From Xanthomonas sp. (GTDB lineage: Bacteria > Pseudomonadota > Gammaproteobacteria > Xanthomonadales > SZUA-5): a stretch of DNA of 64,000 bases. Position numbers and translations under genes: made by a program. The stretch lies in the NCBI GenBank assembly GCA_020693165.1, contig JAIMJQ010000001.1, positions 142-64,141 of the forward strand. Reading direction: 5' to 3'. The first letter of the stretch is position 1. Each line of letters starts with the position of its first letter. The notes under the pieces are model-generated. The model worked only from the letters and a program-made list of their open reading frames with translations, was not told the DNA's origin and ran no database searches. Positions 1 through 64,000 of this stretch are shown one piece after another.

Positions 1-308
1 GCAATGCCGACGACCACCGCACCGCCGCAACGGCGTCTGCCGAGCTTGTCGATGATGTCGGCAACGCTGCCCCATGGCGCCAGCACCATGGCGAGATCGA
101 CGTCATCGGGGAGATCCGACGCATCGCGCAGGCATTCGCGGCCGAACACTTGAGTACGCTGCGGGTTGACGAGATGGATATCGCCGCCGAACTCGGCGTC
201 AAGGGCCTGGCGGGTAAACGCGCTGCCGAGCGAGTCCGGCTGGTCGCTGGCGCCGATCAGGGCGAGCGAGCGTGGCGCGAGCAGACGATCCAGCGGGTGA
301 TTGGCCAT
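1..308 (-). CDS. CoA-binding domain protein, N-terminal part of an ADP-forming acetate--CoA ligase / acyl-CoA synthetase family protein (3' end outside window)
   Basis: My own reverse translation from ATG (complement of 306-308) gives MANHPLDRLLAPRSLALIGASDQPDSLGSAFTRQAL...DVDLAMVLAPW. This is the LALIGAS..P.S.G CoA-binding Rossmann pattern. The frame stays open to position 1. It is not in the ORF track because it is truncated. Confidence 0.6.
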   Translation of the reverse strand, partial: MANHPLDRLLAPRSLALIGASDQPDSLGSAFTRQALDAEFGGDIHLVNPQRTQVFGRECLRDASDLPDDVDLAMVLAPWGSVADIIDKLGRRRCGGAVVVGI

Positions 309-393
309 GGGCAGGAGCCAGGTCGGACACGCAAGACTAACCCGGTCCGGTGGCAGCCACGAGTCTGGTTCGGCGCCGGCAACAGTCCGGGTC

Positions 394-562
394 GTTGCTC
401 GTGTAGTGCGGCATCCGGTACTGCCATTGTTTCCGCGCCTTTTGACCCGAATGCGTCGTTGTTCGTCGTCGCCATGGAAGCGCCATGACTTCTCCTCTCG
501 CCTGGCCTCGGACCAAAATGCAGCGGAAATAAAAGTCAGTTACTTGCGCTGCACCGCACTGG
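394..562. repeat. Short (internally deleted) copy of a MITE-like element also present at 8575-8983
   Basis: The 5' ~66 bp (gttgctcgtgtagtgcggcat..actgccattg..ccgcgccttttgacccgaatgcgtcg) and 3' ~55 bp (ggcctcgg.ccaaaatgca.cggaaataaaagtcagttactt) are near-identical to the ends of the 8575-8983 copy. It lies in the divergent intergenic region before the symporter gene. Confidence 0.7.
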
Positions 563-732
563 CAGTGCGCCCATTCGCGCATTGGGGTCGGTTGGTGTTG
601 ACACCAGACCGGCCGCGCGCGGCGCTCGGCCTGTCGCGGGCGCCTTGTGCCGGCAGTGTAGACTTCGGCGATTCCGGCGAATGCCGCGGCTCGCGCCGCA
701 GCTTGCCAGTCACCGCGCCGAGGGTCTGAACA

Positions 733-2013
733 ATGTCCAACCCATCTTCGGGCATGCCCCTGCACACCAAGATGCTGCTCGGCTTCGTCGTCGGCGCCGT
801 CGCCGGCATCCTGGCCAATGTGTATGCCGCTGACTCCGGCTGGCTGAACGGCCTGGTGACCTACGTCGCCAACCCGATGGGTCAGATCTTCCTGCGCCTG
901 CTGTTCATGCTGGTGGTGCCGCTGGTTTTCTCGGCGCTGGTGCTCGGCGTGGTCGAGATCGGCGATCCGCGCTCGCTCGGGCGCATCGGTGGCAAGACCC
1001 TCGCGTTTATCATGCTGGTCACGGCAGTGGCAGTCACCATCGGTCTGATCACCGTCAACGTGCTGCAGCCGGGCATCGGGTTGTCACCGGAAGTAGGTCA
1101 GTCGATTCTCGCCAGTTCAGCCGAAAGCGCCGGTTCCATCGTTGCCAGGAAGGAGGGCTTCTCGGCGCTCGACCTGCTGCTCAACATCGTGCCACGCAAT
1201 CCGGTGGCGGCCGCCGCCAATGGCGATCTCATCGGCGTGATGTTCTTCGCGCTGATGTTCGGTATCGCGGCGACGGTAATTCGCAGCGACGGCACCGGGC
1301 ACTTCCTCGGCGCCGTGCAGGGCGTCTACGAGATCTGCCTGCGCCTGATCGACTGGGTTATCCAGCTGGCGCCTTACGCCGTCGCCGCGCTGCTGTTTTC
1401 GATCACTGCGAAGCTCGGCATCGATGTGCTGCTTCAGCTCGCGCGTTTCGTCGGCACCGTGGTGCTGGCGCTTTCCATCCATTTCTTCATCGTCTTCCCG
1501 CTGCTGCTGAAGTACGTTGGCCGCATGTCGCCGCTGGAGTTCTTCAGGCGCGCCGAACCTGCGATCCTGACTGCATTCTCGACCTCGTCGAGTTCAGCCA
1601 CCTTGCCGACCACGCTGATGGTCGCCGAAGAACGCCTCGGCGTGCCACGGCGCGTTGGCCGCTTCGTGTGCACGCTCGGGGCGACCGCCAACATGAACGG
1701 CACTGCCTTGTTCGAAGGCATCACCGTGTTGTTCCTGGCGCAGTTCTTCGGGGTCGATCTATCACTCGTCCAGCAGGTCACCGTGCTGATGCTGTGCATC
1801 CTTGGCGGCATCGGTGCCGCCGGTGTCCCCGGGGGTTCGCTGCCGGTGATCGCGATGATCCTGGTGATGTTCGGCATCCCGGCGGAAGGCATCGGCCTGA
1901 TCCTTGGCGTCGACCGATTCCTCGACATGTGCCGCACCACCGTCAATGTCACCGGCGACCTGGTCGGCGCGGTGGTGGTGGCGCGCGGGGAACCGGAAGA
2001 AGCGACGGGTTGA
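733..2013 (+). CDS. Dicarboxylate/amino acid:cation symporter (DAACS / GltP-DctA family)
   Basis: 426 aa polytopic protein with an ATG start. Family signatures SSSATLPT and VDRFLDMCRTTVNVTGD are present. Confidence 0.9.
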   Translation: MSNPSSGMPLHTKMLLGFVVGAVAGILANVYAADSGWLNGLVTYVANPMGQIFLRLLFMLVVPLVFSALVLGVVEIGDPRSLGRIGGKTLAFIMLVTAVAVTIGLITVNVLQPGIGLSPEVGQSILASSAESAGSIVARKEGFSALDLLLNIVPRNPVAAAANGDLIGVMFFALMFGIAATVIRSDGTGHFLGAVQGVYEICLRLIDWVIQLAPYAVAALLFSITAKLGIDVLLQLARFVGTVVLALSIHFFIVFPLLLKYVGRMSPLEFFRRAEPAILTAFSTSSSSATLPTTLMVAEERLGVPRRVGRFVCTLGATANMNGTALFEGITVLFLAQFFGVDLSLVQQVTVLMLCILGGIGAAGVPGGSLPVIAMILVMFGIPAEGIGLILGVDRFLDMCRTTVNVTGDLVGAVVVARGEPEEATG

Positions 2014-2049
2014 GCGTCAGGGCTAAGGTGGGAGCGGGGTCTGCTGGCT

Positions 2050-2128
2050 CTTGTGGGTCCAGACTTGTCTGGACGCTCTTGGCCCCGGTATCAGCAACAG
2101 CGTCCAGACAAGTCTGGACCCACAAGTG
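2050..2128. repeat. Paired inverted GTCCAGAC-hairpin repeat (family A)
   Basis: cttgtgggtccagacttgtctggacg (2050-2075) and its exact reverse complement cgtccagacaagtctggacccacaag (2101-2126) are separated by a 25-nt spacer. Each unit is itself a hairpin (GTCCAGAC TT GTCTGGAC). Related copies are at 14742, 16741, 25691 and 44498. Confidence 0.85.
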
Positions 2129-2222
2129 CCCTTTCCATCGGTTGCTGATTGCGCAATCGTATTCACCTGACGCACTGCCGCCGGATATGGCGTACTCCAG
2201 CGGCATTCGCGAGGGCACGATC

Positions 2223-4667
2223 ATGAATCCGCAGCTGCGCAGCGCGATCCTGCTGCTGGTGTCGATGGCCATCGGCGCCTGCGCGACCGACGCTCCACGC
2301 CAGGGGACGCCGGCCTGTCAGCCATCCGCGCTGGGCGACACCACGCTGTACCTGCGCGGATCGATGAACAACTGGGCGGCCCTCGACGAGTACGCCTTCC
2401 AGTACCGTTGCGACGCGCACTACCTCAATGTCGACTTCGCGGCCAGCCACGATTTCAAGGTCGCCGATGCAGCATGGAGCGATCCCAGTACCTTCGGCGC
2501 GCCGGCCGGTGGCAACGGTCTGGTGCTCGCCGGACATGCCTACGCGCCGGCAACCAATCGCGGCAGCGGCGGCACCGGCAATCTGCGCTTCGCATTCAAC
2601 GGCGAGCACACCGTCCGGCTCGCGTTTGCCGACGGCGAGCCTGTCCTCAGCATCGGGCCGAAGACCTTCAGCGATCCCAACGCACGCCCGATCACCGATC
2701 CGGTCGCGCTCGGCGTGCGCTTCGATTCGCGCGATGCGACCCACAAGTCGCCGTTCGGTGCAGGGGTGCCGGGCACGCCGATTGACTTCGCCCTGACGGC
2801 GCTGCCGGGCGTCGAGGTGGCCACGCTGGTGATCGAGTCGCGACGCCTGGAAGGCAATCAGGAAGTCCTCGATTACACCGAGATCGTGCGATTGCCGCTG
2901 CAACGGCAGTTGGCCGGCGACCGCGAGCGCTGGACGACGCAGCACCGTTTCGACGCCGTCGGCGTTTATGGATACTGGTTCGAGCTTCGCATCGGCGGCG
3001 TCGACTACGTCTACCAGAACAACAAGGACGCGGTGTTCTGGACGCGCGAGCGCGGCAGCGGCGGAATCGGCGTCGTCGGCTTTGCGCCGGCGCAGCGCAG
3101 CATGATCCGACGCTATCGCCAGACCGTCTACGCTGCCGATTTCCAGGTGCCGGACTGGGCGCCGGACATCGTCTACTACTACATCTTCCCGGAGCGCTTT
3201 CGCAACGGCGACCCCGGCAACGATCCGCGCCCCGGGCCGCACACCTTCCGCGACCACAGCGTCGAGGTGCACGCCGACTGGAACGAACAGCCCTGGCTGA
3301 ATGGCAGCGGCGATGGTTCGGACGTGCTCTACAGCAATGACTTCTTTGGCGGCGACTTGCAGGGGATCATCGACAAGCTCGACTACATCCGCGAACTCGG
3401 CGCCAACACGCTGTACCTGACGCCAGTGTTCCTCGCTTCGAGCAATCACAAGTACGACACTGCCGATTACACCCGCATCGATCCCGGCTTCGGCAGTGAC
3501 GACGATTTCAGCCGGCTGACCGCGGAGGCGGGAAAACGCGGCATCCGCGTGATTCCCGATACCTCGTTGAACCACAGCGGAGACGACTCGCTGTACTTCG
3601 ACCGCTACGGCAAATACCCCGGCATCGGTGCCTTCGAGGATGGCGTGATCCGTCCGGATTCGCCGTATGCCGGCTGGTACCGTTTCCACCCCGGCGAGAC
3701 CGATCCCGAGCGCCAGTACACCGGCTGGACTGGTGTGCGCGACCTGCCGGAACTGGACAAGTCGTCTGACGGTTTCCGCACGTTTGCCTACGGCCCCGGC
3801 GGCGTGATGCAGCGCTGGCTCGACCGCGGTGCCGCTGGTTGGCGCATGGACGTGGCACCGTGGGTGCCGGACGACTTCTGGCGCGAGTGGCGTGCGGCGA
3901 TCAAGGCGCATCGCCCGGATGCGCTGACCGTGGCGGAGACCTGGTTCGATGCCAGCAAGTACCTGCTCGGCGACATGTTCGACTCGACGATGAACTACAT
4001 CTTCCGCAACGTCGTGATCGAGTACGCCGCCGGCGGCGATGCCAGCAAGCTCTACGGCAATATCGAGCTGATGCGCGAGGCCTATCCCCCGCAGGCCTTT
4101 TACGGCCTGATGAACCTGTTGTCGACGCACGACCAGGCGCGCACGCTGCATCTCCTCGGACCTCACCGGCCTGCCAGCGATGCGGCCACCGTCGCGCTCG
4201 CCAAACGCCGGTTGCGCCTCGCCGTGCTGCTGCAGATGACCTTCCCCGGCGCGCCGACGGTGTTCTATGGCGACGAAGTCGGCGTGACCGGCGGCGACGA
4301 TCCGTACAACCGCGGCACCTATCCGTGGGCTGATCTCGGTGGCGAACCGGACCTGGATCTGCTCACCGACTTCAAGCGCTACATCGCGCTGCGCAACGAC
4401 CACGTTGTGCTGCGCCGCGGCAGCATCGGTGCGCCGATCCATCTCGATGCGAATGTCATCGTCTGGTTGCGGCGGCTCGGCGATCAAATCGCGATCGTCG
4501 CCACCAACAATGCCGACGCCGTGCGTCAGGTGACGCTGACGGTGCCGGCGGATCTGGCCGGCGCCGCCTTCATCGATGCGCTGGGTGGAACGCGGATCGA
4601 CGCCGCCGCATCCAGCCTCGTTGTAGACGTGCCAGCCCTCGGCGGGGTGGTGTTGATGCGCGATTGA
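2223..4667 (+). CDS. Alpha-amylase family glycoside hydrolase (GH13), lipoprotein
   Basis: All four GH13 regions are present: GIRVIPDTSLNHSG, GWRMDVAPWV, TVAETW and LLSTHDQAR. The start was chosen at the internal ATG at 2223, which gives MNPQLRSAILLLVSMAIGAC (lipobox). The 185-aa upstream extension in the track overlaps the symporter gene and the repeat. Confidence 0.9.
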   Translation: MNPQLRSAILLLVSMAIGACATDAPRQGTPACQPSALGDTTLYLRGSMNNWAALDEYAFQYRCDAHYLNVDFAASHDFKVADAAWSDPSTFGAPAGGNGLVLAGHAYAPATNRGSGGTGNLRFAFNGEHTVRLAFADGEPVLSIGPKTFSDPNARPITDPVALGVRFDSRDATHKSPFGAGVPGTPIDFALTALPGVEVATLVIESRRLEGNQEVLDYTEIVRLPLQRQLAGDRERWTTQHRFDAVGVYGYWFELRIGGVDYVYQNNKDAVFWTRERGSGGIGVVGFAPAQRSMIRRYRQTVYAADFQVPDWAPDIVYYYIFPERFRNGDPGNDPRPGPHTFRDHSVEVHADWNEQPWLNGSGDGSDVLYSNDFFGGDLQGIIDKLDYIRELGANTLYLTPVFLASSNHKYDTADYTRIDPGFGSDDDFSRLTAEAGKRGIRVIPDTSLNHSGDDSLYFDRYGKYPGIGAFEDGVIRPDSPYAGWYRFHPGETDPERQYTGWTGVRDLPELDKSSDGFRTFAYGPGGVMQRWLDRGAAGWRMDVAPWVPDDFWREWRAAIKAHRPDALTVAETWFDASKYLLGDMFDSTMNYIFRNVVIEYAAGGDASKLYGNIELMREAYPPQAFYGLMNLLSTHDQARTLHLLGPHRPASDAATVALAKRRLRLAVLLQMTFPGAPTVFYGDEVGVTGGDDPYNRGTYPWADLGGEPDLDLLTDFKRYIALRNDHVVLRRGSIGAPIHLDANVIVWLRRLGDQIAIVATNNADAVRQVTLTVPADLAGAAFIDALGGTRIDAAASSLVVDVPALGGVVLMRD

Positions 4668-4734
4668 GTGCCGAAAAGCGCGACCGATTTCTGCGGGCCA
4701 GCGTCGTCCGTGGCATTGTTGCAACCTGATCTCG

Positions 4735-5766
4735 ATGTCCCGAGGTGTCGCCACGGCGATGACGGAGCCCTGCGAATTCGCCTTGCGCCAGGCCCTGGTC
4801 GAAGCCGCCCGGACGCTTTCGGCCGCGCGCCTGAATTGCGGCACGGCTGGCAACGCCAGCGCCCGCTGCGGCGCCGGGATGCTGATCACGCCGAGCGCCA
4901 TGCATCCCGACCGCCTGACGCCCGACGACATCGTCTGGATGTCGCTCGAAGGCCGCGCGCAGGGCAGGCGCACGCCTTCGAGCGAGTGGCAGCTGCATCG
5001 CGATCTTTACTTCACGCGGCCCGACGCTGGCGCGGTGATCCATACGCATTCGCCATTCGCCACCGCGCTGGCGTGCCAGCGCCGCGGTATCCCGCCATTC
5101 CACTACACGGTCGCCCGTTTCGGCGGCGACGACGTACGCTGCGCGGACTATGCGCTGTTCGGCAGCGCCGAGTTGTCGCGCACCATCCAGGTTGCCATTC
5201 GCGATCGCAACGCCTGCCTGATGGCCAACCATGGCGCCGTTGTCTGTGCCGACGAGGTTCCCGCGGCGATGACACTGGCGCTGGAGCTCGAGTTCCTCAG
5301 CGAACTTTACTGGCGCACCGCGCAGGGTGGGGCGCCGGTGCTGCTCGACGCCGCCGAGATGGCGGCAGTGGGCGGGCGCTATCGCGGCTATTGCCGACCG
5401 CGACTGGCAACGGAACTGCCTGCGCTGGACCCGGCGCGGGTCTACAAGCTGCTGCCGGCGGCGGATTGGCGTCAGGCGCAGGCCGATGGCCGCTATCGCG
5501 GTTCGCCGGACGACCTGCGCGACGGTTACATCCATTTGTCGGGTGCCGGCCAAGTGGCAGGCACCCTGGCGAAGTACTTCGCGCAGACGCCCGACCTCTT
5601 GTTGCTGGAGGTCGATCCAGCGGCGCTCGGTGACGCGCTGCGTTTCGAACCATCGCGCGGCGGCGACCTGTTCCCGCATCTGTACGCGCCGTTGCCGCTG
5701 GTCGCCGCGCGCCCGCTGGCGCGGCGCGCTGATCCGGGCGACGACTGGCAACTGGTCGATGCCTGA
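4735..5766 (+). CDS. Fusion protein: class II aldolase/adducin-family domain + C-terminal DUF952 domain
   Basis: The N-terminal ~215 aa carry aldolase-II features (GNASAR, AVIHTHSPFATALA, LMANHGAVV). The C-terminal ~105 aa (VYKLLPAADWRQAQADG...GYIHLS...LLLLEVDPAAL...RFEPSRGGDLFPHLYAPLPL) match my memory of DUF952. Confidence 0.75.
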   Translation: MSRGVATAMTEPCEFALRQALVEAARTLSAARLNCGTAGNASARCGAGMLITPSAMHPDRLTPDDIVWMSLEGRAQGRRTPSSEWQLHRDLYFTRPDAGAVIHTHSPFATALACQRRGIPPFHYTVARFGGDDVRCADYALFGSAELSRTIQVAIRDRNACLMANHGAVVCADEVPAAMTLALELEFLSELYWRTAQGGAPVLLDAAEMAAVGGRYRGYCRPRLATELPALDPARVYKLLPAADWRQAQADGRYRGSPDDLRDGYIHLSGAGQVAGTLAKYFAQTPDLLLLEVDPAALGDALRFEPSRGGDLFPHLYAPLPLVAARPLARRADPGDDWQLVDA

Positions 5767-6166
5767 GTTCGCCATCGTCGGTGCCGGCTTCGGTGGCATC
5801 GCCATGGCGTGGGCACTCGGGCGCGCACGCCGGACTTGGCCTTGGGCGGTCTGCAGGTGCCGGCGTTTCCGGAGATTCCGCGCCGCGAAAGTTTCGTGCG
5901 CCGCATCATGGTGATGCGCGAGCTGCGAGCTGCGTGCGGCACGCGGCGCAACGGCGGCCGGCCCCACCGCCAAGGCGCAAGCCGACTCGCTGGCGCGGGT
6001 CGATGCCGGCTTTTCCGGAAGCGCCTCGGTCGGCGGCTGCCGCAGCTGGTATCTGGACGCCGCCGGGCACAATATTGCGCTGTGGACCGGGTCTGCGCTG
6101 GCGTATCGGCGCCTGGTCCGGCGCGTGTGCGCCGACGATTTCTCTTTCTTCGCGAGGATCCAATGA
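5759..6166 (+). pseudogene. Remnant of an FAD-dependent (Baeyer-Villiger/flavin-containing type) monooxygenase with a large internal deletion and frameshift
   Basis: ATG at 5759 opens MPEFAIVGAGFGGIAMAWALGRA (GxGxxG dinucleotide fold) and then decays to a stop at ~5914. A different frame ending at TGA 6164-6166 reads GSASVGGCRSWYLDAAGHNIALWTGSALAYRRLVRRVCADDFSFFARIQ, typical of the C-terminus of this family. About 400 nt remain where about 1.5 kb is expected. Confidence 0.6.
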
Positions 6167-6567
6167 CCGATCCCGAGCCGGACCTTTGCCCCTGCGGCAG
6201 CCAGCGCAGCTATCGCGACTGCTGTGGGCGTTGCCACGCGGGCGAACCGGCGGCCGATGCCGAGACCTTGATGCGTTCGCGCTACAGCGCCTACGTGATC
6301 GGCGACCGCGACTACCTGCTGACGACCTGGCACGCCAGCACACGGCCGCAGCATCTGGATCTTGGTCCACCCGATTCGGTGCGCTGGCTCGGACTGAGCA
6401 TCAAACGCTCCCATCCGATCGACGACGACCACGCCGAAGTCGAGTTCGTGGCCCGCAGTCGCAGCGGCGGCGGACCGGCATCGCGATTGCATGAAATCAG
6501 CCGCTTTGTGCGCGAACAGGGTCGCTGGTACTACGTCGACGGCAGCTTTCCGAAGCTGGCATTGTGA
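6163..6567 (+). CDS. ychJ: YchJ family protein (UPF0225, SEC-C motif)
   Basis: The internal ATG at 6163 gives MTDPEPDLCPCGSQRSYRDCCGRCH... (134 aa). The ATGA overlap with the end of the monooxygenase remnant supports this start. Confidence 0.8.
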   Translation: MTDPEPDLCPCGSQRSYRDCCGRCHAGEPAADAETLMRSRYSAYVIGDRDYLLTTWHASTRPQHLDLGPPDSVRWLGLSIKRSHPIDDDHAEVEFVARSRSGGGPASRLHEISRFVREQGRWYYVDGSFPKLAL

Positions 6568-6594
6568 GGCGGTGATAGCCGGGCTCTTGTGGCT

Positions 6595-6696
6595 TTTGTA
6601 GTGCCGAGCTTGCTCGGCATGGATTGGCGCAACAGCAGCGGAGCAAGCTCCGCTCTACAGAGAGCGGAAGAGCAGCGGAGCAAGCTCCGCTATCGG
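6595..6696. repeat. Cluster of three GTAG-type REP-like hairpins (family B)
   Basis: Three units are present: ttttGTAGtgCCGAGCTTGCTCGGcatgg, cagcaGCGGAGCAAGCTCCGCtCTACagag and gcaGCGGAGCAAGCTCCGCtatcgg. Each has a perfect 16-bp palindromic core. Related units are at 12847-12915 and 27716-27778. Confidence 0.8.
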
Positions 6697-7142
6697 GGCG
6701 CCAGCGCGACAATCGCTTGCCACTGCTGCTCGCCAACCGGCATCACCGACAAGCGGTTGCCGCGCTTGATCAGCGCAAACTCTGACAACTCGGGCAGTGT
6801 CTTCAGCAGTTCCAGCGGCAAAGGGGTCTTCAGCTTGCGCACGAACTCGACCTCGACCGCCGACCAGCGCGGATCGTCGGCCTTGCTGCCGGCGTCGAAA
6901 TAGTCGCTTTCCGGGTTGAACTGGGCGGGATCGGCGAACGCCGTGCGGCGGATGCGGGCGATGCCGACGATCCCCGGCACGGCGCAACTGGAGTGGTAAA
7001 ACAGGACGTCGTCGTCGAGCTGCATCGAACGCATGTAGTTGCGAGCCTGATAATTGCGCACGCCGTCCCAGACCTCGCGTTTCTTGCGCTTCAGGTCGTC
7101 GATCGAGAACACGTCGGGCTCGCTTTTCATCAACCAGTGCAT
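6690..7142 (-). CDS. EVE (PUA-like) domain protein
   Basis: MHWLMKSEPDVFSIDDL...WDGVRNYQARNYMR is the typical EVE N-terminus. The start was chosen at ATG 7142, preceded by GAGAGGA, not the track start at 7160. Confidence 0.85.
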   Translation of the reverse strand: MHWLMKSEPDVFSIDDLKRKKREVWDGVRNYQARNYMRSMQLDDDVLFYHSSCAVPGIVGIARIRRTAFADPAQFNPESDYFDAGSKADDPRWSAVEVEFVRKLKTPLPLELLKTLPELSEFALIKRGNRLSVMPVGEQQWQAIVALAPR

Positions 7143-7152
7143 CGGGGTCCTC

Positions 7153-7785
7153 TCAGTCATTCGCCGCGGTCGGATCGCGCCGTGGCGCGCCGATGACGAT
7201 GACCTCGCGGTCGGTGACGACCAGATCCAGCGGCACGTCCCACTCGGCCATCGGGATTGCCGGGACTTCCTGGCAGGCGTAGCCGATGCCGATCAGCCAC
7301 GGTGGTGCCGGGCTTTCGCGCCGGAACGCCAGCGCGCGGTCGTAGTAGCCGGCGCCCGATCCCAGCCGCCCACCGACGCCGTCGAAGGCCAATAGCGGCA
7401 GCAGAATCACGTCCATGGTGTCGGCCGACACCAGTTCGGCGACATCGACCAGCGGCTCGGGTATGCCGAAGCGATTGGCCATCAGTCGCTTCGGCTGGCC
7501 GTTCCAGTGGGCGAAACGCATGTCCGGCGCGGTGTGCTCGACGTGCGGCAGGTAAACCGACTGCCCGTGCAGGATGGCGTCGTCGAAGGTCGGCCCCAGC
7601 GACAGCTCGCTGGCGACCGCGGCGTAAGCGCCGATCCGGCGTGCGCCGGAAAAGGCCGGCAGCGTGCGCAGCCGATCGCGGATATTGTCGGCTGCGACTG
7701 CGCGCTCATGAGTGCCGAGCGCACGTCGTGCCGCGCGCGCCCGTTGGCGCAATTCGTGGCGCAGCGCTTCTGCGTCAGGATGCAA
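7153..7785 (-). CDS. ygfA: 5-formyltetrahydrofolate cyclo-ligase
   Basis: GRLGSGAGYYDR motif, 210 aa, and the expected position downstream of zapA/6S RNA. The start codon at 7785 is TTG, so the start is uncertain. Confidence 0.85.
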   Translation of the reverse strand: MHPDAEALRHELRQRARAARRALGTHERAVAADNIRDRLRTLPAFSGARRIGAYAAVASELSLGPTFDDAILHGQSVYLPHVEHTAPDMRFAHWNGQPKRLMANRFGIPEPLVDVAELVSADTMDVILLPLLAFDGVGGRLGSGAGYYDRALAFRRESPAPPWLIGIGYACQEVPAIPMAEWDVPLDLVVTDREVIVIGAPRRDPTAAND

Positions 7786-7789
7786 AATC

Positions 7790-7981
7790 AGGGTCCTCCG
7801 CCGATGCCGATGCGGGTCTCGCGACCTTGATCCTTAAGATCAGGTGGGAAGAAGAGAGCCGCTAAAGGCGGTCCGCTGCGAGGCGGACAAGCACATGCGC
7901 GGTTTGAAACTCTTCCCAAGGTCGACAAACAGGGTCAAGGTATATGGCGGACGCGCTGTCGCACAACGCAGAGGACGCAAG
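7790..7981 (-). ncRNA. ssrS: 6S RNA (putative)
   Basis: A ~190-nt non-coding gap lies between zapA and the 5-FCL gene, the conserved ssrS location. Read on the minus strand it folds as one long imperfect hairpin. GUCCUCUGCG (5') pairs with CGGCGGAGGAC (3'). ACCUUGACC pairs with GAUCAAGGU. UGGGAAGAG pairs with CUCUUCUUCCCA. The apical hairpin is GUCCGC..GCGGAC. The ends are approximate. Confidence 0.6.
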
Positions 7982-7987
7982 TGCATC

Positions 7988-8281
7988 CTACGTGCGTGCG
8001 AGCGCCGCCTCAAGCTTGGTGTTCAACTTGCGCAATTCTTCACCGACGTCGACGCCGACCTGTTTCAGTTCGGTCCGCGCCTGCAATGATTCGTGCGCGA
8101 TGTTGAGCGCAGCCATCACCGCGATCCGCTCCAGGCCGACGAGCTTGGCCTTGCTGCGGATCTCGCGCATCTTGCCATCGAGGTAGGCGGCCGCTTCGAT
8201 CAGGCTGGTCTGATCTTCCGGCGTGCAGGCGACCGTATATTCGCGGTCGAGAATGGTCACCTTGACCGCTTGCTGGCTCAT
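7988..8281 (-). CDS. zapA: Cell division protein ZapA
   Basis: 97 aa, VTILDREYTVACTPEDQTSLIEAAAYLDGKMREIR; ATG start overlapping the upstream stop. Confidence 0.9.
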   Translation of the reverse strand: MSQQAVKVTILDREYTVACTPEDQTSLIEAAAYLDGKMREIRSKAKLVGLERIAVMAALNIAHESLQARTELKQVGVDVGEELRKLNTKLEAALART

Positions 8282-8502
8282 CCGTTCTGCTCCAGCGCCT
8301 TCAGCCGGGTGATCATCGCCTCGACGCGCGAGCGGGCGTGCTCGTTCTTCGCCAGCAGCGCGGCGCGTTCCTGCGACAGCTGCTCATGCGCCAGACGCAG
8401 CGAGAGGTTCTCCTGATGCAGGCGCGCGTTGGTACTGAGCAGGCGATCGAGCTTGTCCGCCAGCGACTTGAGTTCGCCTTCCACTGCCAAGTGTTCCGCC
8501 AT
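8278..8502 (-). CDS. Small coiled-coil protein (ZapB-like / TIGR02449-like) upstream of zapA
   Basis: 74 aa with heptad-rich sequence (LKSLADKLDRLLSTNARLHQENLSLRLAHEQL...). It is translationally coupled to zapA. Confidence 0.7.
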   Translation of the reverse strand: MAEHLAVEGELKSLADKLDRLLSTNARLHQENLSLRLAHEQLSQERAALLAKNEHARSRVEAMITRLKALEQNG

Positions 8503-8574
8503 CGGTTGCCGGGCCCGTCACGCGATCATGGACGAAGTCTATACCATGCGCTGGATCGGCTGCGTGGCGGTTGG

Positions 8575-8983
8575 GTTGCTCGTGTAGTGCGGCATATGGA
8601 ACTGCCATTGGTCCCGCGCCTTTTGACCCGAATGCGTCGCAATCAACCGAACGTATCCGCGGCGTCTTTGCGCGCCCGGCGGCGTTGCTCCTCCTTGCCA
8701 TGGCGCTGCCAGGTCCCGTCGTCGCGCCTTGCCAGTCGCGCAAATCCACTCGCGGATCATGTCCGCCGATTGCGGAGCACCACACTAGCCATCGGCGCAA
8801 ACACCGAGTCAGGGCCGCGAAGCGAAAAGATGCTCACGACAGACTGCAATCACGGCGATGCTGTCGAAAGCCGGCTGTGGCTTGACCAAGCGTGCATCTT
8901 TTCGCGCCGGTGTTAGAAATGCGGGCTGGCCTCGGGCCAAAATGCATCGGAAATAAAAGTCAGTTACTTAAGCCGCACTACAA
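8575..8983. mobile_element. MITE-like non-autonomous element, long copy, with 11-bp terminal inverted repeats TGTAGTGCGGC / GCCGCACTACA
   Basis: TIRs lie at 8583-8593 and 8972-8982. Both ends are shared with the 394-562 copy, which lacks ~250 bp of the interior. No credible ORF lies inside; all track ORFs here overlap one another in several frames. Confidence 0.65.
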
Positions 8984-9062
8984 TAGGGGCGTTGCCGGGA
9001 GGCTTTTCGCGAGGCTCGGCAGAAGGGTTCGAGCAAGATTCGAACCCAACCAACGCGTGACT

Positions 9063-10442
9063 TTACCGCCACAACACCGATTTTACCGCCGGGCGTTCGG
9101 CCTCGATGCGGATGAACCACAGCATCGTTGCGGCGATCAGCTTCACGCCGACCGGCAGCGCGACGTAAACGATGACCAGCGCGGCGGTGTTGTAACCGCC
9201 GTTGCCCGGGTTGAATCCGAGCAGATCAAGGATCGGCAGCGAGGCGGCGGCGCCGATCGCGGTCGCCAGCTTGGTGCACAGTGCCCACAGACCGAAGTAG
9301 GCGCCGGTGGCGCCGCGCGAATCCTTGCCTTCCTCGGCGTTGATGACGTCGGCCAGGATCGCCGGCGGCAGGCCGTAGTCGGCACCGATGCCGAGCCCGG
9401 TGATCACCGAGATGGCGATGAACAGGCCGATGTCGCCCTTGCCGAGGAACGCCGCCGATGCCATCGCCACTGCCGTCAGCACGATGCCGACGAACCACGC
9501 AGAGGCTTTGCTCAACCGGCGCGACAGGAACATCCACAGCGGCACGCTGGCGGCGCCAGAGACGAAGTACGCGAGCAGGATCACGCCGGCCTGGAACTTG
9601 TTGCCGCCGAGCACGTGCTCGACGTAGAACAACATCACGCTGACGGCGATGCCGAGCGCCGATCCGTTGACGACGAACACCGCCAGCAGGCGGCGATACA
9701 GCGGATTCTTCAGCGGTGACAGGAAGTTGCCGAGGATGGTCGAGCCCGGCTTGCGCACCACCGGGCCGTGCACCGAGGGTGGCGAGTACAGCAACGTCGG
9801 CAGCGCTGCCAGGATGGCCACCGGCAGGTACATGATCCCCAGCCACTGGTAGCCCGCGGCCTCACCGAAGCGCGCGGTCAGAAAGGTCGGCAGCACCACC
9901 GCGAGCATCATGCCGGTGAGACCGAAGACCTCGCGACCCACGGTGACGCGGGTGCGTTCGTTGTAGTCGTCGCTGAGCTCGGCGCCGAGCGCGTGATAGC
10001 TGATCGAGACGCCCGCGTAGCCCAGGTGTACCAGCACCAGCGACACGAACAGCCAGATGCTGAGGGCGGTCGCGTTCGGATGGGAGCCGTCCGTCCCGGG
10101 GTGGAACATCGCTGGCGGGTCGAACAGCATGAAGAAGCCGATGATCATCAACGGCAGCATCGACGCCACCAGCATCAGTCGACCGTTCTTGCGGTGGGTC
10201 AGGCGATCGCTGAGATAGCCGAGGATCGGATCCTGCACAGCGTCGATGATGCGCGACACGATCAGTATCGGACCGATCAGCGCCAGCGACAGCTTCAGCA
10301 CCTCGCCGTAATAGTGGGCGACGTTGAGCACCACGGGCAGCGCCGCCATGGCCAGCGGCAGTTGCAGCGAGGAATACGCCGCAAGCCGGCCGAACCCGAT
10401 ATGGACTCGGGTGTTGCCATCGACCGGTGTCGGTGAACTCAA
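9063..10442 (-). CDS. MFS transporter, glycoside-pentoside-hexuronide (GPH):cation symporter-like
   Basis: 459 aa with ~12 TM segments and the GPH signature IIDAVQDPILGYLSDR. The start codon at 10442 is TTG, so the start is uncertain. Confidence 0.85.
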   Translation of the reverse strand: MSSPTPVDGNTRVHIGFGRLAAYSSLQLPLAMAALPVVLNVAHYYGEVLKLSLALIGPILIVSRIIDAVQDPILGYLSDRLTHRKNGRLMLVASMLPLMIIGFFMLFDPPAMFHPGTDGSHPNATALSIWLFVSLVLVHLGYAGVSISYHALGAELSDDYNERTRVTVGREVFGLTGMMLAVVLPTFLTARFGEAAGYQWLGIMYLPVAILAALPTLLYSPPSVHGPVVRKPGSTILGNFLSPLKNPLYRRLLAVFVVNGSALGIAVSVMLFYVEHVLGGNKFQAGVILLAYFVSGAASVPLWMFLSRRLSKASAWFVGIVLTAVAMASAAFLGKGDIGLFIAISVITGLGIGADYGLPPAILADVINAEEGKDSRGATGAYFGLWALCTKLATAIGAAASLPILDLLGFNPGNGGYNTAALVIVYVALPVGVKLIAATMLWFIRIEAERPAVKSVLWR

Positions 10443-10589
10443 GTGCGCTCCAACATGTCGTCAATTTCGAATCCCGATCATCGTGCAGGCCCTGCTGGAT
10501 GGCGACACGGACATCGGTTCAGGGGGGCGAGGATACTCAGGTTGTTGGTGTGCGCAGCGTGTCGAATGATGGCGTCGGCGCCGATTTGT

Positions 10590-12173
10590 TCAGTGCCGGA
10601 AATGGCGCACGCCGGTGAACACCATGGTCATGCCGTGTTCGTCGGCGGCGTCGATCACTTCCTTGTCGCGCATGGAGCCGCCTGGCTGGACCACCGCGCG
10701 GATGCCGGCTTTTGCCGCGGCGTCGATGCCATCGCGGAACGGGAAGAAGGCGTCCGACGCCATCACCGACCCGGGCACCGTGAGGTTGGCCTGGCGGGCC
10801 TTCCAGCCGGCGATCTCGGCGCTGACCACGCGGCTCATCTGTCCGGCGCCGATGCCGATCGAACGCCCGTCGCGGGCATAGACGATGGCGTTGGACTTGA
10901 CGTACATCGCCAGCTTCCACGCGAACATCAGGTCAGCGAATTCCTGCGCTGACGGTGTGCGCTGGGTGACCACGCGCAGGTCCTGAGCGTGCAGGGAATC
11001 GCGGTCGACATCCTGCACCAGCAATCCACCGGTGATGCGCTTGATGTCGCGGGCGAGCGGCAGCGCCAGCGATGACGGCAGCGGGCCGGTCTCCAGCACG
11101 CGCACATTCGGCTTGCTGGCGAACGCGGCGAGCGCCATGTCGTGGTAGCTCGGCGCGATCACCACTTCGACAAACTGACGTTCGACGATGATCCGCGCGG
11201 TATCGCCGTCGAGCGGCTGGTTGAAGGCGATGATGCCGCCGAAGGCCGACACCGGATCGGTAGCGTAGGCGCGCTCATAGGCCTCCATCAGCGTCGTCGA
11301 CACCGCCACCCCGCAGGGATTGGCGTGCTTGACGATCACGCACGCCGGCTCGTCGAACTGCTTGACGCATTCGAGCGCCGCGTCGGCGTCGGCCAGATTG
11401 TTGAACGACAGCGTCTTGCCCTGCAGGATTTTTGCCGCAGCCACGCTGCCGCCGGGAAGCGGGTCTTCGAGGTACACCGCTGCTCCCTGGTGCGGATTCT
11501 CCCCATAGCGCAGGGTCTCGCCGCGCCGCAGCGACAGATGCAGCGTCGGCGCGAACGCCTGCGGCGTCTCGGGGTCGGAACTGCGCGCGCCGAGATACTC
11601 GGCGACCTGCCCGTCGTAGCGGGCAGTGTGCGCGTAGGTTGCCGCCGCCAGGCGCCGGCGCTGCTCCGCACTGGTGCCGCCGGCCTTCAGCGCTGCGGCG
11701 ATCTCCGCGTAGTCGGCGGGGTCGACAATGACCGCGACCCGCTCATGGTTCTTGGCGGCGGCACGCAGCATCGCCGGCCCGCCGATGTCGATGTTTTCGA
11801 CCGCGTCCTCATACGCGCAATCCGGTTTGGCGATGGTCGCAGCGAACGGATACAGATTGACGACCACCAGGTCGATCGGCGCAATGTCGTGGTCGCGCAT
11901 GACCTGGTCGTCGATGCCCAGGCGACCGAGCAGGCCGCCGTGGATCTTCGGGTGCAGCGTCTTCACGCGGCCGTCCATGATTTCCGGGAAGCCGGTGATG
12001 TGACTGACATCGGTCACGGCGAGCCCGGCATCGCGCAGCGCTCGGGCGGTGCCACCGGTCGACCACAGTTCGACGCCGTGCGCGGCGAGTTCGCTGGCGA
12101 GATCGACCAGACCAGTCTTGTCGGACACGCTGAGCAGCGCGCGCCGGATGGGTTGGCGGGAATCGTTAGTCAT
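10590..12173 (-). CDS. purH: Bifunctional IMP cyclohydrolase / AICAR transformylase
   Basis: [22 protein letters not shown]...[12 protein letters not shown]...[10 protein letters not shown]. The internal ATG at 12173 was chosen. The 101-aa track extension is Arg-rich and overlaps fis. Confidence 0.95.
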
Positions 12174-12382
12174 GGATGGCTCGATGGGGCAGGGGGCGTC
12201 ATCGGGGCGGCGATGCTGCGGCAAGCGTGGCTTCCGGCGCAAGCTGGCGTCGCCATGTTGGGGGGTGTTGCCAGAGCGAGATCGCTGTGTCGCGACCGTC
12301 CGCTGCGCGGTGGACCAGCGGTCGCGACGCAGCCATCTCGCTCCGGCAACTGCCGCGTCGTCAGTGGGTGTTCGACGAACCG

Positions 12383-12661
12383 CTAATGCGCGATGCCGAG
12401 CTCGTCGAGCTTCTTGCGCAGCGTCGCCCGATTCATGCCGAGCAGATCGGCGGTGCGCGTCATGTTGCCGCCGCAATGGCGCAAGGCCTCTTCCAGCACA
12501 GGCCGTTCGACCTGACGCAGCATCAGGTTGTAAAGGTCGGTGCAGTGCGCACCATTGAGATCGTGCAGATAGCGGCGTACCACACGAGTTGCGGCATCAC
12601 GCAAGGTTGATTCGCTGCGCATCGGTTCCGGGCTGCGATCCTGCGAGACTGCGACGGTCAT
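12383..12661 (-). CDS. fis: Fis family DNA-binding protein
   Basis: C-terminal [30 protein letters not shown], located upstream of purH. The start is ambiguous (TTG 12688, ATG 12670, ATG 12661); 12661 has AAGGA 8 nt upstream. Confidence 0.85.
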
Positions 12662-12846
12662 ACCAGTCATCCTTGCCACCAAAGACAAAGCTGCTAGCGC
12701 CGCGCGAGCGCAGCGTCAGGAGCAGTGATGGGAAAAGCGGGAAGCCAGCATAACCCCAACGCAGCCACGCCCGTCAATCGTTTTCACAAACTTCCGACGA
12801 AACGTGGTGCCAGTTCGCAAAAGCCGAGGACCTACGCTTGCCGGCT

Positions 12847-12915
12847 CTGGTAGAGCCGAGCTTGCTCGGCGGGAGTGTGCGACAGGCAGCGGAGCAGGCT
12901 CCGCGCTACAGAAGG
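12847..12915. repeat. GTAG-type REP-like hairpin pair (family B)
   Basis: ctgGTAGaGCCGAGCTTGCTCGGCggg and ggcaGCGGAGCAGGCTCCGCgCTACagaa lie between clp and fis. Confidence 0.75.
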
Positions 12916-12932
12916 CCGCGGCGTGAACGCGC

Positions 12933-13655
12933 TCAGCGCGATTGGAAGATGACGATGGTCTTGCCCGAGACTGCAATCTTGCCGTCGACCTCGAGCTGCT
13001 TGAGCACGCGGCCGACCATCTCGCGCGAGCAACCGACGATGCGGCTGATCTCCTGCCTGGAGATGCGGATCTGCGTGCCTTGCGGATGGCTCATCGCATC
13101 CGGTTCCTCGCATAGATCGACCAGGGTCCGCGCGACGCGGCTGGTGACGTCCATGAACGCCAGCCGCGACACCTTGCGGCTGGTCTGCAGCACGCGCTTG
13201 GTCAGTTGCGAAGCGATCGAGAACAGGATGCGCGGACATTCTTCCTTGAGCGGTCCCTCGAACAACTGGAACAGCCGCTCATAGCTGATTTCGGCGAGTT
13301 CGCACGGCGTGCGCGAGCGCACCAGCACTTCGCGCTTCTCCGGTTCCATGAACAGGCCCATCTCGCCGATGTAGTCACCCTCGTTGACGTAGGCCAGGAT
13401 CAGCTCGCGGCCCTCGTCATCCTCGCTCATCACCGCGAGCGAGCCCTCGATGATGTAGTAGAGCGTGTTGGCCATGTCGCCCGGACGGATGATCGGCGAC
13501 TTCGACGGATAGCGGCGACGGTGGCACATCGACAGGAAGCGTTCGATGTGGTGCGGCTCCGGCGCCAGCGGCCGCGCTGCGGCGAGCTTGCGCAGGCTGG
13601 CCTGCAGCGTGTACCGCAACAGCGATTTTTCCGGCTTGGCAATCGAGCTGGCCAT
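12933..13655 (-). CDS. clp: CRP/FNR family global regulator, Clp (CAP-like protein) type
   Basis: 240 aa, collinear with Xanthomonas Clp as I remember it (IERFL..CHRRRYP...RPGD...TLYYIIEGS..., HTH RISRQEISRIVGCSREMVGRVLKQLE). Confidence 0.9.
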   Translation of the reverse strand: MASSIAKPEKSLLRYTLQASLRKLAAARPLAPEPHHIERFLSMCHRRRYPSKSPIIRPGDMANTLYYIIEGSLAVMSEDDEGRELILAYVNEGDYIGEMGLFMEPEKREVLVRSRTPCELAEISYERLFQLFEGPLKEECPRILFSIASQLTKRVLQTSRKVSRLAFMDVTSRVARTLVDLCEEPDAMSHPQGTQIRISRQEISRIVGCSREMVGRVLKQLEVDGKIAVSGKTIVIFQSR

Positions 13656-13796
13656 CGCGTTCCCCGGAGCAAGTAGTGAGCCTCGGACTTATAGCATGCG
13701 GTGGCCGCCGGCTTCTCGACGAGTACGCCCCATGCCTGTCTGCCGCCGCCGCGCGTCTGCCCAAGCGCGGCTGAATCGTGTCATCAAAGCAGGGTG

Positions 13797-13824
13797 TTGC
13801 TGTCGTAAACTTATGCCCCATAAT
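13797..13824 (+). promoter_or_regulatory. Candidate sigma70 promoter for speD
   Basis: TTGCTG (13797-13802), a 16-nt spacer, then CATAAT (13819-13824), 73 nt upstream of the speD ATG. Sequence pattern only. Confidence 0.3.
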
Positions 13825-13896
13825 CCGCGCCCCGCGTAAACGGCCCCGAGAGTCCCTCGGCCCACGCGATCCTTTCAACTCGCTGGGAGACCACCC

Positions 13897-14724
13897 ATGG
13901 TCAGGCCGATTCCGCGCCTCAAGCTGCAGGGCTTCAACAACCTCACCAAGGCGTTGAGCTTCAACATCTACGACGTCTGTTACGCAGTCACCGAGGAGCA
14001 GCGCAACCGCTACATCGAGTACATCGATGAGGCCTACAACGCCGAGCGCCTGACCGAGATCCTGACCGAGGTTGCCGACATCATCGGCGCCAACATCCTG
14101 AACGTCGCCCGCCAGGACTACGACCCGCAGGGCGCCAGCGTCACCATCCTGATCTCCGAACAGCCGGTGATCGATCGCGCCGACGTCGGCCGCGAGATGC
14201 TCAAGGACGCGATGCTCGAGCAGCACGAGGAACCGACCGAGGCCAGCGTGGTGGCGCACCTGGACAAGAGCCACATCACCGTTCACACCTACCCGGAAAG
14301 CCACCCGTTCAACGGCATCAGCACTTTCCGCGCTGATATCGACGTTGCCACCTGCGGCGTGATCTCCCCGCTGAAGGCGTTGAACTACCTGATCGACAGC
14401 TTCGAGTCGGACATCGTGATCATGGATTACCGCGTGCGTGGCGCCACCCGCGACGTGCGCGGCACCAAGCACTACATCGACCACAAGATCAACTCGATCC
14501 AGGACTTCCTGTCCAAGCCGATCAAGAACCGCTACGAGATGTTCGACGTCAACGTCTACCAGGAGAACATCTTCCACACCAAGATGCATATCAAGGAGTT
14601 CGACCTCGATACCTACCTGTTCGAGGCGACCAAGAACGAACTGTCGTTCAAGGACCGTGGCCGCATCGAGGCCCAGGTGCGCCGCGAGATCGGCGAGCTG
14701 TTCCACGGGCGCAATCTGGACTGA
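13897..14724 (+). CDS. speD: S-adenosylmethionine decarboxylase proenzyme
   Basis: 275 aa, [11 protein letters not shown] and the self-cleavage region [14 protein letters not shown]; GGGAGA RBS. Confidence 0.95.
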
Positions 14725-14741
14725 CGCATTCGCTTGATGCC

Positions 14742-14810
14742 CTTGTGGGTCCAGACTTGTCTGGACGCTTCATGCGCTTGTGGGTACAGACAAGTCTGGA
14801 CCCACGAAAG
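14742..14810. repeat. Family A GTCCAGAC-hairpin repeat, two units
   Basis: cttgtgggtccagacttgtctggacgct followed by cttgtgggtacagacaagtctggacccacgaaa, between the convergent speD and coq7. Confidence 0.85.
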
Positions 14811-14834
14811 CCGGTTACCGCTGGGGCTGTCCCC

Positions 14835-15494
14835 CTACACCCGATACGCCACGGCTCTCAACGCGTCCGCCGCCACCTGCATCAACTGCGGCAACGGCCA
14901 TGGCAGCGCCATCGCACCGCGCGCCTGCGCGTCGGCGCCATGCGCCACTTCGTCGGACTTCATCTGCTCCAGCACCGCCCGCGTGCGCTCGTCGCCGTCG
15001 GGCAGGCGTGTCAGGTGATCGCCGAGGTGGCTCTCGACCTGGCGCTCGGTCTCGACCACGAATCCGAGGCTCAGGCGATCGCCGATCAGCCCGGCAGCTG
15101 CGCCAATGCTGAACGCGCCGGCATACCAGAACGGATTGAGCACGCTCGGCCGGCTGCCGAGTTCGTGCAGTCGCGCCTCGCACCAGGCCAGGTGATCGCC
15201 CTCCTCGCGCGCCGCGTGGGTCAGGTGCGCGCGCACCCCGGGATCGCGCGCCACCGCCGCCTGGCCGTAATAGAGTGCCTGCGCGCAGACTTCGCCAGCG
15301 TGGTTGATGCGCATCAGCCCGGCAACATGGCGGCGCTCGGTGTCATCGAGATCGATGCGCGGATGCGCAGCGCCTGGGCTCGGGCGATCCGGCGCTTCGG
15401 CCGGCGCAAATACCGTGCGCAGCGCGCGGTCGGCTTCGGCGAGCAGGCGATCGAGGCTGGAGGGTTCGCGCAATGGAAGGGCAGGGTCGGTCAT
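14835..15494 (-). CDS. coq7: Demethoxyubiquinone hydroxylase (2-nonaprenyl-3-methyl-6-methoxy-1,4-benzoquinol hydroxylase)
   Basis: 219 aa with di-iron carboxylate motifs ([38 protein letters not shown]). ATGA overlap with the upstream gene. Confidence 0.9.
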
Positions 15495-16654
15495 CGGTCG
15501 TCGGCTGGCAAGCGGTCAGCCAAGAATGCCACCGGGTGGCGCACCGGCAGCGTGATCCCGCGCAACACGAGGCGTTCCTGCAGATGCAGCGCGCACCCGA
15601 CATTGGTGGTGGCGATGGCATCGATGTTCATGCCGGAGATGGCGTCGACGATCGGTTGTGCCAGCGCATTGGCCTCGGCCGGATGCGCCAGCAGATGCGG
15701 ACCGGCGGCGCCGCAGCAGCCGAGGCCGGTGGTGATCCCGATCACATCGACTCCCGGCAGCAGCGCCAACATCTGGCGGGCGGCATCGGCGTCGCCGACC
15801 GTGTGTCGATGACTGCACGGCGCGAACAGGCCGATGCGCGCTGGCAGAGCGCGCAATCGGTCGGACCAGAACGCCTTTCGATCCAGCAGCCAGCGACAGC
15901 CCTCGATGATGCGGACCGAATCGGCTGCCGCCCGCCGCAGCGCATCGATGCAGCCGCTGTCGAGTGCCACCACCTCGCGCGTTCCTGCGGCTGCCCATTG
16001 GGTGCGAAGGTCTTCGGCCAGCGCATCGGCATCGGCGCTGGCGCCGAGATGGCGGGCGATGGCGCCGCAGCAGGCCTGGGCCGGCAACGGTCGCAGATCG
16101 AGCCCGGTCGTTCGCGCCACGCGGAGCAACGCGTGCTGTGCCTCGCTGTCGAGGCTGCGCGCCACGCAACCGCTGAACATCACGACCTCCGCGGGCGCCT
16201 GCGGCCGGGCGGCGACTGCGCGCCCGGCGCGCAGCAACCAGCGAGCGCGCCGACCGAGTTGCCGCGTCGCCGGCGGAAAGATGCGCGCGACGCTGCCTGC
16301 CGCAGCCAGTGCAGCTGCGGCGATCCGGGGGTGTTGTGCCGCGCGCTCGCCGACGGTGGCCGGCGTTGCATTCGCCGCGTGGATGAGCGCTCGCGCTCCC
16401 TCGATGATCTCGCCATAACGCACTTGCGCCGGGCAGACGTGTTCGCAGGCGCGGCACTGCAGACAGGATTCAAGCGACTCGCGAATCGAGTCGTCGCTGG
16501 CTGCCGCGCCATCCAGCGTCTTCGTGAGCGCGATGCGCCCACGCGGCGAGAACTGCTCAAGACCGCGCAGCCGGAACGTCGGACAGTGCGGCAGGCACAG
16601 CCCGCACATCACGCATTCGTCCGCCAGTTCTCTTGGGTCCGCGTCAGCGTGCAT
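15491..16654 (-). CDS. (Fe-S)-binding protein, GlcF / heterodisulfide-reductase-like
   Basis: The internal ATG at 16654 gives [25 protein letters not shown]... plus a second cluster motif [12 protein letters not shown] and Cys-rich CCG-type repeats. The track's 146-aa extension covers a repeat and the rplM promoter region. Confidence 0.8.
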
Positions 16655-16740
16655 CCGCACTCTCGTTGAAGGAGCGACGTGCACGTCGCGACCGCTATCC
16701 GATGCTAACCAACTACAGGCCCGGCGGCTGCGACGCTGCT

Positions 16741-16820
16741 CTTTGTGGGTCCAGACTTGTCTGGACGCTGCTCGCTCCGGTGCAGGCAACAGCGTCCTGA
16801 CAACTGAGGTCCCACCACAC
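16741..16820. repeat. Family A repeat, one good unit plus a degenerate inverted partner
   Basis: ctttgtgggtccagacttgtctggacgctg (16741-16770), then cgtcctgacaactgaggtcccaccaca (16793-16819). Confidence 0.7.
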
Positions 16821-16970
16821 AGTCGGCGCCGCCAACTTCGCGTATGCTGCGCACCCCGCCCGAGCGTCGACTGAACGATCGGGTGCAACGCCGACGAAGG
16901 GGCTTGCGCGCTCTGCAAGTGCCATCTAAACTTGTCGGTCTTTGTAAGGCAAGGTCCAGGGAAGGTCCCC

Positions 16971-17402
16971 ATGATGACGGTAAGCGCGAAAGCAGAGACC
17001 GTAAAGCGCGATTGGTTTCTGGTGGACGCCACGGGCAAGACGCTCGGCCGGCTGTGCACGGAGCTTGCGTCGCGTCTGCGCGGCAAGCACAAGCCGATCT
17101 ATACCCCGCATTGCGACACCGGCGATTACCTCGTGGTAATCAACGCCGAGAAGATCAAGGTGACGGGCAACAAGCTCAATGACAAGCTGTACCACCGGGT
17201 CACCGGGTACATCGGCAACATCAAGACGACCCCGTTGAAGAACCTGATGGCGTCGCACCCGGAACGCGCGATCGAAATCGCCGTCAAGGGCATGCTGCCG
17301 AAGGGTCCGCTCGGTCGCGACATGTACCGCAAGCTCAAGGTTTACAGCGGATCGGTGCATCCGCATACGGCGCAGCAGCCCGCCGTTCTCGACATCGGAT
17401 AA
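16971..17402 (+). CDS. rplM: 50S ribosomal protein L13
   Basis: [21 protein letters not shown]...; GGAAGG RBS 5 nt before ATG 16971. Confidence 0.95.
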
Positions 17403-17412
17403 GGATAGGGTC

Positions 17413-17805
17413 ATGGCGATTACGCAGTATTACGGCACCGGCCGTCGCAAGTCCTCCGCCGCACGCGTGTTCCTGCGTCCGGGCAAGGGCCAGATCACCG
17501 TCAACGACAAGACGCTAGACGCCTTCTTCGGTCGCGAAACCGCCCGTATGGTCGTCAAGCAGCCGCTGGAGCTGACCAAGCTCGGCGACCGTTTCGACGT
17601 GCTGGTCACGGTCGAAGGCGGCGGCATCACCGGCCAGTCCGGCGCCATCCGCCTCGGTCTCTCGCGCGCACTCGTCGAGTACGACGAGAACCTGAAGAGC
17701 GATTTGCGCAAAGCCGGCTTCCTGACCCGCGACGCCCGCGAAGTCGAACGCAAAAAGGTCGGCCTGCACAAAGCCCGCCGCGCCACCCAGTACAGCAAGC
17801 GCTGA
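17413..17805 (+). CDS. rpsI: 30S ribosomal protein S9
   Basis: 130 aa, [19 protein letters not shown]...[11 protein letters not shown]. Confidence 0.97.
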
Positions 17806-17838
17806 TCGTTGCCACGACGATTCGTGCTTTGGGAATAT

Positions 17839-17912
17839 TGGGAGATCGTCCAACGGTAGGACAACGGACTCTGACTCCGTTTATCTAGGTTCGAATCCTA
17901 GTCTCCCAGCCA
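17839..17912 (+). tRNA. tRNA-Gln (anticodon CTG)
   Basis: The cloverleaf was drawn by hand. Acceptor is TGGGAGA/TCTCCCA. Anticodon stem is ACGGA/TCCGT with loop CTCTGAC. T arm is CTAGG-TTCGAAT-CCTAG. The discriminator is G with an encoded CCA. It is collinear with E. coli tRNA-Gln as remembered. Confidence 0.9.
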
Positions 17913-17963
17913 CCAACAAAAAGGCCGCCCTTGGGCGGCTTTTTTGTTGGTGGCTGGGAGACT
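17900..17963 (+). terminator. Very long hairpin (31 bp) combining an intrinsic terminator with a reverse-complement copy of the tRNA-Gln 3' end
   Basis: 17900-17930 (agtctcccagccaccaacaaaaaggccgccc) pairs with 17933-17963 (gggcggcttttttgttggtggctgggagact), giving 30 Watson-Crick pairs plus one G-T. The core GCCGCCC..GGGCGGC followed by a T6 run looks like a rho-independent terminator. Confidence 0.75.
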
Positions 17964-18111
17964 GGGTGAGGCCCTGGACAGGTTCGATCAGGAGCACCAG
18001 TCCCGGAGAGCGCGTGCACGGCGCGCAGCCCGGAGTGGGGGGCAGGAAGACCTCTACCGTTCGCCTTGCAGGTTTGCTACGGTGCCCGGCCACGAATCGC
18101 GGAGTGCAGTC

Positions 18112-19263
18112 ATGGGTCTTTTGCAGGCGGTGGCGGGTTCGATCGGCGGTACGCTGGCCGACCAGTGGAAGGACTTCTACACAGTTCCGGACGGCTTGCC
18201 GGCGACGGCGGCGCTGTTCGCTGCGGTGCCGCGCGGCAGCAACGCCGGACGCGGGTCCAATGTCAGGTCTTCCTCGAACATCATCACCAACGGGTCGAAG
18301 ATCGTCGTGCCCGAAGGCTACGGGCTGTTGCTGTTCCAGGATGGCGGGATCACTGGCTTCGTGGCCGAGCCCGGCGCTTACGAGTGGCGTTCGGACGACC
18401 TCAACTCGAAGTCGATCTTCTCCGGCGACGGCATCGTCGACTCGCTGATCACGCAGAGTTGGGAGCGCTTCAAGTTCGGCGGCCAGCCGGGTTCGCAGCA
18501 GGCGGCGTTCTTTGTCTCGCTGAAGGAGTTGCCCGACAACCGCTTCGGCACGCAGTCGGAAATCTACTGGGACGACGGCTTTCTCAATACCCAGGTCGGC
18601 GCGGTGACACGTGGCTCGTACACGCTGAAGATCGTCGATCCGATCCTGTTCGTGAAGCAGTTCGTGCCGGCCGCGTATCTGCAGCCGGGCCAGATCTTTG
18701 ATTTCACCGACATGGACAATGCTGCCGCCAGCCAGCTGTTCAACGAAGTGGTGGGTTCGCTGGCGCCGGCGTTCAGCCTGTACACCAACGACCCGTCCAA
18801 GGGCAATCGGATCACCAAGCTGCAGCAGGATTCGATCGGTTTCGCCCGCAGCTTGTCCGCTGCGGTGGAGAATGCCTACCAGTGGAAGTCCGATCGCGGC
18901 CTGGTCATCGCCAAGACCGCCATTGTTTCGATCGAGTACGACGCCAACACGCGGGAACTGCTGAAGACGGTGCAACGCGCCGATGCGCTGTCCGGTGCGC
19001 GCGGCAACTCCAATCTGCAGGCCAGCGTCGCGGCAGGCATCCAGTCGGCGGGCGAGACCAGCGGTGCGGCGGGCGTCATCGGCATCGGCATGGCGAGCGG
19101 CATGCTCGGCGGCATCGGCGGCTTGCAGCAGCCGGTGGCGCCAACTGCGCCGGCCGCAGAAGACCCGATCACCAAATTGAAGAAGGCCAAGGAGATGCTC
19201 GATATGGGCTTGATCACCCAGGCCGACTATGACGCCGTCAAAGCCAAGGCTTTGGGTCTCTGA
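18112..19263 (+). CDS. SPFH/Band-7-like protein of the YdjI / 'virion core protein'-like family with a C-terminal SHOCT domain
   Basis: ATG 18112 is preceded by GGAG. MGLLQAVAGSIGGTLADQWKDFY...IVVPEGYGLLLFQDG is typical of this family as I recall it. The C-terminus ITKLKKAKEMLDMGLITQADYDAVKAKALGL is a SHOCT-type short oligomerisation motif. Confidence 0.75.
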   Translation: MGLLQAVAGSIGGTLADQWKDFYTVPDGLPATAALFAAVPRGSNAGRGSNVRSSSNIITNGSKIVVPEGYGLLLFQDGGITGFVAEPGAYEWRSDDLNSKSIFSGDGIVDSLITQSWERFKFGGQPGSQQAAFFVSLKELPDNRFGTQSEIYWDDGFLNTQVGAVTRGSYTLKIVDPILFVKQFVPAAYLQPGQIFDFTDMDNAAASQLFNEVVGSLAPAFSLYTNDPSKGNRITKLQQDSIGFARSLSAAVENAYQWKSDRGLVIAKTAIVSIEYDANTRELLKTVQRADALSGARGNSNLQASVAAGIQSAGETSGAAGVIGIGMASGMLGGIGGLQQPVAPTAPAAEDPITKLKKAKEMLDMGLITQADYDAVKAKALGL

Positions 19264-19268
19264 GCAGC

Positions 19269-20576
19269 ATGTCGAATGCCATTCCGCCACCACCGCCCCC
19301 GCCTTCTGGTCCGGGGTCGCCGCAGGACGTGCCGCCACTGCCGGGCAGCTTTCCGATCGACCCGGCGACGCTGCCCAAGGCGATCCGCGATGAACTCGAG
19401 GCGCCCGATCCGGTCGCTATCGACACCTCGGCCGCCGAGCTCAAGGATGGCCTCAACCACTGCCCGAAATGCGGCGCGAGCGACATTCGCCACAAGCCCG
19501 GCAGCGACCTGCTGATCTGCGCTTACTGCCGCAATGAGTGGCATGGCGAACGGGTCGAGGAGGCGTTCGGTTTTGGCGAGGGCATCGAGGACCTCACCGG
19601 CACCGTGGTCGCGTCCGGCGCGCGCGACATCGCGGCCGATGCCGCCAGCCTGATCAGCTTCAAGTGCAACGGCTGCGGCGCCGAAGTGACGGTCAACACC
19701 GAAAGCACGATGACTGCGCGCTGCCACTGGTGTCGCCACGTCTTCGGCGTCAACGAGCAGGTGGCCAACGGCGCGGTGCCGGACGCGGTGCTGCCGTTTC
19801 ACATCAAGAAGGACGACGCGGTCGCGCGTATTCGCCAGTTCGTCGACAAGCGGCGATTGTTTGCGCTGAAGGCCTTCAAAGAGGAGTTCACTCCGGAGAA
19901 CGTCGTCGGCGTCTACTTGCCCTACATGATTGTCGACGGCAAGCTGCGGGCGGTCGTCGACGGCCAGGGCGAGATCGAGACGCGCCGTTACTCCACGGGC
20001 AGCGGTAACGACAAGAAGACCTACTACGATGCCGATGTGTACCGGGTGGAGCGGCAGGTGGACTTCACCGTGGACGATTTGACGCTGGAGTCCTCCAGCG
20101 AGCGCGGCAACCTCGACGCTCGCGCCAACACCAACAACATCATCAACACCATCCTGCCGTTCGACACCAAGAACGCGGTGAAGTGGAACGCGTCGTACCT
20201 GTCCGGCTACACCTCGGAAAAACGCGACCGCGACGTCGAGCACCTGCGCCCGCGGCTGGAAGACCAACTGCTGTCGATCGCTCGCGCGCAGGTCGCCGAA
20301 TCGGTGCGGCAGTACGATCGCGGCGTACGCTGGGAGCGCGAGGGCATCACCATTCACGGCACGCGCTGGGTAGCGATGTACCTGCCGGTATGGCTGTATT
20401 CGTATCACCAGCAGGGCACGAACGGCGGCCTGCTGCACTACATCGCGGTGAACGGCCGCACCGGCGAGACCATGGGCAGCGTGCCGGTGCAGCAGTGGAA
20501 GCTGCTGACCGCCGCGCTGACCGTCGGCACCTTCCTCGAAGGCATCGCACTCTGGATTCTGGCGACCCAATCATGA
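19269..20576 (+). CDS. Double zinc-ribbon (TFIIB-type) membrane-anchored protein, YdjG-like
   Basis: There is a Pro-rich N-terminus and two CxxC..CxxC ribbons (CPKCG...CAYC; CNGCG...CHWC). Also present are the conserved YLPVWLYSY...YIAVNGRTGETMGSVP block and a C-terminal TM segment (LLTAALTVGTFLEGIALWILA). It starts 5 nt after the SPFH gene. Confidence 0.7.
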   Translation: MSNAIPPPPPPPSGPGSPQDVPPLPGSFPIDPATLPKAIRDELEAPDPVAIDTSAAELKDGLNHCPKCGASDIRHKPGSDLLICAYCRNEWHGERVEEAFGFGEGIEDLTGTVVASGARDIAADAASLISFKCNGCGAEVTVNTESTMTARCHWCRHVFGVNEQVANGAVPDAVLPFHIKKDDAVARIRQFVDKRRLFALKAFKEEFTPENVVGVYLPYMIVDGKLRAVVDGQGEIETRRYSTGSGNDKKTYYDADVYRVERQVDFTVDDLTLESSSERGNLDARANTNNIINTILPFDTKNAVKWNASYLSGYTSEKRDRDVEHLRPRLEDQLLSIARAQVAESVRQYDRGVRWEREGITIHGTRWVAMYLPVWLYSYHQQGTNGGLLHYIAVNGRTGETMGSVPVQQWKLLTAALTVGTFLEGIALWILATQS

Positions 20577-20830
20577 GCGACGACAATGGACTGTTTTTGC
20601 TGCTGCTTGGCCCCGCCGCCGCCACCGGCCTCTACTGGAGCCTGTACCGGCATTATCGCAACACCGACAAATCCCATGCTTTCGAACGCGAAACCATCGT
20701 GAATGCCCAGCCGGTCACCGGCTCGGACGACAAGGTTGGCGAGGTGAAAGGAACGCGGGATTCGAGGATCAGCGGCGACAACGTGCATGCGTACCGCCAG
20801 CGCGTGCAGCGCAGGCAGGTCGATACCTGA
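20573..20830 (+). CDS. Small membrane protein (85 aa), hypothetical
   Basis: The internal ATG at 20573 forms an ATGA overlap with the stop of the zinc-ribbon gene. One N-terminal TM segment (LFLLLLGPAAATGLYWSLY) is present. No family is recognised. Confidence 0.5.
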   Translation: MSDDNGLFLLLLGPAAATGLYWSLYRHYRNTDKSHAFERETIVNAQPVTGSDDKVGEVKGTRDSRISGDNVHAYRQRVQRRQVDT

Positions 20831-21593
20831 GGCAAGCGTTCGCCCGATCGGCGCGTTGGCTGACGACCGGCGTCTGCATCCGGGTCCTTGTTGGCGGCGG
20901 CCTTGTCGTATAGCCCGCCAGCTCCTCCTCCACCGACCACACGACCTTGCGCGCGCAGGTCGATCCGACGCCTGGCACTGCGCGCAACTCGGATTCGGCG
21001 GCAGCCATCACCGCACGCACGCTGCCGAAGTGGTCCAGCAGGCGCGCGGCGCGCTCCGGTCCGATGCCGGGCAGGCCCTGCAGCAGGCGCAGTGGCAGAC
21101 CGCGCTTGCCTCTGGGTCGCACTCGCATCCTCGGGAGCCCGCCGTCTGCAATCGTTTCTCTCTGGTTGGCGATGCTCTCCAGCAGTTGCGCCGATTCGGT
21201 GGCGTTGGTCGACCGCAACACGGGAATTCCGAAAAACACCGAGACGGTGGCCAGTGCGGCGCGCATGGATGCGCCGGTCATCTTCGAGTCGCGCAGATCG
21301 GCGGTGGTGCCTTCGATCAGCAACGCGCACACCCCGGTGGAAGCACTCGCGGGGGAGCGTCGCTTGACTACGGATGCGAGGCGAAGGGTCTGCCGAAACA
21401 GGCGCCCATCCTTGATCGACGCCGCGAGGTCGACAAGCGACTTGCGCTCGATCAGGATGCGGTCATCGATCAGGTAGTCGCCGAAGTCGAGCTGCGCAAA
21501 GGCAGTCGACCAGGCGGGGTTGGCTGCCAGTCGACCAGCCAGCTCGCTGCGGGACTCGCGATGGTCGATACGCAGTGAATGCGTCCGGTACAT
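20769..21593 (-). CDS. ERCC4 (XPF/Mus81-type) nuclease domain protein with C-terminal (HhH)2
   Basis: The intact nuclease signature GDYLIDDRILIERKSLVDL (GDxnERKx3D) is followed by DGRLFRQ and a helix-hairpin-helix LLQGLPGIGPERAARLLDHFGS...LRAVPGVG. The start is taken at ATG 21593, whose SD spacing is poor, so the start is uncertain. The Arg-rich C-terminal ~55 aa may be an overrun. Confidence 0.75.
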   Translation of the reverse strand: MYRTHSLRIDHRESRSELAGRLAANPAWSTAFAQLDFGDYLIDDRILIERKSLVDLAASIKDGRLFRQTLRLASVVKRRSPASASTGVCALLIEGTTADLRDSKMTGASMRAALATVSVFFGIPVLRSTNATESAQLLESIANQRETIADGGLPRMRVRPRGKRGLPLRLLQGLPGIGPERAARLLDHFGSVRAVMAAAESELRAVPGVGSTCARKVVWSVEEELAGYTTRPPPTRTRMQTPVVSQRADRANACLRYRPACAARAGGTHARCRR

Positions 21594-21729
21594 CTCCTGA
21601 GTCCCCCGGGTGATGGCGGGAATCCAGAGTTCCCACCTGCGCACGGGTTGCAGGCAAGCTGTCCGGACTGCTGAACCGCGTGCTCCGCCCTTCCACGCAG
21701 CGTCGCGATGGAGCCTTGCGACGCTTTGC

Positions 21730-22233
21730 TCAGGGTGAACGGTCCTGGGGGTTGGTCCCGAGCTCAAAGTACGGCAGCAGCGCCTTGGCCGCTTCGATCC
21801 GCAGCGCCAGTGCGACACTGTCGTCGTTCATGATCTGCAGCAGGAATTGCCTGGGGGCGAGGCGCGTCGTTGCGGCCGCGGGCAGGGCGGGCGGGAGGTC
21901 GATTGCGCTGGGCGGCGTTGCGGTCACGCGTGCATCGAGGCGCTCCAGCGCGGCGTCGAATGCCGACGGCGGGATGCTGGCCAGAGTGCTGAGTACGCCA
22001 GCCTGACGGTAGCTGCCGGTCACGGCGAACGCGGGTGCGGGCAGTTCCAGGTCGGTCTGAACTCCACGCCACACCGTTGAACGTTGATCCCAGTCATCCG
22101 GTCGCGCCAGTTCCAGCACCATGGCACGTGCCCTGTGCCGTTCGATCAGGGCCGTTCCCGCATCAGCGCCGGCATCGGCGGCCGGGCGCGGGAGGAACAA
22201 GCGCCGCAACTCGGTGTGCCGGCGGTCGGTCAT
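21730..22233 (-). CDS. Hypothetical protein (167 aa), Ala/Pro-rich, upstream partner of the ERCC4 nuclease
   Basis: ATG start, same strand as the nuclease gene and 136 nt upstream of it. The C-terminal motif FLLQIMNDDSVALALRIEAAKALLPYFE resembles motifs I associate with phage/ICE small proteins (weak recollection). Confidence 0.5.
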   Translation of the reverse strand: MTDRRHTELRRLFLPRPAADAGADAGTALIERHRARAMVLELARPDDWDQRSTVWRGVQTDLELPAPAFAVTGSYRQAGVLSTLASIPPSAFDAALERLDARVTATPPSAIDLPPALPAAATTRLAPRQFLLQIMNDDSVALALRIEAAKALLPYFELGTNPQDRSP

Positions 22234-22470
22234 CGGCGGCTCTTCGCCAGCGCGGGGCGCGCCATTGGAAAGATCTCCTGGAAGGAAACAGCACGCGGCG
22301 CTGCCGCCGCCGGCCGGCTCGGAATTGGCGCACCTTCAACTCGCGGTCATCCACCAGTCGGGTGTTTCTGCTGTGATTCATGCGATCACCGGCGACTGCA
22401 ATCGGTTGTGCCGAGCAGCGCGAAATGCCAACCTGCCGCGCATCGGCCGGCTTGGTCATCAACCGGGCCG

Positions 22471-22836
22471 ATGGTCCTCGGCTACCGGGCAGTTGTATCT
22501 GGCGCGGCTGTTGCGGCAAATCGAAGACCAGCAGTTCGGCTCGCTCTCCCTCCGGGTTTGACCAGCCTGCTGCTGGTTGCCACCGCCGCAACCGCCGACG
22601 ACACGAACAGCAAGACCATCGAGGGATACGACGGCCCAGTGACGGTGACCTGGGGACAGCCGGCGCCGTTGCCTGATCAGGGTCGGCCGATCTTCGACGA
22701 ACTGGACGCCGACAACGATGGCCGGCTGCTGCCGGAGGAGACCGCATCGCACCGAGTGCCGCACAGCGCCTTCATTTGCGCCGATGCCAATCGCAATGGC
22801 GCGATCAACAAGTCAGAGCTGGAGCGCTGGGACTGA
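22471..22836 (+). CDS. EF-hand calcium-binding protein, probably exported
   Basis: Two canonical EF-hand loops, DADNDGRLLPEE and DANRNGAINKSELE, with a hydrophobic LTSLLLVATAATA segment before them. The start is uncertain (ATG 22471 chosen; the track ORF starts at 22084). Confidence 0.6.
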   Translation: MVLGYRAVVSGAAVAANRRPAVRLALPPGLTSLLLVATAATADDTNSKTIEGYDGPVTVTWGQPAPLPDQGRPIFDELDADNDGRLLPEETASHRVPHSAFICADANRNGAINKSELERWD

Positions 22837-22857
22837 ATAGTGTCGACGCAGCGCCCG

Positions 22858-22888
22858 GGGCAGGTCACGGCTTCGCGATGACCTGCCC
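22858..22888. terminator. Bidirectional hairpin between convergent genes
   Basis: GGGCAGGTCA (22858-22867) and TGACCTGCCC (22879-22888) form a perfect 10-bp stem with an 11-nt loop, between the EF-hand gene and the metalloprotease gene. Confidence 0.55.
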
Positions 22889-22902
22889 GTGCCCTGCGCA
22901 GC

Positions 22903-25587
22903 CTACTCGAACCCATCCCCGAACAGCGCGTCGGTGATGCTGAGCGTGAACTCGCGCGTCTCGATCGCGCCGCAGGTGTCGCCGGTGCTGACGCGGATGG
23001 TGTACTCGCCGATCGGCGTGGCCGCGCCCACATTGACGGTCACCACGCCCGCCGCATCGATGCCGACGCTGCCGCCGCCGGGCAGGGTGGTGGGCTCGAC
23101 GCCGGTGCCGCTCAAGTTGTCGTTGCCGTCGGCCGGCGGCGCGCTCGGCGTGACGTCGATGCTGCCCGCGGCCGGTGGCATGCTGACGTTGGCATAAGTT
23201 CCCAGGGTCGGCGTCAGGTTGCGCCCGACATTCACGTTGACCAGCGCGGTGCTGACCGAACCGCCGCTGTCGAGGACCACCAGCGTGACGGGGTAGACGC
23301 GCGATCCGCTGCTCGGCGCCACCAGGGTGCACTCCGCGGTGGCCGAGAGCGTCACCGTGCCGCCATCGTTGGCCACGGTGACGATCAACTCCGGCGGTGC
23401 GCCGCTGTCGTCGACCACCAGGCTGCCGGCTGGGTCCTGGGTGTCGCTCACCGTCGCAACCGGGCCGGTGGTGGTCGGTGAGCCTTGCCGGGTGGTCACC
23501 GAGCCGTTGACGACCAGGGTCGGTGGGGTGTTCGTACCGGTAATCGCAAAGTTGGCGTCGGATATGTCGAAATAGACGTTGTCGACCGCGGCGATGCGCA
23601 CGCGCGCGCTGTTGGTCGCGGGGATGTCGGCGGGCACGAGGAAATCCGCGCTGCCGTCGTTGGCGGTCTGCAGCGAGTACGGGTAGCTCTGGCCGCCGTC
23701 CAGCGACAGCGAGATCTGCACCTGGCTGGTGTTGATCGGCGCGGCGTTGGTCCCGGCAACGTCCCAGGTGATCGTTTGGGTGCTTCCCGCGGCCCAGGAG
23801 ACCGCCGTGTTCGGCGCGGTGACGCGGAACGGGCCGGCCGCCGTGGTCACCGTGAGCAGCGTCGACGCTTCATTGGTGCCGCCGCCGCCGGCGCGATTGT
23901 CGCGTGCAGTGACGCGGAAATTGAGCGCACGATTGGTGCTGGGCAGGACTTCGCCGGTGAAGAAGGCGGGCGTGGTGGTGCCGGGCTGAGGCGCGGTGGC
24001 CGGCACGGCGTTGGCGTTGTTGAGGATGTAGCGCAGGCTCGGGAACACGCGCGTCGGGTCGACCGTGGGAATGAAGCTGCGGAAGATCGGCCGCGCGCCA
24101 TCGTCCACCAGCACGCCGGCCGGGTTCGCTGGCCCGAGGTCGTACTGTTCCCAGATATAGGTGAGGCTGTCGCCGTCTGTGTCGTTGCCGGTTGCCGCGA
24201 GTTCGAATGGGGTCAATTGCGGAATCGTGAATGCCGCCGCCGTGGTCACCGTCGGCGGCGTGTTTCCGGTGGCGCTGGTGGCGCCGCAGCTGGAACCACC
24301 GCCAGTGGTGGTGAAAGCCAGCATCTGATCGAGGCTGCGGCGATGGAAGTAATCCTCGCTGTTGTCCTGCAGGTCGTCGGCGCCGCAAATGCCGGCGTAG
24401 GCCTGGATGGTGAGGCCGCTGCCGGGTTCATAGGCGCTGGTCGGGCTGCGGTTGCTGCCTGCACAGTTGCCGCCGGAGCCGTTGAAGGTGTGCGCTCCGC
24501 CGTACTGATGACCGATCTCGTGGGCGACAAAGTCGATATCGAAGGTGTCGCCCACCGGTGAGCCGAGGCCGGTGACGCCGCGCGCCTTGCCGCTGGCCGA
24601 GCACACCGATTGCAGCGTGGCGACGCCGCCACCGCCGGTGCTGACCACATGCCCGATGTCGTAGTTGGCGCTGCCGATGACGTTGGTCAGGTTGGTCTGG
24701 TTTTGCCCCAGCATGGCGCTGCCGCTGTTGTTGGTGTAGGGGTCGGTGGTGCCGTCGGTGTAGATGATCAGGTCATTGTTGGCGATCAGTTCCATGCGCA
24801 CCGCCAGCTCGCGCTCGTAGATGCCGTTGACCCGGTTGACGGTGGTGGCGATTGCCGCCAGGCCGTCGGCCACGGTGCCGCCGTGAAACGCCGTGTATTC
24901 GCCGGTGGCGGCCATCGCCAGCCGGTGCGTGCGCAGGGTGGCGCCGGAAACGACGGCCGGACTCACGCCGCGCTTGGAGAAATCGGGCAGGTCCTCAGGC
25001 AGCGCCTCGCCGGTGACTTCGCAGACTGGACGCTGACCCTGCCGTTGCGCGTCGCGCTTGTGATACACCATCGCATGCCCGGTATCGCCGGGCTGCAGCG
25101 GGTCGATCAGCACGGTGCCGCGCCAGGAGATGACCTGCGCGTGGAAGCCCTTGTGGCTGACGTCGAGGCGCACGGTTGCGGTCGGGTCGCTGATGCCCTG
25201 ACCCATCCAGCTGCGAATCTGCGGATAACGGGCAGCCAACTCGGGCGCCATCACCGGCGACTCGACGATGCGGAAGTCTTCGAAGCGACCGTCCGGCAGC
25301 GGCAGTTGCAGCGTGGCGGGGCTGCGCGACACGGCGACGCTGGACTCGTCAGGCGCAAACGCCAGCACGCGGTCGAGCGCGGCGGCATCGATGCGCAGGG
25401 TGCGGTAGTGCAGCGGCATGACGCTGCGCGCAGGTGCCGGCATCGAGCGCTGGGGATTGCCCTCGCCGAGGTCCGTCCAGATGCCGTCGCGCGACGGGTT
25501 GGCATGCGCCGAGACAGCGCAAAGCAGGGTCAGCAGGGCGGCAGCCACGCGCAGCGGGCTGCGCAATTCGGGGCAGGGTGCGGGCAT
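22903..25587 (-). CDS. Secreted zinc metalloprotease, reprolysin/metzincin-like (HExxHxxGxxH), with a long C-terminal beta-rich region
   Basis: 894 aa with a signal peptide (LRVAAALLTLLCAVSAHA) and the catalytic motif HEIGHQYGGAH. The C-terminal ~450 aa are T/G/V/A-rich and repetitive. Confidence 0.85.
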   Translation of the reverse strand: MPAPCPELRSPLRVAAALLTLLCAVSAHANPSRDGIWTDLGEGNPQRSMPAPARSVMPLHYRTLRIDAAALDRVLAFAPDESSVAVSRSPATLQLPLPDGRFEDFRIVESPVMAPELAARYPQIRSWMGQGISDPTATVRLDVSHKGFHAQVISWRGTVLIDPLQPGDTGHAMVYHKRDAQRQGQRPVCEVTGEALPEDLPDFSKRGVSPAVVSGATLRTHRLAMAATGEYTAFHGGTVADGLAAIATTVNRVNGIYERELAVRMELIANNDLIIYTDGTTDPYTNNSGSAMLGQNQTNLTNVIGSANYDIGHVVSTGGGGVATLQSVCSASGKARGVTGLGSPVGDTFDIDFVAHEIGHQYGGAHTFNGSGGNCAGSNRSPTSAYEPGSGLTIQAYAGICGADDLQDNSEDYFHRRSLDQMLAFTTTGGGSSCGATSATGNTPPTVTTAAAFTIPQLTPFELAATGNDTDGDSLTYIWEQYDLGPANPAGVLVDDGARPIFRSFIPTVDPTRVFPSLRYILNNANAVPATAPQPGTTTPAFFTGEVLPSTNRALNFRVTARDNRAGGGGTNEASTLLTVTTAAGPFRVTAPNTAVSWAAGSTQTITWDVAGTNAAPINTSQVQISLSLDGGQSYPYSLQTANDGSADFLVPADIPATNSARVRIAAVDNVYFDISDANFAITGTNTPPTLVVNGSVTTRQGSPTTTGPVATVSDTQDPAGSLVVDDSGAPPELIVTVANDGGTVTLSATAECTLVAPSSGSRVYPVTLVVLDSGGSVSTALVNVNVGRNLTPTLGTYANVSMPPAAGSIDVTPSAPPADGNDNLSGTGVEPTTLPGGGSVGIDAAGVVTVNVGAATPIGEYTIRVSTGDTCGAIETREFTLSITDALFGDGFE

Positions 25588-25690
25588 CGAATGTCCGGGT
25601 CGGCAATGGGGGGAGCAGAGTATCGATCAACCGGCGGAAATTGAAGTCAACAATGGACTTCGATCGAAGCCCTGGCTTTTGCCGGAGTCT

Positions 25691-25764
25691 CAACAGCGTC
25701 CGCACAAGGTCCGGACCCACGGGCTGGCCGCGATTCCGTGGGTCCGGACTTGTCCGGACGCTTC
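25691..25764. repeat. Family A repeat variant (CCGGAC instead of CCAGAC), two inverted units
   Basis: caacagcgtccgcacaaggtccggacccacggg (25691-25723) and cgtgggtccggacttgtccggacgcttc (25737-25764). Confidence 0.75.
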
Positions 25765-25782
25765 CGCTGGGGCCGCGGCGCG

Positions 25783-26889
25783 TCAGCGGCAGCGCTCCAG
25801 CGTGACCACGGTCAGGTCATCGTGCTGGCGCGCCGTGCTGGCATGTTCGAGGATGGTCGCCTGCAAGCGCCGCGCGGCGTCTGCGGCGCCAGCAGAGGCG
25901 CGCAGCACGTCGAGCACGCGTCCGCGACCGAGTTCCTCGCCGGCAGGACTCTGGGCTTCCTCGACGCCGTCGGTGGTCAACATCAGCACTTCGCCGGTGG
26001 CCATCGCACGCTTGAGCACGCCAACGTCGGGCTCGGCTTCGGGTCCGAGCGCCAGGCCGGTGTCGTTGCCGAGTTCGATGACCTCGCCGCCGGCGAGCTT
26101 CAGCAGGCCGGGCGGATGGCCGGCGCAGGCGATCTCGATCGAATGCGCGTGCGGATCGAACATGACCGCCATCGCGGTGACGAACAGCCCGGGCTCCAGC
26201 ACCTTGTGCAGCGATCGATTCAGGCGCCGCAGGATTGATTCCGGCGAGCCACAGGCGGGGACGATTTCGAACAGCATGCCGCTGACGAAGGCCATGTACA
26301 TCGCCGCGGCGACGCCCTTGCCGCAGACATCGCCCATGACGACCGCCTGGCGACCATCGTTGGCGATCGCCCAGTGGATGAAGTCGCCGCCTACGCCGAG
26401 TGCCGGCACGATGACCTGGCCGATCTCGTAGCCGTCGATCGTCGGCGGCGGATCCGACAGCATGCGCCGCTGCGAGATGCGCGCCAGCAGCAATTGCGGC
26501 TCGACCCGCAGGCCGCCGGCGATGGTGGCGTGTTCGCTGCCCGGGACCTCGGTCAGCGCGAGTGGCTGGGCGATACCGCTGGCCGGCGAGATGAACACGC
26601 GCAATTGCAGATGCCCCAGGCGCAACTGGTCGCCGTCGGCCAGCAGGTAGGGTTTCTGAGGTTCCAGCGGCCGCCCGTTGACGAAGGTGCCGTTGGCGCT
26701 GGCGAGATCCTGGACTTCGACCTCGTGTCCACGCACATCGAATTTCACATGCCGGCGCGAAACCGTCGGGTGCTCGAGCACGATGTCGGTCGCTGGATCG
26801 CGCCCGCACACGCCGCCACCCGAAATGTCGAGAAGTTGGGTGGCGCCGAGCGCATCGGTGCATTGCAGGCGAACGCGGATCGCGGACAT
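25783..26889 (-). CDS. FHA domain - PP2C/SpoIIE-type serine/threonine phosphatase fusion
   Basis: FHA: GRDPATDIVLEHPTVSRRHVKF...DLASANGTFVNG. Phosphatase: GGDFIHW, GDVCGKGVAAAMYMA, LLTTDGVEEA. The start is uncertain (ATG 26889 chosen; the track ORF extends to 27036). Confidence 0.8.
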   Translation of the reverse strand: MSAIRVRLQCTDALGATQLLDISGGGVCGRDPATDIVLEHPTVSRRHVKFDVRGHEVEVQDLASANGTFVNGRPLEPQKPYLLADGDQLRLGHLQLRVFISPASGIAQPLALTEVPGSEHATIAGGLRVEPQLLLARISQRRMLSDPPPTIDGYEIGQVIVPALGVGGDFIHWAIANDGRQAVVMGDVCGKGVAAAMYMAFVSGMLFEIVPACGSPESILRRLNRSLHKVLEPGLFVTAMAVMFDPHAHSIEIACAGHPPGLLKLAGGEVIELGNDTGLALGPEAEPDVGVLKRAMATGEVLMLTTDGVEEAQSPAGEELGRGRVLDVLRASAGAADAARRLQATILEHASTARQHDDLTVVTLERCR

Positions 26890-27037
26890 CTGGGAGGCGT
26901 GACGAAACTGTCGAGACGCCCAGATTAGCAGCCCGCACCGATCGCGTTCACATCCTGACGGAATCTTTGCCCTGGGGCTCAGGTCCGGAGCGGCTGGCGT
27001 GGCTCCATGGTCATAGGAAAACCATATCGAAGTCATT

Positions 27038-27051
27038 CAATCAATTGATTG
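27038..27051. promoter_or_regulatory. Perfect 14-bp palindrome in the AT-rich ahpC upstream region (candidate operator)
   Basis: CAATCAATTGATTG lies 62 nt upstream of the ahpC ATG, with ATAGgaaaaccATAT just upstream (27013-27027), reminiscent of OxyR-type ATAG-N7-CTAT half sites. Pattern only. Confidence 0.35.
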
Positions 27052-27112
27052 GTGCGATGCAGTGCAAGCTCGTAAAATAATTGGCTGTTCACCCACCCCC
27101 AGGAGCTTGCCA

Positions 27113-27676
27113 ATGTCCCTCATCAATACTGCAGTGAAGCCGTTCAACGCGACCGCTTTCCAGACCGGCAAGTTCATCGCCGTCTCCGAAGCCGACCTCA
27201 AGGGCAAGTGGTCGGTCGTGTTCTTTTATCCGGCCGACTTCACCTTTGTCTGCCCGACCGAGCTTGGCGACCTTGCCGACAACTACGCCGAGTTTCAGCG
27301 GCTGGGCGTGGAGATTTACGCGGTGTCGACCGATACCCACTTCACCCACAAGGCGTGGCACGACACCTCCGAGACCATCCGCAAGATCCAGTACGTGATG
27401 GTGGGCGACCCGACCGGCACGATTACGCGCAACTTCGGCGTGATGATCGAGGAAGCGGGCCTCGCCGATCGCGGCACCTTCGTGATCGACCCGGAAGGCA
27501 AGATCCAGATCGTCGAAATCAATGCCGGCGGCATCGGGCGCGATGCCAGTGAACTGCTGCGCAAGGTGAAGGCGGCGCAGTACGTCGCCTCGCATCCGGG
27601 TGAAGTCTGCCCGGCCAAGTGGCAGGAAGGCGAAGCCACCCTGGCGCCGTCGCTGGACCTGGTCGGGAAAATCTGA
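27113..27676 (+). CDS. ahpC: Alkyl hydroperoxide reductase subunit C (2-Cys peroxiredoxin)
   Basis: [16 protein letters not shown] (peroxidatic Cys) and EVCPAKW (resolving Cys) are present. 187 aa from ATG 27113. Confidence 0.97.
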
Positions 27677-27684
27677 CCCGCCGC

Positions 27685-27714
27685 GGCGCCGGCCTGGCCG
27701 GCGCCGCCATTTTG
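27685..27714 (+). terminator. Intrinsic terminator/attenuator between ahpC and ahpF
   Basis: GGCGCCGGCC t GGCCGGCGCC hairpin followed by gccaTTTTggg. Confidence 0.55.
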
Positions 27715-27715
27715 G

Positions 27716-27778
27716 GCAGAGCGGAGCGTGCACCGCTGCTCTTCGCCAGTCGGAGCCGAGCAATCTCCGCACTACAAC
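27716..27778. repeat. Degenerate family B (GTAG/CTAC-type) REP-like unit
   Basis: gcagagcggagcgtgcaccgctgctcttcgcc...ggagccgagcaatctccgcaCTACaacc; related to the units at 6595-6696. Confidence 0.5.
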
Positions 27779-27811
27779 CGCATCGCGTCCGTCGCTCTTG
27801 AGGAACCCATC

Positions 27812-29386
27812 ATGCTGGATGCCAATCTGAAAGCTCAGTTGCGCGCCTACCTCGACAAGCTCGCGCTGCCGATCGAACTGGTGGCGTCGCTCGACGACAG
27901 TGCCAAGTCCCGCGAACTGGACTCGCTGCTGCAGGAACTGGCCAGCCTGTCGAATCTGATTGAAGTGCAACGCGCGGATGATGACGCACGACGCCCGTCG
28001 TTCCTGATCCGGCGCACCGGCAGCGACGTCGGCGTGCGCTTCGCCGGCATCCCGCTCGGCCATGAATTTACCTCGCTGGTGCTCGCGCTGCTGCAGGTCG
28101 GCGGACACCCGCCGAAAATCAGCGCCGAACAGGTGCGCCAGATCGCCGCACTCGAAGGCGACTATCAGTTCGAAACCTTCTATTCGCTGTCCTGCCAGAA
28201 CTGCCCGGATGTGGTGCAGGCGCTGAATACGATCAGCGTGCTCAATCCGCGTATTCGGCACGTGGCGATCGATGGCGCCTTGAACCAGGCCGAGGTCGAG
28301 TCGCGCCAGATCATGGCAGTGCCGAGCGTTTATCTGAACGGCGTGGAGTTCGGCCAGGGACGCATGAGCCTGGAACAGATTCTCGCCAAGCTGGATAGCG
28401 GCGCCGCAGCGCGGGAGGCCGCGGCGCTGAAGGACAAGCAGACTTTCGATGTGCTGGTCGTGGGTGGCGGTCCGGCCGGTGCGGCGGCGGCCATCTATGC
28501 GGCACGCAAGGGCATCCGTACCGGGATCGTCGCCGAGCGTTTCGGGGGTCAGGTGCTCGACACCATGGGCATTGAAAACTTCATTTCGGTCCGCGAGACC
28601 GAAGGCCCGAAGCTGGCCCGCGAACTGGAGCAGCATGTGCTCAGCTACGATGTCGACCTGATGAACCTGCAGCGCGCCGAGGCACTGCGCCGGGTCGATG
28701 ATCTGGTCGAGATCGATCTCGCCAGCGGCGCGACACTGCGTGCGCGCAGCGTGGTGCTGTCCACCGGCGCGCGCTGGCGGCAGATGAACGTGCCCGGCGA
28801 AGATCAATATCGCAACAAGGGCGTGGCTTACTGCCCGCATTGCGACGGTCCGCTGTTCAAGGGCAAGCGCGTGGCGGTGATCGGCGGCGGCAACTCGGGT
28901 GTCGAGGCGGCGATCGATCTCGCCGGCATCGTTGTCCACGTCACCCTGATCGAGTTCGACAACCAGCTGCGCGCCGACGAGGTGCTGCAGCGCAAGCTGC
29001 GCAGCTTGCCGAATGTTCGCGTGATCACCTCGGCGCAGACCACCGAGGTGCGCGGCGATGGAACGCGTGTGACCGGCCTGCTGTACAAGGACCGCATCAG
29101 CGGCTCACTGCATCCGCTCGAACTCGACGGCATCTTCGTGCAGATCGGGTTGCTGCCGAACACCGAATGGCTCAGGGGCAGCGTCGAGCTGTCACCGCGC
29201 GGCGAGATCGTCATCGACGACCGTTGCCAGACCTCCGTGCCGGGTGTGTTTGCGGCCGGCGATGCGACCACGGTTCCGTACAAGCAAATCGTGATCGCGA
29301 TGGGCGAGGGCTCCAAGGCAGCGCTCAGCGCATTCGACCATCTGATCCGGCAGCTGGCGCCCGCGCAGTTGGCGCAGGCGGCGTGA
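27812..29386 (+). CDS. ahpF: Alkyl hydroperoxide reductase subunit F
   Basis: [17 protein letters not shown]...; redox-active CQNCP and CPHCDG disulfides; FAD/NAD folds ([28 protein letters not shown]). Confidence 0.97.
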
Positions 29387-29454
29387 CCCGGCCCCTCAGA
29401 CGTCTGCGGTGCGGAAAGCCGCAGGCGTCGTCACCTTGACTCGACGCGCTATTT

Positions 29455-29474
29455 TCATGATTATCGAATCATGG
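29455..29474. promoter_or_regulatory. Candidate ArsR/SmtB operator overlapping the arsR start codon
   Basis: Imperfect inverted repeat TCATGATT atcg AATCATGG (7/8). TTGACT (29436-29441) and GATTAT (29459-29464) are spaced 17 nt apart as a possible promoter, implying a near-leaderless transcript. Confidence 0.35.
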
Positions 29475-29791
29475 AATCAGTTAGGGTCATTGAGGCACTG
29501 TCGGCGCTTGCGCACAAGTCGCGGCTCGCGGTATTCCGCTGGCTGGTGCAGGCTGGACCTGAAGGCGGCAATCCGGGCGAGATCGCCGCGCAGCTGGGTT
29601 TGGCGCCGGCGACCCTGTCATTCCACCTGAAGACGCTGATGCAGGCGCGTCTGGTGCAGGCGACGCAAACGGGCCGCTTCATCTGCTACACCGCCGATTA
29701 CGCTGCAATGCGCGATGTCATCGCCTACCTGACCGAGAACTGCTGCGGCGGGCAGCCGGAAAAGTGCGCGCCGGGCGAGTGCGGGCGATGA
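29471..29791 (+). CDS. arsR: ArsR/SmtB family metalloregulator
   Basis: 106 aa with wHTH (LSALAHKSRLAVFRWL...ATLSFHLKTL) and a Cys-rich C-terminal tail ENCCGGQPEKCAPGEC. Confidence 0.85.
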   Translation: MESVRVIEALSALAHKSRLAVFRWLVQAGPEGGNPGEIAAQLGLAPATLSFHLKTLMQARLVQATQTGRFICYTADYAAMRDVIAYLTENCCGGQPEKCAPGECGR

Positions 29792-29822
29792 GCGTCGGCC
29801 GTCCGCGGTTCAAGGACATTCA

Positions 29823-30206
29823 ATGAAGCGCGTATTGTTCGTCTGCATCGAGAATTCCAATCGCAGCCAGATGGCCGAGGCCTTCGCGCGCTTGCTCGGT
29901 GGCGCCAGTATCGAAGCTCAAAGTGCCGGTTCCCGGCCCTCCGGGCGGATCAACCCGAAGGCGATCCGCTTCATGGCCGAACTTGGCTACGACCTGAGCA
30001 CCCACGAATCGAAATCGCTGGACCAGGCAACGGGCGAATTCGACGCGGTGATCACCATGGGCTGTGGCGACAACTGTCCGTGGATTCCGGCGCAGCGGCG
30101 CGAAGACTGGGCGCTGCCCGATCCGCGCGACATGGACGATGACGCCTACCGGGCCGTGCGCGACGAAATCAAGGCGCGCGTCAAAGCGCTGCTGGATTCA
30201 CTGTGA
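29823..30206 (+). CDS. arsC: Arsenate reductase, low-molecular-weight phosphatase type
   Basis: 127 aa, P-loop VCIENSNRS (CX5R-S), plus downstream GCGDNCP. Confidence 0.85.
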   Translation: MKRVLFVCIENSNRSQMAEAFARLLGGASIEAQSAGSRPSGRINPKAIRFMAELGYDLSTHESKSLDQATGEFDAVITMGCGDNCPWIPAQRREDWALPDPRDMDDDAYRAVRDEIKARVKALLDSL

Positions 30207-30342
30207 ATTGCCGTGCCGTTCGGCGGGTGGGCAGGGGTATCACCTCACGGCGCCGTTCAAGACTGCCCCGAGCTCAGTCGCTTGCCTCCGGCCCCTTGAT
30301 CTTTTTTGATCTGGTTCGGTCTGCAGACGCTATCGTCTAGTA

Positions 30343-31239
30343 ATGTCAGACCACCACCACTCGCACGAGCACCCCACGCCGAAGAACTTCGATCGCGCAT
30401 TCGCGATCGGCATCGGCCTGAATCTGGCGTATGTGCTGATCGAGGCCTGGTACGGCTGGAAGGTCGACTCGCTGGCGTTGCTGGCGGATGCCGGGCACAA
30501 CCTGTCCGATGTGATCGGGCTGGTGCTGGCGTGGGGTGGCGCGCTGGCGGGCCGCTTGCGGCCGGATGCGCGGCATACCTATGGATGGAAGCGCGCCAGC
30601 ATCCTGGCGGCCTTCGTCAATGCATTGTTGTTGCTGATGGCGATGGGCGCGCTGGTGTGGGAGGCGCTGCAGCGGCTGGGCGACCCGCACCCGCTCGCCG
30701 GGTTCACGGTGATGGTGGTGGCCGGCGTTGGCATCGTCGTCAACACCGCTACGGCGCTGTTGTTCATGCGCGGGCGCGAGCAGGATCTCAATATCCGCGG
30801 CGCTTTCCTGCACATGGCGGCCGATGCGCTGGTGTCGGTCGGCGTCGTGATCGCCGGCGCGCTGGTGCTGTGGTTGGGCTGGAACTGGCTTGACCCGCTG
30901 GTGAGTCTGGCGATCGCCGCGGTCATCGTGATCGGCACCTGGAGCCTGTTCCGGCAGTCGCTGCACCTGCTGTTCGACGGCGTACCCGACAGCATCGACC
31001 TGACTGCGGTGCGGACCCTGCTGCAGGGGCTGCCGGGCGTCAGTCGCGTGCATGACCTGCACGTGTGGGCGATGGGCACCACCGAGATCGCGATGACCGC
31101 GCACCTGGTGATGCCCGATGGCCATCCGGACGACGCATTCTTCGTGCATGCGACCGAGGAACTGCACCATCGCTTCGACATCGATCACGTCACCCTGCAG
31201 GTGGTGCGCGTGGCATTCACCGAGCCGTGCGGGGACTGA
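30343..31239 (+). CDS. czcD: Cation diffusion facilitator (Zn/Co/Cd efflux), CzcD/ZitB-like
   Basis: His-rich N-terminus HHHSHEH, six TM segments, metal-site motifs HNLSD and HMAADA, and a C-terminal cytoplasmic domain. Confidence 0.9.
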   Translation: MSDHHHSHEHPTPKNFDRAFAIGIGLNLAYVLIEAWYGWKVDSLALLADAGHNLSDVIGLVLAWGGALAGRLRPDARHTYGWKRASILAAFVNALLLLMAMGALVWEALQRLGDPHPLAGFTVMVVAGVGIVVNTATALLFMRGREQDLNIRGAFLHMAADALVSVGVVIAGALVLWLGWNWLDPLVSLAIAAVIVIGTWSLFRQSLHLLFDGVPDSIDLTAVRTLLQGLPGVSRVHDLHVWAMGTTEIAMTAHLVMPDGHPDDAFFVHATEELHHRFDIDHVTLQVVRVAFTEPCGD

Positions 31240-31242
31240 TCG

Positions 31243-32538
31243 ATGTCGGTAACCGACAAGACGGCCGTACCGTCGACAACGATCAGTGCCGAGCGGCTGA
31301 ATGCTGGTTGCTACTGTCGTACGCTCGATCCCGAACGCCTGCGCCAGCAACTGGAATCCGAGCCTGGTCTCGCCGGTTCGGCCGATTTGCTGCACGCAAC
31401 CCGCCCGCACTTGTTTTCGGCCACAGCGGTGTTCGTTGCGGCCGGTGTGGCGCGCACGATGGCGGCCGCCGTCGCCGCGATCGAGCGCGTCGTCGCGCTG
31501 CCGGCGTTCCAGCAGCAAGCGCTGCAGCGGGCTCCCGAGATCGCATCCGTTACCTTCGGGCCGAAGGGCGCATTCATGGGCTACGACTTTCATCTGTCGC
31601 CGCTCGGCCCCAGACTGATCGAGATCAACACCAATGCCGGTGGCGCGGTCCTCAACCTGACGCTGGCTCGTGCGCAACAGGCGTGCTGCGATCCGCTCGG
31701 CCGCGCTGAGCTCGATCGCGCCCTCGCCGGCGTCGAGCAGCAACTGGTCGAGATGATGCTCAGCGAGTGGCGGCTGCAGCGCGGCGGAGCCGCGCTCGGC
31801 ACGCTGGCGATCGTCGATGATGAACCCGCGGCGCAATACCTTGCGCCCGAGTTCGAGTTGATGCGGCAACTGTGCGCGCGCCATGGCATCGATGCGCGCA
31901 TCGTTGATGCCGGCACCCTGGAGTGGCGTGAAGGCCGCCTCTGGCACGATCGACGCCCGCTCGATCTGGTCTACAACCGGCTTACCGATTTCTATCTGAC
32001 CGACGCGCGCCACGCGGCTTTGCGCGCGGCATTTGTCGCCGGCGCCATAGTACTGACGCCACATCCGCGCGCGCACGCGCTGCACGCGGACAAGCGCAAT
32101 CTGGTGGTTCTGAGCGATCCGTCGCTGCTCGCCGAATGGGGCGTCAGTGCCGCCGATCGCGAGTTGCTCGCAGCGGTGGTTCCAACCACGCGCAGCGTCG
32201 CTGAAGCCAATGCGGACGAGCTCTGGGCGTCGCGCCGCCATTGGTTTTTCAAGCCCGCCGCGGGCTTCGGCAGCAAGGCGACTTACCGCGGCGACAAGCT
32301 GACGCGCCGGGTCTGGGGCGAGATTCTGGCTGGCGACTTCGTCGCCCAGGCGTTGGTGCCTCCGGCCGAACGCGGGGTGGATGTCGACGGCAGCCGCAGC
32401 GACCTCAAGTTCGATATTCGCGCCTATGCTTACGACGGTCAGGTGCAGTTGTTGGCGGCACGCATGTACCGCGGACAGACGACCAATTTCCGCACGCCCG
32501 GTGGCGGCTTTGCGCCGGTGGTGGTGCTGGAGCGGTGA
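31243..32538 (+). CDS. Hypothetical protein with ATP-grasp-like core (glutathionylspermidine-synthase / circularly-permuted ATP-grasp flavour)
   Basis: 431 aa; starts 3 nt after the czcD stop. The FMGYDFHLSPLGPRLIEINTNAGG block is the kind of strand-loop seen in ATP-grasp folds. The assignment is by pattern memory only. Confidence 0.45.
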   Translation: MSVTDKTAVPSTTISAERLNAGCYCRTLDPERLRQQLESEPGLAGSADLLHATRPHLFSATAVFVAAGVARTMAAAVAAIERVVALPAFQQQALQRAPEIASVTFGPKGAFMGYDFHLSPLGPRLIEINTNAGGAVLNLTLARAQQACCDPLGRAELDRALAGVEQQLVEMMLSEWRLQRGGAALGTLAIVDDEPAAQYLAPEFELMRQLCARHGIDARIVDAGTLEWREGRLWHDRRPLDLVYNRLTDFYLTDARHAALRAAFVAGAIVLTPHPRAHALHADKRNLVVLSDPSLLAEWGVSAADRELLAAVVPTTRSVAEANADELWASRRHWFFKPAAGFGSKATYRGDKLTRRVWGEILAGDFVAQALVPPAERGVDVDGSRSDLKFDIRAYAYDGQVQLLAARMYRGQTTNFRTPGGGFAPVVVLER

Positions 32539-32669
32539 TCACGGCCGCGGCCAGCCAAACCCGGAGACGCCAAGAACGCAGAGAGAAGCCACTGGGCAAG
32601 GCAGTTCATTTGACCGGTCCGTTCGAAGCGGGTAAGCCGGACGTCGTCAACAGTGAATAAATCGGGAGC

Positions 32670-33224
32670 CTATTCGCGTGCCTTCAGCGTGTTGCGCAGC
32701 GTCCCCGTGCCCGCTTGGAAGGCCCAGTCGCCGCCGTACTCGATGTCGTCGAGGCGCAAGTCCCCGTCGACGCGCAGCAGCAGCGCACGATCTTGCCACT
32801 GCACACGATCGCCATCGCCGCCGTAGCTGCGATCGAGCGTCACCCGAATGCGATTGTCGACCGCGCTGACCGCAACCGCGCGCGTGCTCTGCGCGCCCTC
32901 GAACAGGCTGCCGAACAGGTCGCCTTCGATGAACGGCGGCTTGTCCTCGCTGCCTTCGCGCTGCATGCGTTCGATCTCACCCTTTTGCCACGTGCGTGCG
33001 GCTTCGAGCGACTGCCGCAGTTCGTCGCTCAGCATTGGCGCCAGGGCCGTCATCTGCGCGTCGTCCGGGAGGCCGCGGATCTGCAGCGATTCGATCTGGT
33101 CGAAGATCGCTTGCGCGACTTCGAGTTCGCTCGGCACTGCGGGCGGCGGCGTCTGCTGCTCAGCCGGCGTCGTGCATGCGGCGAGCCACAGGACCATGAT
33201 CGACAGCAGCAAAGGAAGGTGCAT
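32670..33224 (-). CDS. Lipoprotein, hypothetical
   Basis: The internal ATG at 33224 gives MHLPLLLSIMVLWLAAC (lipobox). 184 aa. No family is confidently recognised. Confidence 0.65.
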   Translation of the reverse strand: MHLPLLLSIMVLWLAACTTPAEQQTPPPAVPSELEVAQAIFDQIESLQIRGLPDDAQMTALAPMLSDELRQSLEAARTWQKGEIERMQREGSEDKPPFIEGDLFGSLFEGAQSTRAVAVSAVDNRIRVTLDRSYGGDGDRVQWQDRALLLRVDGDLRLDDIEYGGDWAFQAGTGTLRNTLKARE

Positions 33225-33321
33225 TCGACAGGTGCGGAACGACGGCCCGGTGAGTGCGGACGGATACTGGCGATAGTGACCGTTCGATGCGCGAGATTCC
33301 CGCCAGCGACCGCACGATTCC

Positions 33322-34602
33322 TCAGCGCACATTGCCGATCACGATCTCGACCTTGCCGGCGGCGCGCCATTCCAGCGCGGCGCTGAGGCCCTCGAGGTCG
33401 CCGGACTGCGGCAGAGCATTGCCCGAGCGCGACACACGGGCGCCGACGATCACGCGCGGAAACTGCGCCAGCGACATGCCGGCGATCATTCCCATGGATT
33501 CATCCAGGCGCAGCGTCAGCGGCAGTTCCCCGGCGGTGCGGCGCTGGATCGCCAGTGGTGCCGGCGGGCCGGCCTCGGCGCGCGCGAACACGAACAGGGT
33601 ATCGCCGGGTTGCACCAGATCGGCCAGTTCCGGTGCAACTTTCACGGTCACATCGATGCCGGCAGCATTGGGGTCGGGCGGCGCGTTGCCGGCTGCCGGC
33701 GGCGTGGCTGTCGCTACGACCGGCGCAGCCGCGACTTCCATGGGTCCCTTGCCGAGGCGACTACGGACGATGTTCAGTTGCTCCACGACTGCCTGTTGCG
33801 CCGGGCTGCCCGGGTCCATCAGCCCGAGCAGACGCTCCCAGGTGGCTTCGGCTGCAGCCGGATCGTCGGCCTGCGCGCGCGCCAAGCCCTTCAGGAACAA
33901 CGCGTTCTGATTGGTGGGACTGAGTTCGAGTGCGCGGTCGACCAGTTTTTCGGGTTCACCGCTGAGGGAGCGCGGATTCAACGACAGGCCCATCGCCTCG
34001 GCTGCCTCAGCCAGCAGATCGGGATCCTCCGGCAGCAGCGCCCGCGCCCGCGTGTAGGCCTGGTTGGCCTCCGGGAAGCGGTCGATGGCCCGGTAGGTGC
34101 GCGCCAGCAGCGCCCAGCCCTCGCCATCGTCCGGCGTTGATGCCAGCTTGGTTGCCAGGGTTTCCGCGGCCTTGACCAGGTCCGGCGCGTTACTGTTGGC
34201 CGCGTTGCCGTCGGCGGTCACCGAGGTCGCGCTGCCGGGCCCCTTGAAGCCGAGGGCATTCGGGCTGCCGATCTGGTCGTAGAGCCAGAAGGTGGTCACC
34301 GGTATCGCCAGGACCAGCACCAGTGCCGTGCCCTTGGCGATGCGCGACGCGCCCGGCGCGGCGGCGGGCGCCTCGATCAACGCCAGTGCCGCGGCACTGA
34401 GCGCCTGCTGCCTGGTGGCGAAGGCGTCGTCGTCGACGAGGCCGGCCGCGTGCGCCGACTTCAACGCGTCGAGTTGCTCGCGCAGCAGCGCGGTTTGTGC
34501 CCTCACTGCGCCGCCGCGGGGAGGCCGCAGCAACGGCCAAACCACTAGCGCCAGCGCTACCACCACCGGCAGCGCTGCCAGTATCCAGAAACCTGTCGTC
34601 AT
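33322..34602 (-). CDS. ccmI: Cytochrome c-type biogenesis protein CcmI (CycH), TPR-containing
   Basis: An N-terminal TM hairpin, TPR-like repeats, and the last position in the ccm operon. Confidence 0.85.
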   Translation of the reverse strand: MTTGFWILAALPVVVALALVVWPLLRPPRGGAVRAQTALLREQLDALKSAHAAGLVDDDAFATRQQALSAAALALIEAPAAAPGASRIAKGTALVLVLAIPVTTFWLYDQIGSPNALGFKGPGSATSVTADGNAANSNAPDLVKAAETLATKLASTPDDGEGWALLARTYRAIDRFPEANQAYTRARALLPEDPDLLAEAAEAMGLSLNPRSLSGEPEKLVDRALELSPTNQNALFLKGLARAQADDPAAAEATWERLLGLMDPGSPAQQAVVEQLNIVRSRLGKGPMEVAAAPVVATATPPAAGNAPPDPNAAGIDVTVKVAPELADLVQPGDTLFVFARAEAGPPAPLAIQRRTAGELPLTLRLDESMGMIAGMSLAQFPRVIVGARVSRSGNALPQSGDLEGLSAALEWRAAGKVEIVIGNVR

Positions 34603-34639
34603 CCCAGAAACCTCTGTTGATCGCTATCCGATCGGGGAC

Positions 34640-35080
34640 TCACCAATCTTCTTCGTCTCTTGCCGTGCCGGCGATCGCGGCCGACGCGCCGGCGCGGCGC
34701 TTTTTCAGGTGCAGGACCAGCGCTACTGCGCCGCCGGCCAGGATCACGAACGGTCCGAACCAGAGCAGCCAGGTGCCGCTCTTGACCTCGGGCCGGTAGA
34801 GCACGAACTCGCCGTAGCGATCGACCAGGAACGCCTTGATCTCGTCGTCGCTGCGGCCGGCCTGCATCTGCCGGTGGATCTCCTGGCGCAGTCCGCCGGC
34901 GACATTGGCTTCGGAATCGGCGAGGCTCTGGTTCTGGCATTGCAGACAGCGCAATTCTCGCAGCAACTGCTGATAGCGCAGTTCTTCGGCGCGGTCGGCA
35001 AACTCGAGCGGCTCGATCGCCGCCAGCGACGACCATCCGAACAGGAGCGCGATCACGATCGCACGCAGGATGGCAGTCAT
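34640..35080 (-). CDS. ccmH: Cytochrome c-type biogenesis protein CcmH
   Basis: LRCLQCQNQSLADS (LRCxxC) motif; 146 aa. Confidence 0.93.
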   Translation of the reverse strand: MTAILRAIVIALLFGWSSLAAIEPLEFADRAEELRYQQLLRELRCLQCQNQSLADSEANVAGGLRQEIHRQMQAGRSDDEIKAFLVDRYGEFVLYRPEVKSGTWLLWFGPFVILAGGAVALVLHLKKRRAGASAAIAGTARDEEDW

Positions 35081-35604
35081 CGAGGGCGCCCCTCCAGCAG
35101 CGGCATCACCGTCTGCTCCATGTCCGCGACCGACAGCGCCCCGATGTGCTTGTACAGAATCGTGCCGTCGGCGGCGATCACGAAGCTCTCGGGTGCGGCA
35201 GCGACGCCGAAATCGATGCCGATGAGGCCGCTGGGGTCATACAGAATCTCGGAATAGGGGTCGCCGAACTGGCGCAGCCACTGCAGCGCATCTGCGGACT
35301 CGTCCTTCCAGTTGAGTCCGACCAGATGCAGCCCGCGCTCGCGCGCATAGCGTTCGAGCACCGGGTGCTCGATGCGGCAAGTCGGACACCAGCTGGCGAA
35401 CACGTTCAGCAGATAAGGCTTGCCGAGCAGCGAAGTCTTGCTGCGGATGACACCGGGGTTGCGCAGCTCCGGCGCCGAGAACTCCGGCGCCGGCTTGCCG
35501 ACCAGCTTCGATTCCAGCACGCGCGGATCCTTGCCGATACCGCTCCACAGCAGCACCGCGATCGCGACGAAAACAATCAGCGGGATGGCGGCGCGTGGAT
35601 TCAT
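35077..35604 (-). CDS. ccmG: Thiol:disulfide interchange protein DsbE/CcmG
   Basis: NVFASWCPTCRIEHP thioredoxin motif; overlapping stop/start with both neighbours. Confidence 0.93.
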   Translation of the reverse strand: MNPRAAIPLIVFVAIAVLLWSGIGKDPRVLESKLVGKPAPEFSAPELRNPGVIRSKTSLLGKPYLLNVFASWCPTCRIEHPVLERYARERGLHLVGLNWKDESADALQWLRQFGDPYSEILYDPSGLIGIDFGVAAAPESFVIAADGTILYKHIGALSVADMEQTVMPLLEGRPR

Positions 35605-37595
35605 GCGTGCTCCGCGGCGGTGCGTGCCGCCGCCGGCAGGGCGCCGCGGGCAGCTGCTGCGGGTTCAGGCTCGCGTTCACCAACAGCCTGACGCAAGCGG
35701 CGTTCGGTGGCCGCGATCAGGCCGCCGAACATCATCAGCAGCGCGCCCAGCCACACCCAGCGGATCATCGGCTTGTAGTAAAGGCGCACGGCCCATGCCG
35801 AGCCGCCGTCCAGCGGTTCACCCATGGCGATATAGAAATCGGCGAAGAAACCGGCGTCGAGCGCCGCCTCGGTCATTACCTGCCCGCGCAGGTACTGGCG
35901 CTTCTGCGGACGTTGCGTGCTCTGCAACTGGCCATCGCGACGAATCTCGAACACGCCCTCGTCGGCGCTGTAATTGGGTCCTTCCTCGTGGCGCATGCTG
36001 ACCAGCGTGATTTCGCGCCCGCCGACCTCGGCAGTGTCGCCCGGCTGCATGCGCAGATCGCGCTCGATATTCAGCGAATCGGTGACCATGACGCCGATGA
36101 CGAAGATACCGACGCCGAAGTGAGCCAGGCTCATGCCGACCATTTCGGCGGTGAAACGCTTACCCGGACCCGCCTGCCGCAGGCGCCGGATAATGAACAC
36201 CAGGGTGCCGAACGCCACCCAGACGCCAAGGGTAATGCCGAGCACGGCCTTGAGCGGCAGCTCGCGATGGAAGATCCAAGCCAGCGCGCCGACCACCGCC
36301 GCCAGTGCCAGTGCGGTACGCAACAGCAGCATGATCGTGAGCGCGGAATCGCCCTTCCAGCGCGTCAGCGGCCCGAACGGAATCAGCAACACCAGCGGCG
36401 CCATCAGCACCGTGAACATCAGGCCGAAGTAGGGCGGACCGACCGAGATCTTGCCCCAGCCGAAGGCTTCGGCAACCAGCGGATACAGGGTGCCGATCAA
36501 CACCATTGCGCAGGCGGTTGCGAGCAGGATGTTGTTGGCCAGCAGCAGGCTCTCGCGCGAGTACAACGCCACCGGCGGCGCCGACACCAAGCGTGGCGCG
36601 CGGATCGCATACAGCGTCAGCGCACCACCAGCGACGATGCCGAGGAAGATCAGGATGAAGGTGCCGCGCGCCGGGTCGCTGGCGAAGGCATGCACGCTGG
36701 TAAGCACACCCGAGCGCACCAGGAAGGTGCCAAGCAGGCTCAGCGAGAACGCGATGATGGCCAGCAGCAGCGTCCATGCGGCGAACGTACCGCGTTTTTC
36801 GGTGACTGCCTGTGAATGAATCAGCGCAGTACCGATCAGCCATGGCATGAACGAGGCGTTCTCGACCGGATCCCAGAACCACCAGCCACCCCAGCCGAGT
36901 TCGTAATACGCCCACCAGCTGCCGAGCGCGATGCCGAGTGTCAGGAACGCCCAGGCGACATTGGTCCACGGCCTGGACCAGCGCACCCACTGGCGGTCGA
37001 CGCGGCCGTCCAGCAGCGCCGCCACGGCGAAGGCGAAGGCGACTGCGAAGCCGACATAACCCATGTACAGCATCGGCGGATGCACGATCAGGCCGAAGTC
37101 CTGCAGCAGCGGGTTGAGATCGTTGCCGTCGGGCAGCGGCGGCACGTGGCGCTCGAACGGGTTGCTGGTGAACGCGGTGAAACTGATGAAGCCGATCGAG
37201 ACGACGCCGAGCGTCGCCAGTGCGCGGGCCATGAAGCGCTCGGGCAGCTTGTGGCTGAGCGCAGCCAGCGCAACCGTCCACACGCTCAGGATCAGCACCC
37301 ACAGCAGCAGCGAGCCTTCGTGAGCACCCCAGACCGCACTGAAACGGTAGTGCTCGGGCAGTTGCAGATTGGAGTTCTGGGCGACGTAGGCAATCGAGAA
37401 ATCCTGGTTGATGAAACCCAGGGTCAGGATGGTGTAGGCACTGGCGAGGAACACGAAGGAACCGTACGCGGCCGGACGCGCCACGCGCATCATCGACGGC
37501 TCGTTCAGCTGGGCACCGATCATCGGTACCACGGCCTGGACGATCGCCAACAGCAGCGCCAGGATCAGGAAGACTTGACCCAGCTCGGGCATCAT
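35601..37595 (-). CDS. ccmF: Cytochrome c heme lyase subunit CcmF
   Basis: 664 aa polytopic protein with the WWD motif WGGWWFWDPVEN. Confidence 0.96.
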   Translation of the reverse strand: MMPELGQVFLILALLLAIVQAVVPMIGAQLNEPSMMRVARPAAYGSFVFLASAYTILTLGFINQDFSIAYVAQNSNLQLPEHYRFSAVWGAHEGSLLLWVLILSVWTVALAALSHKLPERFMARALATLGVVSIGFISFTAFTSNPFERHVPPLPDGNDLNPLLQDFGLIVHPPMLYMGYVGFAVAFAFAVAALLDGRVDRQWVRWSRPWTNVAWAFLTLGIALGSWWAYYELGWGGWWFWDPVENASFMPWLIGTALIHSQAVTEKRGTFAAWTLLLAIIAFSLSLLGTFLVRSGVLTSVHAFASDPARGTFILIFLGIVAGGALTLYAIRAPRLVSAPPVALYSRESLLLANNILLATACAMVLIGTLYPLVAEAFGWGKISVGPPYFGLMFTVLMAPLVLLIPFGPLTRWKGDSALTIMLLLRTALALAAVVGALAWIFHRELPLKAVLGITLGVWVAFGTLVFIIRRLRQAGPGKRFTAEMVGMSLAHFGVGIFVIGVMVTDSLNIERDLRMQPGDTAEVGGREITLVSMRHEEGPNYSADEGVFEIRRDGQLQSTQRPQKRQYLRGQVMTEAALDAGFFADFYIAMGEPLDGGSAWAVRLYYKPMIRWVWLGALLMMFGGLIAATERRLRQAVGEREPEPAAAARGALPAAARTAAEHA

Positions 37596-38053
37596 GGCGT
37601 GGGCACTCCCTCTTCGGTGGCCTTTTGCGCCTTGCCCTTGGCGATCGCCTCGGCCACTTCCTTGGGCATGTAGTTCTCGTCGTGCTTGGCCAGCACCTCG
37701 TTGGCGGTGAACACTCCGCCGGCCTGCAACACGCCGGTCGCGATCACGCTCTGACCCTCCTTGAACAGATCCGGAAGGATGCCGGTGTACTCGACCGGCA
37801 GATTCTTGAAGCGGTCGGTCACCACGAAATGCGCCTTCAGCGAACTGCCGTCGCGCCGCGTGCTGCCTTCCAGCACCACGCCGCCGAGTCGGAAGGTGCG
37901 GCCCTCAGGCGCGCCGCCGGCAAGTACTTCGCTCGGGCTGTAAAAGTGGTTGACGTTTTCCTGCAGCGCAGTCAGCGCCAGCCCGGTGGCGGCGCCGATG
38001 CCGACGACCAGGCCCAGGATCAGGAACAAGCGACGGCGACGGATTGGATTCAT
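37592..38053 (-). CDS. ccmE: Heme chaperone CcmE
   Basis: The internal ATG at 38053 gives MNPIRRRRLFLILGLVV.... The heme-binding region is LAKHDENYMP. Confidence 0.93.
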   Translation of the reverse strand: MNPIRRRRLFLILGLVVGIGAATGLALTALQENVNHFYSPSEVLAGGAPEGRTFRLGGVVLEGSTRRDGSSLKAHFVVTDRFKNLPVEYTGILPDLFKEGQSVIATGVLQAGGVFTANEVLAKHDENYMPKEVAEAIAKGKAQKATEEGVPTP

Positions 38054-38060
38054 GGCGATC

Positions 38061-38228
38061 TTAAGGATTCCTATGCTGTTCGCGCCGTGCGCGGGCAATC
38101 AGTTCGTTCTTGAGCTTGCGCTGCCGCAACCAGGGCGGCAGCAGGTCGGCGAGCACCAGGATCAGCGTCACCGCCAGCGAAAGGTGAATGTAACCCCAGT
38201 GCCCCTGGGATTCGAGCCAGGCGAGCAT
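38061..38228 (-). CDS. ccmD: Heme exporter protein CcmD
   Basis: 55-aa ORF MLAWLESQGHWGYIHLSLAVTLILVLADLLPPWLRQRKL... whose ATG forms an ATGA overlap with the ccmC stop. It is hidden inside a longer spurious track ORF. Confidence 0.8.
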   Translation of the reverse strand: MLAWLESQGHWGYIHLSLAVTLILVLADLLPPWLRQRKLKNELIARARREQHRNP

Positions 38229-38995
38229 CAGGCGCGCCCCCCGGCCGTTTGCGTCGGCGCCAGCGCATCGCGCACCCACTGCTTGCCGCGTTCCTGTTCC
38301 AGAAGCGTTGCGCGTGTCCGCAACAGCAGCGCAAACACGAAGTACAGTTTGCTGGCCAGCGCCATGATCAGCAGTGGCCACAACATGGAACTGTCGATGC
38401 TGCTGTTGCCCATGATGCGCACGGTTTCGCCCTGATGCAGCGTGTTCCACCATTTAACCGAAAAATGAATGATGGGAACATTAACGACTCCCACCAGCGC
38501 CAGCACGGCGGCTGCGCGTGCCCCCTGACGCAGGTCATCGTAGGCTGAAGCCAGTCCGATCACGCCGAAGTACAGGAACAGCAGCACCAGTTCGCTGGTC
38601 AGGCGTGCGTCCCACACCCAGTACGCGCCCCAGGTCGGCTTGCCCCAGAGCATGCCGGTAATCAGCGTGACCGCGGTGAACATGGCGCCGATCGGCGCGC
38701 AGGCGAGGAACAGCATTTCCGACAGTTTGATGCGCCAGATCAGGGCAATGCCACCATTAACGGCCATCGCCACGTAGATGAACATGCTCATCCACGCCGC
38801 TGGCACATGAATGTAGATGATCCGGAAGCTGTCGCCCTGCAGGTAGTCCGCTGGCGCTCTCGCCAAACCAAGGTACATGGCGATCGCCGTCAGGATCAGC
38901 GCCGAGATTCCAAACCACGGCATCCAGCGCGTTGCGAAGCGATAGAAATACGGCGGCGATCCGAGTTGGTGAAACCAGCGCCACACAGGGTTCAT
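38228..38995 (-). CDS. ccmC: Heme exporter protein CcmC
   Basis: WWD motif WGAYWVWDARL; internal ATG 38995 (MNPVWRWFHQLGSP...). Confidence 0.95.
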   Translation of the reverse strand: MNPVWRWFHQLGSPPYFYRFATRWMPWFGISALILTAIAMYLGLARAPADYLQGDSFRIIYIHVPAAWMSMFIYVAMAVNGGIALIWRIKLSEMLFLACAPIGAMFTAVTLITGMLWGKPTWGAYWVWDARLTSELVLLFLYFGVIGLASAYDDLRQGARAAAVLALVGVVNVPIIHFSVKWWNTLHQGETVRIMGNSSIDSSMLWPLLIMALASKLYFVFALLLRTRATLLEQERGKQWVRDALAPTQTAGGRA

Positions 38996-39002
38996 TGAAA
39001 CC

Positions 39003-39686
39003 TCACGGGGGATTGTCCGATCCAATGCGCAGCGCGGCGGCGGCAGCCGGCGGCGCCAGCGTCAACAGCAAAACCGTCTGCGCGGCGAGCAACAACAGGG
39101 CGCCCTTTGGCGACTCGCCGAGGCGCACCGCGTCGACCGCGCCGCTGCCGAATATCAACAGCGGCAGGTACAGCGGCATCACGATCAGCGCCAGCAAAAT
39201 ACCACTGCGGCGCAGACGTGCCGTCAAGGCCGCCGCAACGATGCCGATCTGGGTCGCACCGAGCGTGCCGATTCCAAGTGCGATCAGCATCACCGGAAGC
39301 AATTCCGCCGGCAGGTTCAGCAGCATCGCCAGCAGCGGCGTCGACAGCGTCATGCCGACACCGTACAGCAACCAGTGCGCCAGTGCCTTGGCATACATCA
39401 AGCCCACGATGGAGGTCGGTCCGGCCAGCCATTGATCCAGCGTGCCGTCATCCACGTCCGGACGGAACAGCCCATCCAGGCTCAGAAACCCGGCCAGCAA
39501 CACGGTGACCCAGATCACCGGTGCCGACACCGGCGCCAGCCGCTCCGGCGTGCCACCGAGCGCAATGCCGAACAACAGCACCACCAGCACCGCAAAACCG
39601 AGCGGCAGCAACAGGTCCGCGCGACGTCGGAACGCCAGCCGCAGGTCGCGCGCCAGCAGCGCCTGGTAAGGGCGCAGGGCGGTCAT
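39003..39686 (-). CDS. ccmB: Heme exporter permease CcmB
   Basis: The internal ATG at 39686 gives MTALRPYQALLARDLRLAFRRRADLLLPLGF.... Six TM segments. Confidence 0.92.
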   Translation of the reverse strand: MTALRPYQALLARDLRLAFRRRADLLLPLGFAVLVVLLFGIALGGTPERLAPVSAPVIWVTVLLAGFLSLDGLFRPDVDDGTLDQWLAGPTSIVGLMYAKALAHWLLYGVGMTLSTPLLAMLLNLPAELLPVMLIALGIGTLGATQIGIVAAALTARLRRSGILLALIVMPLYLPLLIFGSGAVDAVRLGESPKGALLLLAAQTVLLLTLAPPAAAAALRIGSDNPP

Positions 39687-39724
39687 GGCCGGCGAACCAG
39701 AGCAGGTGGAAACGTGCGAACTGC

Positions 39725-39823
39725 GAGGGCACGAGGGCACAAGGGCACGAGGGCACGGAAGCGCAAGTGCGTCGCAACGACCGGCTTTCGCGTGCCCTCG
39801 TGCCCTTGTGCCCTCGTGCCCTC
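39725..39823. repeat. Perfect 33-bp inverted repeat with GAGGGCAC-periodic arms, inserted between ccmA and ccmB
   Basis: The left arm gagggcacgagggcacaagggcacgagggcacg (39725-39757) is the exact reverse complement of 39791-39823. The 33-nt loop starts GAAGCGCAAG. Confidence 0.95.
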
Positions 39824-39831
39824 ACAAGCAT

Positions 39832-40485
39832 TCATCGCGCATGCTCCAGCCGCACGGTGGTCGCCGGCAGTGTGATCGGCAGCACGCCGTGGCTGGTCAG
39901 CATGGCGCTACCGCCGCGGGCAAGGTGGGTGGCGAGCAGGCGCTCGACCACGGCCATGCCCTGGGCGTCGAGGTTGGCGAAGGGTTCATCGAGCAGCCAC
40001 AGCGCGCGTCGACTGGCAGCGAGGCGCGCCAGTGCCGCACGTTTGCGCTGGCCGGCCGACAATGCGCGCGTCGGTGTGTCTTCGTAGCCGGCGAGACCAA
40101 GGTCGACACACAGCGCATCGACGTCGCCGGGATCGGCGTCGCCGCCGATGGCGAGGCCGTAATAAAGATTCTCGCGTACCGTCAGGTCGCCCTTCAGCGC
40201 CAGCAGATGGCCGAGCCACAGCGCACCGGCGCAAAGCGGATGGCGCTCATGCAGCACATCGACGCCGTGGAAGCTGAGTTCATCAGCGGCCAGCGGGTGC
40301 AGGCCGAGCAGCGCGCGCAGCAGCGTGGTCTTGCCGGCCCCGTTGCGCCCTTCGAGCACCAGCAGCTGCCCGGCCGCCAGGTCGATGGCGATCGGAGCGA
40401 ACAACGGTTCCTCGTCGCGCAGGCAGGTGAGCTGCCGCGCTTGCAGTAGCGGGCGGACGTCGGCGATGGCGGCGTTCTGGGACAA
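39832..40485 (-). CDS. ccmA: Heme ABC exporter ATP-binding protein CcmA
   Basis: Walker A GRNGAGKTTLLR, signature LSAGQRKR, Walker B LWLLDEP. The start codon at 40485 is TTG, so the start is uncertain. Confidence 0.92.
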   Translation of the reverse strand: MSQNAAIADVRPLLQARQLTCLRDEEPLFAPIAIDLAAGQLLVLEGRNGAGKTTLLRALLGLHPLAADELSFHGVDVLHERHPLCAGALWLGHLLALKGDLTVRENLYYGLAIGGDADPGDVDALCVDLGLAGYEDTPTRALSAGQRKRAALARLAASRRALWLLDEPFANLDAQGMAVVERLLATHLARGGSAMLTSHGVLPITLPATTVRLEHAR

Positions 40486-40495
40486 GTGCAGCGGG

Positions 40496-40969
40496 TCACG
40501 GTAAAGCGGGCGGCCCGCATCCTACCCATTCGAGGCGCATGTTGGCTATTTGTTGCGGCAGCTTGGCGCCTGCGAACGGCGAATAAAGGCGCAAAGTCGG
40601 CGCCTGCCCGGGGCCGCGCAGGACCAGCACCGCGTGCTGCTGCCAGGCGCGCGCCCAGACATCGACAAGGCCCATGGGTGCCCGCACCAGGAAGCTCGGC
40701 TCGATCCAGCTGGAGTCCGGTGAGCGCCCGCGCGCTGCCAGCCAATCACATTGACTCGACTCGATCTGCCGACGCAGACCCAGGTGCCGCCGTGCGTTTT
40801 CGGACTCCGACAGCGGCCGCGACCACGGATTGCAGGCGCTGATCAGTGTTGCCGGAAGGTCGTCGCGGTAGCAGCCGAGTGCGGACGCGTCGACCCAGCC
40901 ATTGTCGCCCTTGATCTCGTAGATGGCGCTCGCATAGGTGGTCAGTTGCTTTGTGGTCAGCGCAATCAT
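40496..40969 (-). CDS. Hypothetical protein (DUF3293-like by recollection)
   Basis: 157 aa with an ATG start; it ends 10 nt before ccmA. The LISACNPWSRPLSESENARRHLGL block resembles the DUF3293 core as I remember it. Confidence 0.5.
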   Translation of the reverse strand: MIALTTKQLTTYASAIYEIKGDNGWVDASALGCYRDDLPATLISACNPWSRPLSESENARRHLGLRRQIESSQCDWLAARGRSPDSSWIEPSFLVRAPMGLVDVWARAWQQHAVLVLRGPGQAPTLRLYSPFAGAKLPQQIANMRLEWVGCGPPALP

Positions 40970-41065
40970 CGATGCCTCGGCGGCGTCGGGGTGCCTGACC
41001 AGTCGCGCCGGTCGGCGCCCCTATACTGCTCGGAACACGACCGGATTGGAGCGCAGCTCTCGATC

Positions 41066-41878
41066 ATGCCTGCCCAGCTCGCCGCCATCGCCGTCTATCC
41101 GATCAAGTCATGCGCCGGCAATGTCCTGGAATCGGCTGAGGTCGAGCCGCGCGGACTCGCCAATGATCGCCGCTGGATGCTGGTCGACGACGACGGTTGT
41201 TTCCTGACCGGTCGTCAGCTTCCCCGGCTGGTGCGGGTGCGGGCGCAGCCGCTTGCAGGCGGTCGCTTGCGGCTGCATGCGCCGGACGTGGACATGATCG
41301 AGGTTGGCGTTGGGGTCGACGCGGCGCGAATCGATGTCAGTGTGTGGAGCAGTCGCGGCAGCGCAGTCGATGCCGGCAGCGAGGCAGCGGACTGGTTCAG
41401 CGGCTATCTCGGGCGCCGTGTGCGTCTGGTTCATGCCGATGCCGCGATGCGGCGGCCTCTGGCGCCCGAGCATTCGCGCCCGGGCGACGAAACCGCCTTC
41501 GCTGACGGATTTCCGCTGTTGCTGTTGTCGCGCGCGGCCGCTGATGGACTTTCCGAGCGCGTCGGCCGCGACCTCGGGTGGCGCCGTTTCCGGCCGAACC
41601 TGCTGATCGACGGTGTGGCCGCACATGCCGAGGACGGCTGGCGCCGGGTGCGCATCGGAGCGGTCGAGTTCGACGTGGTCAAGCCGTGTGTGCGCTGCGT
41701 CTTCACGACGATCGATCCGGACTCCGCCGTCGCCGAGACGGACGGCGAGCCGCTGAGGACGCTGAAATCCTATCGGCGGGCAGCGCAGGGCATCACTTTT
41801 GGCCAGAACCTGATCGCGCGCAGCACGGGTGCGATCAGGGTTGGCGATGCGGTCGAAGTGCTGGAGACCGCAAGTTGA
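41066..41878 (+). CDS. MOSC domain protein (YcbX-like)
   Basis: The internal ATG at 41066 gives MPAQLAAIAVYPIKSCAG.... Also present are FADGFPLLL, RFRPNLLI and the conserved Cys in VKPCVRCVFTTIDPD. Confidence 0.88.
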   Translation: MPAQLAAIAVYPIKSCAGNVLESAEVEPRGLANDRRWMLVDDDGCFLTGRQLPRLVRVRAQPLAGGRLRLHAPDVDMIEVGVGVDAARIDVSVWSSRGSAVDAGSEAADWFSGYLGRRVRLVHADAAMRRPLAPEHSRPGDETAFADGFPLLLLSRAAADGLSERVGRDLGWRRFRPNLLIDGVAAHAEDGWRRVRIGAVEFDVVKPCVRCVFTTIDPDSAVAETDGEPLRTLKSYRRAAQGITFGQNLIARSTGAIRVGDAVEVLETAS

Positions 41879-41881
41879 ACG

Positions 41882-42610
41882 TCAGGCCGTCGCCCGCGTG
41901 TCGCGCTTGACCAGTTCGGCGGCATCGATGCCCTCGAATGCGCACAGCTCCTTCAAGCCGTATTCCATCACTGCGCGCGCGTGGCCGGTGACGCGCGCCA
42001 GCAGACGATGCATCTGCGCGTCCTTCTCGTTTTTGTTCTGGCACTGGGCCGAGTAGGTTTCGAAGGCGGTCAGTTGCAGCACCAGGTCGGCGACCTGGTT
42101 CGGGCACTCGCAGTCGACCAGACTGCGCACGTCCTGCAATGCGGCAAGTTGCATGTCGTTGTAGCGGCGCATCGGCGCTTGCTGTTCCAGCCGCATCAGG
42201 CCGGTCTCGAGCGGCGTCACTACCGCCTTGGCCGGGTTTTGCGTCAAGTGCTTGACGATCAGCCCGAGCATGTTCGAACGCAGCGCCCGGGCACTGACCG
42301 GCGCGCGCATCAACTGCCGCTGCGGCCCGCGCAAGCGCTCGATCACTTCCCACTTGGCAAAGGCGTAGACGATGACGGTCAGTTCCGGTCGCAGCACGCG
42401 CTCGAATTCGGAAATCGTCAGCTCCGGATTGGCGCCGAGCAGGTCGAGGTCGGCCACCAGTGCGTCCACTTTGAGCTTGCCGGCATGGGCGAGCAGCGTG
42501 GCGCGATCATCGGTCGCCACCGCGACCTGCATGTTGCGTTGATCGGCTTCCTGGGCAGTGGCGCTCAGGTATTGCGGCAGGGTGGAATGAAAGATTGCGA
42601 GGTTGACCAC
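41882..42610 (-). CDS. Hypothetical regulatory-looking protein (receiver-like N-terminus, Cys-containing helical C-terminus)
   Basis: 242 aa with a GTG start, preceded by GGAG 7 nt upstream. The C-terminal block is LVDCECPNQVADLVLQLTAFETYSAQCQ. No family is confidently recognised. Confidence 0.55.
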   Translation of the reverse strand: MVNLAIFHSTLPQYLSATAQEADQRNMQVAVATDDRATLLAHAGKLKVDALVADLDLLGANPELTISEFERVLRPELTVIVYAFAKWEVIERLRGPQRQLMRAPVSARALRSNMLGLIVKHLTQNPAKAVVTPLETGLMRLEQQAPMRRYNDMQLAALQDVRSLVDCECPNQVADLVLQLTAFETYSAQCQNKNEKDAQMHRLLARVTGHARAVMEYGLKELCAFEGIDAAELVKRDTRATA

Positions 42611-42900
42611 GGGTGGGCTCCGAAGGCTGGGAAGAGCGCCACTTTCACATTCGTGAAGTCAACGCCCGGTGCAGTCGGCATGAAGGCAGCGTAGGCGCAC
42701 GGTTTCCGGCGCGAACTGTGACAGTTGCGACGGCGCCGACCGGTCGCCGGTCGGCGAGAGCAACTGCTCTACCAGCGACCCAAAGAATCGCCGCGACGCC
42801 TGCCCATGGCCAGTCCGCGATGCTGCATCGCAGCATGCAACTGATTGATCGCAAGGCGGCAGCGCGTCCTTCGAGGCCACGCCCCAGGGCGGGAGTTTGC

Positions 42901-44472
42901 GTGTACGACTATGTCATCGTTGGCGCCGGTTCGGCCGGGTGCGTGCTGGCCAATCGCCTGAGCGCCAGCGGCAAACATCGGGTGCTGCTGCTGGAGGCGG
43001 GTGGCAGCGACTGGCATCCGTTCATCCACATGCCGGCGGGATTGGCCAAGCTGATCAACGTCAAGTTCCTCAACTGGAATTATCAGACCGAGCCGGAAGC
43101 CGAGCTCGAAAACCGGCGCATGTACTGGCCGCGCGGACGCGTGCTCGGCGGCTCCAGCTCGATCAACGCGATGTGCTACATCCGTGGCCAGCGCGCCGAT
43201 TACGACGCCTGGGCGGCGGCCGGCAATCGCGGTTGGAGTTGGGCCGAGGTGCTGCCGTACTTCCGGCGCTCCGAGGACAACCAGCGTGGCGCCGATTCGC
43301 TGCACGGCAGCGGTGGCCACTTGTCGGTGGAAGACCTGCGCCATGTCAATCCGCTGAGCCGCGTTTTTCTCGACGCCGCCGCGGCCGCCGGTCATCCGCG
43401 CAACGGTGATTTCAACGGCTCCAGCCAGCTCGGTTTCGGCGAGTATCAGGTCACTCAGCGCAACGGGGCTCGGTGCAGCACCGCGGCGGGTTATCTGGCT
43501 GAGGCTGTGAAGCGTCCGAATCTGCGCGTCATCACCCATGCGCAGGCAACCCGCGTGCTGTTCGACCGCGATCGCGCGGTCGGTATCGAGGCGCGCGTGC
43601 GCGGCCGTTTCGAGCGCTTCGAGGCCTCTCGCGAAGTTTTGCTCAGCGGGGGGGCGATCAACTCGCCGCAGCTGCTGATGCTGTCCGGCGTGGGCCCCGC
43701 CGATCACCTGCGCGGACATGGCATCGGTGTGCGCGTCGATGCACCGGGCGTCGGTCGCCACCTGACCGATCACCTGGATATCTGCCTGCTGCGGCGATGC
43801 ACGCAGGCGATCACCTACGACCGCACCAACGACCTCTGGATCGGGCTGCAGTACTACCTCGGGCGCAGCGGCATCGGCACCTCGAACATCGCCGAGACCG
43901 GCGGCTTCGCCACGTCGAAGTACGCCAGCGACGGCCGCCCGGACCTGCAATTCCATTTCGTGCCGGCCTTGCTCGACGACCACGGGCGCAACCGCCTGCC
44001 TGGCAACGGGTTTACGCTGCACGCCTGCCAGTTGCGACCGCAAAGTCGCGGGCATCTGGGGTTGGCCTCCGCCGATCCGTTCCAGGCGCCGCGCATTCAC
44101 GCCAACTACCTGAGCGCGCCCGAGGACCTGCCGATGATGCTGGAGGGCGTTCGTATTGGCCGCGAGATCCTCGCGCAGTCGCCGCTGGCGCCGTATGCAG
44201 GCGAAGAGTTGCATCCGGGCGCGAACACCACCAGCGATGCCGATCTGAAGGCGTTCATCCGGCGCCGTGCAGAGACGATCTACCATCCGGTCAGCACCTG
44301 CCGCATGGGCATCGATCGCGACGCCGTGGTCGATCCCGAGCTCAAGGTGCGCGGCACCAGCGGACTGCGCGTGGTCGATGCCTCGGTGATGCCGACGCTG
44401 ATCAGCGGCAACACCAACGCGCCGACCGTGATGATCGCGGAGAAGGCGAGCGATCTGATTCTGGGCGCCTGA
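42901..44472 (+). CDS. GMC family oxidoreductase (choline dehydrogenase-like)
   Basis: VYDYVIVGAGSAGCVLANRLS (FAD fold), GGSSSINAMCYIRG, and the C-terminal HPVSTCRMG. A GTG start at 42901 with GGGAG 5 nt upstream was chosen over the longer track ORF. Confidence 0.9.
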   Translation: MYDYVIVGAGSAGCVLANRLSASGKHRVLLLEAGGSDWHPFIHMPAGLAKLINVKFLNWNYQTEPEAELENRRMYWPRGRVLGGSSSINAMCYIRGQRADYDAWAAAGNRGWSWAEVLPYFRRSEDNQRGADSLHGSGGHLSVEDLRHVNPLSRVFLDAAAAAGHPRNGDFNGSSQLGFGEYQVTQRNGARCSTAAGYLAEAVKRPNLRVITHAQATRVLFDRDRAVGIEARVRGRFERFEASREVLLSGGAINSPQLLMLSGVGPADHLRGHGIGVRVDAPGVGRHLTDHLDICLLRRCTQAITYDRTNDLWIGLQYYLGRSGIGTSNIAETGGFATSKYASDGRPDLQFHFVPALLDDHGRNRLPGNGFTLHACQLRPQSRGHLGLASADPFQAPRIHANYLSAPEDLPMMLEGVRIGREILAQSPLAPYAGEELHPGANTTSDADLKAFIRRRAETIYHPVSTCRMGIDRDAVVDPELKVRGTSGLRVVDASVMPTLISGNTNAPTVMIAEKASDLILGA

Positions 44473-44497
44473 CGCGAGACTCGCCTTCACAGCGGCT

Positions 44498-44576
44498 CTT
44501 GCGGGTCCAGACTGGTCTGGACGTTGCTGCCCTGCGCCGATGCAAAGGCGTCCAGACCCGTCTGGACCGACAAGTG
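44498..44576. repeat. Family A repeat, inverted pair (diverged)
   Basis: cttgcgggtccagactggtctggacgttgc and gcgtccagacccgtctggaccgacaagtg lie between convergent genes. Confidence 0.8.
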
Positions 44577-44665
44577 CCGGGACACCGATTTGCGCTGGAA
44601 AGTGCTGCGAGAGGGCCGCCGCAAGAGATCTGGAAACCTGGGGAAATCCGCGCAGCGCAAGGCCG

Positions 44666-46603
44666 CTACAGGATCGGCGGCAGCGGGCAGTGAAGCAGAG
44701 TGCAGGTGAGTCGCAGCAGTTCGGCCTCGGCAATCTTGATCTGCCCGTCGTGGCCGACGGTCGTCGCCAGTGCCAGCACCAGCATTTCCTTGCCGGCTGG
44801 CAGCAGCGCGTCGAGCGCAGGCAACGCCCGGTCGAGTGCGTCAACCCAGTCGGCCGGCGGTGCGTAGACTTCACCGGCGCCGGGGAATAGTGCGCCAACC
44901 CCGGCCGCGTATGCCCGCTGCGCACTCTCGGTCCGGTGGTGACCGTGATACGCCAGCACGGCGAGCAGGTTCAGCGCCTCGCGGCGCAGCCCGTTCAACT
45001 TGGCGCGACCGCCGCGGTCTTCGCTCGGCGCCAACGACTCTTTCAACTGCTGCCGCAGCAAGCGCGCGAGCACATATTCGAAGACCTCGATGCGGCCGTC
45101 GCTGTGGATCAGTGTCTCCAGGGTATCAACCAGTTGTCGCAACTCGGCGGCGGGCCTCCGCTTCAGCGCCGGCATCGCCAGTTGCGCCAGTGGCGCCCGT
45201 TGCGCCGGGTGCAGGCTGCGAGTCACGTCGAGCAGTTCCTCGGTGCCGCGTGCGCGTACCGACCCGAGTCGATGGGCGATTTCGGCCAGGTGGCTGGCCG
45301 GATCGCGCTCGCGTGCAACTAGCAGCGACAGCACGACGTCGATGGCGCGCTCGCGCATGTGCGCGGCGGCGGTGAGGATCGGCGGCAGCGAGCGCCGGAT
45401 CGCAGCGGCGTACTCGACGTGCTCGACACCTGGATTGGCGATGTCGCTGACGACTTGCCGTGGCAATGGGGCCGCGACCTGCGCGTCGGTGGGTGGCCGC
45501 ATCGGCGCGGCCGCCAGGGGGGCGGCGCTGAAGCCGGCCAGCAGTTCGCTTGCCGCTGGCGGATCGGCGTCCTCGTCGATACCCTCGAAGGTGCGTTCGG
45601 TGCCCGCCAGCTGCTCCAGCAATTGCGGATCAAAGCGCGGGTCGATGCGCTTGATGCGCTCCACCAGCGGCGGGTGTGTGGCGGTCAGGCGCCCGTAGCC
45701 GACGCCGTCGCCGAACAGCATGTGGGCGACTTCCTCGCCGCCGCCGTCGCTGAGCTTCGATCCGGCCTGGAAGGCGCCAATCTTCATCAGTGCACCCGAC
45801 AGCCCGTGCGACAGGCGCGTGAACTGCACGGCCGACGCGTCGGCCAGAAACTCGCGCTGGCGCGAGATGTAGGCCTTGATCAGTCGCCCGAGGAAAACGC
45901 CGAGATAGCCGAAGACCATCACCGCCAGCGCGATCAGCGCAATCGCGTTGCCTTCCTTCCTGGAGCCGCCGAAGCGCATGTGCGCGAGCACTCGCTGTCC
46001 GGTCAGGCCGAGCACCAGCAGGCCGAAGATCAGCCCCATCAGGCGCAGGTTCAGGCGCATGTCGCCGTTCAGGATATGGCTGAATTCGTGGGCGATGACG
46101 CCCTGCAACTCGTCGCGACTGAGGCGGTCGAGGGCGCCGCGGGTCACCGCAACAGCGGCATCGCTCGGCGTGTAGCCGGCAGCAAATGCGTTGATCCCGG
46201 ACTCGCGGTCGAGCACATAGATTTCGGGTACCGGCACTCCCGAGGCGATCGCCATTTCTTCGACGACGTTGCGCAATCGTTTCAGCTGGAAATCGCGCGG
46301 ATCCTCCGGCACCAGCGTGCCGCCCAGTGCGCGGGCGACGTTGCCGCCGCCGCTGCGCAGGCTGAGCGTCTTGAACACGCTGCCGACGCCAATCACGCCA
46401 AGCGTGACCAGCGATCCCATCAGCATCACCCCGATCACTCGGTCGGGGTCGACCGGCTCGCCGCCATCAATGGCGACCCCGCCGAAGACGATCAGCACGA
46501 CGATGTTGATCGCCGCGACGATGATCAGGACTGCCAGCGCGAACAGCCAAAGTACGCGCCGGGTCTTGGTGCGCGCCGCTGCCTGATGCTCGAAGAAGTT
46601 CAT
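44666..46603 (-). CDS. M48 family metallopeptidase (HtpX-like) with a long C-terminal TerB-like region
   Basis: N-terminal TM segments, HEFSHILNGD (HExxH), and a ~300-aa C-terminal extension with DGRIEVFEYVL / DGQIKIAEAELLR motifs. Confidence 0.85.
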   Translation of the reverse strand: MNFFEHQAAARTKTRRVLWLFALAVLIIVAAINIVVLIVFGGVAIDGGEPVDPDRVIGVMLMGSLVTLGVIGVGSVFKTLSLRSGGGNVARALGGTLVPEDPRDFQLKRLRNVVEEMAIASGVPVPEIYVLDRESGINAFAAGYTPSDAAVAVTRGALDRLSRDELQGVIAHEFSHILNGDMRLNLRLMGLIFGLLVLGLTGQRVLAHMRFGGSRKEGNAIALIALAVMVFGYLGVFLGRLIKAYISRQREFLADASAVQFTRLSHGLSGALMKIGAFQAGSKLSDGGGEEVAHMLFGDGVGYGRLTATHPPLVERIKRIDPRFDPQLLEQLAGTERTFEGIDEDADPPAASELLAGFSAAPLAAAPMRPPTDAQVAAPLPRQVVSDIANPGVEHVEYAAAIRRSLPPILTAAAHMRERAIDVVLSLLVARERDPASHLAEIAHRLGSVRARGTEELLDVTRSLHPAQRAPLAQLAMPALKRRPAAELRQLVDTLETLIHSDGRIEVFEYVLARLLRQQLKESLAPSEDRGGRAKLNGLRREALNLLAVLAYHGHHRTESAQRAYAAGVGALFPGAGEVYAPPADWVDALDRALPALDALLPAGKEMLVLALATTVGHDGQIKIAEAELLRLTCTLLHCPLPPIL

Positions 46604-46640
46604 TCGCGCAGTACCGCGCGGGCGAAGTGGCGGTCGCGTT

Positions 46641-47231
46641 TCAGGTGAAGCTCACCTTGGGGACTTCGCGCTTGGCCGGATCATCGAGCTCGAGGTAGGT
46701 GGCAGGCCCGAACGCGAACATGCCTGCGACCAGATTGCCGGGGAATACCTCGCGCTTGTTGTTGTAACCGAGCACGCCGTCGTTGTAGGCCTGCCGCGCG
46801 AACGCCACTTTGTTCTCGGTGCTGGTCAGTTCTTCCGACAGCTGCATCATGGTGGTGTTCGCCTTCAAGTCCGGGTAGGCCTCGGACAGGGCAAACAGGC
46901 GCCCGAGCGCGCCGGTCAGCTGGTTCTCGGACGCCGCCAACTGCTGCACCGCCGCCGCGTCGCCCGGATTGGCGCTGGCCGCGCGCAGACCGCTGACCGC
47001 AGAATTGCGAGCCTGGATGACGGCTTCCAGCGTTTCGCGCTCGTGCTTGATGTAACCCTTGGCGATCTCGACCAGATTGGGAATCAGGTCGTGGCGGCGG
47101 GTCAACTGCACGTCGATCTGGCTGAACGCGTTCTTGTAGCCGTTGCGTGCGGTGACCAGCCCGTTGTAGATGCTGACAAAAAACAGTGCAACGGCAACCA
47201 GAACTACCATCAGGATCACGGTCGAGAGCAT
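46641..47231 (-). CDS. lemA: LemA family protein
   Basis: MLSTVILMVVLVAVALFFVSIYNGLV...QIDVQLTRRHDLIPNLVE. ATG 47231 (GGAGA 5 nt upstream) is preferred to the GTG at 47243. Confidence 0.9.
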   Translation of the reverse strand: MLSTVILMVVLVAVALFFVSIYNGLVTARNGYKNAFSQIDVQLTRRHDLIPNLVEIAKGYIKHERETLEAVIQARNSAVSGLRAASANPGDAAAVQQLAASENQLTGALGRLFALSEAYPDLKANTTMMQLSEELTSTENKVAFARQAYNDGVLGYNNKREVFPGNLVAGMFAFGPATYLELDDPAKREVPKVSFT

Positions 47232-47306
47232 CTTTGTCTCCACTCAGGCGCCGGGAAAAGCGCTACGATTGAATGCGTCGATGAAAGAATATCATGGGGG
47301 GTACGG

Positions 47307-48536
47307 ATGCTCCGGTTGCTGACCAGGACCTGTGCCTGCGCACTTGCCCTGTGGGCGTCCTCGCCAGTGGCCGCCGCGAGCGTCGACTCGGCGGCGTCGC
47401 TGCCGCTGGCCGACACGCTGCCGACAGAAGTGCGGGCCTGGGTCGATGCGGTTTCGGGAAGTGGAGCTACGCCGGCACTCAGCGTCGCCATCGTGCGCGC
47501 GGGTCAAGCCGACTTGCTGTTTACCGCCGGCGAGACGTATACCGGCTCCGGTCAGTCAGTGTCCGAGCACACGGTTTTTCGCCTGGCCTCGGTGTCCAAG
47601 GGATTTGCCGGGACCCTGTGTGGATTGCTCGCCGAGACCGGTTTTCTTTCGCTGCAGCAGAGCGTTGTCGATCTGGTGCCTGGACTGCAACTCGCAGATC
47701 CGGAAGCGCCTGCCGCGTTGACGCTGGAACGCTTGCTCAGTCACCAGACCGGATTGCCTCACCATACCTTCGACATGCGCCTCGAAGCCAATGCTGCGCT
47801 GGCCGATCTGATCCAGTCGTTACCCAGCGTGCGTCCGGCCTGCGCCGTGGGTGGCTGCTATGCGTACCAGAATGTCATGTTCAACGTCGCCGCCGATGCC
47901 GCGTTCGGCGCCGTTGGCAGTTTTTTCCCGGTGGAGCTCAGTCGGCGCCTGCTGGTCCCGCTTGACATGCGCGATACATCGGTGGGTCGCGAAGCACTGA
48001 TGGCAGGCAGCAACTGGGCCCGCCCGCATGTCCAGGCGCGCGGCGGTTGGGTTCCGGTCGAGCCCAAACCTACCTACTACCAGTTGCCGGCGGCGGCAGG
48101 CGTCAACGCCAGCATCCACGATGTGGCGATCTGGATGCGCGCACAACTTGGCGAGCGTCCGGACGTATTGCCATTGCCGGTCCTGGAACTGGTGCAAAGC
48201 ACACGCATCGATACGCCGGGCGAATTGCTAGGTCCGCGCTGGCGCCGCGAACGCGTACGCAGCGCCGGCTATGCACTCGGCTGGCGCGTGTTCGACTACG
48301 CTGGCTCGCGACTGGTGTTTCATGCCGGCGCGGTGCAAGGTTATCGGGCGATGGTCGGTCTGCTGCCGGAGCATGGATTTGGTGTCGCGGTGCTGTGGAA
48401 CTCCAACAGCGGCGTGCCGGCGGGCCTGCTTCCACGCATCCTCGATCGCCAATTGCAGCTGATTGGCCCGGATTGGCTGGACCTGCAGCGCCTGCAGGTG
48501 GCGGCGCAACCACCGGGGCGCAAGCCGCGCGGGTGA
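47307..48536 (+). CDS. Serine hydrolase, class C beta-lactamase/transpeptidase-like
   Basis: Signal peptide MLRLLTRTCACALALWASSPVAA, SxxK motif FRLASVSKGF, and a YxN-like YAYQN. Confidence 0.85.
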   Translation: MLRLLTRTCACALALWASSPVAAASVDSAASLPLADTLPTEVRAWVDAVSGSGATPALSVAIVRAGQADLLFTAGETYTGSGQSVSEHTVFRLASVSKGFAGTLCGLLAETGFLSLQQSVVDLVPGLQLADPEAPAALTLERLLSHQTGLPHHTFDMRLEANAALADLIQSLPSVRPACAVGGCYAYQNVMFNVAADAAFGAVGSFFPVELSRRLLVPLDMRDTSVGREALMAGSNWARPHVQARGGWVPVEPKPTYYQLPAAAGVNASIHDVAIWMRAQLGERPDVLPLPVLELVQSTRIDTPGELLGPRWRRERVRSAGYALGWRVFDYAGSRLVFHAGAVQGYRAMVGLLPEHGFGVAVLWNSNSGVPAGLLPRILDRQLQLIGPDWLDLQRLQVAAQPPGRKPRG

Positions 48537-48845
48537 TTGGTGTGGGTTGTTGGTGGTGGTGTCGGAAAAAGCGAAGGCAGGCCGCAAGCCATCGCAAATA
48601 CCGTTCGTCCCGAGCGTTTCCCGCGAGTCCTGCGAGCGGAAAATAGTCGAAGGACGCCAGCCGCCAGGCATCGCCGAAGCCGCAAGTGCGCTGGGACCTA
48701 CTTCCCCGACTTTCATCGCGGCCACCGCTCTGTCTAACCGCCGCCCCACGAACCAATCCCGCCTTGAACGGGGTGAGTCGAGACGTCTGTCTGTCAGATC
48801 ACTTCGGGCCCGCTTCAACCAACACCGACACCAACAACCGACACC
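48537..48845. repeat. Large foldback element with GGTGTT/GTTGGT-periodic arms (same arm family as 54819-54945)
   Basis: The left arm ggtgtgggttgttggtggtggtgtcgg (48539-48565) matches the reverse complement of the 27 nt 48819-48845 of the right arm (full arm 48816-48845) at 23 of 27 positions. The loop is ~250 bp. It fills the gap between the convergent hydrolase and TonB-like genes. Confidence 0.8.
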
Positions 48846-48857
48846 GCTCCTTCTCCG

Positions 48858-49862
48858 TCAGTTCAGGTTGAACGTCAACCGCTGGCGCGCCTTCGCCGCG
48901 ACGGGTTTGCCGTTTTCGACTCGCGGCGTGAACTTCCATTGCCCAAGCGCACGCGTCGCCTCGCGATCGAACACGCGGCGCGGCTCGGCGTCAACCACGC
49001 TGATGTCTTCGACATCGCCGCTCGCGGTGATCGTGAACGACAACTCTACCCAGCCTTCGGTACGGCTGCGCAGGGCCTGCGACGGATAACTGGGATTGAC
49101 CCGTTTCACCAGCGCGAAGTCTTTGTTTTGTGGTGCCGTCGAGCTGGCTACCGAAGTGGCTGGTGCCGCAGAAGCCACTTGAGTCGGCGGCGCCTGCACC
49201 GGCGCCGGTGCGGTGGGTTCGGGCGGTGGTGCAGTGGCGGGCGCGGCGGGCTCCGGCGGCGGCGCCGGTTGGGCCGCCGCTTGTGCCGCGGCGGCAGCCT
49301 GATCGCGGGCCTGGCGTTCGGCCAGCCGCGCAGCTTCCTCTTCGGCCTTCAGCTGCTGCTCGTCGGCGCGGCGCTGGACCACGATACGTTGCTCGAGATT
49401 GGTCACGACTACCGATGTCGGCTGCGCCCGCTTGAGCAGATTCACCGCCTCCTGGGCCTCATCGAGGCGATCGTCGTCGATCATCTTTTCAGCGACGCCC
49501 TGTGCCAGCGGCATCAATTCCAGAATCGCCAGTTGCGCGTGGCGATTGTCCGGCTCGGCATCCAGTACCTTGAGGTAGTACTCGATCGCGTTGTTGCCAA
49601 CCGGTTGAATCAAACGTTGCTCGCGCATCGCCGAGCGAGCCGCGTCCAGCAATTGGGGCACCGTTTGCAGCGGCGCATCCGCCGCCACTGCCGGTGCCGG
49701 CTCAGCCGCCGGCTGCGCGGCGACCGGCGCTGTCCCGGCGGGGCTGCCCGTCTGCGGTTCTGCGGGCGGCGGATCCCCGCCGCAACCGGCCAGGCCGGCG
49801 ATTGCGGCCAGCATCACGACAATCGGCAGAACCCTGACTCTCTGCGCGCACAACTCGTTCAT
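48858..49862 (-). CDS. TonB-family energy-transducer-like protein (lipobox N-terminus, TPR-like middle, Pro/Ala-rich linker, TonB C-terminal domain)
   Basis: The C-terminus VNPSYPSQALRSRTEGWVELSFTITASGDVEDISVVDAEPRRVFDREATRALGQWKFTP is a TonB_C fold pattern. The internal ATG at 49862 gives MNELCAQRVRVLPIVVMLAAIAGLAGC. Confidence 0.8.
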   Translation of the reverse strand: MNELCAQRVRVLPIVVMLAAIAGLAGCGGDPPPAEPQTGSPAGTAPVAAQPAAEPAPAVAADAPLQTVPQLLDAARSAMREQRLIQPVGNNAIEYYLKVLDAEPDNRHAQLAILELMPLAQGVAEKMIDDDRLDEAQEAVNLLKRAQPTSVVVTNLEQRIVVQRRADEQQLKAEEEAARLAERQARDQAAAAAQAAAQPAPPPEPAAPATAPPPEPTAPAPVQAPPTQVASAAPATSVASSTAPQNKDFALVKRVNPSYPSQALRSRTEGWVELSFTITASGDVEDISVVDAEPRRVFDREATRALGQWKFTPRVENGKPVAAKARQRLTFNLN

Positions 49863-50088
49863 AGCCTTCACCTCGATCCCCCGGGAGCTTGAAGCGGGCG
49901 CCGGCAGCGGCACCTCCCCTGCCACGCTGCGAATCCGATCACAGATCCATGCGCCCACTTCAAGGTTACACGAATAGGTTCGTTCAATGAAAATCTCTTA
50001 ACCTGCTGGCGACGGCCGGGGCCATGGCTTTCGCCGAACGTTCCCAAATTTCGCAATTGCGGATCCGCCGGGCGCGTGGCCGACGTCG

Positions 50089-51177
50089 TCAGGACTTGCC
50101 GAGCAACTGATCCAGCGCCTGCGCCCGGTCCTCCTGCTGCAACGGGCCAATCACCGGATCAAGGTTGCCTTCGATGATGTCTCCCAATTGATAGAGAGTC
50201 AGGTTGACGCGATGGTCGGTCAGCCGTCCCTGCGGGAAGTTGTAGGTGCGAATGCGCTGCGAACGGTCGCCGCTGCCGACCTGCAGCTTGCGATCCTCCG
50301 ATTGCTGCTGCGCCTGCTTGTTGCGCTCGGCGTCGGTCAGGCGTGCCTGCAGCAGACTCATCGCCCGCGCGCGGTTCTTGTGTTGCGAGCGCTCGTCCTG
50401 GCACTCAACGACGGTACCGGTCGGCAGATGCGTGATGCGGATCGCCGAGTCGGTCTTGTTGACGTGCTGTCCGCCAGCGCCCGAGGCGCGGAAGGTGTCG
50501 ACCTTCAGCTCGGCCGGATTGATCGGCGTGGCGTCGATCTCGTCGAGTTCCGGCAGGATGGCGACGGTGCATGCCGAGGTATGGATGCGTCCTTGCGCCT
50601 CGGTTTCCGGCACCCGCTGGACCCGATGCGTGCCAGACTCGAACTTGAACGCAGTCCATGCCCCTGCGCCTTCCACGCGCGCAATGACCTCCTTGAACCC
50701 GCCACGTTCGCCGGGGCTCTGGCTCAGGATTTCCATGCGCCAGTCGCGTCGCTCGGCATAGCGGGCGTACATGCGGAAGAGGTCGCCGGCAAAGATCGCC
50801 GCTTCATCGCCGCCGGTTCCGGCGCGCACCTCGAGGAACAGGCTGCGTTCGTCGCGGGGGTCGCCGGGCACCAGGTTCTGCGCCAGCGAGTCGCCCAAAG
50901 CCGCAAGATGCTGTTCCAGTTCGTCCGCCTCGGCCTGCGCCATCTCGCGCATTTCGCCACGTTCGGTCTCGGCCATCGCGCGCGTCGCGGCGAGGTCGGA
51001 TTCGAGCCGCTGGTACTCGGAATACTCCCTTGCCAACGCTTCCAGCTGCGAACATTCGCGTGACAATTCGCGAAAGCGCGTGCCGTCGGACAGCGTTTCC
51101 GGCTGCGCCAGCAGCAACTGCACTTCCTGCAGTCGCTCGCTCATTTCGTCGAGCTTGTGGCGGATGCGAGGGTTCAT
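50089..51177 (-). CDS. prfA: Peptide chain release factor 1
   Basis: GGQ motif [11 protein letters not shown] and the PxT tripeptide region [21 protein letters not shown] 51177 overlaps the hemA stop (ATGA). Confidence 0.97.
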
Positions 51178-52445
51178 GACTCGCCGCTTTTGAGAGGCTC
51201 CAACGCCAGCAGGCGCGTCGCGAACTCGATCAGATCCTCGTCTCCGAGTGCGGCGGCGCTGCGCAGGCCAACGGTCGGGCGGTGCAGCAGACGGTTGGTC
51301 AGTGTGCGCGACAAATACTCCAGCGCCTGTTCCGGCGTGGCGCCGTTGTGCAGACGCTTCAGGGCGCGCGCGAGCACATCTTGGCGCGCCTGATCGGCAC
51401 GTCGGCGCATGCTGACAATGGTCGATGCGGCGGCGCGCTCGCGCCACCACGCCATGAACTCCTCGACATGCAGCGACACCATCGACTCGGCCTGCGCCGC
51501 GGCCTCGCGGCGACCGCGCAAGCCTTCCTCGACGACACTGCGCAGATCGTCGACCGTGTACAGATAGACGTCGTCGAGTTCGCCGACTGCGGTCTCGATG
51601 TTGCGCGGGACGCCGAGGTCGACAGCGAACAGCGGTCTGCGGCGACGTCCGGCAAAGGCGCGCTTGAGGGCTTCGGCGCGGATTACCGGCTCGCTGCCAT
51701 GGGTCGCGGTGACCAGAATGTCACAATCGGCCAGGTGGGCATCGAGGTCGGCGAGGCGCGCCGCCTGGCCGCCGATGCGATCGGCGAGCGCACGCGCGCG
51801 TTCCAGGGTCCGATTGACCACCAGCATGCGGCGGACGCCGGCGCCGAGCAGGTGGCGAGCAACCAGTTCGATGGTTTCGCCGGCCCCTACCAGGACCGCC
51901 TGGCGCCGCGGCATTTCGTCGAACACCTGGGTCGCGAGGCGCACCGCAGCGTACGCCACCGAGACGGCGTTCGCGCCAAGCCGGGTTTCAGTGCGTACAT
52001 TCTTGGCCACCGAAAAGCTGCGCTGCAGCAGTTGCTCCAGTGGACCCGACAACGTGCGCGCGTCCTGGGCGATGCGATAGGCCTGCTTCAGTTGCCCGAG
52101 TATCTGCGGTTCACCGACCACCAGCGAATCGAGTCCGGTCGCCACCCGGAACAAATGGCGCACCGCATTTTCATCCTGATAGCGGTAAGCTGAGCTTTGC
52201 AGTTCGGAGCGGGCAAATCCGTGGAATCGCTCCAGCCAGTCGAGCGGGTTGTGCTCGGTCCCCGGTTGATGATCCACGTACAATTCGGTGCGATTGCAGG
52301 TGCTGAGGATCGCGGCTGCGCCAACTCCGGGCAGCGCACGGAGATCGCGCAGCGCCGCCGGAGTGCTCTCGGGCGCAAACGCCACCCGCTCGCGCAGCGC
52401 GATCGGTGCAGTCGCATGATTGATGCCCAGCGCCAGAATGGCCAT
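51174..52445 (-). CDS. hemA: Glutamyl-tRNA reductase
   Basis: [23 protein letters not shown]...[10 protein letters not shown] (catalytic Cys). The internal ATG at 52445 was chosen. Confidence 0.96.
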
Positions 52446-52448
52446 AGA

Positions 52449-54200
52449 ATGTCTAATGCTCTCTCCAACAGCGAATTGTCCGTGCCTTGCGCCTTCGAGA
52501 TCAAGCGAACAAGCGTAGTGGGCGGCGATGGTCGTCGCAGCGTCTCGCTCGCGTCGATCCTGGTGCTGATACTCGCATCGTTTTGCGCGCCGCTTTCGTG
52601 GGCGGACGCCAACCCCGGCATCGACCCGCTCGCAGACGCCATGCAGGGCGAGTTTGCGCTGCAAGCCGGCGTGCTGGACGAGGCTGCGCGCGGTTACGCC
52701 GATGCCGCAATCGCCAGTAGCCAGGTCGCGCTGATCGAGCGCGCGGCGACGGTGGCCTTGTACGCCAAGGACTATGCAGCGGCCGACCGTGTCGGCGCGC
52801 GCTGGTTGTTGGTGGATCCAACTTCGGTCGCGGCGCGCCGGACACTGGCGTGGTCGGCGCTTGCCAGCGGTCGCGTCGATGCCGCTGATGGGTATCTGTC
52901 GCAACTCGCGGCCGTGCGTACGCTGGAGGCGCAGCGCGCAATCGCGCAGGTGCTGGTCGCCGTGGAGAATCGCGAGCATGCGCCGGCCAGCCTGCGCCGA
53001 ATGGCGAACGCCGGGGAATTGCTGACGCTGGACAACGGACCGGTATGGTCGGCGGTCGCCGGCAATCTCGGCGAATTCGCCGTCGCGGTGAAGTTGGCGC
53101 AGGCGGATACCGCGGCGCAGCCAAAGAGTGCCGAGGCCTGGCGGCGCAGCGCCCAGGCGCTACTCGCTGGCGGCGACCGGCAGGCCGCGCGCAAGGCGCT
53201 GGAGCGCGCGCTGGAGCTGGCGCCGAAGGACTTCGAGCTGCGCCTGGCGTTGGCCCGCTTGCACGCGGACGCCGGGCGCCGCGATCTTGCCGACAAGCTG
53301 CTCGCCCAGGCCAGGCCGCAGGACGATCGCGCGTTGGCGGCGCGGCTGGCCAACATCGCCAGCGAGCCGGATGCGAAGGTACTCAAGCGCATCGAGCGCG
53401 AGTTGCTGCGCAGCAAGCCTGACGTGGTCACTTCGCGCGCGTTTCTGTTGGGACAACTGTACGAGTTGCGCGAACAACCCGACCAGGCGCTGTCCTGGTA
53501 TGCCCAGGAGCCGGCGGGCGTCGCCTGGCACGAGTCGCAACTGCGGCGCAGCGTGCTGCTGGCGACCAAGAAAGGCGATATCGTCGGTGCGCGAGCAGTA
53601 CTGGCGGATCTGCGGCGCCAAGTCGAGGATCGCGATCAGCACAGCGACGCCTGGTTGCTCGAGGCCGAATTGCTCGCAGCTGTCGATCGCAAGGCCGCGC
53701 TGGCGGTCTACGATGCGGCCCTGGCGCAAGACAGCCGCGACATCCGTCTTTTGTATGCGCGCGCGCTGTTCCGCATCGGCGACGACGATGTGGCCGGTCT
53801 GGAGCAGGATTTGCGCAGCATCCTCAGCCTCGATCCGGAGAACGCCCAGGCGCTCAATGCGCTGGGTTACACGCTGGCTGATCGCACCGATCGCCAACAG
53901 GAAGCGCTCGACTACATCGGCCGTGCGCTGGCCAAGCAGCCGGACGACGCTGCGTTTCTCGACAGCATGGGCTGGGTGCAGTACCGGCTCGGAAATTTTG
54001 ACGAAGCGCTGCGCTATCTCCGGCGCGCGTTCGAGCTGATCCAGGACGGCGAGGTTGCCGCGCACCTCGGCGAGGCGCTGTGGTCGGCGGGTCGACGTGA
54101 TGAGGCGCAGGCGCATTGGCGCGAAGCGCTCGAACGCTGGCCCGACAACCCGGTTTTGACCGAGAGCCTGCAGCGTTTGCAGCCGGACCTGTTGCCTTGA
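52449..54200 (+). CDS. Tetratricopeptide repeat protein (conserved neighbour of lolB)
   Basis: Multiple TPR-like A/L-rich repeats, a signal-like SLASILVLILASFCAPLSWA segment, and a stop that overlaps the lolB start. ATG 52449 is only 3 nt from the divergent hemA start, so the true start is probably downstream (for example in-frame GTG 52518). Confidence 0.75.
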   Translation: MSNALSNSELSVPCAFEIKRTSVVGGDGRRSVSLASILVLILASFCAPLSWADANPGIDPLADAMQGEFALQAGVLDEAARGYADAAIASSQVALIERAATVALYAKDYAAADRVGARWLLVDPTSVAARRTLAWSALASGRVDAADGYLSQLAAVRTLEAQRAIAQVLVAVENREHAPASLRRMANAGELLTLDNGPVWSAVAGNLGEFAVAVKLAQADTAAQPKSAEAWRRSAQALLAGGDRQAARKALERALELAPKDFELRLALARLHADAGRRDLADKLLAQARPQDDRALAARLANIASEPDAKVLKRIERELLRSKPDVVTSRAFLLGQLYELREQPDQALSWYAQEPAGVAWHESQLRRSVLLATKKGDIVGARAVLADLRRQVEDRDQHSDAWLLEAELLAAVDRKAALAVYDAALAQDSRDIRLLYARALFRIGDDDVAGLEQDLRSILSLDPENAQALNALGYTLADRTDRQQEALDYIGRALAKQPDDAAFLDSMGWVQYRLGNFDEALRYLRRAFELIQDGEVAAHLGEALWSAGRRDEAQAHWREALERWPDNPVLTESLQRLQPDLLP

Positions 54201-54808
54201 GGCGCCTCGGTTGGCTGCTGGTGATCGCGCTGGTGCTGCCAGCATGTGCGCCGCGAGCGATTCGTCCCGCGGCGGCGCCGAATCTGGTGCGTGCCGAGCA
54301 GATGCTGTCGGAACGCGAGTCGCTGTTGTTTGAACGCGATCGCTTCGACCTCGCCGGGCGCATCGCCATCAGCGATGGCAAGGATGGTGGCAGCGGCAGG
54401 TTCGACTGGCAGCAGCGCGGTGCGGCCTACAGCCTGCGCTTTACCGCGCCGGTGACCGCGCGCAGCTGGCGCCTCGAAGCGCAGCCCGGGCAGGCCTTGC
54501 TGATCGAATCGAACGGTGCCGTGCGCGTTGCCAACAGTGCCGAACAGCTGCTGCAGCGGGAACTGCGCTGGCATCTGCCGTCGGACTCGTTGCGCTACTG
54601 GGTACTCGGCATGCGCGCGCCGGGCGCCGCCAGCGATCTCACCTTCGATGCCGAAGGTCGACTTGCGCAATTGCGCCAATCCGGTTGGGAGATTCGCTAC
54701 ATCGAGTTCGACGACGCGCATTCCCCGCCGCTGCCGCGCAAGCTGTTTGCCCGTTCCGGGGAGCACCAGGTGCGCATTTCGGTGCGCAAGTGGACGTTCC
54801 TGGAATAG
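54197..54808 (+). CDS. lolB: Outer-membrane lipoprotein LolB
   Basis: TTG start overlapping the upstream stop (TTGA). Lipobox LVIALVLPAC. Conserved position before ispE. The start is inferred. Confidence 0.8.
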   Translation: MRRLGWLLVIALVLPACAPRAIRPAAAPNLVRAEQMLSERESLLFERDRFDLAGRIAISDGKDGGSGRFDWQQRGAAYSLRFTAPVTARSWRLEAQPGQALLIESNGAVRVANSAEQLLQRELRWHLPSDSLRYWVLGMRAPGAASDLTFDAEGRLAQLRQSGWEIRYIEFDDAHSPPLPRKLFARSGEHQVRISVRKWTFLE

Positions 54809-54818
54809 GCGTGGTGTT

Positions 54819-54945
54819 GGTTGTTGGTGTTGGTGTTGGAAGGGCATAAAGGCGCAAGGCAGGGCGCTGCAACGTGCGCTGTCCGGCTGCCCCCATTGCC
54901 CGCCCGGTGCGGCCGTTGCTTGATCCAACACCAACACCAACAACC
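54819..54945. repeat. Foldback element with perfect 22-bp GTTGGT-periodic arms between lolB and ispE
   Basis: ggttgttggtgttggtgttgga (54819-54840) is the exact reverse complement of tccaacaccaacaccaacaacc (54924-54945). The loop is 83 nt. Confidence 0.95.
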
Positions 54946-54951
54946 GTCGCC

Positions 54952-55797
54952 ATGACCTTTCTGCTCCTCCACCCGCCCGCCAAGCTCAACCGCTTCCTGC
55001 ACATCGTCGGTCGTCGCGAGGACGGCTACCATCGGCTGCAGACGGCTTTCGAGCTGATCGACTGGTGCGACGAGTTGCGCATCGACGTGCGCAACGATGG
55101 CGTCATCGAGCGCCTCGGCGGCTTGCCCGAGGTCTCCGTCGAGTCCGATCTGGTGGTGCGCGCGGCGCGCCTGTTGCAGCCGCTGGCAGCGCCGGGACTC
55201 GGCTGTACCCTGACCCTGACCAAGCACATACCCACTGGCGCCGGACTGGGCGGCGGCAGTGCCGATGCGGCGGCGGTGCTGCTCGGGCTCAATCGGCTGT
55301 GGCAGCTGCGACTCGGCGTCGACGCATTGATCGGGTTCGGTGTGCGCCTCGGCGCCGATGTGCCGGTGTTCCTCTCCCAGCAACCGGCTTTTGCTCAAGG
55401 CGTCGGCGAACAATTGCATGCGCTGCCGCAGGGCGAACGCTTCTACGCTATCGTTTACCCCGGTGTCGCGCTGGCGACCGCCGCCATGTTCGCCGATCCG
55501 TCACTGCGCAGGGATTGCCGGCCGATCACCTTGCAGGATTACCTCGACGGCGTCGCCACCGAAAATGTGTTCGAGCCGATCGCCGTGGCGTTGGCGCCGC
55601 AGATTGGCGCGGCGCTGGACTGGCTCGGCCGGCGCCTCGGTCGCGCGCGACTGACCGGCAGCGGCAGCGCGGTTTACGCCCAGGCCAGCAGCCTGGCGGC
55701 GGCTGAGGCGGCGCTGGCCGACGCTCCGCAGGGATGGACTTGCCGCGCAGTGCGTTCCGTCGCGAATTGGTTTGACAATGAGTACGACCGGGCTTGA
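54952..55797 (+). CDS. ispE: 4-diphosphocytidyl-2-C-methyl-D-erythritol kinase
   Basis: The internal ATG at 54952 gives MTFLLLHPPAKLNRFLHIVGRREDGYH.... GHMP kinase motif PTGAGLGGGSADAAA. Confidence 0.95.
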   Translation: MTFLLLHPPAKLNRFLHIVGRREDGYHRLQTAFELIDWCDELRIDVRNDGVIERLGGLPEVSVESDLVVRAARLLQPLAAPGLGCTLTLTKHIPTGAGLGGGSADAAAVLLGLNRLWQLRLGVDALIGFGVRLGADVPVFLSQQPAFAQGVGEQLHALPQGERFYAIVYPGVALATAAMFADPSLRRDCRPITLQDYLDGVATENVFEPIAVALAPQIGAALDWLGRRLGRARLTGSGSAVYAQASSLAAAEAALADAPQGWTCRAVRSVANWFDNEYDRA

Positions 55798-55867
55798 AAA
55801 TAGCGGGCTCCGCAGTCAGCTGCTGTGCCAAGTCGACAGATGAGGCATGTGGGCGCTGCGGACGGCT

Positions 55868-55943
55868 TGGGGCGTCGCCAAGTCGGTAAGGCACGGGTTT
55901 TTGATACCCGCATTCCTAGGTTCGAGTCCTAGCGCCCCAGCCA
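55868..55943 (+). tRNA. tRNA-Gln (anticodon TTG)
   Basis: Hand-drawn cloverleaf. Acceptor is TGGGGCG/CGCCCCA. Anticodon stem is CGGGT/ACCCG with loop TTTTGAT. T arm is CTAGG-TTCGAGT-CCTAG. The discriminator is G with an encoded CCA. Confidence 0.9.
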
Positions 55944-55953
55944 ACTTCCCATC

Positions 55954-56931
55954 ATGAGCACCAAGCGCACCGACCACACCGCACCCGGTCTGATGATCTT
56001 CACCGGGAATGCTCATCCGCGCCTGGCGAGTTCGATCGCATTCGAGCTTGGCGTGCCGCTGGGCAAATCCAACGTCTCGCGCTTCAGCGACGGGGAAGTC
56101 GCGGTCGAGATCATGGAGAACGTGCGCAGTCAGCATGTTTACCTGATTCAGCCGACCTCGCCACCGGCGGCCGAGAATCTGATGGAACTGCTGGCGATGG
56201 TCGATGCGCTCAAGCGCGCTTCGGCAGCGTCGGTGACCGCGGTGATGCCTTATTTCGGTTATGCGCGGCAGGATCGCCGCGCCCGCAATGCGCGCGTGCC
56301 GATCACGGCCAAGGTGGTCGCCGACATCATCGGCACGGTCGGCACCGATCGCGTGCTGACGGTCGACCTGCACGCCGACCAGATCCAGGGCTTCTTCGAC
56401 GTGCCGCTCGACAATGTCTACGCCTCGCCGGTGTTGCTCGCCGATATGTGGCGCAACTATGCGGGCGACGAACTGATCGTGGTCGCGCCGGATGTGGGTG
56501 GCGTGGTGCGCGCGCGCGCCATGGCCAAGCGCCTCGACGACGCCGACCTCGCAATCATCGACAAGCGTCGTCCGAAAGCCAATGAATCGGTGGTGATGAA
56601 CATCATCGGCGATGTCAACGGCAAGACCTGCATCGTGGTCGATGACATCGTCGACACTGCCGGGACACTCTGTTCGGCGGCGCGCGCGCTGAAGGAGCGC
56701 GGCGCCAAGCGAGTGGTCGCCTATTGCGTGCACCCGGTGCTGTCCGGGGCCGCGGTGGACAACATCAGCAACTCGTCGCTCGACGAAATGGTGGTCACCG
56801 ACACCATCGCGTTGCGCCCCGAGGCTCGCGCCTGCGCGCGCATCCGCCAGTTGTCGGTGGCCGAACTTCTTGCCGAGACCATTCGCCGCATTGCCGGTGG
56901 CGAGAGTGTCAGTTCGCTTTACGTCGACTAG
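55954..56931 (+). CDS. prs: Ribose-phosphate pyrophosphokinase
   Basis: [22 protein letters not shown], and the PRPP loop [14 protein letters not shown] 55954 is only 10 nt after the tRNA and has no SD; an alternative ATG lies at 55993. Confidence 0.95.
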
Positions 56932-56941
56932 CGTCGACGTT

Positions 56942-57046
56942 GGGAAAAGGAAAGAGGAAAGAGGAAAAGGGGGGAGATCAACAGCGGTACGAGGAGCGCC
57001 ATGGCGCTTCGCTTCCCTTTTCCCTTTTTCCTTTTCCTGCTTTTCC
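56942..57046. repeat. Foldback element with GGAAAAG-type purine/pyrimidine periodic arms (after prs)
   Basis: The left arm gggaaaaggaaagaggaaagaggaaaagggggg pairs imperfectly with the right arm cttcccttttccctttttccttttcctgcttttcc. The loop begins gAGATCAACagc, like the 58757-58870 copy. Confidence 0.8.
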
Positions 57047-57203
57047 GAGAGGCGAGTCCTGTGGCCGCAAGCGACCACAGCACTCACCCCTCGGGCCGTC
57101 TGGTCGCGGACGGTGGCGTGGTGGTGAGGCGTGGCGGGGATCGCCGCGGCCTTTCTTTTCACGGTGTTCCGGGATGGAGCGCCTTCAATGAAGGATGATG
57201 ATC

Positions 57204-57917
57204 ATGGCCAAGGTTCGAAACGTGCCGGTGGAATTCCGCGCTGACGAAGGGAAGGGTGCGAGCCGCCGCCTTCGCGCTGCGGGCAAGGTACCGGCGATTC
57301 TCTACGGTGGCGGTCAGGCGCCCCGCGCGCTGCAGTTGGACATGCTGTTGGCGTATCGGTATGCCAACAGCGAGTGGTTCTACACCTCGATCCTGGAACT
57401 GGATGTCGGCAACGAGACGCAGAAGGCGCTGCTGCGCGATCTGCAGCGTCATCCGTACAAGCCGATGCTGATGCACATCGATTTCCAGCGCGTCTCCGAA
57501 ACCGAGCCGGTGCGTCTGCGCGTTCCGCTGCACTTCATCAACCAGGAAGTATCGCCAGCCGGCAAGATGGCCGGTGCGCTGATCCTGCACGAACTCAATG
57601 ACGTCGAAATCAGCTGCCTGCCGAAGGATTTGCCTGAGTTCCTGCAGATCGACCTGTCCAACCTGCAGGTGGGCGACACCATCCACGTGTCGGACATCAA
57701 GTTGCCGGAAGGCGTCGAGATTCCGTCGCTGAAGCTCGGTCGTGAGCACGACGTTGCAGTGGTGGTTGCACGCATGATCGCTGAAGAATTGCCGGAAGTG
57801 CCTGCGGAAGGTGCTGTTGTGCCGGCTGCGCCAGCAGGCAAGAAGCCGGCTGCCAAGGCTGCGGCGGCGCCTGCGGCCAAGGCGGCTGCTCCGGCCAAGC
57901 CTGCGGCGAAGAAGTAA
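57204..57917 (+). CDS. rplY: 50S ribosomal protein L25 / general stress protein Ctc
   Basis: MAKVRNVPVEFRADEGKGASRRLRAAGKVPAILYGG..., with a C-terminal Ala/Lys/Pro-rich tail. Confidence 0.93.
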   Translation: MAKVRNVPVEFRADEGKGASRRLRAAGKVPAILYGGGQAPRALQLDMLLAYRYANSEWFYTSILELDVGNETQKALLRDLQRHPYKPMLMHIDFQRVSETEPVRLRVPLHFINQEVSPAGKMAGALILHELNDVEISCLPKDLPEFLQIDLSNLQVGDTIHVSDIKLPEGVEIPSLKLGREHDVAVVVARMIAEELPEVPAEGAVVPAAPAGKKPAAKAAAAPAAKAAAPAKPAAKK

Positions 57918-57936
57918 GTCCGACCTTCGGGTTCAG

Positions 57937-57972
57937 CATCGGCCGGCCGGAGACGGTCGGCCGATGTTGTTT
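57937..57972 (+). terminator. Intrinsic terminator of rplY
   Basis: CATCGGCCG (57937-57945) and CGGCCGATG (57958-57966) form the stem, followed by TTGTTTG. Confidence 0.6.
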
Positions 57973-57988
57973 GCGGACGTGCAATCGG

Positions 57989-58132
57989 GTGAAACGTAAA
58001 ACGTGAAAGGTCAATCGAAGCACACACTGAATTGACGTTTCACTTGTGACCTTTTCGAGTTGAGTAAAACGTAAAACGTAAAATGTCAATTGAAGCGCGC
58101 TCCGAATTGACCTTTTACGTTTCGCGTTTGAC
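57989..58132. repeat. Two tandem foldback units with AAAACGT-periodic arms (before pth)
   Basis: In unit b, gtaaaacgtaaaacgtaaaatgtcaatt (58064-58091) matches the reverse complement of 58105-58132 at 24 of 28 positions, and the 13-nt loop is GAAGCGCGCTCCG. Unit a (57989-58056) is a more diverged copy; its inner 15 bp match at 13 of 15. Confidence 0.85.
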
Positions 58133-58144
58133 CGCTTACTCCCC

Positions 58145-58756
58145 ATGTCTACGGGCACCTCAATCCGTGTCGTTTTTGGCCTCGGTAACCCCGGCGCCGA
58201 GCACGCGCAGCAACGGCACAACGCCGGTTTCTGGTTCGCCGATGCGCTGGCCGACCAACTTGGCGTACGTTTCTTGACCGAGTCCAAGCTCAACGCTGAA
58301 GTCGGCAAACTTGCCGGTGGCCGCCAGCCACTGCTGCTGGTCAAGCCGACGACGTACATGAATCGCAGTGGCACCGCGGTGTCGGCTGTCCTGAACTACT
58401 ACAAGATCGACCCGTCCGAAGCGCTGATCGTGCACGATGAACTCGACCTGCCGCCCGGCGTTGCGCGCCTGAAGTTCGATGGCGGGCATGGCGGCCAGAA
58501 CGGTTTGCGCGACACCATGGCGCAGCTCGGTCACGGCAAGTTCCATCGTCTGCGCATCGGTATCGGCCACCCAGGGCGCAAGGACTTGGTCACGCCATGG
58601 GTGCTCGGGCGACCGAACGTCGCTGACGGGCAGGCGATACGCTCGGCCATCGACGCCGCCATCGCCGTGTTCCCGCTGTGTCGGGAGGGCGCGATGGAGA
58701 GGGCGATGACGCTATTGCATACACCGTCGGCCAAGTCGGGCGATGGGAGCAAGTAG
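58145..58756 (+). CDS. pth: Peptidyl-tRNA hydrolase
   Basis: GLGNPGAEHAQQRHNAGFW motif; 203 aa. Confidence 0.95.
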   Translation: MSTGTSIRVVFGLGNPGAEHAQQRHNAGFWFADALADQLGVRFLTESKLNAEVGKLAGGRQPLLLVKPTTYMNRSGTAVSAVLNYYKIDPSEALIVHDELDLPPGVARLKFDGGHGGQNGLRDTMAQLGHGKFHRLRIGIGHPGRKDLVTPWVLGRPNVADGQAIRSAIDAAIAVFPLCREGAMERAMTLLHTPSAKSGDGSK

Positions 58757-58870
58757 AGGAAAAAGGAAAAGGGAAAAAGGAATAGGGGGAAGATCAACGG
58801 CACGCAGTCTCAGGTGCGCGACGGCCGCTTTTCCATTTTCCATTTTCCTTTTTCCCTTTTCCTGCTTCTG
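58757..58870. repeat. Foldback element with GGAAAAG-type periodic arms (between pth and ychF)
   Basis: It starts on the nucleotide after the pth TAG. A 19-nt perfect complementary core AGGAAAAGGGAAAAAGGAA is present in the left arm and as ttcctttttcccttttcct in the right arm. The loop begins gAAGATCAACggc. The right arm shares TTTTCCTGCTT with the 56942-57046 copy. Confidence 0.9.
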
Positions 58871-58884
58871 AAGGTCTTCACCAC

Positions 58885-59976
58885 ATGGGCATCAAATGCG
58901 GCATCGTCGGTCTGCCGAACGTCGGCAAGTCCACGCTTTTCAATGCGCTGACCAAAGCCGGAATTGCGGCGGCGAATTATCCGTTCTGCACCATCGATCC
59001 GAATGTCGGCGTGGTGCCGGTGCCGGATCCGCGACTCGATGCGTTGTCGAAGGTCGCCAAGCCACTGAAGATCATTCCGACCACGATCGAGTTCGTCGAT
59101 ATCGCCGGTCTGGTCAAGGGCGCGGCGCAGGGCGAGGGGCTTGGCAATCAGTTCCTCGCGCATATCCGTGAGGTCGATGCGATCTCACACGTGGTGCGCT
59201 GCTTCGAGAACGAGGACATCGTCCACGTCAATGGCAGGATCGATCCGCTGTCCGACATCGACACCATCGATACGGAACTCGCGCTGGCCGACCTCGACAG
59301 CGTCGACAAGGCATTGAATCGTGCCGAGCGCGCCGCCAAGGCCGGCGACAAGGACGCGATCGCGCGGCGCCCGGTGCTGGCCAAGGTCAGCGCGGCGCTG
59401 AACGAAGGCAAGCCGGCGCGTACCGTCGATCTGACAGCCGACGAGAAGCTGCTGATCCGCGATCTTTTCCTGCTGACGCTGAAGCCGGTGATGTACGTTG
59501 CCAACGTCAAGGACGACGGATTCGAGAACAACCCGTTTCTCGACGCCGTGCGCGCGCGCGCCGCGACTGAAGGCGCCGAGGTGGTGCCGGTGTGCGCGGC
59601 GATCGAAGAAGAACTCGGCCAGCTCGATGACGAAGATCGCGCCGCCTTCCTGACCGACATGGGCCTCGACGAGCCGGGTTTGAACCGGGTGATCCGCGCT
59701 GGCTACAAACTGCTCGGCTTGCGCACCTATTTCACCGCCGGCGAAAAGGAGGTGCACGCATGGACCATCAAGGCCGGCTTCACTGCGCCGCAGGCGGCCG
59801 GCGTGATCCACACCGATTTCGAGAAGGGCTTCATCCGCGCCGAAACCATCGCCTACGACGACTACATCCGCTGCAAGGGCGAGGCTGGCGCCAAGGCAGA
59901 GGGCAAGTTGCGGCTGGAAGGCAAGGACTACGTGGTCCAGGAAGGCGACGTGCTGCACTTCCGTTTCAACGTGTAG
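58885..59976 (+). CDS. ychF: Redox-regulated ATPase YchF
   Basis: [24 protein letters not shown]-loop; 363 aa; C-terminal TGS-like end VLHFRFNV. Confidence 0.97.
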
Positions 59977-60115
59977 CGGGAGCCGCGATTGGTCGAAGCG
60001 GCGTGTGCGTGTGCCTCGGTGGTGCCCGGAGCTGTCCGGTGATCCGCCCCGGATTGCCCGCCTCGACGCCGCGTGGCGGGTTCTGCTGGCAGCAACCCCA
60101 CCGTCGAGTTTGCAC

Positions 60116-61474
60116 ATGTCCCGCATTGCCTTGGGTTCATCGACCACCGTCAAGTTGTTCGTGCTTGGCCTGTTGTCATTGCTGCTGCTGATTCCGCTGG
60201 GTTTGATCTACGACCTGATGCAGGAGCGCGCCGGCCTGGCGCAGCAAGCCGAGGACCGTATCGCTGCAGGTTGGGGGCGCGAACAACAGTTGCTGCTGCC
60301 GATGTTACGCTTCGAGTACTCCCGCGATCGCGTCGACAAGGACGGTGTCGTATCCCGCGAGCGCCGCCAGCGGCTGCTGTCTCCGGCCAGTGCGCAGGTC
60401 AAGGCGACGCTCAGCGTGGAGACGCGCAAGCTCGGCATCCATGCGCTGCCGATCTACACCGCGCAGGTGCGCATCGATGGGCGCTTCCAGCCGCCGCTGG
60501 CGCTGGCCGACCTCGATGATCCGGACAGCTGGACACTGCAGCAGGTGAGCCTTGCCTTCGCGCCTGGAGACCTCACCGGTCTGCGCGAAATCCGCCGCCT
60601 TGTTGTCGACGCTGCCGACGTTCAGCTCAAACCGACGCCCGAGCGCTGGAATCTGCAGACCAACGACCCCGCATCCAGCGCCCGGCCGGTGCTGGCCGGT
60701 GTGCTCGCACCCGCGGTCGCCGCAGCCGCCTCGCTGCCGTTTGAGGTCGAGCTGGAACTCGCTGGCGCACGCGCATTCGACGTGATTCCCAACGCCGCCG
60801 AGTTCGCGGTGACCGTTGCCGGCGACTGGCCGCATCCGGGCTTTGCCGGCGGCGCGCTGCCACGCCAGCGCGAGATCAGCGACGACGGTTTCAGCGCCGA
60901 CTGGCGCCTGATGGATCTGTCGACCGGCATTCCTGCCGTGATCGGCGCTCCCGACGCCCTGGCGGAATGGGGCGCGCAGACGGTCGGCGTCGCGCTGGTC
61001 GAGCCGGGCGGTCTGTATCAGCAGAACGAGCGCAGCGCCAAGTACGGCATCCTGGTGCTGGCGCTGACCATGGCGGCGCTGTTCCTGACCGAAGTACTGG
61101 TCGGCGTGCGCCTGCACCCGTTCCACTACGCATTGGTCGGTCTGGCGCTGGCGGTGTTCTATCTGCTGCTGCTGGCGCTGTCCGAGCACATCGGCTTCGT
61201 CGCGGCCTATCTGGCGGCCGCCGGCGCGGTGATCGCGATGGTCGGCGGTTACTCGGCGGCCGTTCTGCGCGGCTGGGGTCGCGGGGCGCTCAGTGCCTTC
61301 GTGCTGGCAACGCTGTACGGCTTCCTGCTGCTACTGATCCGTGCCGAGGAACTGTCGTTGCTGCTCGGCGCCATCGGCCTTGCGTTGCTGCTCGCCGCGG
61401 CGATGTACCTGACCCGGCGTCTCGACTGGTACAGTGCCGGCCCCACTGCGCAGACCGCTGCCGAGGCGCCATGA
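60116..61474 (+). CDS. creD: Cell envelope integrity / inner membrane protein CreD
   Basis: The internal ATG at 60116 gives MSRIALGSSTTVKLFVLGLLSLLLLIPL.... There is a large periplasmic domain, then 5 C-terminal TM segments. No creABC genes are nearby. Confidence 0.8.
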   Translation: MSRIALGSSTTVKLFVLGLLSLLLLIPLGLIYDLMQERAGLAQQAEDRIAAGWGREQQLLLPMLRFEYSRDRVDKDGVVSRERRQRLLSPASAQVKATLSVETRKLGIHALPIYTAQVRIDGRFQPPLALADLDDPDSWTLQQVSLAFAPGDLTGLREIRRLVVDAADVQLKPTPERWNLQTNDPASSARPVLAGVLAPAVAAAASLPFEVELELAGARAFDVIPNAAEFAVTVAGDWPHPGFAGGALPRQREISDDGFSADWRLMDLSTGIPAVIGAPDALAEWGAQTVGVALVEPGGLYQQNERSAKYGILVLALTMAALFLTEVLVGVRLHPFHYALVGLALAVFYLLLLALSEHIGFVAAYLAAAGAVIAMVGGYSAAVLRGWGRGALSAFVLATLYGFLLLLIRAEELSLLLGAIGLALLLAAAMYLTRRLDWYSAGPTAQTAAEAP

Positions 61475-61523
61475 AAAACAGCTCGCCGCGGGTTACGGGA
61501 AGCAGTCAACTGAGGTTTCCGGG

Positions 61524-62222
61524 ATGAAGATCCTCGCGCTCGAATGCTCGACCGAACAACTTTCGGTGGCGGTTTACGACGGCGGTGCGCTCAATCAACG
61601 TGTCGACGATGGCGGCAACCGCCACGGCGACCGCCTGTTGCGCCTGATCGACGATGTACTGGCCGACGCCGGTGTCGCCAAGCTCGATTTGACCGCCGTC
61701 GCCTTCGGCTGCGGTCCCGGCGCTTTCACTGGTGTGCGCATGGCGGTCGCGGCGGCGCAAGGCATCGCTTACGGGCTCGACATTCCGGCGTTGCCGGTGT
61801 CCTCACTGGCGGCGCTGGCGCAGGAGGCCTTCGACCGCGACGCCGCGACGCCGATCCTGGCGCTGGCCGACGCGCGCATGGGCGAGGTCTATGCGGGTTT
61901 CTTCGACGTCGATGCTGACGGACTGGTGATTGCGAGCGGTGACGAGCGTTTGGCCGCGCCGGAGTCGCTGGATTTGCCTGGAGACGATGTCTGGTGTGCG
62001 GTCGGGCCGGGCTTTCGCGTTCACCGTGCGGCGCTGGAAGCGCGCTTCGGCTATCGCCTGGACGCGTTCCGGCACCCGGCTTTGCCGCACGCCAGCGCCA
62101 TTGCCAGGCTCGGAGCGCGCGCAATGCGTGCCGGCCTTTCGGTACCGGCGCATCAGGCGCTGCCGGTGTATTTGCGCGACAAGGTGGCATTGACCGAGGT
62201 CGAGCGCGCGGCGGCGCGGTAG
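61524..62222 (+). CDS. tsaB: tRNA threonylcarbamoyladenosine biosynthesis protein TsaB
   Basis: MKILALECSTEQLSVAV...FGCGPGAFTGVRMAV motif. Confidence 0.92.
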   Translation: MKILALECSTEQLSVAVYDGGALNQRVDDGGNRHGDRLLRLIDDVLADAGVAKLDLTAVAFGCGPGAFTGVRMAVAAAQGIAYGLDIPALPVSSLAALAQEAFDRDAATPILALADARMGEVYAGFFDVDADGLVIASGDERLAAPESLDLPGDDVWCAVGPGFRVHRAALEARFGYRLDAFRHPALPHASAIARLGARAMRAGLSVPAHQALPVYLRDKVALTEVERAAAR

Positions 62223-62264
62223 CGATAGGTTGCCGTGAATGTCGCTGAGGTTCGGGGCTGTGCA

Positions 62265-62287
62265 CCCTCCCCGATGTTCGGGGAGGG
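62265..62287 (+). terminator. Hairpin after tsaB
   Basis: CCCTCCCCGA tgt TCGGGGAGGG is a perfect 10-bp stem with no clear T-run, followed by a further GGGGAGGGG tract. Confidence 0.4.
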
Positions 62288-62323
62288 CTGGGGAGGGGCT
62301 AGGCAAGAACCCCGTGCCAACGG

Positions 62324-62893
62324 TCATGGCGGGCGGAGACATTCATTCTTGCGGGTGGCGCACGCGCCATGAACGTTGGGGTGAGCGACGCGATCCCCAA
62401 CCGATGCACTAATCAAGAAGCGCGAAGGGCTATCAGATCGGTTGCATTCACGCACTATTGTAAAGAACCTTGCTGGGGGGGTAGCATCCGCATCGCCATC
62501 GAGACCATCAGGGATCGTCAGATACGCCTGCAGATAGTCGTCGTAGCTGTAGTCGCTGTTGTAGTAGGGCTCCCTGGTGTACGAGGAACTCCAGTGCTGG
62601 TCGATCTCGGTCGGGAGTAGCGCCTCGCTTGCGGCGCTTCCGAGCAGACCGCCAACGACGGCACCGGCGACCAGACCCACCGCCGGGCCGATCGGGCCGC
62701 CGATCATCGTCCCGGTGGCCGCAGTCGCCGCGATGCCGGCCATGCCGCCAGCCGCAGCGCCGATGCCGGTGCCAACCATGTGCGCGCCGGGTTCATCGGT
62801 AATCGGATCGCGATTGGGGTAGCGCGCTTTCTCGGTCGTCGCTACCGGTGTCATTGCCGGCGCGGTGTCGCGTACTTGCTCCGAAGGATTCAT
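62324..62893 (-). CDS. Glycine-zipper membrane protein, hypothetical
   Basis: The internal ATG at 62893 gives MNPSEQVRD...NRDPITDEPGAHMVGTGIGAAAGGMAGIAATAATGTMIGGPIGPAVGLVAGAVVGGLLG...YTREPYYNSDYSYDDY. The remainder of the 548-aa track ORF is antisense to rimO. Confidence 0.6.
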   Translation of the reverse strand: MNPSEQVRDTAPAMTPVATTEKARYPNRDPITDEPGAHMVGTGIGAAAGGMAGIAATAATGTMIGGPIGPAVGLVAGAVVGGLLGSAASEALLPTEIDQHWSSSYTREPYYNSDYSYDDYLQAYLTIPDGLDGDADATPPARFFTIVRECNRSDSPSRFLISASVGDRVAHPNVHGACATRKNECLRPP

Positions 62894-63181
62894 CGACAGG
62901 CTCCAGCCAGCGTGCAGACGGCATGCGCGAGTGACGCGCGCGATCTGCAGGTCCTGCGCCGCCACCGGGTGGCTGCGGACCGCAGGGCACCCGATGATGC
63001 GGTGCGTTGGTGTGAGGGTTGACCGTGCGCTGGCACGCTTTTGCAGTAAGCGCCCAGTGCAGCGATGCGCGGCGATCATGTTCGATCGTGGAGTTGAACT
63101 CCGCGCTGGTTGCCCTGCCGGGCGAACACCGCGCGCGCTGCACGCGGCTATACTCCACGCCCCACTTTTGCGATGCGCCCG

Positions 63182-64000
63182 ATGTCTGCTGCAGTCCCCA
63201 AGATCGGCTTTGTCAGCCTCGGCTGTCCCAAGGCGCTGGTCGATTCCGAGCGCATCCTGACCCAGTTGCGCGCCGAGGGTTACGCCATCGTTCCCAGCTA
63301 CGACTCGGCCGATGTCGTGGTGGTCAACACCTGCGGCTTCATCGACGCCGCGGTCGAGGAGTCGCTGGAAGCGATCGGCGAGGCGATGGCCGAGAACGGC
63401 AAGGTGGTGGTCACCGGCTGCCTTGGCGCGCGCGCCGGGATGATCCGCGAGAAGTTTCCCGGCGTGCTGTCGATCTCCGGCCCGCAGGACTACGCCTCGG
63501 TGCTGAATGCGGTGCACGCGCAGATGCCGCCGCAGCACGATCCGTTCATGGATCTGGTGCCGCCGGCCGGGCTCAAGCTGACGCCGCGCCACTATGCCTA
63601 CCTGAAGATTTCCGAGGGCTGCAACCACCGCTGCAGCTTCTGCATCATCCCGTCGATGCGCGGCGACCTCGTCAGCCGGCCGATCGACGAGGTGCTGATC
63701 GAAGCCGAGAAGCTGGCGCAAAGCGGGGTCAAGGAATTGCTGGTGATCTCGCAGGACACCAGTGCCTACGGGGTCGATCTCAAATACAGCGAGCGCGAAT
63801 GGCGCGGAGACAAGCGGCAGACGCGCTTCCTCGATCTGGCGTCGGCATTGGGTGAACTCGGCATCTGGGTGCGCATGCACTACGTCTACCCGTACCCGCA
63901 TGTCGACAAGGTGGTGCCATTGATGGCCCAGGGCAAGTTGCTGCCTTATCTCGATATTCCGTTCCAGCACAGCAACCCGCGCATCCTCAGGTTGATGAAG
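63182..64000 (+). CDS. rimO: Ribosomal protein S12 methylthiotransferase RimO (5' part; continues beyond window)
   Basis: My own translation from ATG 63182 gives [26 protein letters not shown]...[10 protein letters not shown]...[19 protein letters not shown] (radical-SAM CxxxCxxC). The frame is open to the window end. It is absent from the track because it is truncated. Confidence 0.93.

Follow-up and report, generated by a model that had tools for sequence, protein, structure and literature searches.

The locus described here poses two questions: whether a bacterial gene encodes a genuine ERCC4/XPF nuclease, and whether this gene and the co-oriented open reading frame (ORF) upstream of it form a functional pair. 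An initial annotation of the 64,000-nucleotide stretch of Xanthomonas sp. DNA that we analysed (the window) had leaned towards yes on both, proposing a probably active nuclease whose catalytic signature is intact and which has a tandem helix-hairpin-helix, (HhH)2, and, together with the upstream protein, a candidate two-gene DNA-processing or defence module. Both ORFs lie where they had been placed (Table 1), and the nuclease assignment was upheld by profile, PDB-sequence, and fold searches; the module was not. In our reading the gene probably encodes a stand-alone short XPF that acts alone, with the upstream ORF being an AEP-like deletion remnant rather than its partner.

Table 1. Features of the ERCC4 locus, in window coordinates
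Feature	Position	Strand	Details
ERCC4 nuclease gene, 274 aa; coordinates include the stop codon	20769..21593	-	ATG start at 21593; ERCC4 domain and (HhH)2, short XPF-type
ERCC4 nuclease domain, residues 9-140	21174..21569	-	PF02732 match spans 84-215 in the 349-aa maximal ORF
Catalytic signature GDYLIDDRILIERKSLVD, GDXnERKX3D, G38-D55	21429..21482	-	Direct sequence reading; intact
Tandem helix-hairpin-helix (HhH)2, hairpins LPGIGP and VPGVGS, residues 169-218	20940..21089	-	Pfam HHH_5/HHH_2
Post-HhH2 motif W219...Y228 (WSVEEELAGY)	20910..20939	-	W219 and Y228 are invariant columns
C-terminal tail, non-conserved, disordered	20769..20909	-	pLDDT 42-50; aligns only with 93%-identical P0001
Intergenic spacer upstream of ERCC4, 136 bp	21594..21729	-	blastn
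167-aa ORF, remnant of a ~250-aa gene of an AEP/Prim-Pol-like family after internal deletion	21730..22233	-	Co-oriented with ERCC4
Deletion junction, 276 bp (92 codons), in-frame, GS|YR	22006..22017	-	DNA alignment columns 292-567

The maximal ORF of the ERCC4 gene extends from 20769 to 21818 (minus strand, 349 aa); its true start is most likely the internal ATG listed in Table 1, which was the choice of gene callers on an identical MAG contig and is the start used in homologues P0001, P0003, and P0010. The encoded protein scored 79 bits with Pfam ERCC4 (cut-off 24 bits; E-value 4.1e-22) over profile positions 1-139 of 140. In an alignment of 24 family sequences it kept all 42 invariant columns, including D10, R12, E13, G38, D39, Y40, E49, R50, K51, and D55; the invariant residues of the catalytic signature are G38, D39, Y40, D43, E49, R50, K51, and D55, and GDYLIDDRILIERKSLVD aligned with the A. 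pernix XPF motif GDYLVSDSIIVERKTSSD. Downstream of the nuclease domain there were Pfam matches to HHH_5 (E-value 2.9e-11) and HHH_2 (1.7e-07), the AF2 model has five helices at residues 165-222, and the (HhH)2 aligned with its counterparts in A. pernix XPF and Hef (1x2i). With the ERCC4 domain beginning at residue 9, the protein has no N-terminal SF2 helicase or helicase-like domain and thus represents the short form. The W219...Y228 motif is possibly a docking motif; the invariant Y228 falls in the predicted disordered tail, where pLDDT is below 50 for residues 226-231. The last 62 bp encoding this tail overlap a convergent 85-aa gene (20573-20830, plus strand), and the same overlap is present in the gene calls on the identical MAG contig. 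The gene is under purifying selection, with dN/dS of 0.21-0.29 relative to the homologues L001 and L013.

The AF2 model had a pLDDT of 82 overall and above 90 over most of the nuclease domain. A phmmer search gave a full-length match to A. pernix XPF (2bgw/2bhn, E-value 1.3e-20), and the best Foldseek matches were again to A. pernix XPF (2bgw_B, E-value 7.8e-17) and to the Hef nuclease, followed by FANCM/FAAP24, Mus81, and human XPF. The Hef nuclease domain (1j22/1j24) superposed on the model with TM 0.85-0.87 and rmsd 2.7-2.8 A. Since profile, PDB-sequence, and Foldseek searches all agree on XPF/Hef, the protein does not belong to a different nuclease fold. Among NCBIfam models the matches were to the C-terminal region of Hef nuclease (E-value 3.6e-39) and archaeal Xpf (2e-20), with scores short of the curated equivalog cut-offs (134 vs 610 bits for Hef NF010337; 73 vs 300 bits for archaeal Xpf NF040956); the window protein is thus a relative of the Xpf and Hef families and not a member of these curated equivalogs.

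Comparison with characterized enzymes places it closest in architecture to the crenarchaeal short XPFs (A. pernix 2bgw/2bhn; Sulfolobus), which have the same ERCC4 and (HhH)2 domains, no helicase, and ~215-230 residues of conserved sequence; A. pernix XPF can be aligned end to end with 29-30% identity (Foldseek alignment) and has the same GDXnERKX3D site. Crenarchaeal short XPF, however, requires PCNA as a cofactor, whereas the window protein belongs to a bacterial host, and bacteria have no PCNA. In archaeal XPF the PCNA-interacting peptide is located after the HhH2, and in its place the bacterial ERCC4 family has the conserved W...EE...Y motif. Euryarchaeal Hef (Pyrococcus furiosus; 1j22-1j25, HhH2 1x2i) is the best NCBIfam match (model residues 569-776) and its nuclease domain superposes at 34% identity, but Hef carries an N-terminal SF2 helicase that the window protein lacks. 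Eukaryotic XPF-ERCC1, Mus81-Eme1, and FANCM-FAAP24 share the ERCC4 and (HhH)2 module (Foldseek E-values 1e-10 to 1e-8), and the catalytic signature is that of XPF and Mus81; these enzymes obligately pair with a catalytically dead paralogue as heterodimers and have large extra domains, whereas no ERCC1/Eme1-like paralogue adjoins the window gene, its neighbour having an AEP-like fold and not an ERCC4 fold.

The stand-alone bacterial members had been described as uncommon and functionally uncharacterised, and both descriptions hold: the family is sporadic, occurring in at least 345 of 185,579 species-representative genomes, and we found no biochemical study of any bacterial member in the searchable literature. 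To treat the family as an unnoticed curiosity is nevertheless an overstatement. A 2012 survey of the PD-(D/E)XK superfamily gave ERCC4 as 'Archaea & Eukaryota' (PMC3424549), but in RefSeq the proteins are labelled 'ERCC4 domain-containing protein', so the window gene belongs to a bacterial family already annotated, and an uncharacterised 'xpf-like gene' (WP_012638991.1) has been mentioned in a type I-G CRISPR-Cas locus of Thioalkalivibrio sulfidiphilus (PMC9638904). The neighbours of ERCC4 genes elsewhere differ by lineage (cas4-cas1, dnaJ, recQ, vapC, toxin-antitoxin pairs). Relatives on megaplasmids (~30% identity) are also solo, among hypothetical proteins, and likewise showed no partner. 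A search of 50,697 phage records found no ERCC4 relative, and we rejected a phage origin.

About 11 of 80 ERCC4 loci (~14%, about one in seven) lie inside CRISPR-Cas loci, which may indicate a function different from general repair in at least one clade and raises the alternative that the window gene is an orphaned CRISPR-adaptation nuclease, i.e., that the family trims prespacer 3' overhangs or flaps for Cas4-Cas1-Cas2 and that the window copy is a leftover or serves a locus elsewhere in the genome. Supporting this, 10 of the 80 loci encode a Cas4-Cas1 fusion on the same strand no more than 5 kb downstream, and Cas2, Cas_GSU0053, and long arrays are also present; Rhodanobacter copies abut an array of 145 repeats, and a T. 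sulfidiphilus ALJ17 homologue (L016, 49% identity to the window copy) precedes cas4-cas1/cas2 and an array of 59 repeats. In an NJ tree, however, the CRISPR-linked members form essentially one clade, the exception being L061, a weak case in a dnaJ-linked clade. The window copy falls in a separate Lysobacterales clade (window, L013, L001, L014, L015, and L085), so that it and the T. sulfidiphilus gene, though of the same bacterial family, belong to different clades, and neither cas genes nor an array lie near the window copy. Neither a k-mer scan nor TRF found a CRISPR array in the 64 kb, and there was no Cas1 or Cas4-Cas1 homologue among the window ORFs. An apparent array beside L015, the closest outgroup to the window clade, proved to be an ordinary tandem repeat of ~60 bp and was rejected. 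In the Lysobacterales/Rhodanobacteraceae clade the gene is chromosomal and, wherever its flanks are readable, lies in conserved synteny beside the rplM-rpsI/SPFH cluster, with no cas genes. With ~86% of family loci also free of CRISPR linkage, we consider an adaptation role for the window copy unlikely.

The surroundings of the pair had been described as a tRNA-adjacent accessory stretch. Relatives do differ in gene content here, but the nearby tRNA-Gln(CTG) (17839-17912) is 2.9 kb from the pair, and we found no integrase, no att-like repeat (the 3' end of the tRNA does not recur as a direct repeat within 10 kb), and no GC anomaly, GC being flat; an integrated island at this tRNA was therefore rejected as a bounded mobile element. 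The spacer between the two genes is ~80% identical in L013, which has no copy of the upstream gene (blastn), and is ~700 bp longer in L001. Neither a sigma-70-like promoter nor a terminator was predicted in the spacer, and a promoter and terminator scan of 20400-22700 returned no promoter-like sites and nothing useful between ERCC4 and the upstream ORF.

The upstream ORF had been described as encoding a protein with no recognisable domain, in agreement with our searches, which gave no Pfam, NCBIfam, or PADLOC match. Its homologues are ~250 residues long, and all of them carry 92 codons that are missing from the window copy; in the intact relative L001 the segment corresponding to the loss is flanked by a 12-13-bp direct repeat, CCGGCA(G/A)CGACGG. 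The lost residues (74-165 of homologue P0128) hold 11 of the 26 invariant positions of the family and three of the five strands of at least three residues in the modelled fold, so that, judged from the model, the deletion takes out the fold core of an AEP-like protein, and we infer that the remnant has lost its function. The frame has nevertheless stayed open and is 100% identical in eight contigs from several assemblies, and the retained parts have dN/dS of 0.28-0.38 relative to L001. The N- and C-terminal pieces may accordingly keep some function, although this dN/dS is uninformative about when function was lost, since the deletion is younger than most of the branch.

The putative relationship of the parent family to AEP/Prim-Pol proteins comes from the modelled structure. 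Full-length P0128 had as its best Foldseek match the Prim-Pol domain of CAPP (7p9j, probability 1.0, E-value 2e-4, TM 0.5-0.58), with later matches to the LigD polymerase domain and phage primase N-domains. Profile matches of the family, to PrimPol (residues ~59-103) and Pfam AEP-TOTE, were weak and far below cut-offs, and a family profile gave no match to PDB sequences at E <= 10. By alignment inspection the canonical set of AEP motifs (I, DxD; II, SGxGxH; III, hD) is not evident, the candidate strand reading L-E-L-A and the motif-II region SGSDGFALWF, with no His. The full-length model resembles the fold of CAPP (Marinitoga; 7p9j/7nqe) and other AEPs, but unlike CAPP the family is CRISPR-linked in none of 80 loci, and the window copy has lost residues 74-165. 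Clustered at 90% identity, the family comprises at least 1,300 groups and has no Pfam model. Two candidate associations of this family were rejected: a phage origin, for which there were two matches in IMG/VR, to the C-terminal motif only, and a PHROG 'terminase small subunit' match (E-value 3e-05, residues 119-157) confined to a short helical motif; and an HTH_31 regulator, seen in L002-L004, as a conserved upstream gene, which was directly upstream in none of 80 loci of the family, with three distant matches only, 2.7-4.1 kb away.

The proposal that the two proteins form a DNA-processing or anti-phage module, e.g., an XPF flap nuclease with a Prim-Pol-like gap filler or sensor, could draw on several observations. 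At least four related lineages or contigs have the two genes side by side in the same orientation (the window, L001, L179, and the 3.1-kb P0003/P0122 contig, which holds both), and within the window clade they may have had an ancestral functional link; the Prim-Pol-like fold of the full-length protein would plausibly complement a flap nuclease, the variable locus also holds SNF2/SWIM helicase, GNAT, and Fic genes, and some ERCC4 homologues reside in defence-rich regions. The distribution of the two families, however, largely refutes it. An HMM of the putative partner family found no match in 80 ERCC4 loci from other genomes, and the ERCC4 HMM none in 80 partner-family loci, so that outside this small clade the partner is not conserved beside ERCC4 homologues, which argues against a module. 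Within the clade the genes come and go independently in the same syntenic region, with the partner present and ERCC4 absent in L177 and L178, and ERCC4 present and the partner absent in L013 and L014, both of which keep ERCC4 beside rpsI/SPFH; even in L001, ~800 bp and two other ORFs separate the pair. The window copy of the partner has no fold core while the ERCC4 gene stays under purifying selection, and the family as a whole shows no evident canonical AEP motifs. PADLOC-DB v2 gave no match to either window protein (E <= 0.01) or to three ERCC4 homologues (E <= 0.1). We therefore regard a module at this locus as very unlikely.

That the ERCC4 gene is itself inactive or decaying, a relic in a degenerating accessory region, might be argued from the deletion next door, from the ~700 bp by which its intergenic DNA is shorter than in L001, and from the non-conserved 46-residue read-through tail overlapping the convergent gene, but is very improbable for a full-length ORF with the same start as its homologues, every invariant and catalytic residue, a confident AF2 model, and the dN/dS given above.

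If the window protein does act as a stand-alone short XPF, its likely behaviour can be outlined from that of A. pernix XPF and the Hef nuclease, for which homodimerisation, branch-point binding, and junction cleavage are established. By this analogy it would form a homodimer through both domains, the (HhH)2 pair would bind duplex DNA at the branch point, and one strand of a 3'-flap, fork, or nicked-junction substrate would be cut close to the junction by a metal site composed of D39, E49, K51, and D55. Its role would be that of a solo accessory nuclease of DNA repair or recombination. The ORF beside it is the residue of a ~250-aa AEP-like gene after an in-frame deletion between stretches of microhomology.

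More speculatively, bacterial short XPFs may constitute a distinct group of flap/fork nucleases that are clamp-independent or differently tethered, the W...EE...Y tail replacing the PCNA peptide, with one clade recruited to type I-G adaptation and the Lysobacterales XPF and Prim-Pol-like pair representing a cut-and-fill repair cassette that is breaking up, its polymerase-like half already lost in the window; taken as a whole we think this scenario improbable. For the window itself little changes: its ERCC4 domain protein is readily recognised, and the two-gene module falls away on closer inspection. The parent family of the upstream ORF is itself uncharacterised, with a Prim-Pol-like fold and no evident canonical motifs. 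The bacterial ERCC4 family is a reasonable biochemical target, being a minimal XPF in organisms without PCNA, and with about one in seven of its loci in CRISPR-Cas loci beside cas4-cas1, the published guess of a prespacer-processing role would be directly testable.

The 274-residue ERCC4 protein scored 79 bits against the Pfam ERCC4 model (cut-off 24), with HHH_5 and HHH_2 matches after it, and its top NCBIfam matches were to the Hef nuclease end (E-value 3.6e-39) and archaeal Xpf (2e-20), both scores being below the equivalog cut-offs. A phmmer search of the PDB aligned residues 9-217 to Aeropyrum pernix XPF (2bgw/2bhn; E-value 1.3e-20), followed by the Hef nuclease domain and human XPF. An AlphaFold2 model built from 24 family sequences had a pLDDT of 82 overall and >90 over the ERCC4 and (HhH)2 domains; its best Foldseek match was also A. 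pernix XPF (E-value 8e-17), with the Hef nuclease at TM 0.85-0.87 (rmsd 2.7-2.8 Å) and FANCM-FAAP24, Mus81-Eme1 and XPF-ERCC1 at lower ranks. These profile, PDB-sequence and fold matches confirmed the initial annotation of an ERCC4 nuclease with an intact catalytic site and (HhH)2. The protein retained each of the 42 columns that are invariant in the family alignment, the N-terminal D-x-R-E included, and dN/dS against the relatives at loci L001 and L013 was 0.21-0.29. No helicase domain was found in the protein, which has the "short XPF" architecture seen in Crenarchaeota; in its domains, catalytic residues, fold and constraint by selection it is a short XPF.

The most likely start, ATG 21593, is also that of the homolog P0001 (93% identical to the window protein), its position is the start in P0003 and P0010 (74-76% identical), and it is used in the gene calls of four contigs with an identical upstream ORF, among them MAG GCA_017973915.1, whose gene order is that of the window. 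This leaves a gap of 136 bp to the upstream ORF, and both ORFs stood as first called, co-oriented on the minus strand. The three-gene cluster on the lower-coordinate side was kept in L013, L177 and L179; its 435-residue product carries a pair of zinc-ribbon-like CxxC motifs and is hydrophobic in a C-terminal segment, and neither this nor the 85-residue product received a family assignment.

Features of the window and of homologous loci from other genomes or metagenomes
Feature	Coordinates	Strand	Remarks
rpsI-rplM			lower-coordinate flank
tRNA-Gln(CTG)	17839-17912		lower-coordinate flank
Three-gene cluster	17944-20830	+	directly past tRNA-Gln(CTG); SPFH/Band_7 and SHOCT protein, 435-aa Pro-rich protein, 85-aa small hydrophobic protein (gene convergent with ERCC4, overlapping its tail by 62 bp)
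ERCC4 ORF, maximal	20769-21818	-	20769-21593 from the most likely start
W-x8-Y motif	20910-20939	-	just past (HhH)2; invariant across the bacterial short-XPF family
Catalytic signature GDYLIDDRILIERKSLVD	21429-21482	-	complete
Upstream ORF	21730-22233	-	167 aa
EF-hand protein, small	22558-22836	+	higher-coordinate flank, adjoins the metallopeptidase gene
Reprolysin-type (M12B) zinc metallopeptidase	22903-25587	-	894 aa, secreted, long C-terminal extension
FHA-SpoIIE phosphatase			higher-coordinate flank
tRNA-Gln(TTG)	55868-55943	+	second tRNA-Gln gene, 38 kb from the first
Partner family, full-length	L179:6001-6669		
Partner family, full-length	L001:10001-10777		
Partner family, full-length (protein P0128)			
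SNF2-family helicase	L013:6257-9766	-	1169 aa, N-terminal SWIM zinc finger; divergent from ERCC4
SNF2-family helicase	L177:6803-10312	-	as in L013; after the AEP-like gene
Tandem repeat	L015:13291-13518		~60 bp, 4 copies

Homologs of the upstream ORF fell into at least 1,327 clusters (E-value ≤1e-3), nearly all of 230-290 residues, and matched the window protein in two blocks only. DNA alignment to the intact relative in L001 revealed a clean in-frame gap of 276 bp (92 codons) in the window ORF, and in L001 the segment missing from the window sits between direct repeats CCGGCA(G/A)CGACGG; such flanking repeats are typical of deletions by microhomology or slippage. The gap takes out family residues 74-165 with 11 of the 26 invariant positions. 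Judged by a model of a full-length member, which is confident (pLDDT 81.6), several helices are lost as well, and so are three of the five strands that span ≥3 residues. The upstream ORF is a remnant left by this deletion and is fixed in the window's lineage, 8 contigs of several assemblies carrying it with 100% identity. Its initial description as a protein without recognisable domain holds for the window copy, since the deletion has excised the domain.

The full-length family (~250 residues) had no Pfam or NCBIfam model and no sequence-level match in the PDB, and gave weak sub-threshold profile matches to Pfam AEP-TOTE, PADLOC PrimPol and NCBIfam PrimPol_Msp. By Foldseek, the full-length model matched the CRISPR-associated Prim-Pol domain (7p9j/7nqe; E-value 2e-4, TM 0.5-0.58); it also resembled the LigD polymerase domain, and its BFVD matches were N-terminal primase domains of phage primase-helicases. 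As modelled, the family matches primase-polymerase (AEP) folds; the canonical AEP DxD and SGxGxH motifs were not evident in it, and its C-terminal helix motif LRIEAAKALLPY resembles terminase small subunits. The commonest neighbor at 80 partner loci was a convergent gene that, from its sequence, looks like a putative DTW-domain (tRNA-modification) protein.

The proposal that the two ORFs form a two-gene DNA-processing or defence module did not hold up. A scan of 185,579 species, each represented by one genome, with the ERCC4 alignment gave at least 345 stretches that encode a relative, and we examined 80 ERCC4 loci including flanks of up to 10 kb to either side. The partner gene was found in 0 of these 80 by an HMM built from 117 partner-family sequences, and ERCC4 was in 0 of 80 partner-family loci from metagenomes (44 with at least 1.5 kb downstream); at the loci examined, the partner is not conserved beside ERCC4 homologs. 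In close relatives, the syntenic region that runs from EF-hand/pirin to the SPFH cluster/rpsI showed every combination of the two genes: both genes with nothing else between (L179, partner full-length) or with ~800 bp and two small ORFs between (L001); the partner after Band_7 with an SNF2/SWIM helicase between and no ERCC4 (L177, L178); ERCC4 with that helicase between and only the last ~11 partner codons detectable (L013); and ERCC4 adjoining rpsI, nothing else between, with no partner (L014). The two have been gained and lost independently of each other, and ERCC4 stays under selection where its neighbor is broken or missing. As for defence, no PADLOC model matched the window ERCC4 or upstream protein. 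The pair is not a module. In relatives this variable locus holds GNAT and Fic genes as well as the SNF2/SWIM helicase, and so resembles a small hotspot of accessory genes related to nucleic acids.

Among 1.84 billion 50%-identity representatives we found 1,216 ERCC4 relatives at E-values of 1e-10 or less and 68 at 1e-30 or less; the best 150 of the 1,216 were nearly all short stand-alone proteins (about 175-330 residues), the exceptions being a few fragments and one of 506 residues. Hosts were scattered (e.g., Chromatiales, Ectothiorhodospiraceae, Rhodanobacteraceae/Lysobacterales, Betaproteobacteria, Desulfobacterales, Zetaproteobacteria, and Nitrospirales), distant relatives (~30% identity) named "ERCC4 domain-containing protein" lie on Pseudomonas, Variovorax and Methylibium megaplasmids, and none was found in the phage collection. 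The window gene is a further member of this known, annotated bacterial family, whose function is predicted. Neighbors differ by lineage: a betaproteobacterial group has dnaK-dnaJ, the Desulfobacterales have recQ, and other neighbors are vapC or higB-type toxin-antitoxin pairs. At Desulfobacterales loci L022, L027, L028, L046, L057, L058 and L070 a RecQ-type helicase lies ~65-575 bp downstream, often behind a small gene of the four-helix-bundle (23S rRNA IVP-like) kind, and may form a nuclease-helicase pairing reminiscent of Hef. In Thiocapsa a 171-residue protein without Pfam match is encoded upstream (loci L017-L021, L054, L056, L060, L064); at 6 of 8 loci its gene runs 4 bp into the start of ERCC4, an overlap suggestive of translational coupling, and the protein is more plausible as a lineage-specific partner than the window's neighbor is.

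Standing out among the associations was a Cas4-Cas1 fusion ≤5 kb downstream of ERCC4 on the same strand at 10 of the 80 loci (L016, L031, L037, L039, L044, L048, L061, L077, L079, and L084; ERCC4 at ~10001 in most), at distances of 48-4352 bp; the L079 pair of stop-to-stop ORFs shares ~100 bp. Alongside are Cas2, type I-G Cas7 (Cas_GSU0053) and arrays that have 16-76 repeats. The case for L061 is weak, a 256-residue Cas4-Cas1 fragment at a distance of 4.4 kb. A 145-repeat array immediately precedes the Rhodanobacter copies, and the CRISPR link also covers loci L005/L006/L007/L042. The CRISPR-linked genes grouped essentially in one clade of a neighbor-joining tree, L061 falling instead in the dnaJ-linked clade and the window copy in a separate Lysobacterales clade; neither a CRISPR array nor Cas1 was found in the 64-kb window. 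The link itself is not new, being mentioned only in a figure legend, where an "xpf-like gene (WP_012638991.1)" lies between csb2 and cas4-1 of Thioalkalivibrio sulfidiphilus (Figure 1 legend, PMC9638904). A k-mer-scan array candidate in L015, 2.5 kb downstream of an ERCC4 homolog, was rejected as a tandem repeat with no spacers.

Archaeal models for the mechanism are A. pernix XPF and Pyrococcus furiosus Hef. By analogy, the window nuclease would be a homodimer held together by both domains, its (HhH)2 would bind the duplex arms at a branch point, and metal-dependent incision would fall on the 3'-flap-bearing strand or at a fork. Conservation is lost over the last 46 residues, where disorder is predicted; directly before them is the conserved W219...Y228 motif, its invariant Tyr in a predicted disordered segment. 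Crenarchaeal XPF requires PCNA, and bacteria are without it. As the motif lies where crenarchaeal XPF has its PCNA-binding peptide, we speculate that the disordered W...EE...Y tail, which is conserved, may dock a partner other than PCNA. The least secure step is the role in the window's clade, possibly accessory repair or recombination-intermediate processing. The interest of the finding rests mainly on the family, a minimal XPF without PCNA and with a CRISPR-linked clade, and less on the window locus.

Follow-up and report, generated by a model that had tools for sequence, protein, structure and literature searches.

A perfect tandem-repeat hairpin between ccmA and ccmB is probably one copy of a dispersed family of repeat-armed intergenic hairpins

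The 64-kb stretch of DNA analysed here (the window) carries the ccm genes on its minus strand in the order ccmABCDEFGHI, and the first junction of this operon raises a question. In more distant gammaproteobacteria ccmA and ccmB overlap or are almost adjacent; here they stand 145 nt apart, and within the gap, between the two minus-strand genes, lies a 99-bp foldback (39725-39823). Where did this element come from, to what kind of repeat does it belong, and what, if anything, does it do to an operon in which ccmC to ccmI come after ccmB? A sequence-only reading of the locus had put the gap at 145 nt and the start of the element at 8 nt past the ccmA stop codon, and both values were recovered on recomputation. 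In the direction of the mRNA, the junction is laid out as follows.

39832 to 40485, minus strand: ccmA, heme exporter ATP-binding protein (open reading frame; Pfam ABC_tran; homologues named heme exporter protein A)
39832 to 39834, minus strand: ccmA stop codon TGA (mRNA-sense ATGA at 39832-39835)
39824 to 39831, minus strand: 8-nt spacer from the ccmA stop to the hairpin, mRNA sense AUGCUUGU
39791 to 39823, minus strand: 5' arm, mRNA sense GAGGGCAC GAGGGCAC AAGGGCAC GAGGGCAC G, which bears the regex G-quadruplex (G4) motif
39758 to 39790, minus strand: 33-nt loop (34 nt in alignments), mRNA sense CGAAAGCCGGTCGTTGCGACGCACTTGCGCTTCC
39725 to 39757, minus strand: 3' arm, mRNA sense C followed by four GTGCCCTC units, the exact reverse complement of the 5' arm
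39687 to 39724, minus strand: 38-nt spacer from the hairpin to the ccmB ATG, without a Shine-Dalgarno sequence
39003 to 39686, minus strand: ccmB (Pfam CcmB; start ATG at 39684-39686)

The arms are exact reverse complements over 33 of 33 positions, and the perfection noted in the earlier reading thus stands with no mismatch. Complementarity is lost one base outward and one base inward, and if one mismatch is permitted the inverted repeat grows to 36 nt (TG[C/T]GAGGGCAC...), the last 3 nt of the 8-nt spacer AUGCUUGU supplying the extension. Tandem Repeats Finder counts 4.1-4.2 copies of an 8-nt repeat in each arm, corresponding to four GAGGGCAC units, of which the third in the 5' arm is the variant AAGGGCAC, mirrored in the 3' arm. 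The loop of 33 nt is aligned as 34 nt because its first C can be assigned to arm or loop. The ATGA of the ccmA stop recurs, in mRNA sense, at the ccmB start (39683-39686). Computed folding, which the earlier reading had called for, gives −88.2 kcal/mol for the 99-nt element on its own and −116.5 kcal/mol for the 181-nt junction RNA (z = −9.8 against shuffles); an arm alone folds at just −3.9 kcal/mol and has no internal palindrome. No Rfam 15 family matched the ccmA/ccmB locus at the gathering score, and below threshold (E ≤ 1) the matches were solely generic eukaryotic miRNA-precursor hairpin models.

Comparison with relatives bears out the proposal that the gap is an insertion. A compact 4-nt stop/start overlap (ATGA/TTGA) is kept by four of them (L005, L007, L008 and L010), in keeping with the overlapping or nearly adjacent genes of distant taxa. 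Eight of the 12 genomes have an insert at ccmA/ccmB, and the inserts are of at least five kinds: besides the GAGGGCAC hairpin of the window, GGACGCAAAG type A is found in L176 and L004, GGACGCAAAG type B in L174 and L177, GGGGCTG in L006, and a 124-nt insert without an evident hairpin in L009. The focal copy is missing from every relative examined, the nearest included (L176, 91-93% nucleotide identity), which has a different insert at this junction. Nor is the focal spacer common to all relatives, the outcome that the sequence-only reading had set against an insertion: the relatives do not carry it. Neither the 8-nt nor the 38-nt spacer of the window resembles the relatives' inserts above the level of shuffles, and the 38-nt spacer has no significant similarity in the sequences compared; templated filling of this spacer from ccmH, 5 kb away, was considered and rejected, the 13-nt exact match being no better than chance (42 of 150 shuffles equal or exceed its score).

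ATGA stands on both sides of the 145-nt insert in the window, and likewise in L004, L174, L176 and L177, so that both ccmA and ccmB remain intact. These flanking copies could equally be explained by selection for an intact stop and an intact start, and a target-site duplication is not proven: at lolB/ispE, where the window has another hairpin of this build, the left flanking copy is not ATGA, and no flanking duplication is consistent between sites. The ccm operon of these bacteria seems to accommodate such elements elsewhere too, with hairpins of the same kind at ccmD/ccmE and ccmH/ccmI in relatives whose operons are intact. At ccmH/ccmI, L176 has a full element and L174 just TTGTCCGCAAAGGACAA, an apparent deletion footprint. 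Long inserts of unassigned type occur at ccmD/ccmE of L174 and at ccmE/ccmF of L177.

The arms also speak to the age of the insertion. In four orthologous pairs of hairpins with both arms aligned in both species, we counted no mirrored differences and 27 changes confined to a single arm in a single lineage, besides 10 arm asymmetries common to both species. With no mirrored changes against 27 in single arms, neither compensation nor conversion maintains the pairing of resident copies. In the sole orthologous pair within the GAGGGCAC family, a decayed hairpin at ccmD/ccmE in L007 and L008, the arms are only about 78% identical, compared with 94% for coding sequence. Because these arms decay uncompensated, the 33/33 match of the focal arms points to an insertion considerably younger than the divergence from L176. 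Together with the different insert in this nearest relative, the comparison indicates that the ccmA/ccmB hairpin arrived recently, as the earlier reading had supposed. Neutral arm decay as a general rule was tried and abandoned, since it is true of the L007/L008 and window/L174 pairs and false for the type B hairpin of L174 and L177, whose arms are 95% identical while loop and flanks are at 50-70%. The latter suggests constraint on arm sequence in L174 and L177 type B, which might mean that some families, at least, serve the host.

As to what was inserted, the foldback is probably one copy of a dispersed, non-coding family of hairpin repeats in which convergent short tandem arrays surround a non-repetitive loop. 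When metagenome contigs were scanned for GAGGGCAMRAGGGCAC, the matches included many single ones due to chance and nine high-GC contigs with convergent GAGGGCAC arrays; GAGGGCAC-armed hairpins are found in L060, L061, L074, L077, L099, L137, L139, L147 and L153, and one other metagenome assembly has at least three copies on its contigs. Their surroundings are unrelated to ccm: the flanks in L099 are amino-acid-kinase-like and argininosuccinate-lyase-like open reading frames (named by eye), and those in L077 and L060 are other open reading frames. The focal 34-nt loop is nevertheless homologous to the loops of L153, L139b and L060 (z of 4.3-5.1, a score reached by none of 1000 shuffles), which among themselves give z up to 10. 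A non-repetitive loop common to unrelated loci therefore speaks for copying and rules out local fold-back as its source. Other GAGGGCAC hairpins have longer loops, of 81-143 nt. The window itself holds one GAGGGCAC copy, and matches to the 16-mer GAGGGCACGAGGGCAC with up to three mismatches are confined, over the 64 kb, to the ccmA/ccmB element; it is from other genomes that we infer the multi-copy status of the hairpin in the source organism.

Tandem Repeats Finder combined with an inverted-repeat scan found five hairpins of this build in the window, the one at ccmA/ccmB and the following four.

54813 to 54945: second hairpin, GGTGTT-type arms, 22/22 perfect, with an 83-nt loop, between lolB and ispE
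56942 to 57040: third hairpin, GGAAAAG-type arms, 10 nt past the prs stop
58757 to 58865: fourth hairpin, GGAAAAG-type arms, directly 3' of the pth stop
48539 to 48847: fifth hairpin, decayed, GGTGTT-type arms at 48813-48847 and 48539-48571, with a loop of about 240 nt

All five have a stop codon 0-10 nt ahead of the 5' arm. Further unit families occur in relatives from this order, namely GGACGCAAAG in two forms, GGGGCTG, GGTGAGT and GGTTTCGGTT, and in Lysobacterales relatives the hairpins reach a density of about one per 11 kb; the same scan found no such hairpins in the ccm loci of Microbulbifer and other gammaproteobacteria, about 740 kb in all. It is thus likely that hairpins of this build form several unit families in Rhodanobacteraceae/Lysobacterales genomes and sit about 0-15 nt past stop codons, as REP and BIME elements do.

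The families replace one another at a given junction. The lolB/ispE hairpin begins 4 nt past the lolB stop, at a junction that is an ATGA overlap in L181 and L184. Between prs and rplY, a GGAAAAG-type hairpin occupies the slot in the window, L181 and L184, and a GGACGCAAAG type A hairpin does so in L180; between pth and ychF, the same three have GGAAAAG and L180 has a GGTGAGT-type hairpin. The fifth hairpin begins 10 nt past the stop of a gene encoding a TonB_C domain and has its orthologue at L174:2484-2631; this slot is filled by GGTGTT in the window and L174, by GGACGCAAAG type A in L177 and by classical REPs in L176. The window has a REP family of the classical, GTGG-headed sort as well (GTGGGTCCAGACTTGTCTGGAC), and REPs and repeat-armed hairpins are both found within the same mosaic flanking modules.

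The hairpins further share a polarity. The G-rich array forms the 5' arm on both strands in seven of seven unit families, or eight of eight if the published GGGAATC pairs of Xanthomonas are counted, although in GGACGCAAAG type A the excess is merely 3 G against 2 C per unit. We counted polarity per family, since the per-copy figure of 29 of 35, obtained with a crude G-minus-C measure, overstates the evidence. Other traits are less general. Some hairpins have an IHF-consensus site (WATCAANNNNTTR) or the motif GATCAAC nearby, but neither is in or beside the focal one. Transposon-like TG...CA termini were considered as a class trait and dropped, since they fit the focal element, L074 and the GGACGCAAAG type A copies and not the other families.

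What the copies of a family have in common can be the arms alone. Nine copies of GGACGCAAAG type A have their arms in common, but their loops, of 53-115 nt, show no relationship (32 of the 36 pairs stay below z = 3, the four exceptions including the orthologous pair). Such arm-only homology does not appear to fit a simple element that moves by cut-and-paste or copy-and-paste. A scheme in which both arms are remade from one arm at each copying event was also dropped, because three GGACGCAAAG copies have a G/A arm mismatch at the same position, in the same orientation in L147 and L177 and reversed in L077.

Turning to the host operon, the hairpin begins, in mRNA sense, 8 nt past the ccmA stop and finishes 38 nt ahead of the ccmB ATG, and it would be transcribed within the ccm mRNA, where the folding model predicts a 33-bp helix. 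A strong block to transcriptional read-through, among the effects that the sequence-only reading raised, finds no echo in our results: scans of 39300-40600 on both strands detected neither a sigma-70-like promoter nor a stem-plus-U-tract terminator, and the 3' arm is followed by GCAGUUCGCACG, with no U-tract. Because the downstream ccm genes are needed and hairpins are tolerated at other ccm junctions, in operons that are intact, transcription would have to read through, and termination at the hairpin would not be expected given the missing U-tract and the essential ccmB-I that follow. RNase III cuts perfect RNA duplexes longer than two turns, and such duplexes also form a barrier to 3' exonucleases. 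If the hairpin is active at all, it would most likely split or stabilise the ccmA part of the transcript. The insertion would also break the translational coupling of ccmA and ccmB and leave the latter without a Shine-Dalgarno sequence, whose absence had been remarked on before: the old one, GGAG within the 3' end of ccmA, has been shifted about 150 nt away, and the pairing energy with the anti-Shine-Dalgarno ahead of ccmB is −2.2 kcal/mol in the window versus −5.6 kcal/mol in the compact relatives. The corresponding values are −4.1 to −7.2 kcal/mol in five of six relatives with other inserts and −0.1 kcal/mol in L009, which has no Shine-Dalgarno sequence there. The net effect of the hairpin is probably near neutral.

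A different view of the same junction is that the stem has been selected for in this clade because it adjusts how much CcmA is made relative to CcmB, by mRNA processing or stabilisation or by slowed termination in the manner of REPs near stops, with different repeat families recruited to one job. The recurrence of inserts at ccmA/ccmB in two-thirds of the genomes, in so many kinds, would agree with such a role, as would the placement of five of five window hairpins within 10 nt of a stop codon and the conservation of the L174/L177 arms far above their loop and flanks. There is also a precedent in E. coli, where REPs at most 15 nt from a stop codon reportedly reduce translation of the upstream gene. 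Against this, the four compact relatives do without any insert and keep the coupled ATGA overlap, the inserts vary in stem length, in loop size (33-115 nt) and in distance from the stop (8-50 nt), and the one in L009 has no evident hairpin. Compensatory changes are absent from the four orthologous pairs, and there is no obvious need to uncouple the subunits of one ABC transporter. We therefore regard a selected regulatory hairpin as unlikely, and a largely passive copy of a dispersed family as the better account.

Could the element instead have arisen in place? The sequence-only reading had taken the perfection of the arms as a sign of templated fold-back. In such an account, a template-switch or snap-back replication error at the site would have used a GAGGGCAC array already present there as the template for its inverted partner. 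Arm symmetry that extends to the mirrored variant AAGGGCAC is what such an error would leave, and mirrored variant units are likewise present in L074 and in the lolB/ispE hairpin (54819-54945); solo arrays occur in L057, L122 and L157, and the GGACGCAAAG loops differ between copies, as expected if they were local sequence. However, the compact state of the junction has zero intergenic bases and hence no array or loop available to copy, the 8-nt and 38-nt spacers must be new as well, and the same arms, with a homologous 34-nt loop, are found at unrelated loci in other genomes. This makes a local origin quite improbable, and on this point the earlier proposal has to give way to arrival of a copy from a dispersed family.

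The arms had also been described as a textbook G-quadruplex motif, and the observation itself is correct: G3N5G3N5G3N5G3 matches by regex at 39727, with its C-strand equivalent at 39795, so that the motif lies on the G-rich arm of both strands. On this basis the four GGG tracts might fold in DNA or RNA and regulate ccm, as proposed for GGGAATC repeats, and four units is the number that Rehm et al. (PMC4692102) tied to G-quadruplex formation. The calculations go the other way. G4Hunter, the score that had been suggested for the arms, gives 0.97-1.19, under the usual threshold. With the G-quadruplex model of ViennaRNA, the arm alone reaches −5.9 kcal/mol, the arm plus loop prefers a hairpin at −20.6 kcal/mol, and the full element folds at the −88.2 kcal/mol given above, so that the computed hairpin beats the quadruplex by more than 80 kcal/mol. 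Three other unit families of the window and relatives (GGTGTT, GGAAAAG and GGTGAGT) have arms without a GGG run and the same architecture nonetheless. A G-quadruplex element is accordingly very improbable; the motif stands, its interpretation is not supported, and in these models the quadruplex potential is an incidental by-product of the unit sequence. That the foldback is an assembly artefact, a chimeric or folded contig, has a negligible chance of being right: the source is a metagenome-assembled genome and short-read assemblers mishandle inverted repeats, but the same arms are joined to ccmA and to ccmB in two independent Logan assemblies, made from different read sets (SRR11600162 and SRR11600163), whose contigs end or start within arm sequences beside these genes, and the same architecture recurs in many other assemblies, long JGI contigs among them, so the element is not an artefact of its source genome.

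Among known repeats, the closest described relatives of the ccmA/ccmB hairpin are the convergent GGGAATC pairs of Xanthomonas, which belongs to the same bacterial order. Rehm et al. 2015 (PLoS One, PMC4692102) reported 70-75 pairs of these heptamer arrays per Xanthomonas genome, with four units favoured and with sites between co-oriented open reading frames at a mean of 28 nt from the upstream one; their function was not known in that study, and our literature search found no later mechanistic work, the other papers using the loci as VNTR markers. Like the focal element, they consist of short, G-rich, convergent tandem units, typically four, that are able to form a stem-loop, and they are intergenic, mostly between co-oriented open reading frames and near the upstream one. 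When the features that define the pairs are looked for in the focal element, its arms have at least two units and the modal four, convergent polarity and an intergenic placement, but the unit is another one, the octamer GAGGGCAC with period 8 in place of a GGGNATC heptamer, and GGGAATC is absent from the element. The hairpins described here also differ in being from Rhodanobacteraceae and in having several unit families per genome; some of these families are GGG-free, so that G-quadruplex potential is not the common denominator of the class. Finally, Rehm et al. neither treated the pairs as copies of dispersed elements nor described sites where one type had taken the place of another. To judge from its sequence, then, the focal octamer hairpin shares the architecture of the GGGAATC pairs yet has a new unit.

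The resemblance to REP, REPIN and BIME elements, a group that goes with RAYT transposases, lies in their habit as abundant intergenic hairpins just past stop codons, also within operons. The focal element has two inverted repeats around a short spacer that form one long hairpin, as a REPIN does, and the slot after the TonB_C gene can hold either REPs (L176) or repeat-armed hairpins (L174, L177 and the window). In contrast, REP units are imperfect palindromes of 20-40 nt with a GTAG/GTGG head, and the focal arms, being tandem 8-mers, have neither feature; the focal stem is also much longer, and perfect over 33 bp. MITEs and foldback elements such as Correia/NEMIS are likewise small, non-coding and dispersed, with terminal inverted repeats and a presence that varies between relatives. 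At 99 bp with inverted ends of 33-36 bp the focal element lies within the 50-500 bp of MITEs, ATGA lies on either side of the 145-nt insert, as selection for an intact stop and start would also leave it, and the long inverted ends of eukaryotic Foldback elements are built from short tandem repeats. As to shared internal sequence, loops are homologous within the 34-nt-loop GAGGGCAC subfamily; unlike MITEs, however, the GGACGCAAAG family shares its arms alone, with unrelated loops, and flanking duplication is inconsistent between sites.

Two further groups are more distant. Cyanobacterial STRR and Beggiatoaceae TAACTGA repeats are lineage-specific tandem repeats on a 7-nt scale, intergenic or within operons and with a suspected post-transcriptional role, but their units differ and they are almost always direct arrays: in Beggiatoaceae there is one inverted set among 169, and the Nostoc STRR heptamers include 'only a few paired repeats' (MacGregor 2015, PMC4679880). 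Intrinsic terminators and intercistronic stabiliser stem-loops also place a GC-rich stem right past a stop codon, but compared with a terminator the focal element lacks a U-tract, has a stem 3-5 times longer and is followed by essential operon genes.

It is possible, though we hold this tentatively and think it somewhat unlikely, that the repeat-armed hairpins of Lysobacterales/Xanthomonadales constitute one superfamily with an undescribed mechanism of copying or maintenance. The reasons for considering it are that family-specific arms are common to the copies and loops are not, that a G-rich 5' arm is found on both strands across the seven unit families and the GGGAATC pairs, that the hairpins lie 0-10 nt past stop codons, and that a given junction can hold different families in close relatives. 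One idea is that the polarity toward the loop is the orientation that a Chi-like sequence needs to be read by RecBCD when the hairpin tip is broken and the enzyme enters there; if this idea is true, the hairpins would be self-protecting palindromes. Polarity, arm-only homology and family replacement at a junction can all be checked, and models based on slippage of simple sequence repeats, on REPINs or on MITEs explain them incompletely. There is also a practical side to such repeats, which break short-read assemblies, as the two Logan contigs illustrate.

For the ccm operon, the hairpin is probably a tolerated passenger. It nonetheless amounts to a natural experiment on the effect of a perfect 33-bp stem within a polycistronic mRNA and on the translation of a ccmB that has lost both its coupling and its Shine-Dalgarno sequence. 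The only published account that we found, that of GGGAATC in Xanthomonas, cast these repeats as G-quadruplexes; the same architecture built here from units incapable of forming one moves attention to the hairpin and to the sequence of its arms. The element between ccmA and ccmB is thus an ordinary member of an unusual and barely studied class, and it is the properties of the class that are of interest.

Hairpins of three different unit families, that is, of classes that differ in the repeat unit of their arms, share a loop motif, GATCAAC(A)GC, which directly adjoins the arm:

window 56976-56986, loop motif
window 58792-58802, loop motif
window 54918-54927, loop motif, other strand
L004 (a relative's sequence) 8303-8313, loop motif

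The orthologous repeat-armed hairpins at the prs/rplY junction of the window and of the relative L184 differ in the end of the loop that carries the motif, which looks as though an inversion had turned the loop round.

Other non-coding features were noted in the window. The stretch upstream of pth is AT-richer and, with its GTAAAAC/GTGAAAC heptamer repeats and its TTGACCTTT/AAAGGTCAA motifs in inverted orientation, resembles an operator or iteron region and not a repeat-armed hairpin. Upstream of rplY, a non-coding block, CTCACCCCTCGG..GTCTGGTCGCGGAC..GTGGTGAGGCGTGGCG, is conserved in all four genomes (the window and three relatives), had no Rfam match at the gathering score and probably represents a leader or a promoter. 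The 3' end of a tRNA (17839-17909) is overlapped by a near-perfect 30-bp hairpin, probably a bidirectional terminator, that has A/T runs and a loop of 4 nt.

57988-58133, region upstream of pth
57080-57190, block upstream of rplY (L180 4925-5040; L181 5080-5190; L184 5085-5200)
17900-17963, hairpin at the tRNA 3' end
7791-7977, minus strand, 6S RNA (Rfam RF00013, 66.9 bits)

The longest ccmA ORF (39832-40485, minus strand) opens with a TTG that lacks a Shine-Dalgarno sequence (+0.6 kcal/mol), and the true start may lie elsewhere.

The window also holds a classical REP/REPIN-like family, GTGGGTCCAGACTTGTCTGGAC(GC), with 14 matches against none expected and frequent inverted doublets, which is found in L004, L010, L176 and L177 as well:

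2053-2123, 14745-14805, 16745-16770, 25738-25759 and 44501-44571, REP/REPIN-like elements

In relatives and on the metagenome contig L061, mosaic modules with the layout GTGCGCTTGTTCGCGCATCGA - hairpin - AAATCAATACCTTACGGCATGTTCGGTGAGAG hold a REP in the hairpin slot at one site and a repeat-armed hairpin at another, and some copies contain an IHF-consensus-like WATCAANNNNTTR, an arrangement that recalls the BIME/RIP elements of E. coli.

L004 7650-8200, L174 16170-16300, L176 15990-16250 and L061 2520-2560, modules
L176 16045-16190, full GGACGCAAAG hairpin, 135 bp
L174 16225-16250, TTGTCCGCAAAGGACAA, 6-bp mini-hairpin

The last two occupy exactly the same place, and the mini-hairpin is apparently the footprint of an internal deletion.

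Follow-up and report, generated by a model that had tools for sequence, protein, structure and literature searches.

The window analysed here, a stretch of 64 kb, comes from a metagenome-assembled genome (MAG) of the Lysobacterales (Xanthomonadales). Contigs of the MAGs GCA_020692335.1 and GCA_017973915.1 carry the identical sequence, and the nearest relatives are found among Rhodanobacteraceae/Lysobacterales MAGs. The window carries seven hairpins with periodic arms at six loci in gene spacers, several of them between housekeeping genes, and the identities of the surrounding genes were confirmed by Pfam. On the reverse strand, E1 (39722-39826) lies between ccmA (stop 39832-39834) and ccmB (ATG 39689). 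Its arms (39722-39757 and 39791-39826) each consist of four copies of GAGGGCAC, are 97% complementary and enclose a loop of 33 nt, and the predicted RNA fold has a minimum free energy of -95.1 kcal/mol (z -12.8). E2 (48539-48845) lies between two convergent genes, one of the beta-lactamase family (stop 48534-48536) and one encoding a TonB_C protein (stop 48858-48860), and its degenerate GGTGTT/GGTTGTT arms (48539-48573 and 48811-48845) are separated by 237 nt.

The remaining hairpins are located on the forward strand in the lolB-ychF cluster, where, as the initial annotation had noted, they occupy four of the five gaps. E3 (54813-54945) separates lolB (stop 54806-54808) from ispE (ATG 54952) and has arms of GGTGTT with one GGTTGTT (54813-54840 and 54924-54945; loop 83 nt, z -5.0). 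E4 (56942-57046) follows the prs stop codon (56929-56931), its GGAAAGA arms (56942-56967 and 57013-57037; z -3.0) belong to the RGGAAAA family, and it contains an apical GC hairpin (56993-57010). The locus at 57988 holds two adjacent hairpins, situated 70 nt downstream of rplY and past its canonical terminator: E5a (57988-58051; z -0.9), a decayed GTNAAAC copy with a 5' arm (57988-58009), a GTCAAT...ATTGAC core (58010-58036) and a decayed 3' arm (58037-58051), and E5b (58064-58133; z -4.1), an intact GTNAAAC copy with arms at 58064-58084 and 58112-58133 around the core GTCAATTGAAGCGCGCTCCGAATTGAC (58085-58111), which ends 11 nt short of the pth start codon (58145). E6 (58757-58870; z -4.35), whose orthologue is retained in the relative L003, begins directly after the pth stop codon (58754-58756) and precedes the ychF ATG (58885); its arms (58757-58788 and 58825-58868) are again of the RGGAAAA family. 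The arms in the window comprise 3.0-4.2 units each, with a period of 7 in E4, E5a, E5b and E6, of 6 with 7-nt variants in E2 and E3 and of 8 in E1, and the loops of the elements span 12-237 nt. The elements fill the space from a stop codon to the next ribosome-binding site or start codon, at a distance from the stop of 5 nt for E1 (ccmA), 2 nt for E2, 4 nt for E3 (lolB), 10 nt for E4 (prs) and 0 nt for E6 (pth), in line with the earlier observation that five of the six loci begin 0-10 nt past a stop codon.

A strict scan of the window for periodic tracts returned 11, nine of which are arms of five hairpins, while 100 dinucleotide shuffles contained 1.04 tracts on average and none with a complementary partner. 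The initial annotation had described six loci of one design, in which a unit of 6-8 nt recurs in tandem 3-5 times per arm; inverted repeats with such arms were found at all six, and shuffled windows yielded none. Its view that these form a single structural class with family-specific units holds. The additional claim that the arm sequences are unrelated does not hold throughout: E4 and E6 belong to one family and E2 and E3 to another. No family shows more than two copies in the 64 kb window. The common GAAGCGC-like loop start holds as a loose motif, RARRGCS, which 10 of 45 elements carry on both sides at no more than about 20 nt from the arm, compared to 2.6% of random 23-mers. A search of the window against Rfam retrieved only 6S RNA and two tRNAs, with no match at the hairpins at gathering score, and relaxed thresholds added only chance matches to microRNA precursors far under the cut-off. 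As the initial annotation had assumed, the class is not REP or ERIC, and it is not an Rfam family either.

The same design recurs in related genomes. In the loci of 80 related species (754 kb) we found 40 periodic-arm hairpins, 39 of them with a period of 7 and most with units of the form GGGANNN, and a shuffle of these loci gave none. Arms typically hold about four units (32 of 45 elements round to four), the 5' arm contains more G than C in 42 of 45 elements, and all seven window hairpins are convergent pairs in which the G-rich strand comes 5' on both strands. The position of five of the six window loci 0-10 nt after a stop codon agrees with what is expected of the class discussed below, namely an intergenic site overlapping the upstream stop codon or at most about 50 nt from it; in nine relatives, the pth reading frame crosses the arm and ends at a TAG 3-6 nt past it. 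GGGANNN pairs are present at the pth-ychF gap of relatives of the window, and a typical GGGAGTC/GGGACTC pair lies on the window's own contig just outside the window (L001:20335-20488). The same design turns up on a plasmid of Gemmatirosa as well as on viral contigs; in the latter, the G-rich arm comes first in 42 stretches and the opposite order is seen in two.

The initial annotation had left the novelty of the class unverified, and in this respect there is a clear precedent: Rehm et al. (2015, PLoS One) described GGGAATC repeats in Xanthomonas as convergent pairs and treated them as G-quadruplex repeats (PMC4692102). Each Xanthomonas genome contains 70-75 such pairs of tandem heptamer arrays with about four units per array; the mean distance to the upstream ORF is 28 nt where an array does not overlap the stop codon, most arrays are situated between co-directional genes, and they are transcribed, and GGGGAYT arrays were also noted in Nostoc (PMC4692102). 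The window hairpins share with these repeats the host order, the mode of four units and the mostly convergent pairing with the G-rich strand first, and four of the seven also have the period of 7. They differ in that their units (RGGAAAA, GTNAAAC, GGTGTT and GAGGGCAC) are 6-8 nt long, depart from the GGGANTN consensus and mostly lack G3 tracts, and in that several families coexist within one genome. What is new here is this diversification of units in the clade of the window, which includes further families besides these four; design, polarity and arms of about four units hold regardless of the unit sequence. The published study also does not describe the replacement of families at one site, the paralogy of whole elements, polarity statistics or an occurrence beyond the order. 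We consider the window hairpins to be members of a dispersed and little-studied, Lysobacterales-wide hairpin class reported from Xanthomonas that spreads in a REP/REPIN-like manner, a reading to which we assign a probability of about 0.5.

Whole elements have been copied to other intergenic sites. E2 and E3 have the irregular unit order GGTGTK-GGTTGTT-GGTGKT-GGTGTY-GGAA in common, the 5' arm of E2 being paralogous to E3, and the loops of E4 and E6 both open with GGGGGRAGATCAACRGC. GTNAAAC copies with the common core GTCAATYGAAGCGC occupy three different gaps in the window, L003, L004, L006, L084 and L089, and one viral contig carries three paralogous copies. Between close relatives, elements also degenerate where they stand and are displaced by other families: at the pth-ychF gap of relatives with 73-91% Pth identity, the family is RGGAAAA, GTGAGTA, GTNAAAC, AGTGGTA or ACGCAGAG, L005 and L006 differ in family at two gaps at 95% ychF identity, and a 3' remnant of the replaced element is kept in L006 and L004. 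The replaced pth-ychF segment between L005 and L006 reaches past the hairpin, and allelic replacement by homologous recombination also fits this case. The comparison of orthologous spacers that had been suggested revealed filled, empty and replaced sites: L027 is filled, L043, L063 and L031 are empty with a TAATG overlap, and 27 of 74 species have no hairpin between pth and ychF, in some of which the genes overlap. No polymorphism was seen among four metagenome contigs that represent one relative, all of them identical. In Xanthomonas, 83% of the repeats retain their gene context between the two species compared, which argues for low mobility there.

REP, BIME and REPIN elements are hairpins of about 70-300 nt scattered over extragenic sites, both within operons and past the 3' ends of genes. 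They are mobilised by cognate RAYT (Y1 HUH) transposases without target duplication, reach tens to hundreds of copies in a genome, and form lineage-dependent families whose new copies cluster beside older ones. As RNA they are stem-loops that are read through and able to stabilise the upstream mRNA. The window class resembles them in size, position, the clustering of copies and families that differ between lineages, and also in that no target duplication was apparent at the flanks of nine GTNAAAC copies beyond a terminal G...C. The latter also speaks against MITEs, which are defined by terminal inverted repeats, a target-site duplication and a parent IS element. However, REP/REPIN arms are non-periodic imperfect palindromes of 20-40 nt with a GTAG head, whereas the window arms are tandem oligomers and GTAG is confined to some relatives, in which it marks the border of the loop on the sense side and provides the stop codon. 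Separate, classical REPIN-like repeats exist in the same genome at 2046-2130, 14745-14805 and 44493-44579. No RAYT was seen in the 64 kb window plus flanks, and among the 20 window ORFs scanned there was no transposase and no other enzyme or mobilising gene was identified; we know of no transposition mechanism that explains periodic arms. Foldback transposons of Drosophila have long inverted terminal repeats made of short tandem repeats and are eukaryotic, kilobase-scale and transposase-associated, so that their likeness to the window hairpins is architectural only. The STRR of cyanobacteria, the TAACTGA repeats of Beggiatoaceae (PMC4679880) and the general excess of heptamers (PMC6344855) are comparable in being intergenic with a dominant period of 7. 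In contrast to the hairpin-forming inverted pairs, most of these microsatellites stand alone as direct repeats, and many precede a start codon.

The layout of each element is, from 5' to 3', a G- or purine-rich unit of 6-9 nt (usually 7) repeated about four times, an inner A/G-rich stretch with a GC clamp, a variable loop and a complementary array of about four units. Under the REP/REPIN-like reading, spread would act on hairpins at the level of DNA and create no target duplication, unit number would drift through ordinary slippage inside each arm, and tight gene junctions would tolerate the elements because the insert folds into a compact stem-loop. By analogy with REP/BIME, transcribed elements would act as intercistronic stem-loops that let transcription pass; they may shield the 3' ends of upstream mRNA or set their position, a looser form of mRNA punctuation or 3' stabilisation. 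The more stable strand is the sense strand in 24 cases and the antisense strand in 20 (p = 0.89), with 137 versus 157 G-U pairs, and this lack of a sense-strand bias indicates that complementarity is maintained at the DNA level and not in the sense RNA. It speaks against selection for intrinsic terminators (also bidirectional ones), attenuators or sites of RNase processing as punctuation of operon transcripts, for which any periodic self-complementary sequence would suffice, an explanation to which the position at stop codons, the scarcity between divergent genes and the inner core of A-tract, GC hairpin and T-tract would otherwise lend themselves. The purine-5', pyrimidine-3' polarity suits bidirectional terminators with their A-tract and U-tract, E4 has an apical hairpin with a terminator-like score, plain GC hairpins stand at prs-rplY of L008 and L009 where periodic hairpins stand elsewhere, and in Xac transcript starts and stops are commoner at such repeats than at controls. 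Terminator-like sites in the region are nevertheless not enriched over shuffles (5 versus 5.7 expected), the L003 copy carries uncompensated 3'-arm changes, and 27 of the 74 species lack a pth-ychF hairpin, some with overlapping genes there. Only the E4 apical hairpin and the separate rplY terminator fit an intrinsic terminator (GC stem of 5-20 bp, loop of 3-8 nt, U-tract). Since essential genes begin just 6-16 nt past the hairpins, there is no space for a promoter of their own, and an efficient terminator role, one proposal of the initial annotation, is not supported; this short distance, seen before the starts of ispE, pth and ychF, and the contiguity of prs-rplY in the empty L007 both argue for read-through. 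We thus regard selection for RNA function as unlikely.

The idea that each hairpin arose locally appears doubtful. It holds that a small hairpin or terminator had its stem-proximal 7 nt duplicated by replication slippage and its arms equalised by intramolecular template switching (snap-back, quasipalindrome correction). Unit counts do vary between arms and orthologues (seven versus three in L003, 11 in L074, a longer 3' arm in L046), units resemble the inner stem (e.g. GTCAAAC and GTCAAT), and L027 exhibits an arm-specific homogenisation of a 14-nt double unit. L084 has a hairpin of (GCAAAGGAC)n at a site where the sister L089 shows no more than GTCC-GCAAA-GGAC; this may be a seed, as its loop and half of its stem together make up the unit, but deletion between GGAC direct repeats accounts for this pair equally well. 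Mirrored unit variants are no commoner in the true register (17 of 51) than in registers shifted by one or two units (10-14 of 44-50), and copies in different genomes inherit conserved arm-to-arm mismatches. Of the slippage and snap-back invoked in the initial annotation, the slippage-like shifts in unit number therefore stand and the snap-back resetting does not. Loops and irregular unit orders common to paralogous copies, as well as successive families at one site with remnants left behind, likewise oppose local growth, which also leaves the universal G-rich-first polarity unexplained.

The published interpretation, in which the four G-tracts of one arm fold as a G-quadruplex that regulates expression, draws on the typical GGGANNN units, their mode of four and the folding of oligonucleotides in vitro (PMC4692102). 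As a general role it is contradicted by the families without three-G runs, namely GTNAAAC, GGTGTT and RGGAAAA in the window and GTGAGTA in relatives, in which architecture, position and the four-unit mode are unchanged. Most diversified families in the window clade are unable to form G-quadruplexes. G-quadruplex folding is not the common principle because the diversified units keep the G-rich-first order, the four units and the adjacency to stop codons. In addition, the complementary partner of most arrays competes with such folding, and no regulatory effect was observed in the published study (PMC4692102). We therefore hold this role to be highly improbable; it could be viable only as a lineage-specific add-on. 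It is also very unlikely, in our estimation, that the periodic arms are written or maintained by a dedicated machinery common across phyla that recognises structure and not sequence. A candidate may be a hairpin-specific recombinase or transposase, or an enzyme extending 3' ends with templated short repeats at both sides of a break. If true, this would explain why the G-rich arm always comes first, why arms run to about four units, the unit pattern of six conserved and one variable position, the units that are alike at several loci of a genome yet differ between genomes, and the surplus of heptamer repeats between prokaryotic genes.

No other periodic repeat is as abundant in the intergenic DNA of prokaryotes as tandem heptamers, which have no assigned function or cause (PMC6344855). 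The only detailed study of their paired form invoked G-quadruplexes, while the lineage of the window builds an equal architecture from units that cannot form them: conservation extends to the pairing in inverted orientation, the polarity, the arm length of about four units and the position from stop to start, and not to the G-tracts. Such arrays also disrupt MAG assemblies, as an N-gap within one array illustrates. With different families in consecutive gaps of one essential operon and filled, empty and replaced sites in close relatives, the locus is a compact system in which mobility, slippage and effects on operon mRNA can be tested.

The initial annotation described six foldback loci with periodic arms, and at each of them we recovered a periodic arm together with a complementary partner. 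The repeat finder paired the arms 39722–39757 and 39791–39826 (97% complementary) in E1, which lies between ccmA and ccmB, and 48539–48573 and 48811–48845 in E2, located between a gene of the beta-lactamase family and a convergent TonB_C gene. Further pairs were 54813–54840/54924–54945 in E3 (lolB-ispE gap), 56943–56967/57013–57037 in E4 (prs-rplY gap), 58064–58091/58105–58132 in E5b (rplY-pth gap) and 58758–58788/58825–58855 in E6 (pth-ychF gap), the flanking genes being confirmed by Pfam. The locus 57989–58132 consists of two neighbouring hairpins of the same family, E5a and E5b, of which the first has decayed. Arm periods determined with Tandem Repeats Finder in the window were 8, 6, 7, 7 and 7. 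When we searched for periodic tracts followed downstream by a complementary partner, the window yielded five elements and 100 dinucleotide shuffles of it yielded none; intact window copies reached RNA folding z-scores of −12.8 to −3.0. The reported adjacency to stop codons also held, with five loci starting 0–10 nt past a stop, and the distance from hairpin end to start codon is 6 nt for ispE, 11 nt for pth and 14–16 nt for ychF. A canonical terminator precedes the E5a/E5b pair, and no promoter was found inside E5 in a scan of 54000–60000.

The window harbors further structured sequences. Two tRNA-Gln genes with CTG and TTG anticodons lie at 17839–17912 (+) and 55868–55943 (+), a strong terminator-like hairpin with 34-nt arms follows the first of them (17897–17966), and 6S RNA is encoded at 7791–7977 (−). 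Upstream of rplY (L25), a structured leader (57047–57190), conserved in the relatives L003–L012, ends in a terminator-like hairpin (57130–57148) with a T-rich tail; it had no Rfam match and probably represents an autoregulatory attenuator. A separate, classical REP/REPIN-like family occurs at 2046–2130, 14745–14805, 44493–44579 and also 6583–6673, in all cases after housekeeping genes. It comprises GGGTCCAGACTTGTCTGGAC palindromes with CTCTTGTGG flanks as well as a GTAG-headed REP pair, and the same REPIN was found within the loop of the lolB-ispE element of relative L003.

The possible novelty raised by the initial annotation did not survive comparison with the literature. The Rfam search matched no family. 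Per Xanthomonas genome, Rehm et al. (2015, PMC4692102) reported about 185 heptamer repeats of the GGGAATC type, including 70–75 cases of convergent pairs, with a preference for four units and a mean distance of 28 nt from the upstream ORF, whose stop is often overlapped. These repeats are rare between divergent genes, absent from plasmids, and retain their gene context between two Xanthomonas species in 83% of cases (PMC4692102). The elements of the window depart from the GGGANTN sequence definition of these repeats but share their architectural features, and we hence assign them to this known, poorly understood kind. According to Mori et al. (2018, PMC6344855), no other period is as abundant in prokaryotic intergenic DNA as the heptamer, and there is "no clear clue" to its function; beyond these two studies, the literature searched contained no further description of the class.

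The window sequence recurs unchanged in contigs of two MAG assemblies, and its nearest relatives are Rhodanobacteraceae/Lysobacterales MAGs. Across 80 species of the order, whose pth loci add up to 754 kb (with gene calls that are ORF-based approximations), we detected 40 periodic-arm hairpins, 39 of period 7 and one of period 8, and none after shuffling. GGGANNN units (GGGAATC, GGGAACG, GGGACTC, GGGACCC, GGGATTC) were the commonest, while relatives with 73–91% Pth identity to the window carried other units, namely RGGAAAA, GTNAAAC, GTGAGTA, AGTGGTA, TGGTTGT, ACGCAGAG and GGACGCAAA. Arms most often comprise four units (32/45 elements), and the 5′ arm contains more G than C in 42/45. Across elements, one unit position is hypervariable: it differs from the array consensus 18% of the time, compared with 2–4% at the others, and it is also the least often paired (69% versus about 88%), so that the stems resolve into 6-bp blocks with frequent mismatches between them. 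The proposed "GAAGCGC-like" loop start is supported as a loose motif, an A/G-rich stretch followed by GC that is enriched at both loop borders (RARRGCS in 10/45 elements on each side versus 2.6% background). The 80 loci contain a further 47 period-7 tracts in which no complementary partner was detectable, and these may be solitary arrays or decayed hairpin halves. About 4 kb past the window end on the same contig, a scaffold gap (N run) in GCA_020692335.1 (L001:20114–20335) begins within a GGGACTC array and is followed by a typical GGGAGTC/GAGTCCC hairpin (L001:20335–20488); such repeats break short-read assemblies.

Several observations bear on the copying of whole elements and on their turnover. 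E2 and E3 have an irregular unit order in common, the loop start GGGGGRAGATCAACRGC is the same in E4 as in E6, and GTNAAAC elements built around the core GTCAATYGAAGCGC...ATTGAC are found in three different gaps across six genomes. The pth-ychF gap holds five different families among close relatives, and the family differs at two gaps between L005 and L006, which have 95% ychF identity. At prs-rplY, L006 and L004 have kept the 3′ remnant GCTYCT of a replaced RGGAAAA element. Orthologous spacers were found both filled (L027) and empty (L043, L063 and L031, in which the pth stop overlaps the ychF start), and the examined element flanks showed no target duplication. A filled/empty pair also exists at prs-rplY, where L084 carries a hairpin of roughly 250 nt whose arms are (GCAAAGGAC)n (L084:3681–3930) and its sister L089 only GTCCGCAAAGGAC (L089:1266–1300).

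Alternatively, the arms could have grown in situ by slippage and template switching. Slippage within an arm, as the initial annotation had suggested, is supported by unit numbers that differ between arms and between orthologues and by L027, in which a double unit of 14 nt has been homogenised in just one of the arms. L001, L002 and L083 do not differ from the window, nor do L085–L088 from one another, and unit numbers are constant within both sets. The short sequence of L089 could be an array seed, or equally a deletion product between GGAC direct repeats. The idea that one arm is copied from its partner by snap-back did not find the same support. Variants were mirrored at 17/51 central positions, compared with 10–14 of 44–50 when the register was offset by one or two units, and GTNAAAC copies in different genomes inherit identical G·G and C·C mismatches. 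Hence, snap-back is not supported in general; E1 and several copies of the window clade do carry mirrored variants. Mirroring does not exceed that of shifted registers, and we regard in-situ growth as rather doubtful. A dedicated structure-specific or templating machinery appears highly improbable.

The hairpins might instead be selected as terminators, which the initial annotation had offered as one interpretation, or as processing sites, a reading that we consider unlikely. A pattern scan of 54000–60000 revealed no enrichment of terminators, and the space before ispE, pth and ychF is too short for promoters. In L007, moreover, prs directly adjoins the rplY leader, so the hairpins must be read through. 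We also found no evidence for selection on sense-RNA structure, because the sense strand folded better than the antisense strand in 24/44 cases and worse in 20/44 (Wilcoxon p = 0.89), and G-U pairs numbered 137 in sense versus 157 in antisense. This lack of asymmetry points to complementarity being set at the DNA level. Nor is a hairpin required at its site, as among 74 species the pth-ychF spacer held a periodic hairpin in 26, another strongly folding sequence in 21 and neither in 27, which indicates a permissive site. Empty pth-ychF spacers measure 0–34 nt with the ribosome-binding site in the last roughly 10–15 nt, so that any tolerated insert must abut the stop codon. Spacer geometry would account for a position 0–10 nt past a stop, with no need to invoke targeting. 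In nine relatives, the G-rich arm is free of stops and pth continues across it to a TAG 3–6 nt inside the loop, which explains why a GTAG-like loop start is seen on the sense side only.

Rehm et al. considered their repeats to be G-quadruplex repeats, for which no function emerged (PMC4692102). Non-G families keep the same position, polarity and four-unit mode, so G4 formation cannot be the principle common to the class, and we regard the G4 reading as extremely improbable. A three-frame stop cassette, in which 7-nt units with TAA, TGA or TAG stop all frames, was rejected as a general rule because this property is present in GTNAAAC, GTGAGTA, GGGATGA and GGGATTA and fails in GGGAATC, GGGAACG, GGGACTC, GGTGTT and GAGGGCAC. 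CsrA-type GGA decoys were likewise dismissed, since GGA is missing from several families and would be engaged in base pairs.

Neither the design nor its polarity is restricted to one order. A plasmid BLAST returned no match for E5 and E6 and one match for E1, Gemmatirosa kalamazoonensis plasmid 2 (NZ_CP007130.1), whose host belongs to another phylum and whose unit GAGGGCAS is nearly identical to that of E1 (39722–39826). Two successive intercistronic gaps of this plasmid carry periodic-arm hairpins. By our own reading of the unannotated record, the (GAGGGCAS)x5 hairpin (L134:1503–1588) is preceded by a likely stop codon and followed by an ATG, each at a distance of 5 nt, and the array of the (GCGTGGA)x4 hairpin (L134:2754–2829) directly adjoins a TGA, with an ATG about 14 nt beyond the hairpin. 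In IMG/VR viral contigs, 42 stretches match (GGGANNN)3-N15-45-(NNNTCCC)3, against only two stretches with the arms swapped, and many lie 3–15 nt past a stop. On one 40.9-kb contig, three GGGATTR hairpins (L093:690–766, L093:1614–1691 and L096:13469–13546) are paralogues whose loops resemble one another, each 6–12 nt after a stop codon. Viral scans for the window families (GAGGGCAN)3 and (GTNAAAC)3 yielded chiefly solitary arrays and only two clear pairs, both with the partner downstream.

Taken together, we favor, with a probability of about 0.5, a class of dispersed DNA hairpins that resembles REP/REPIN elements and has microsatellite arms. Whole elements would be copied and would then undergo slippage drift, decay and overwriting by others, and tight intercistronic junctions would tolerate them because the inserts fold away. 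This explanation leaves the period of 7, the four units and the G-rich arm always coming first unaccounted for. On the mRNA, the hairpins probably act as read-through stem-loops.
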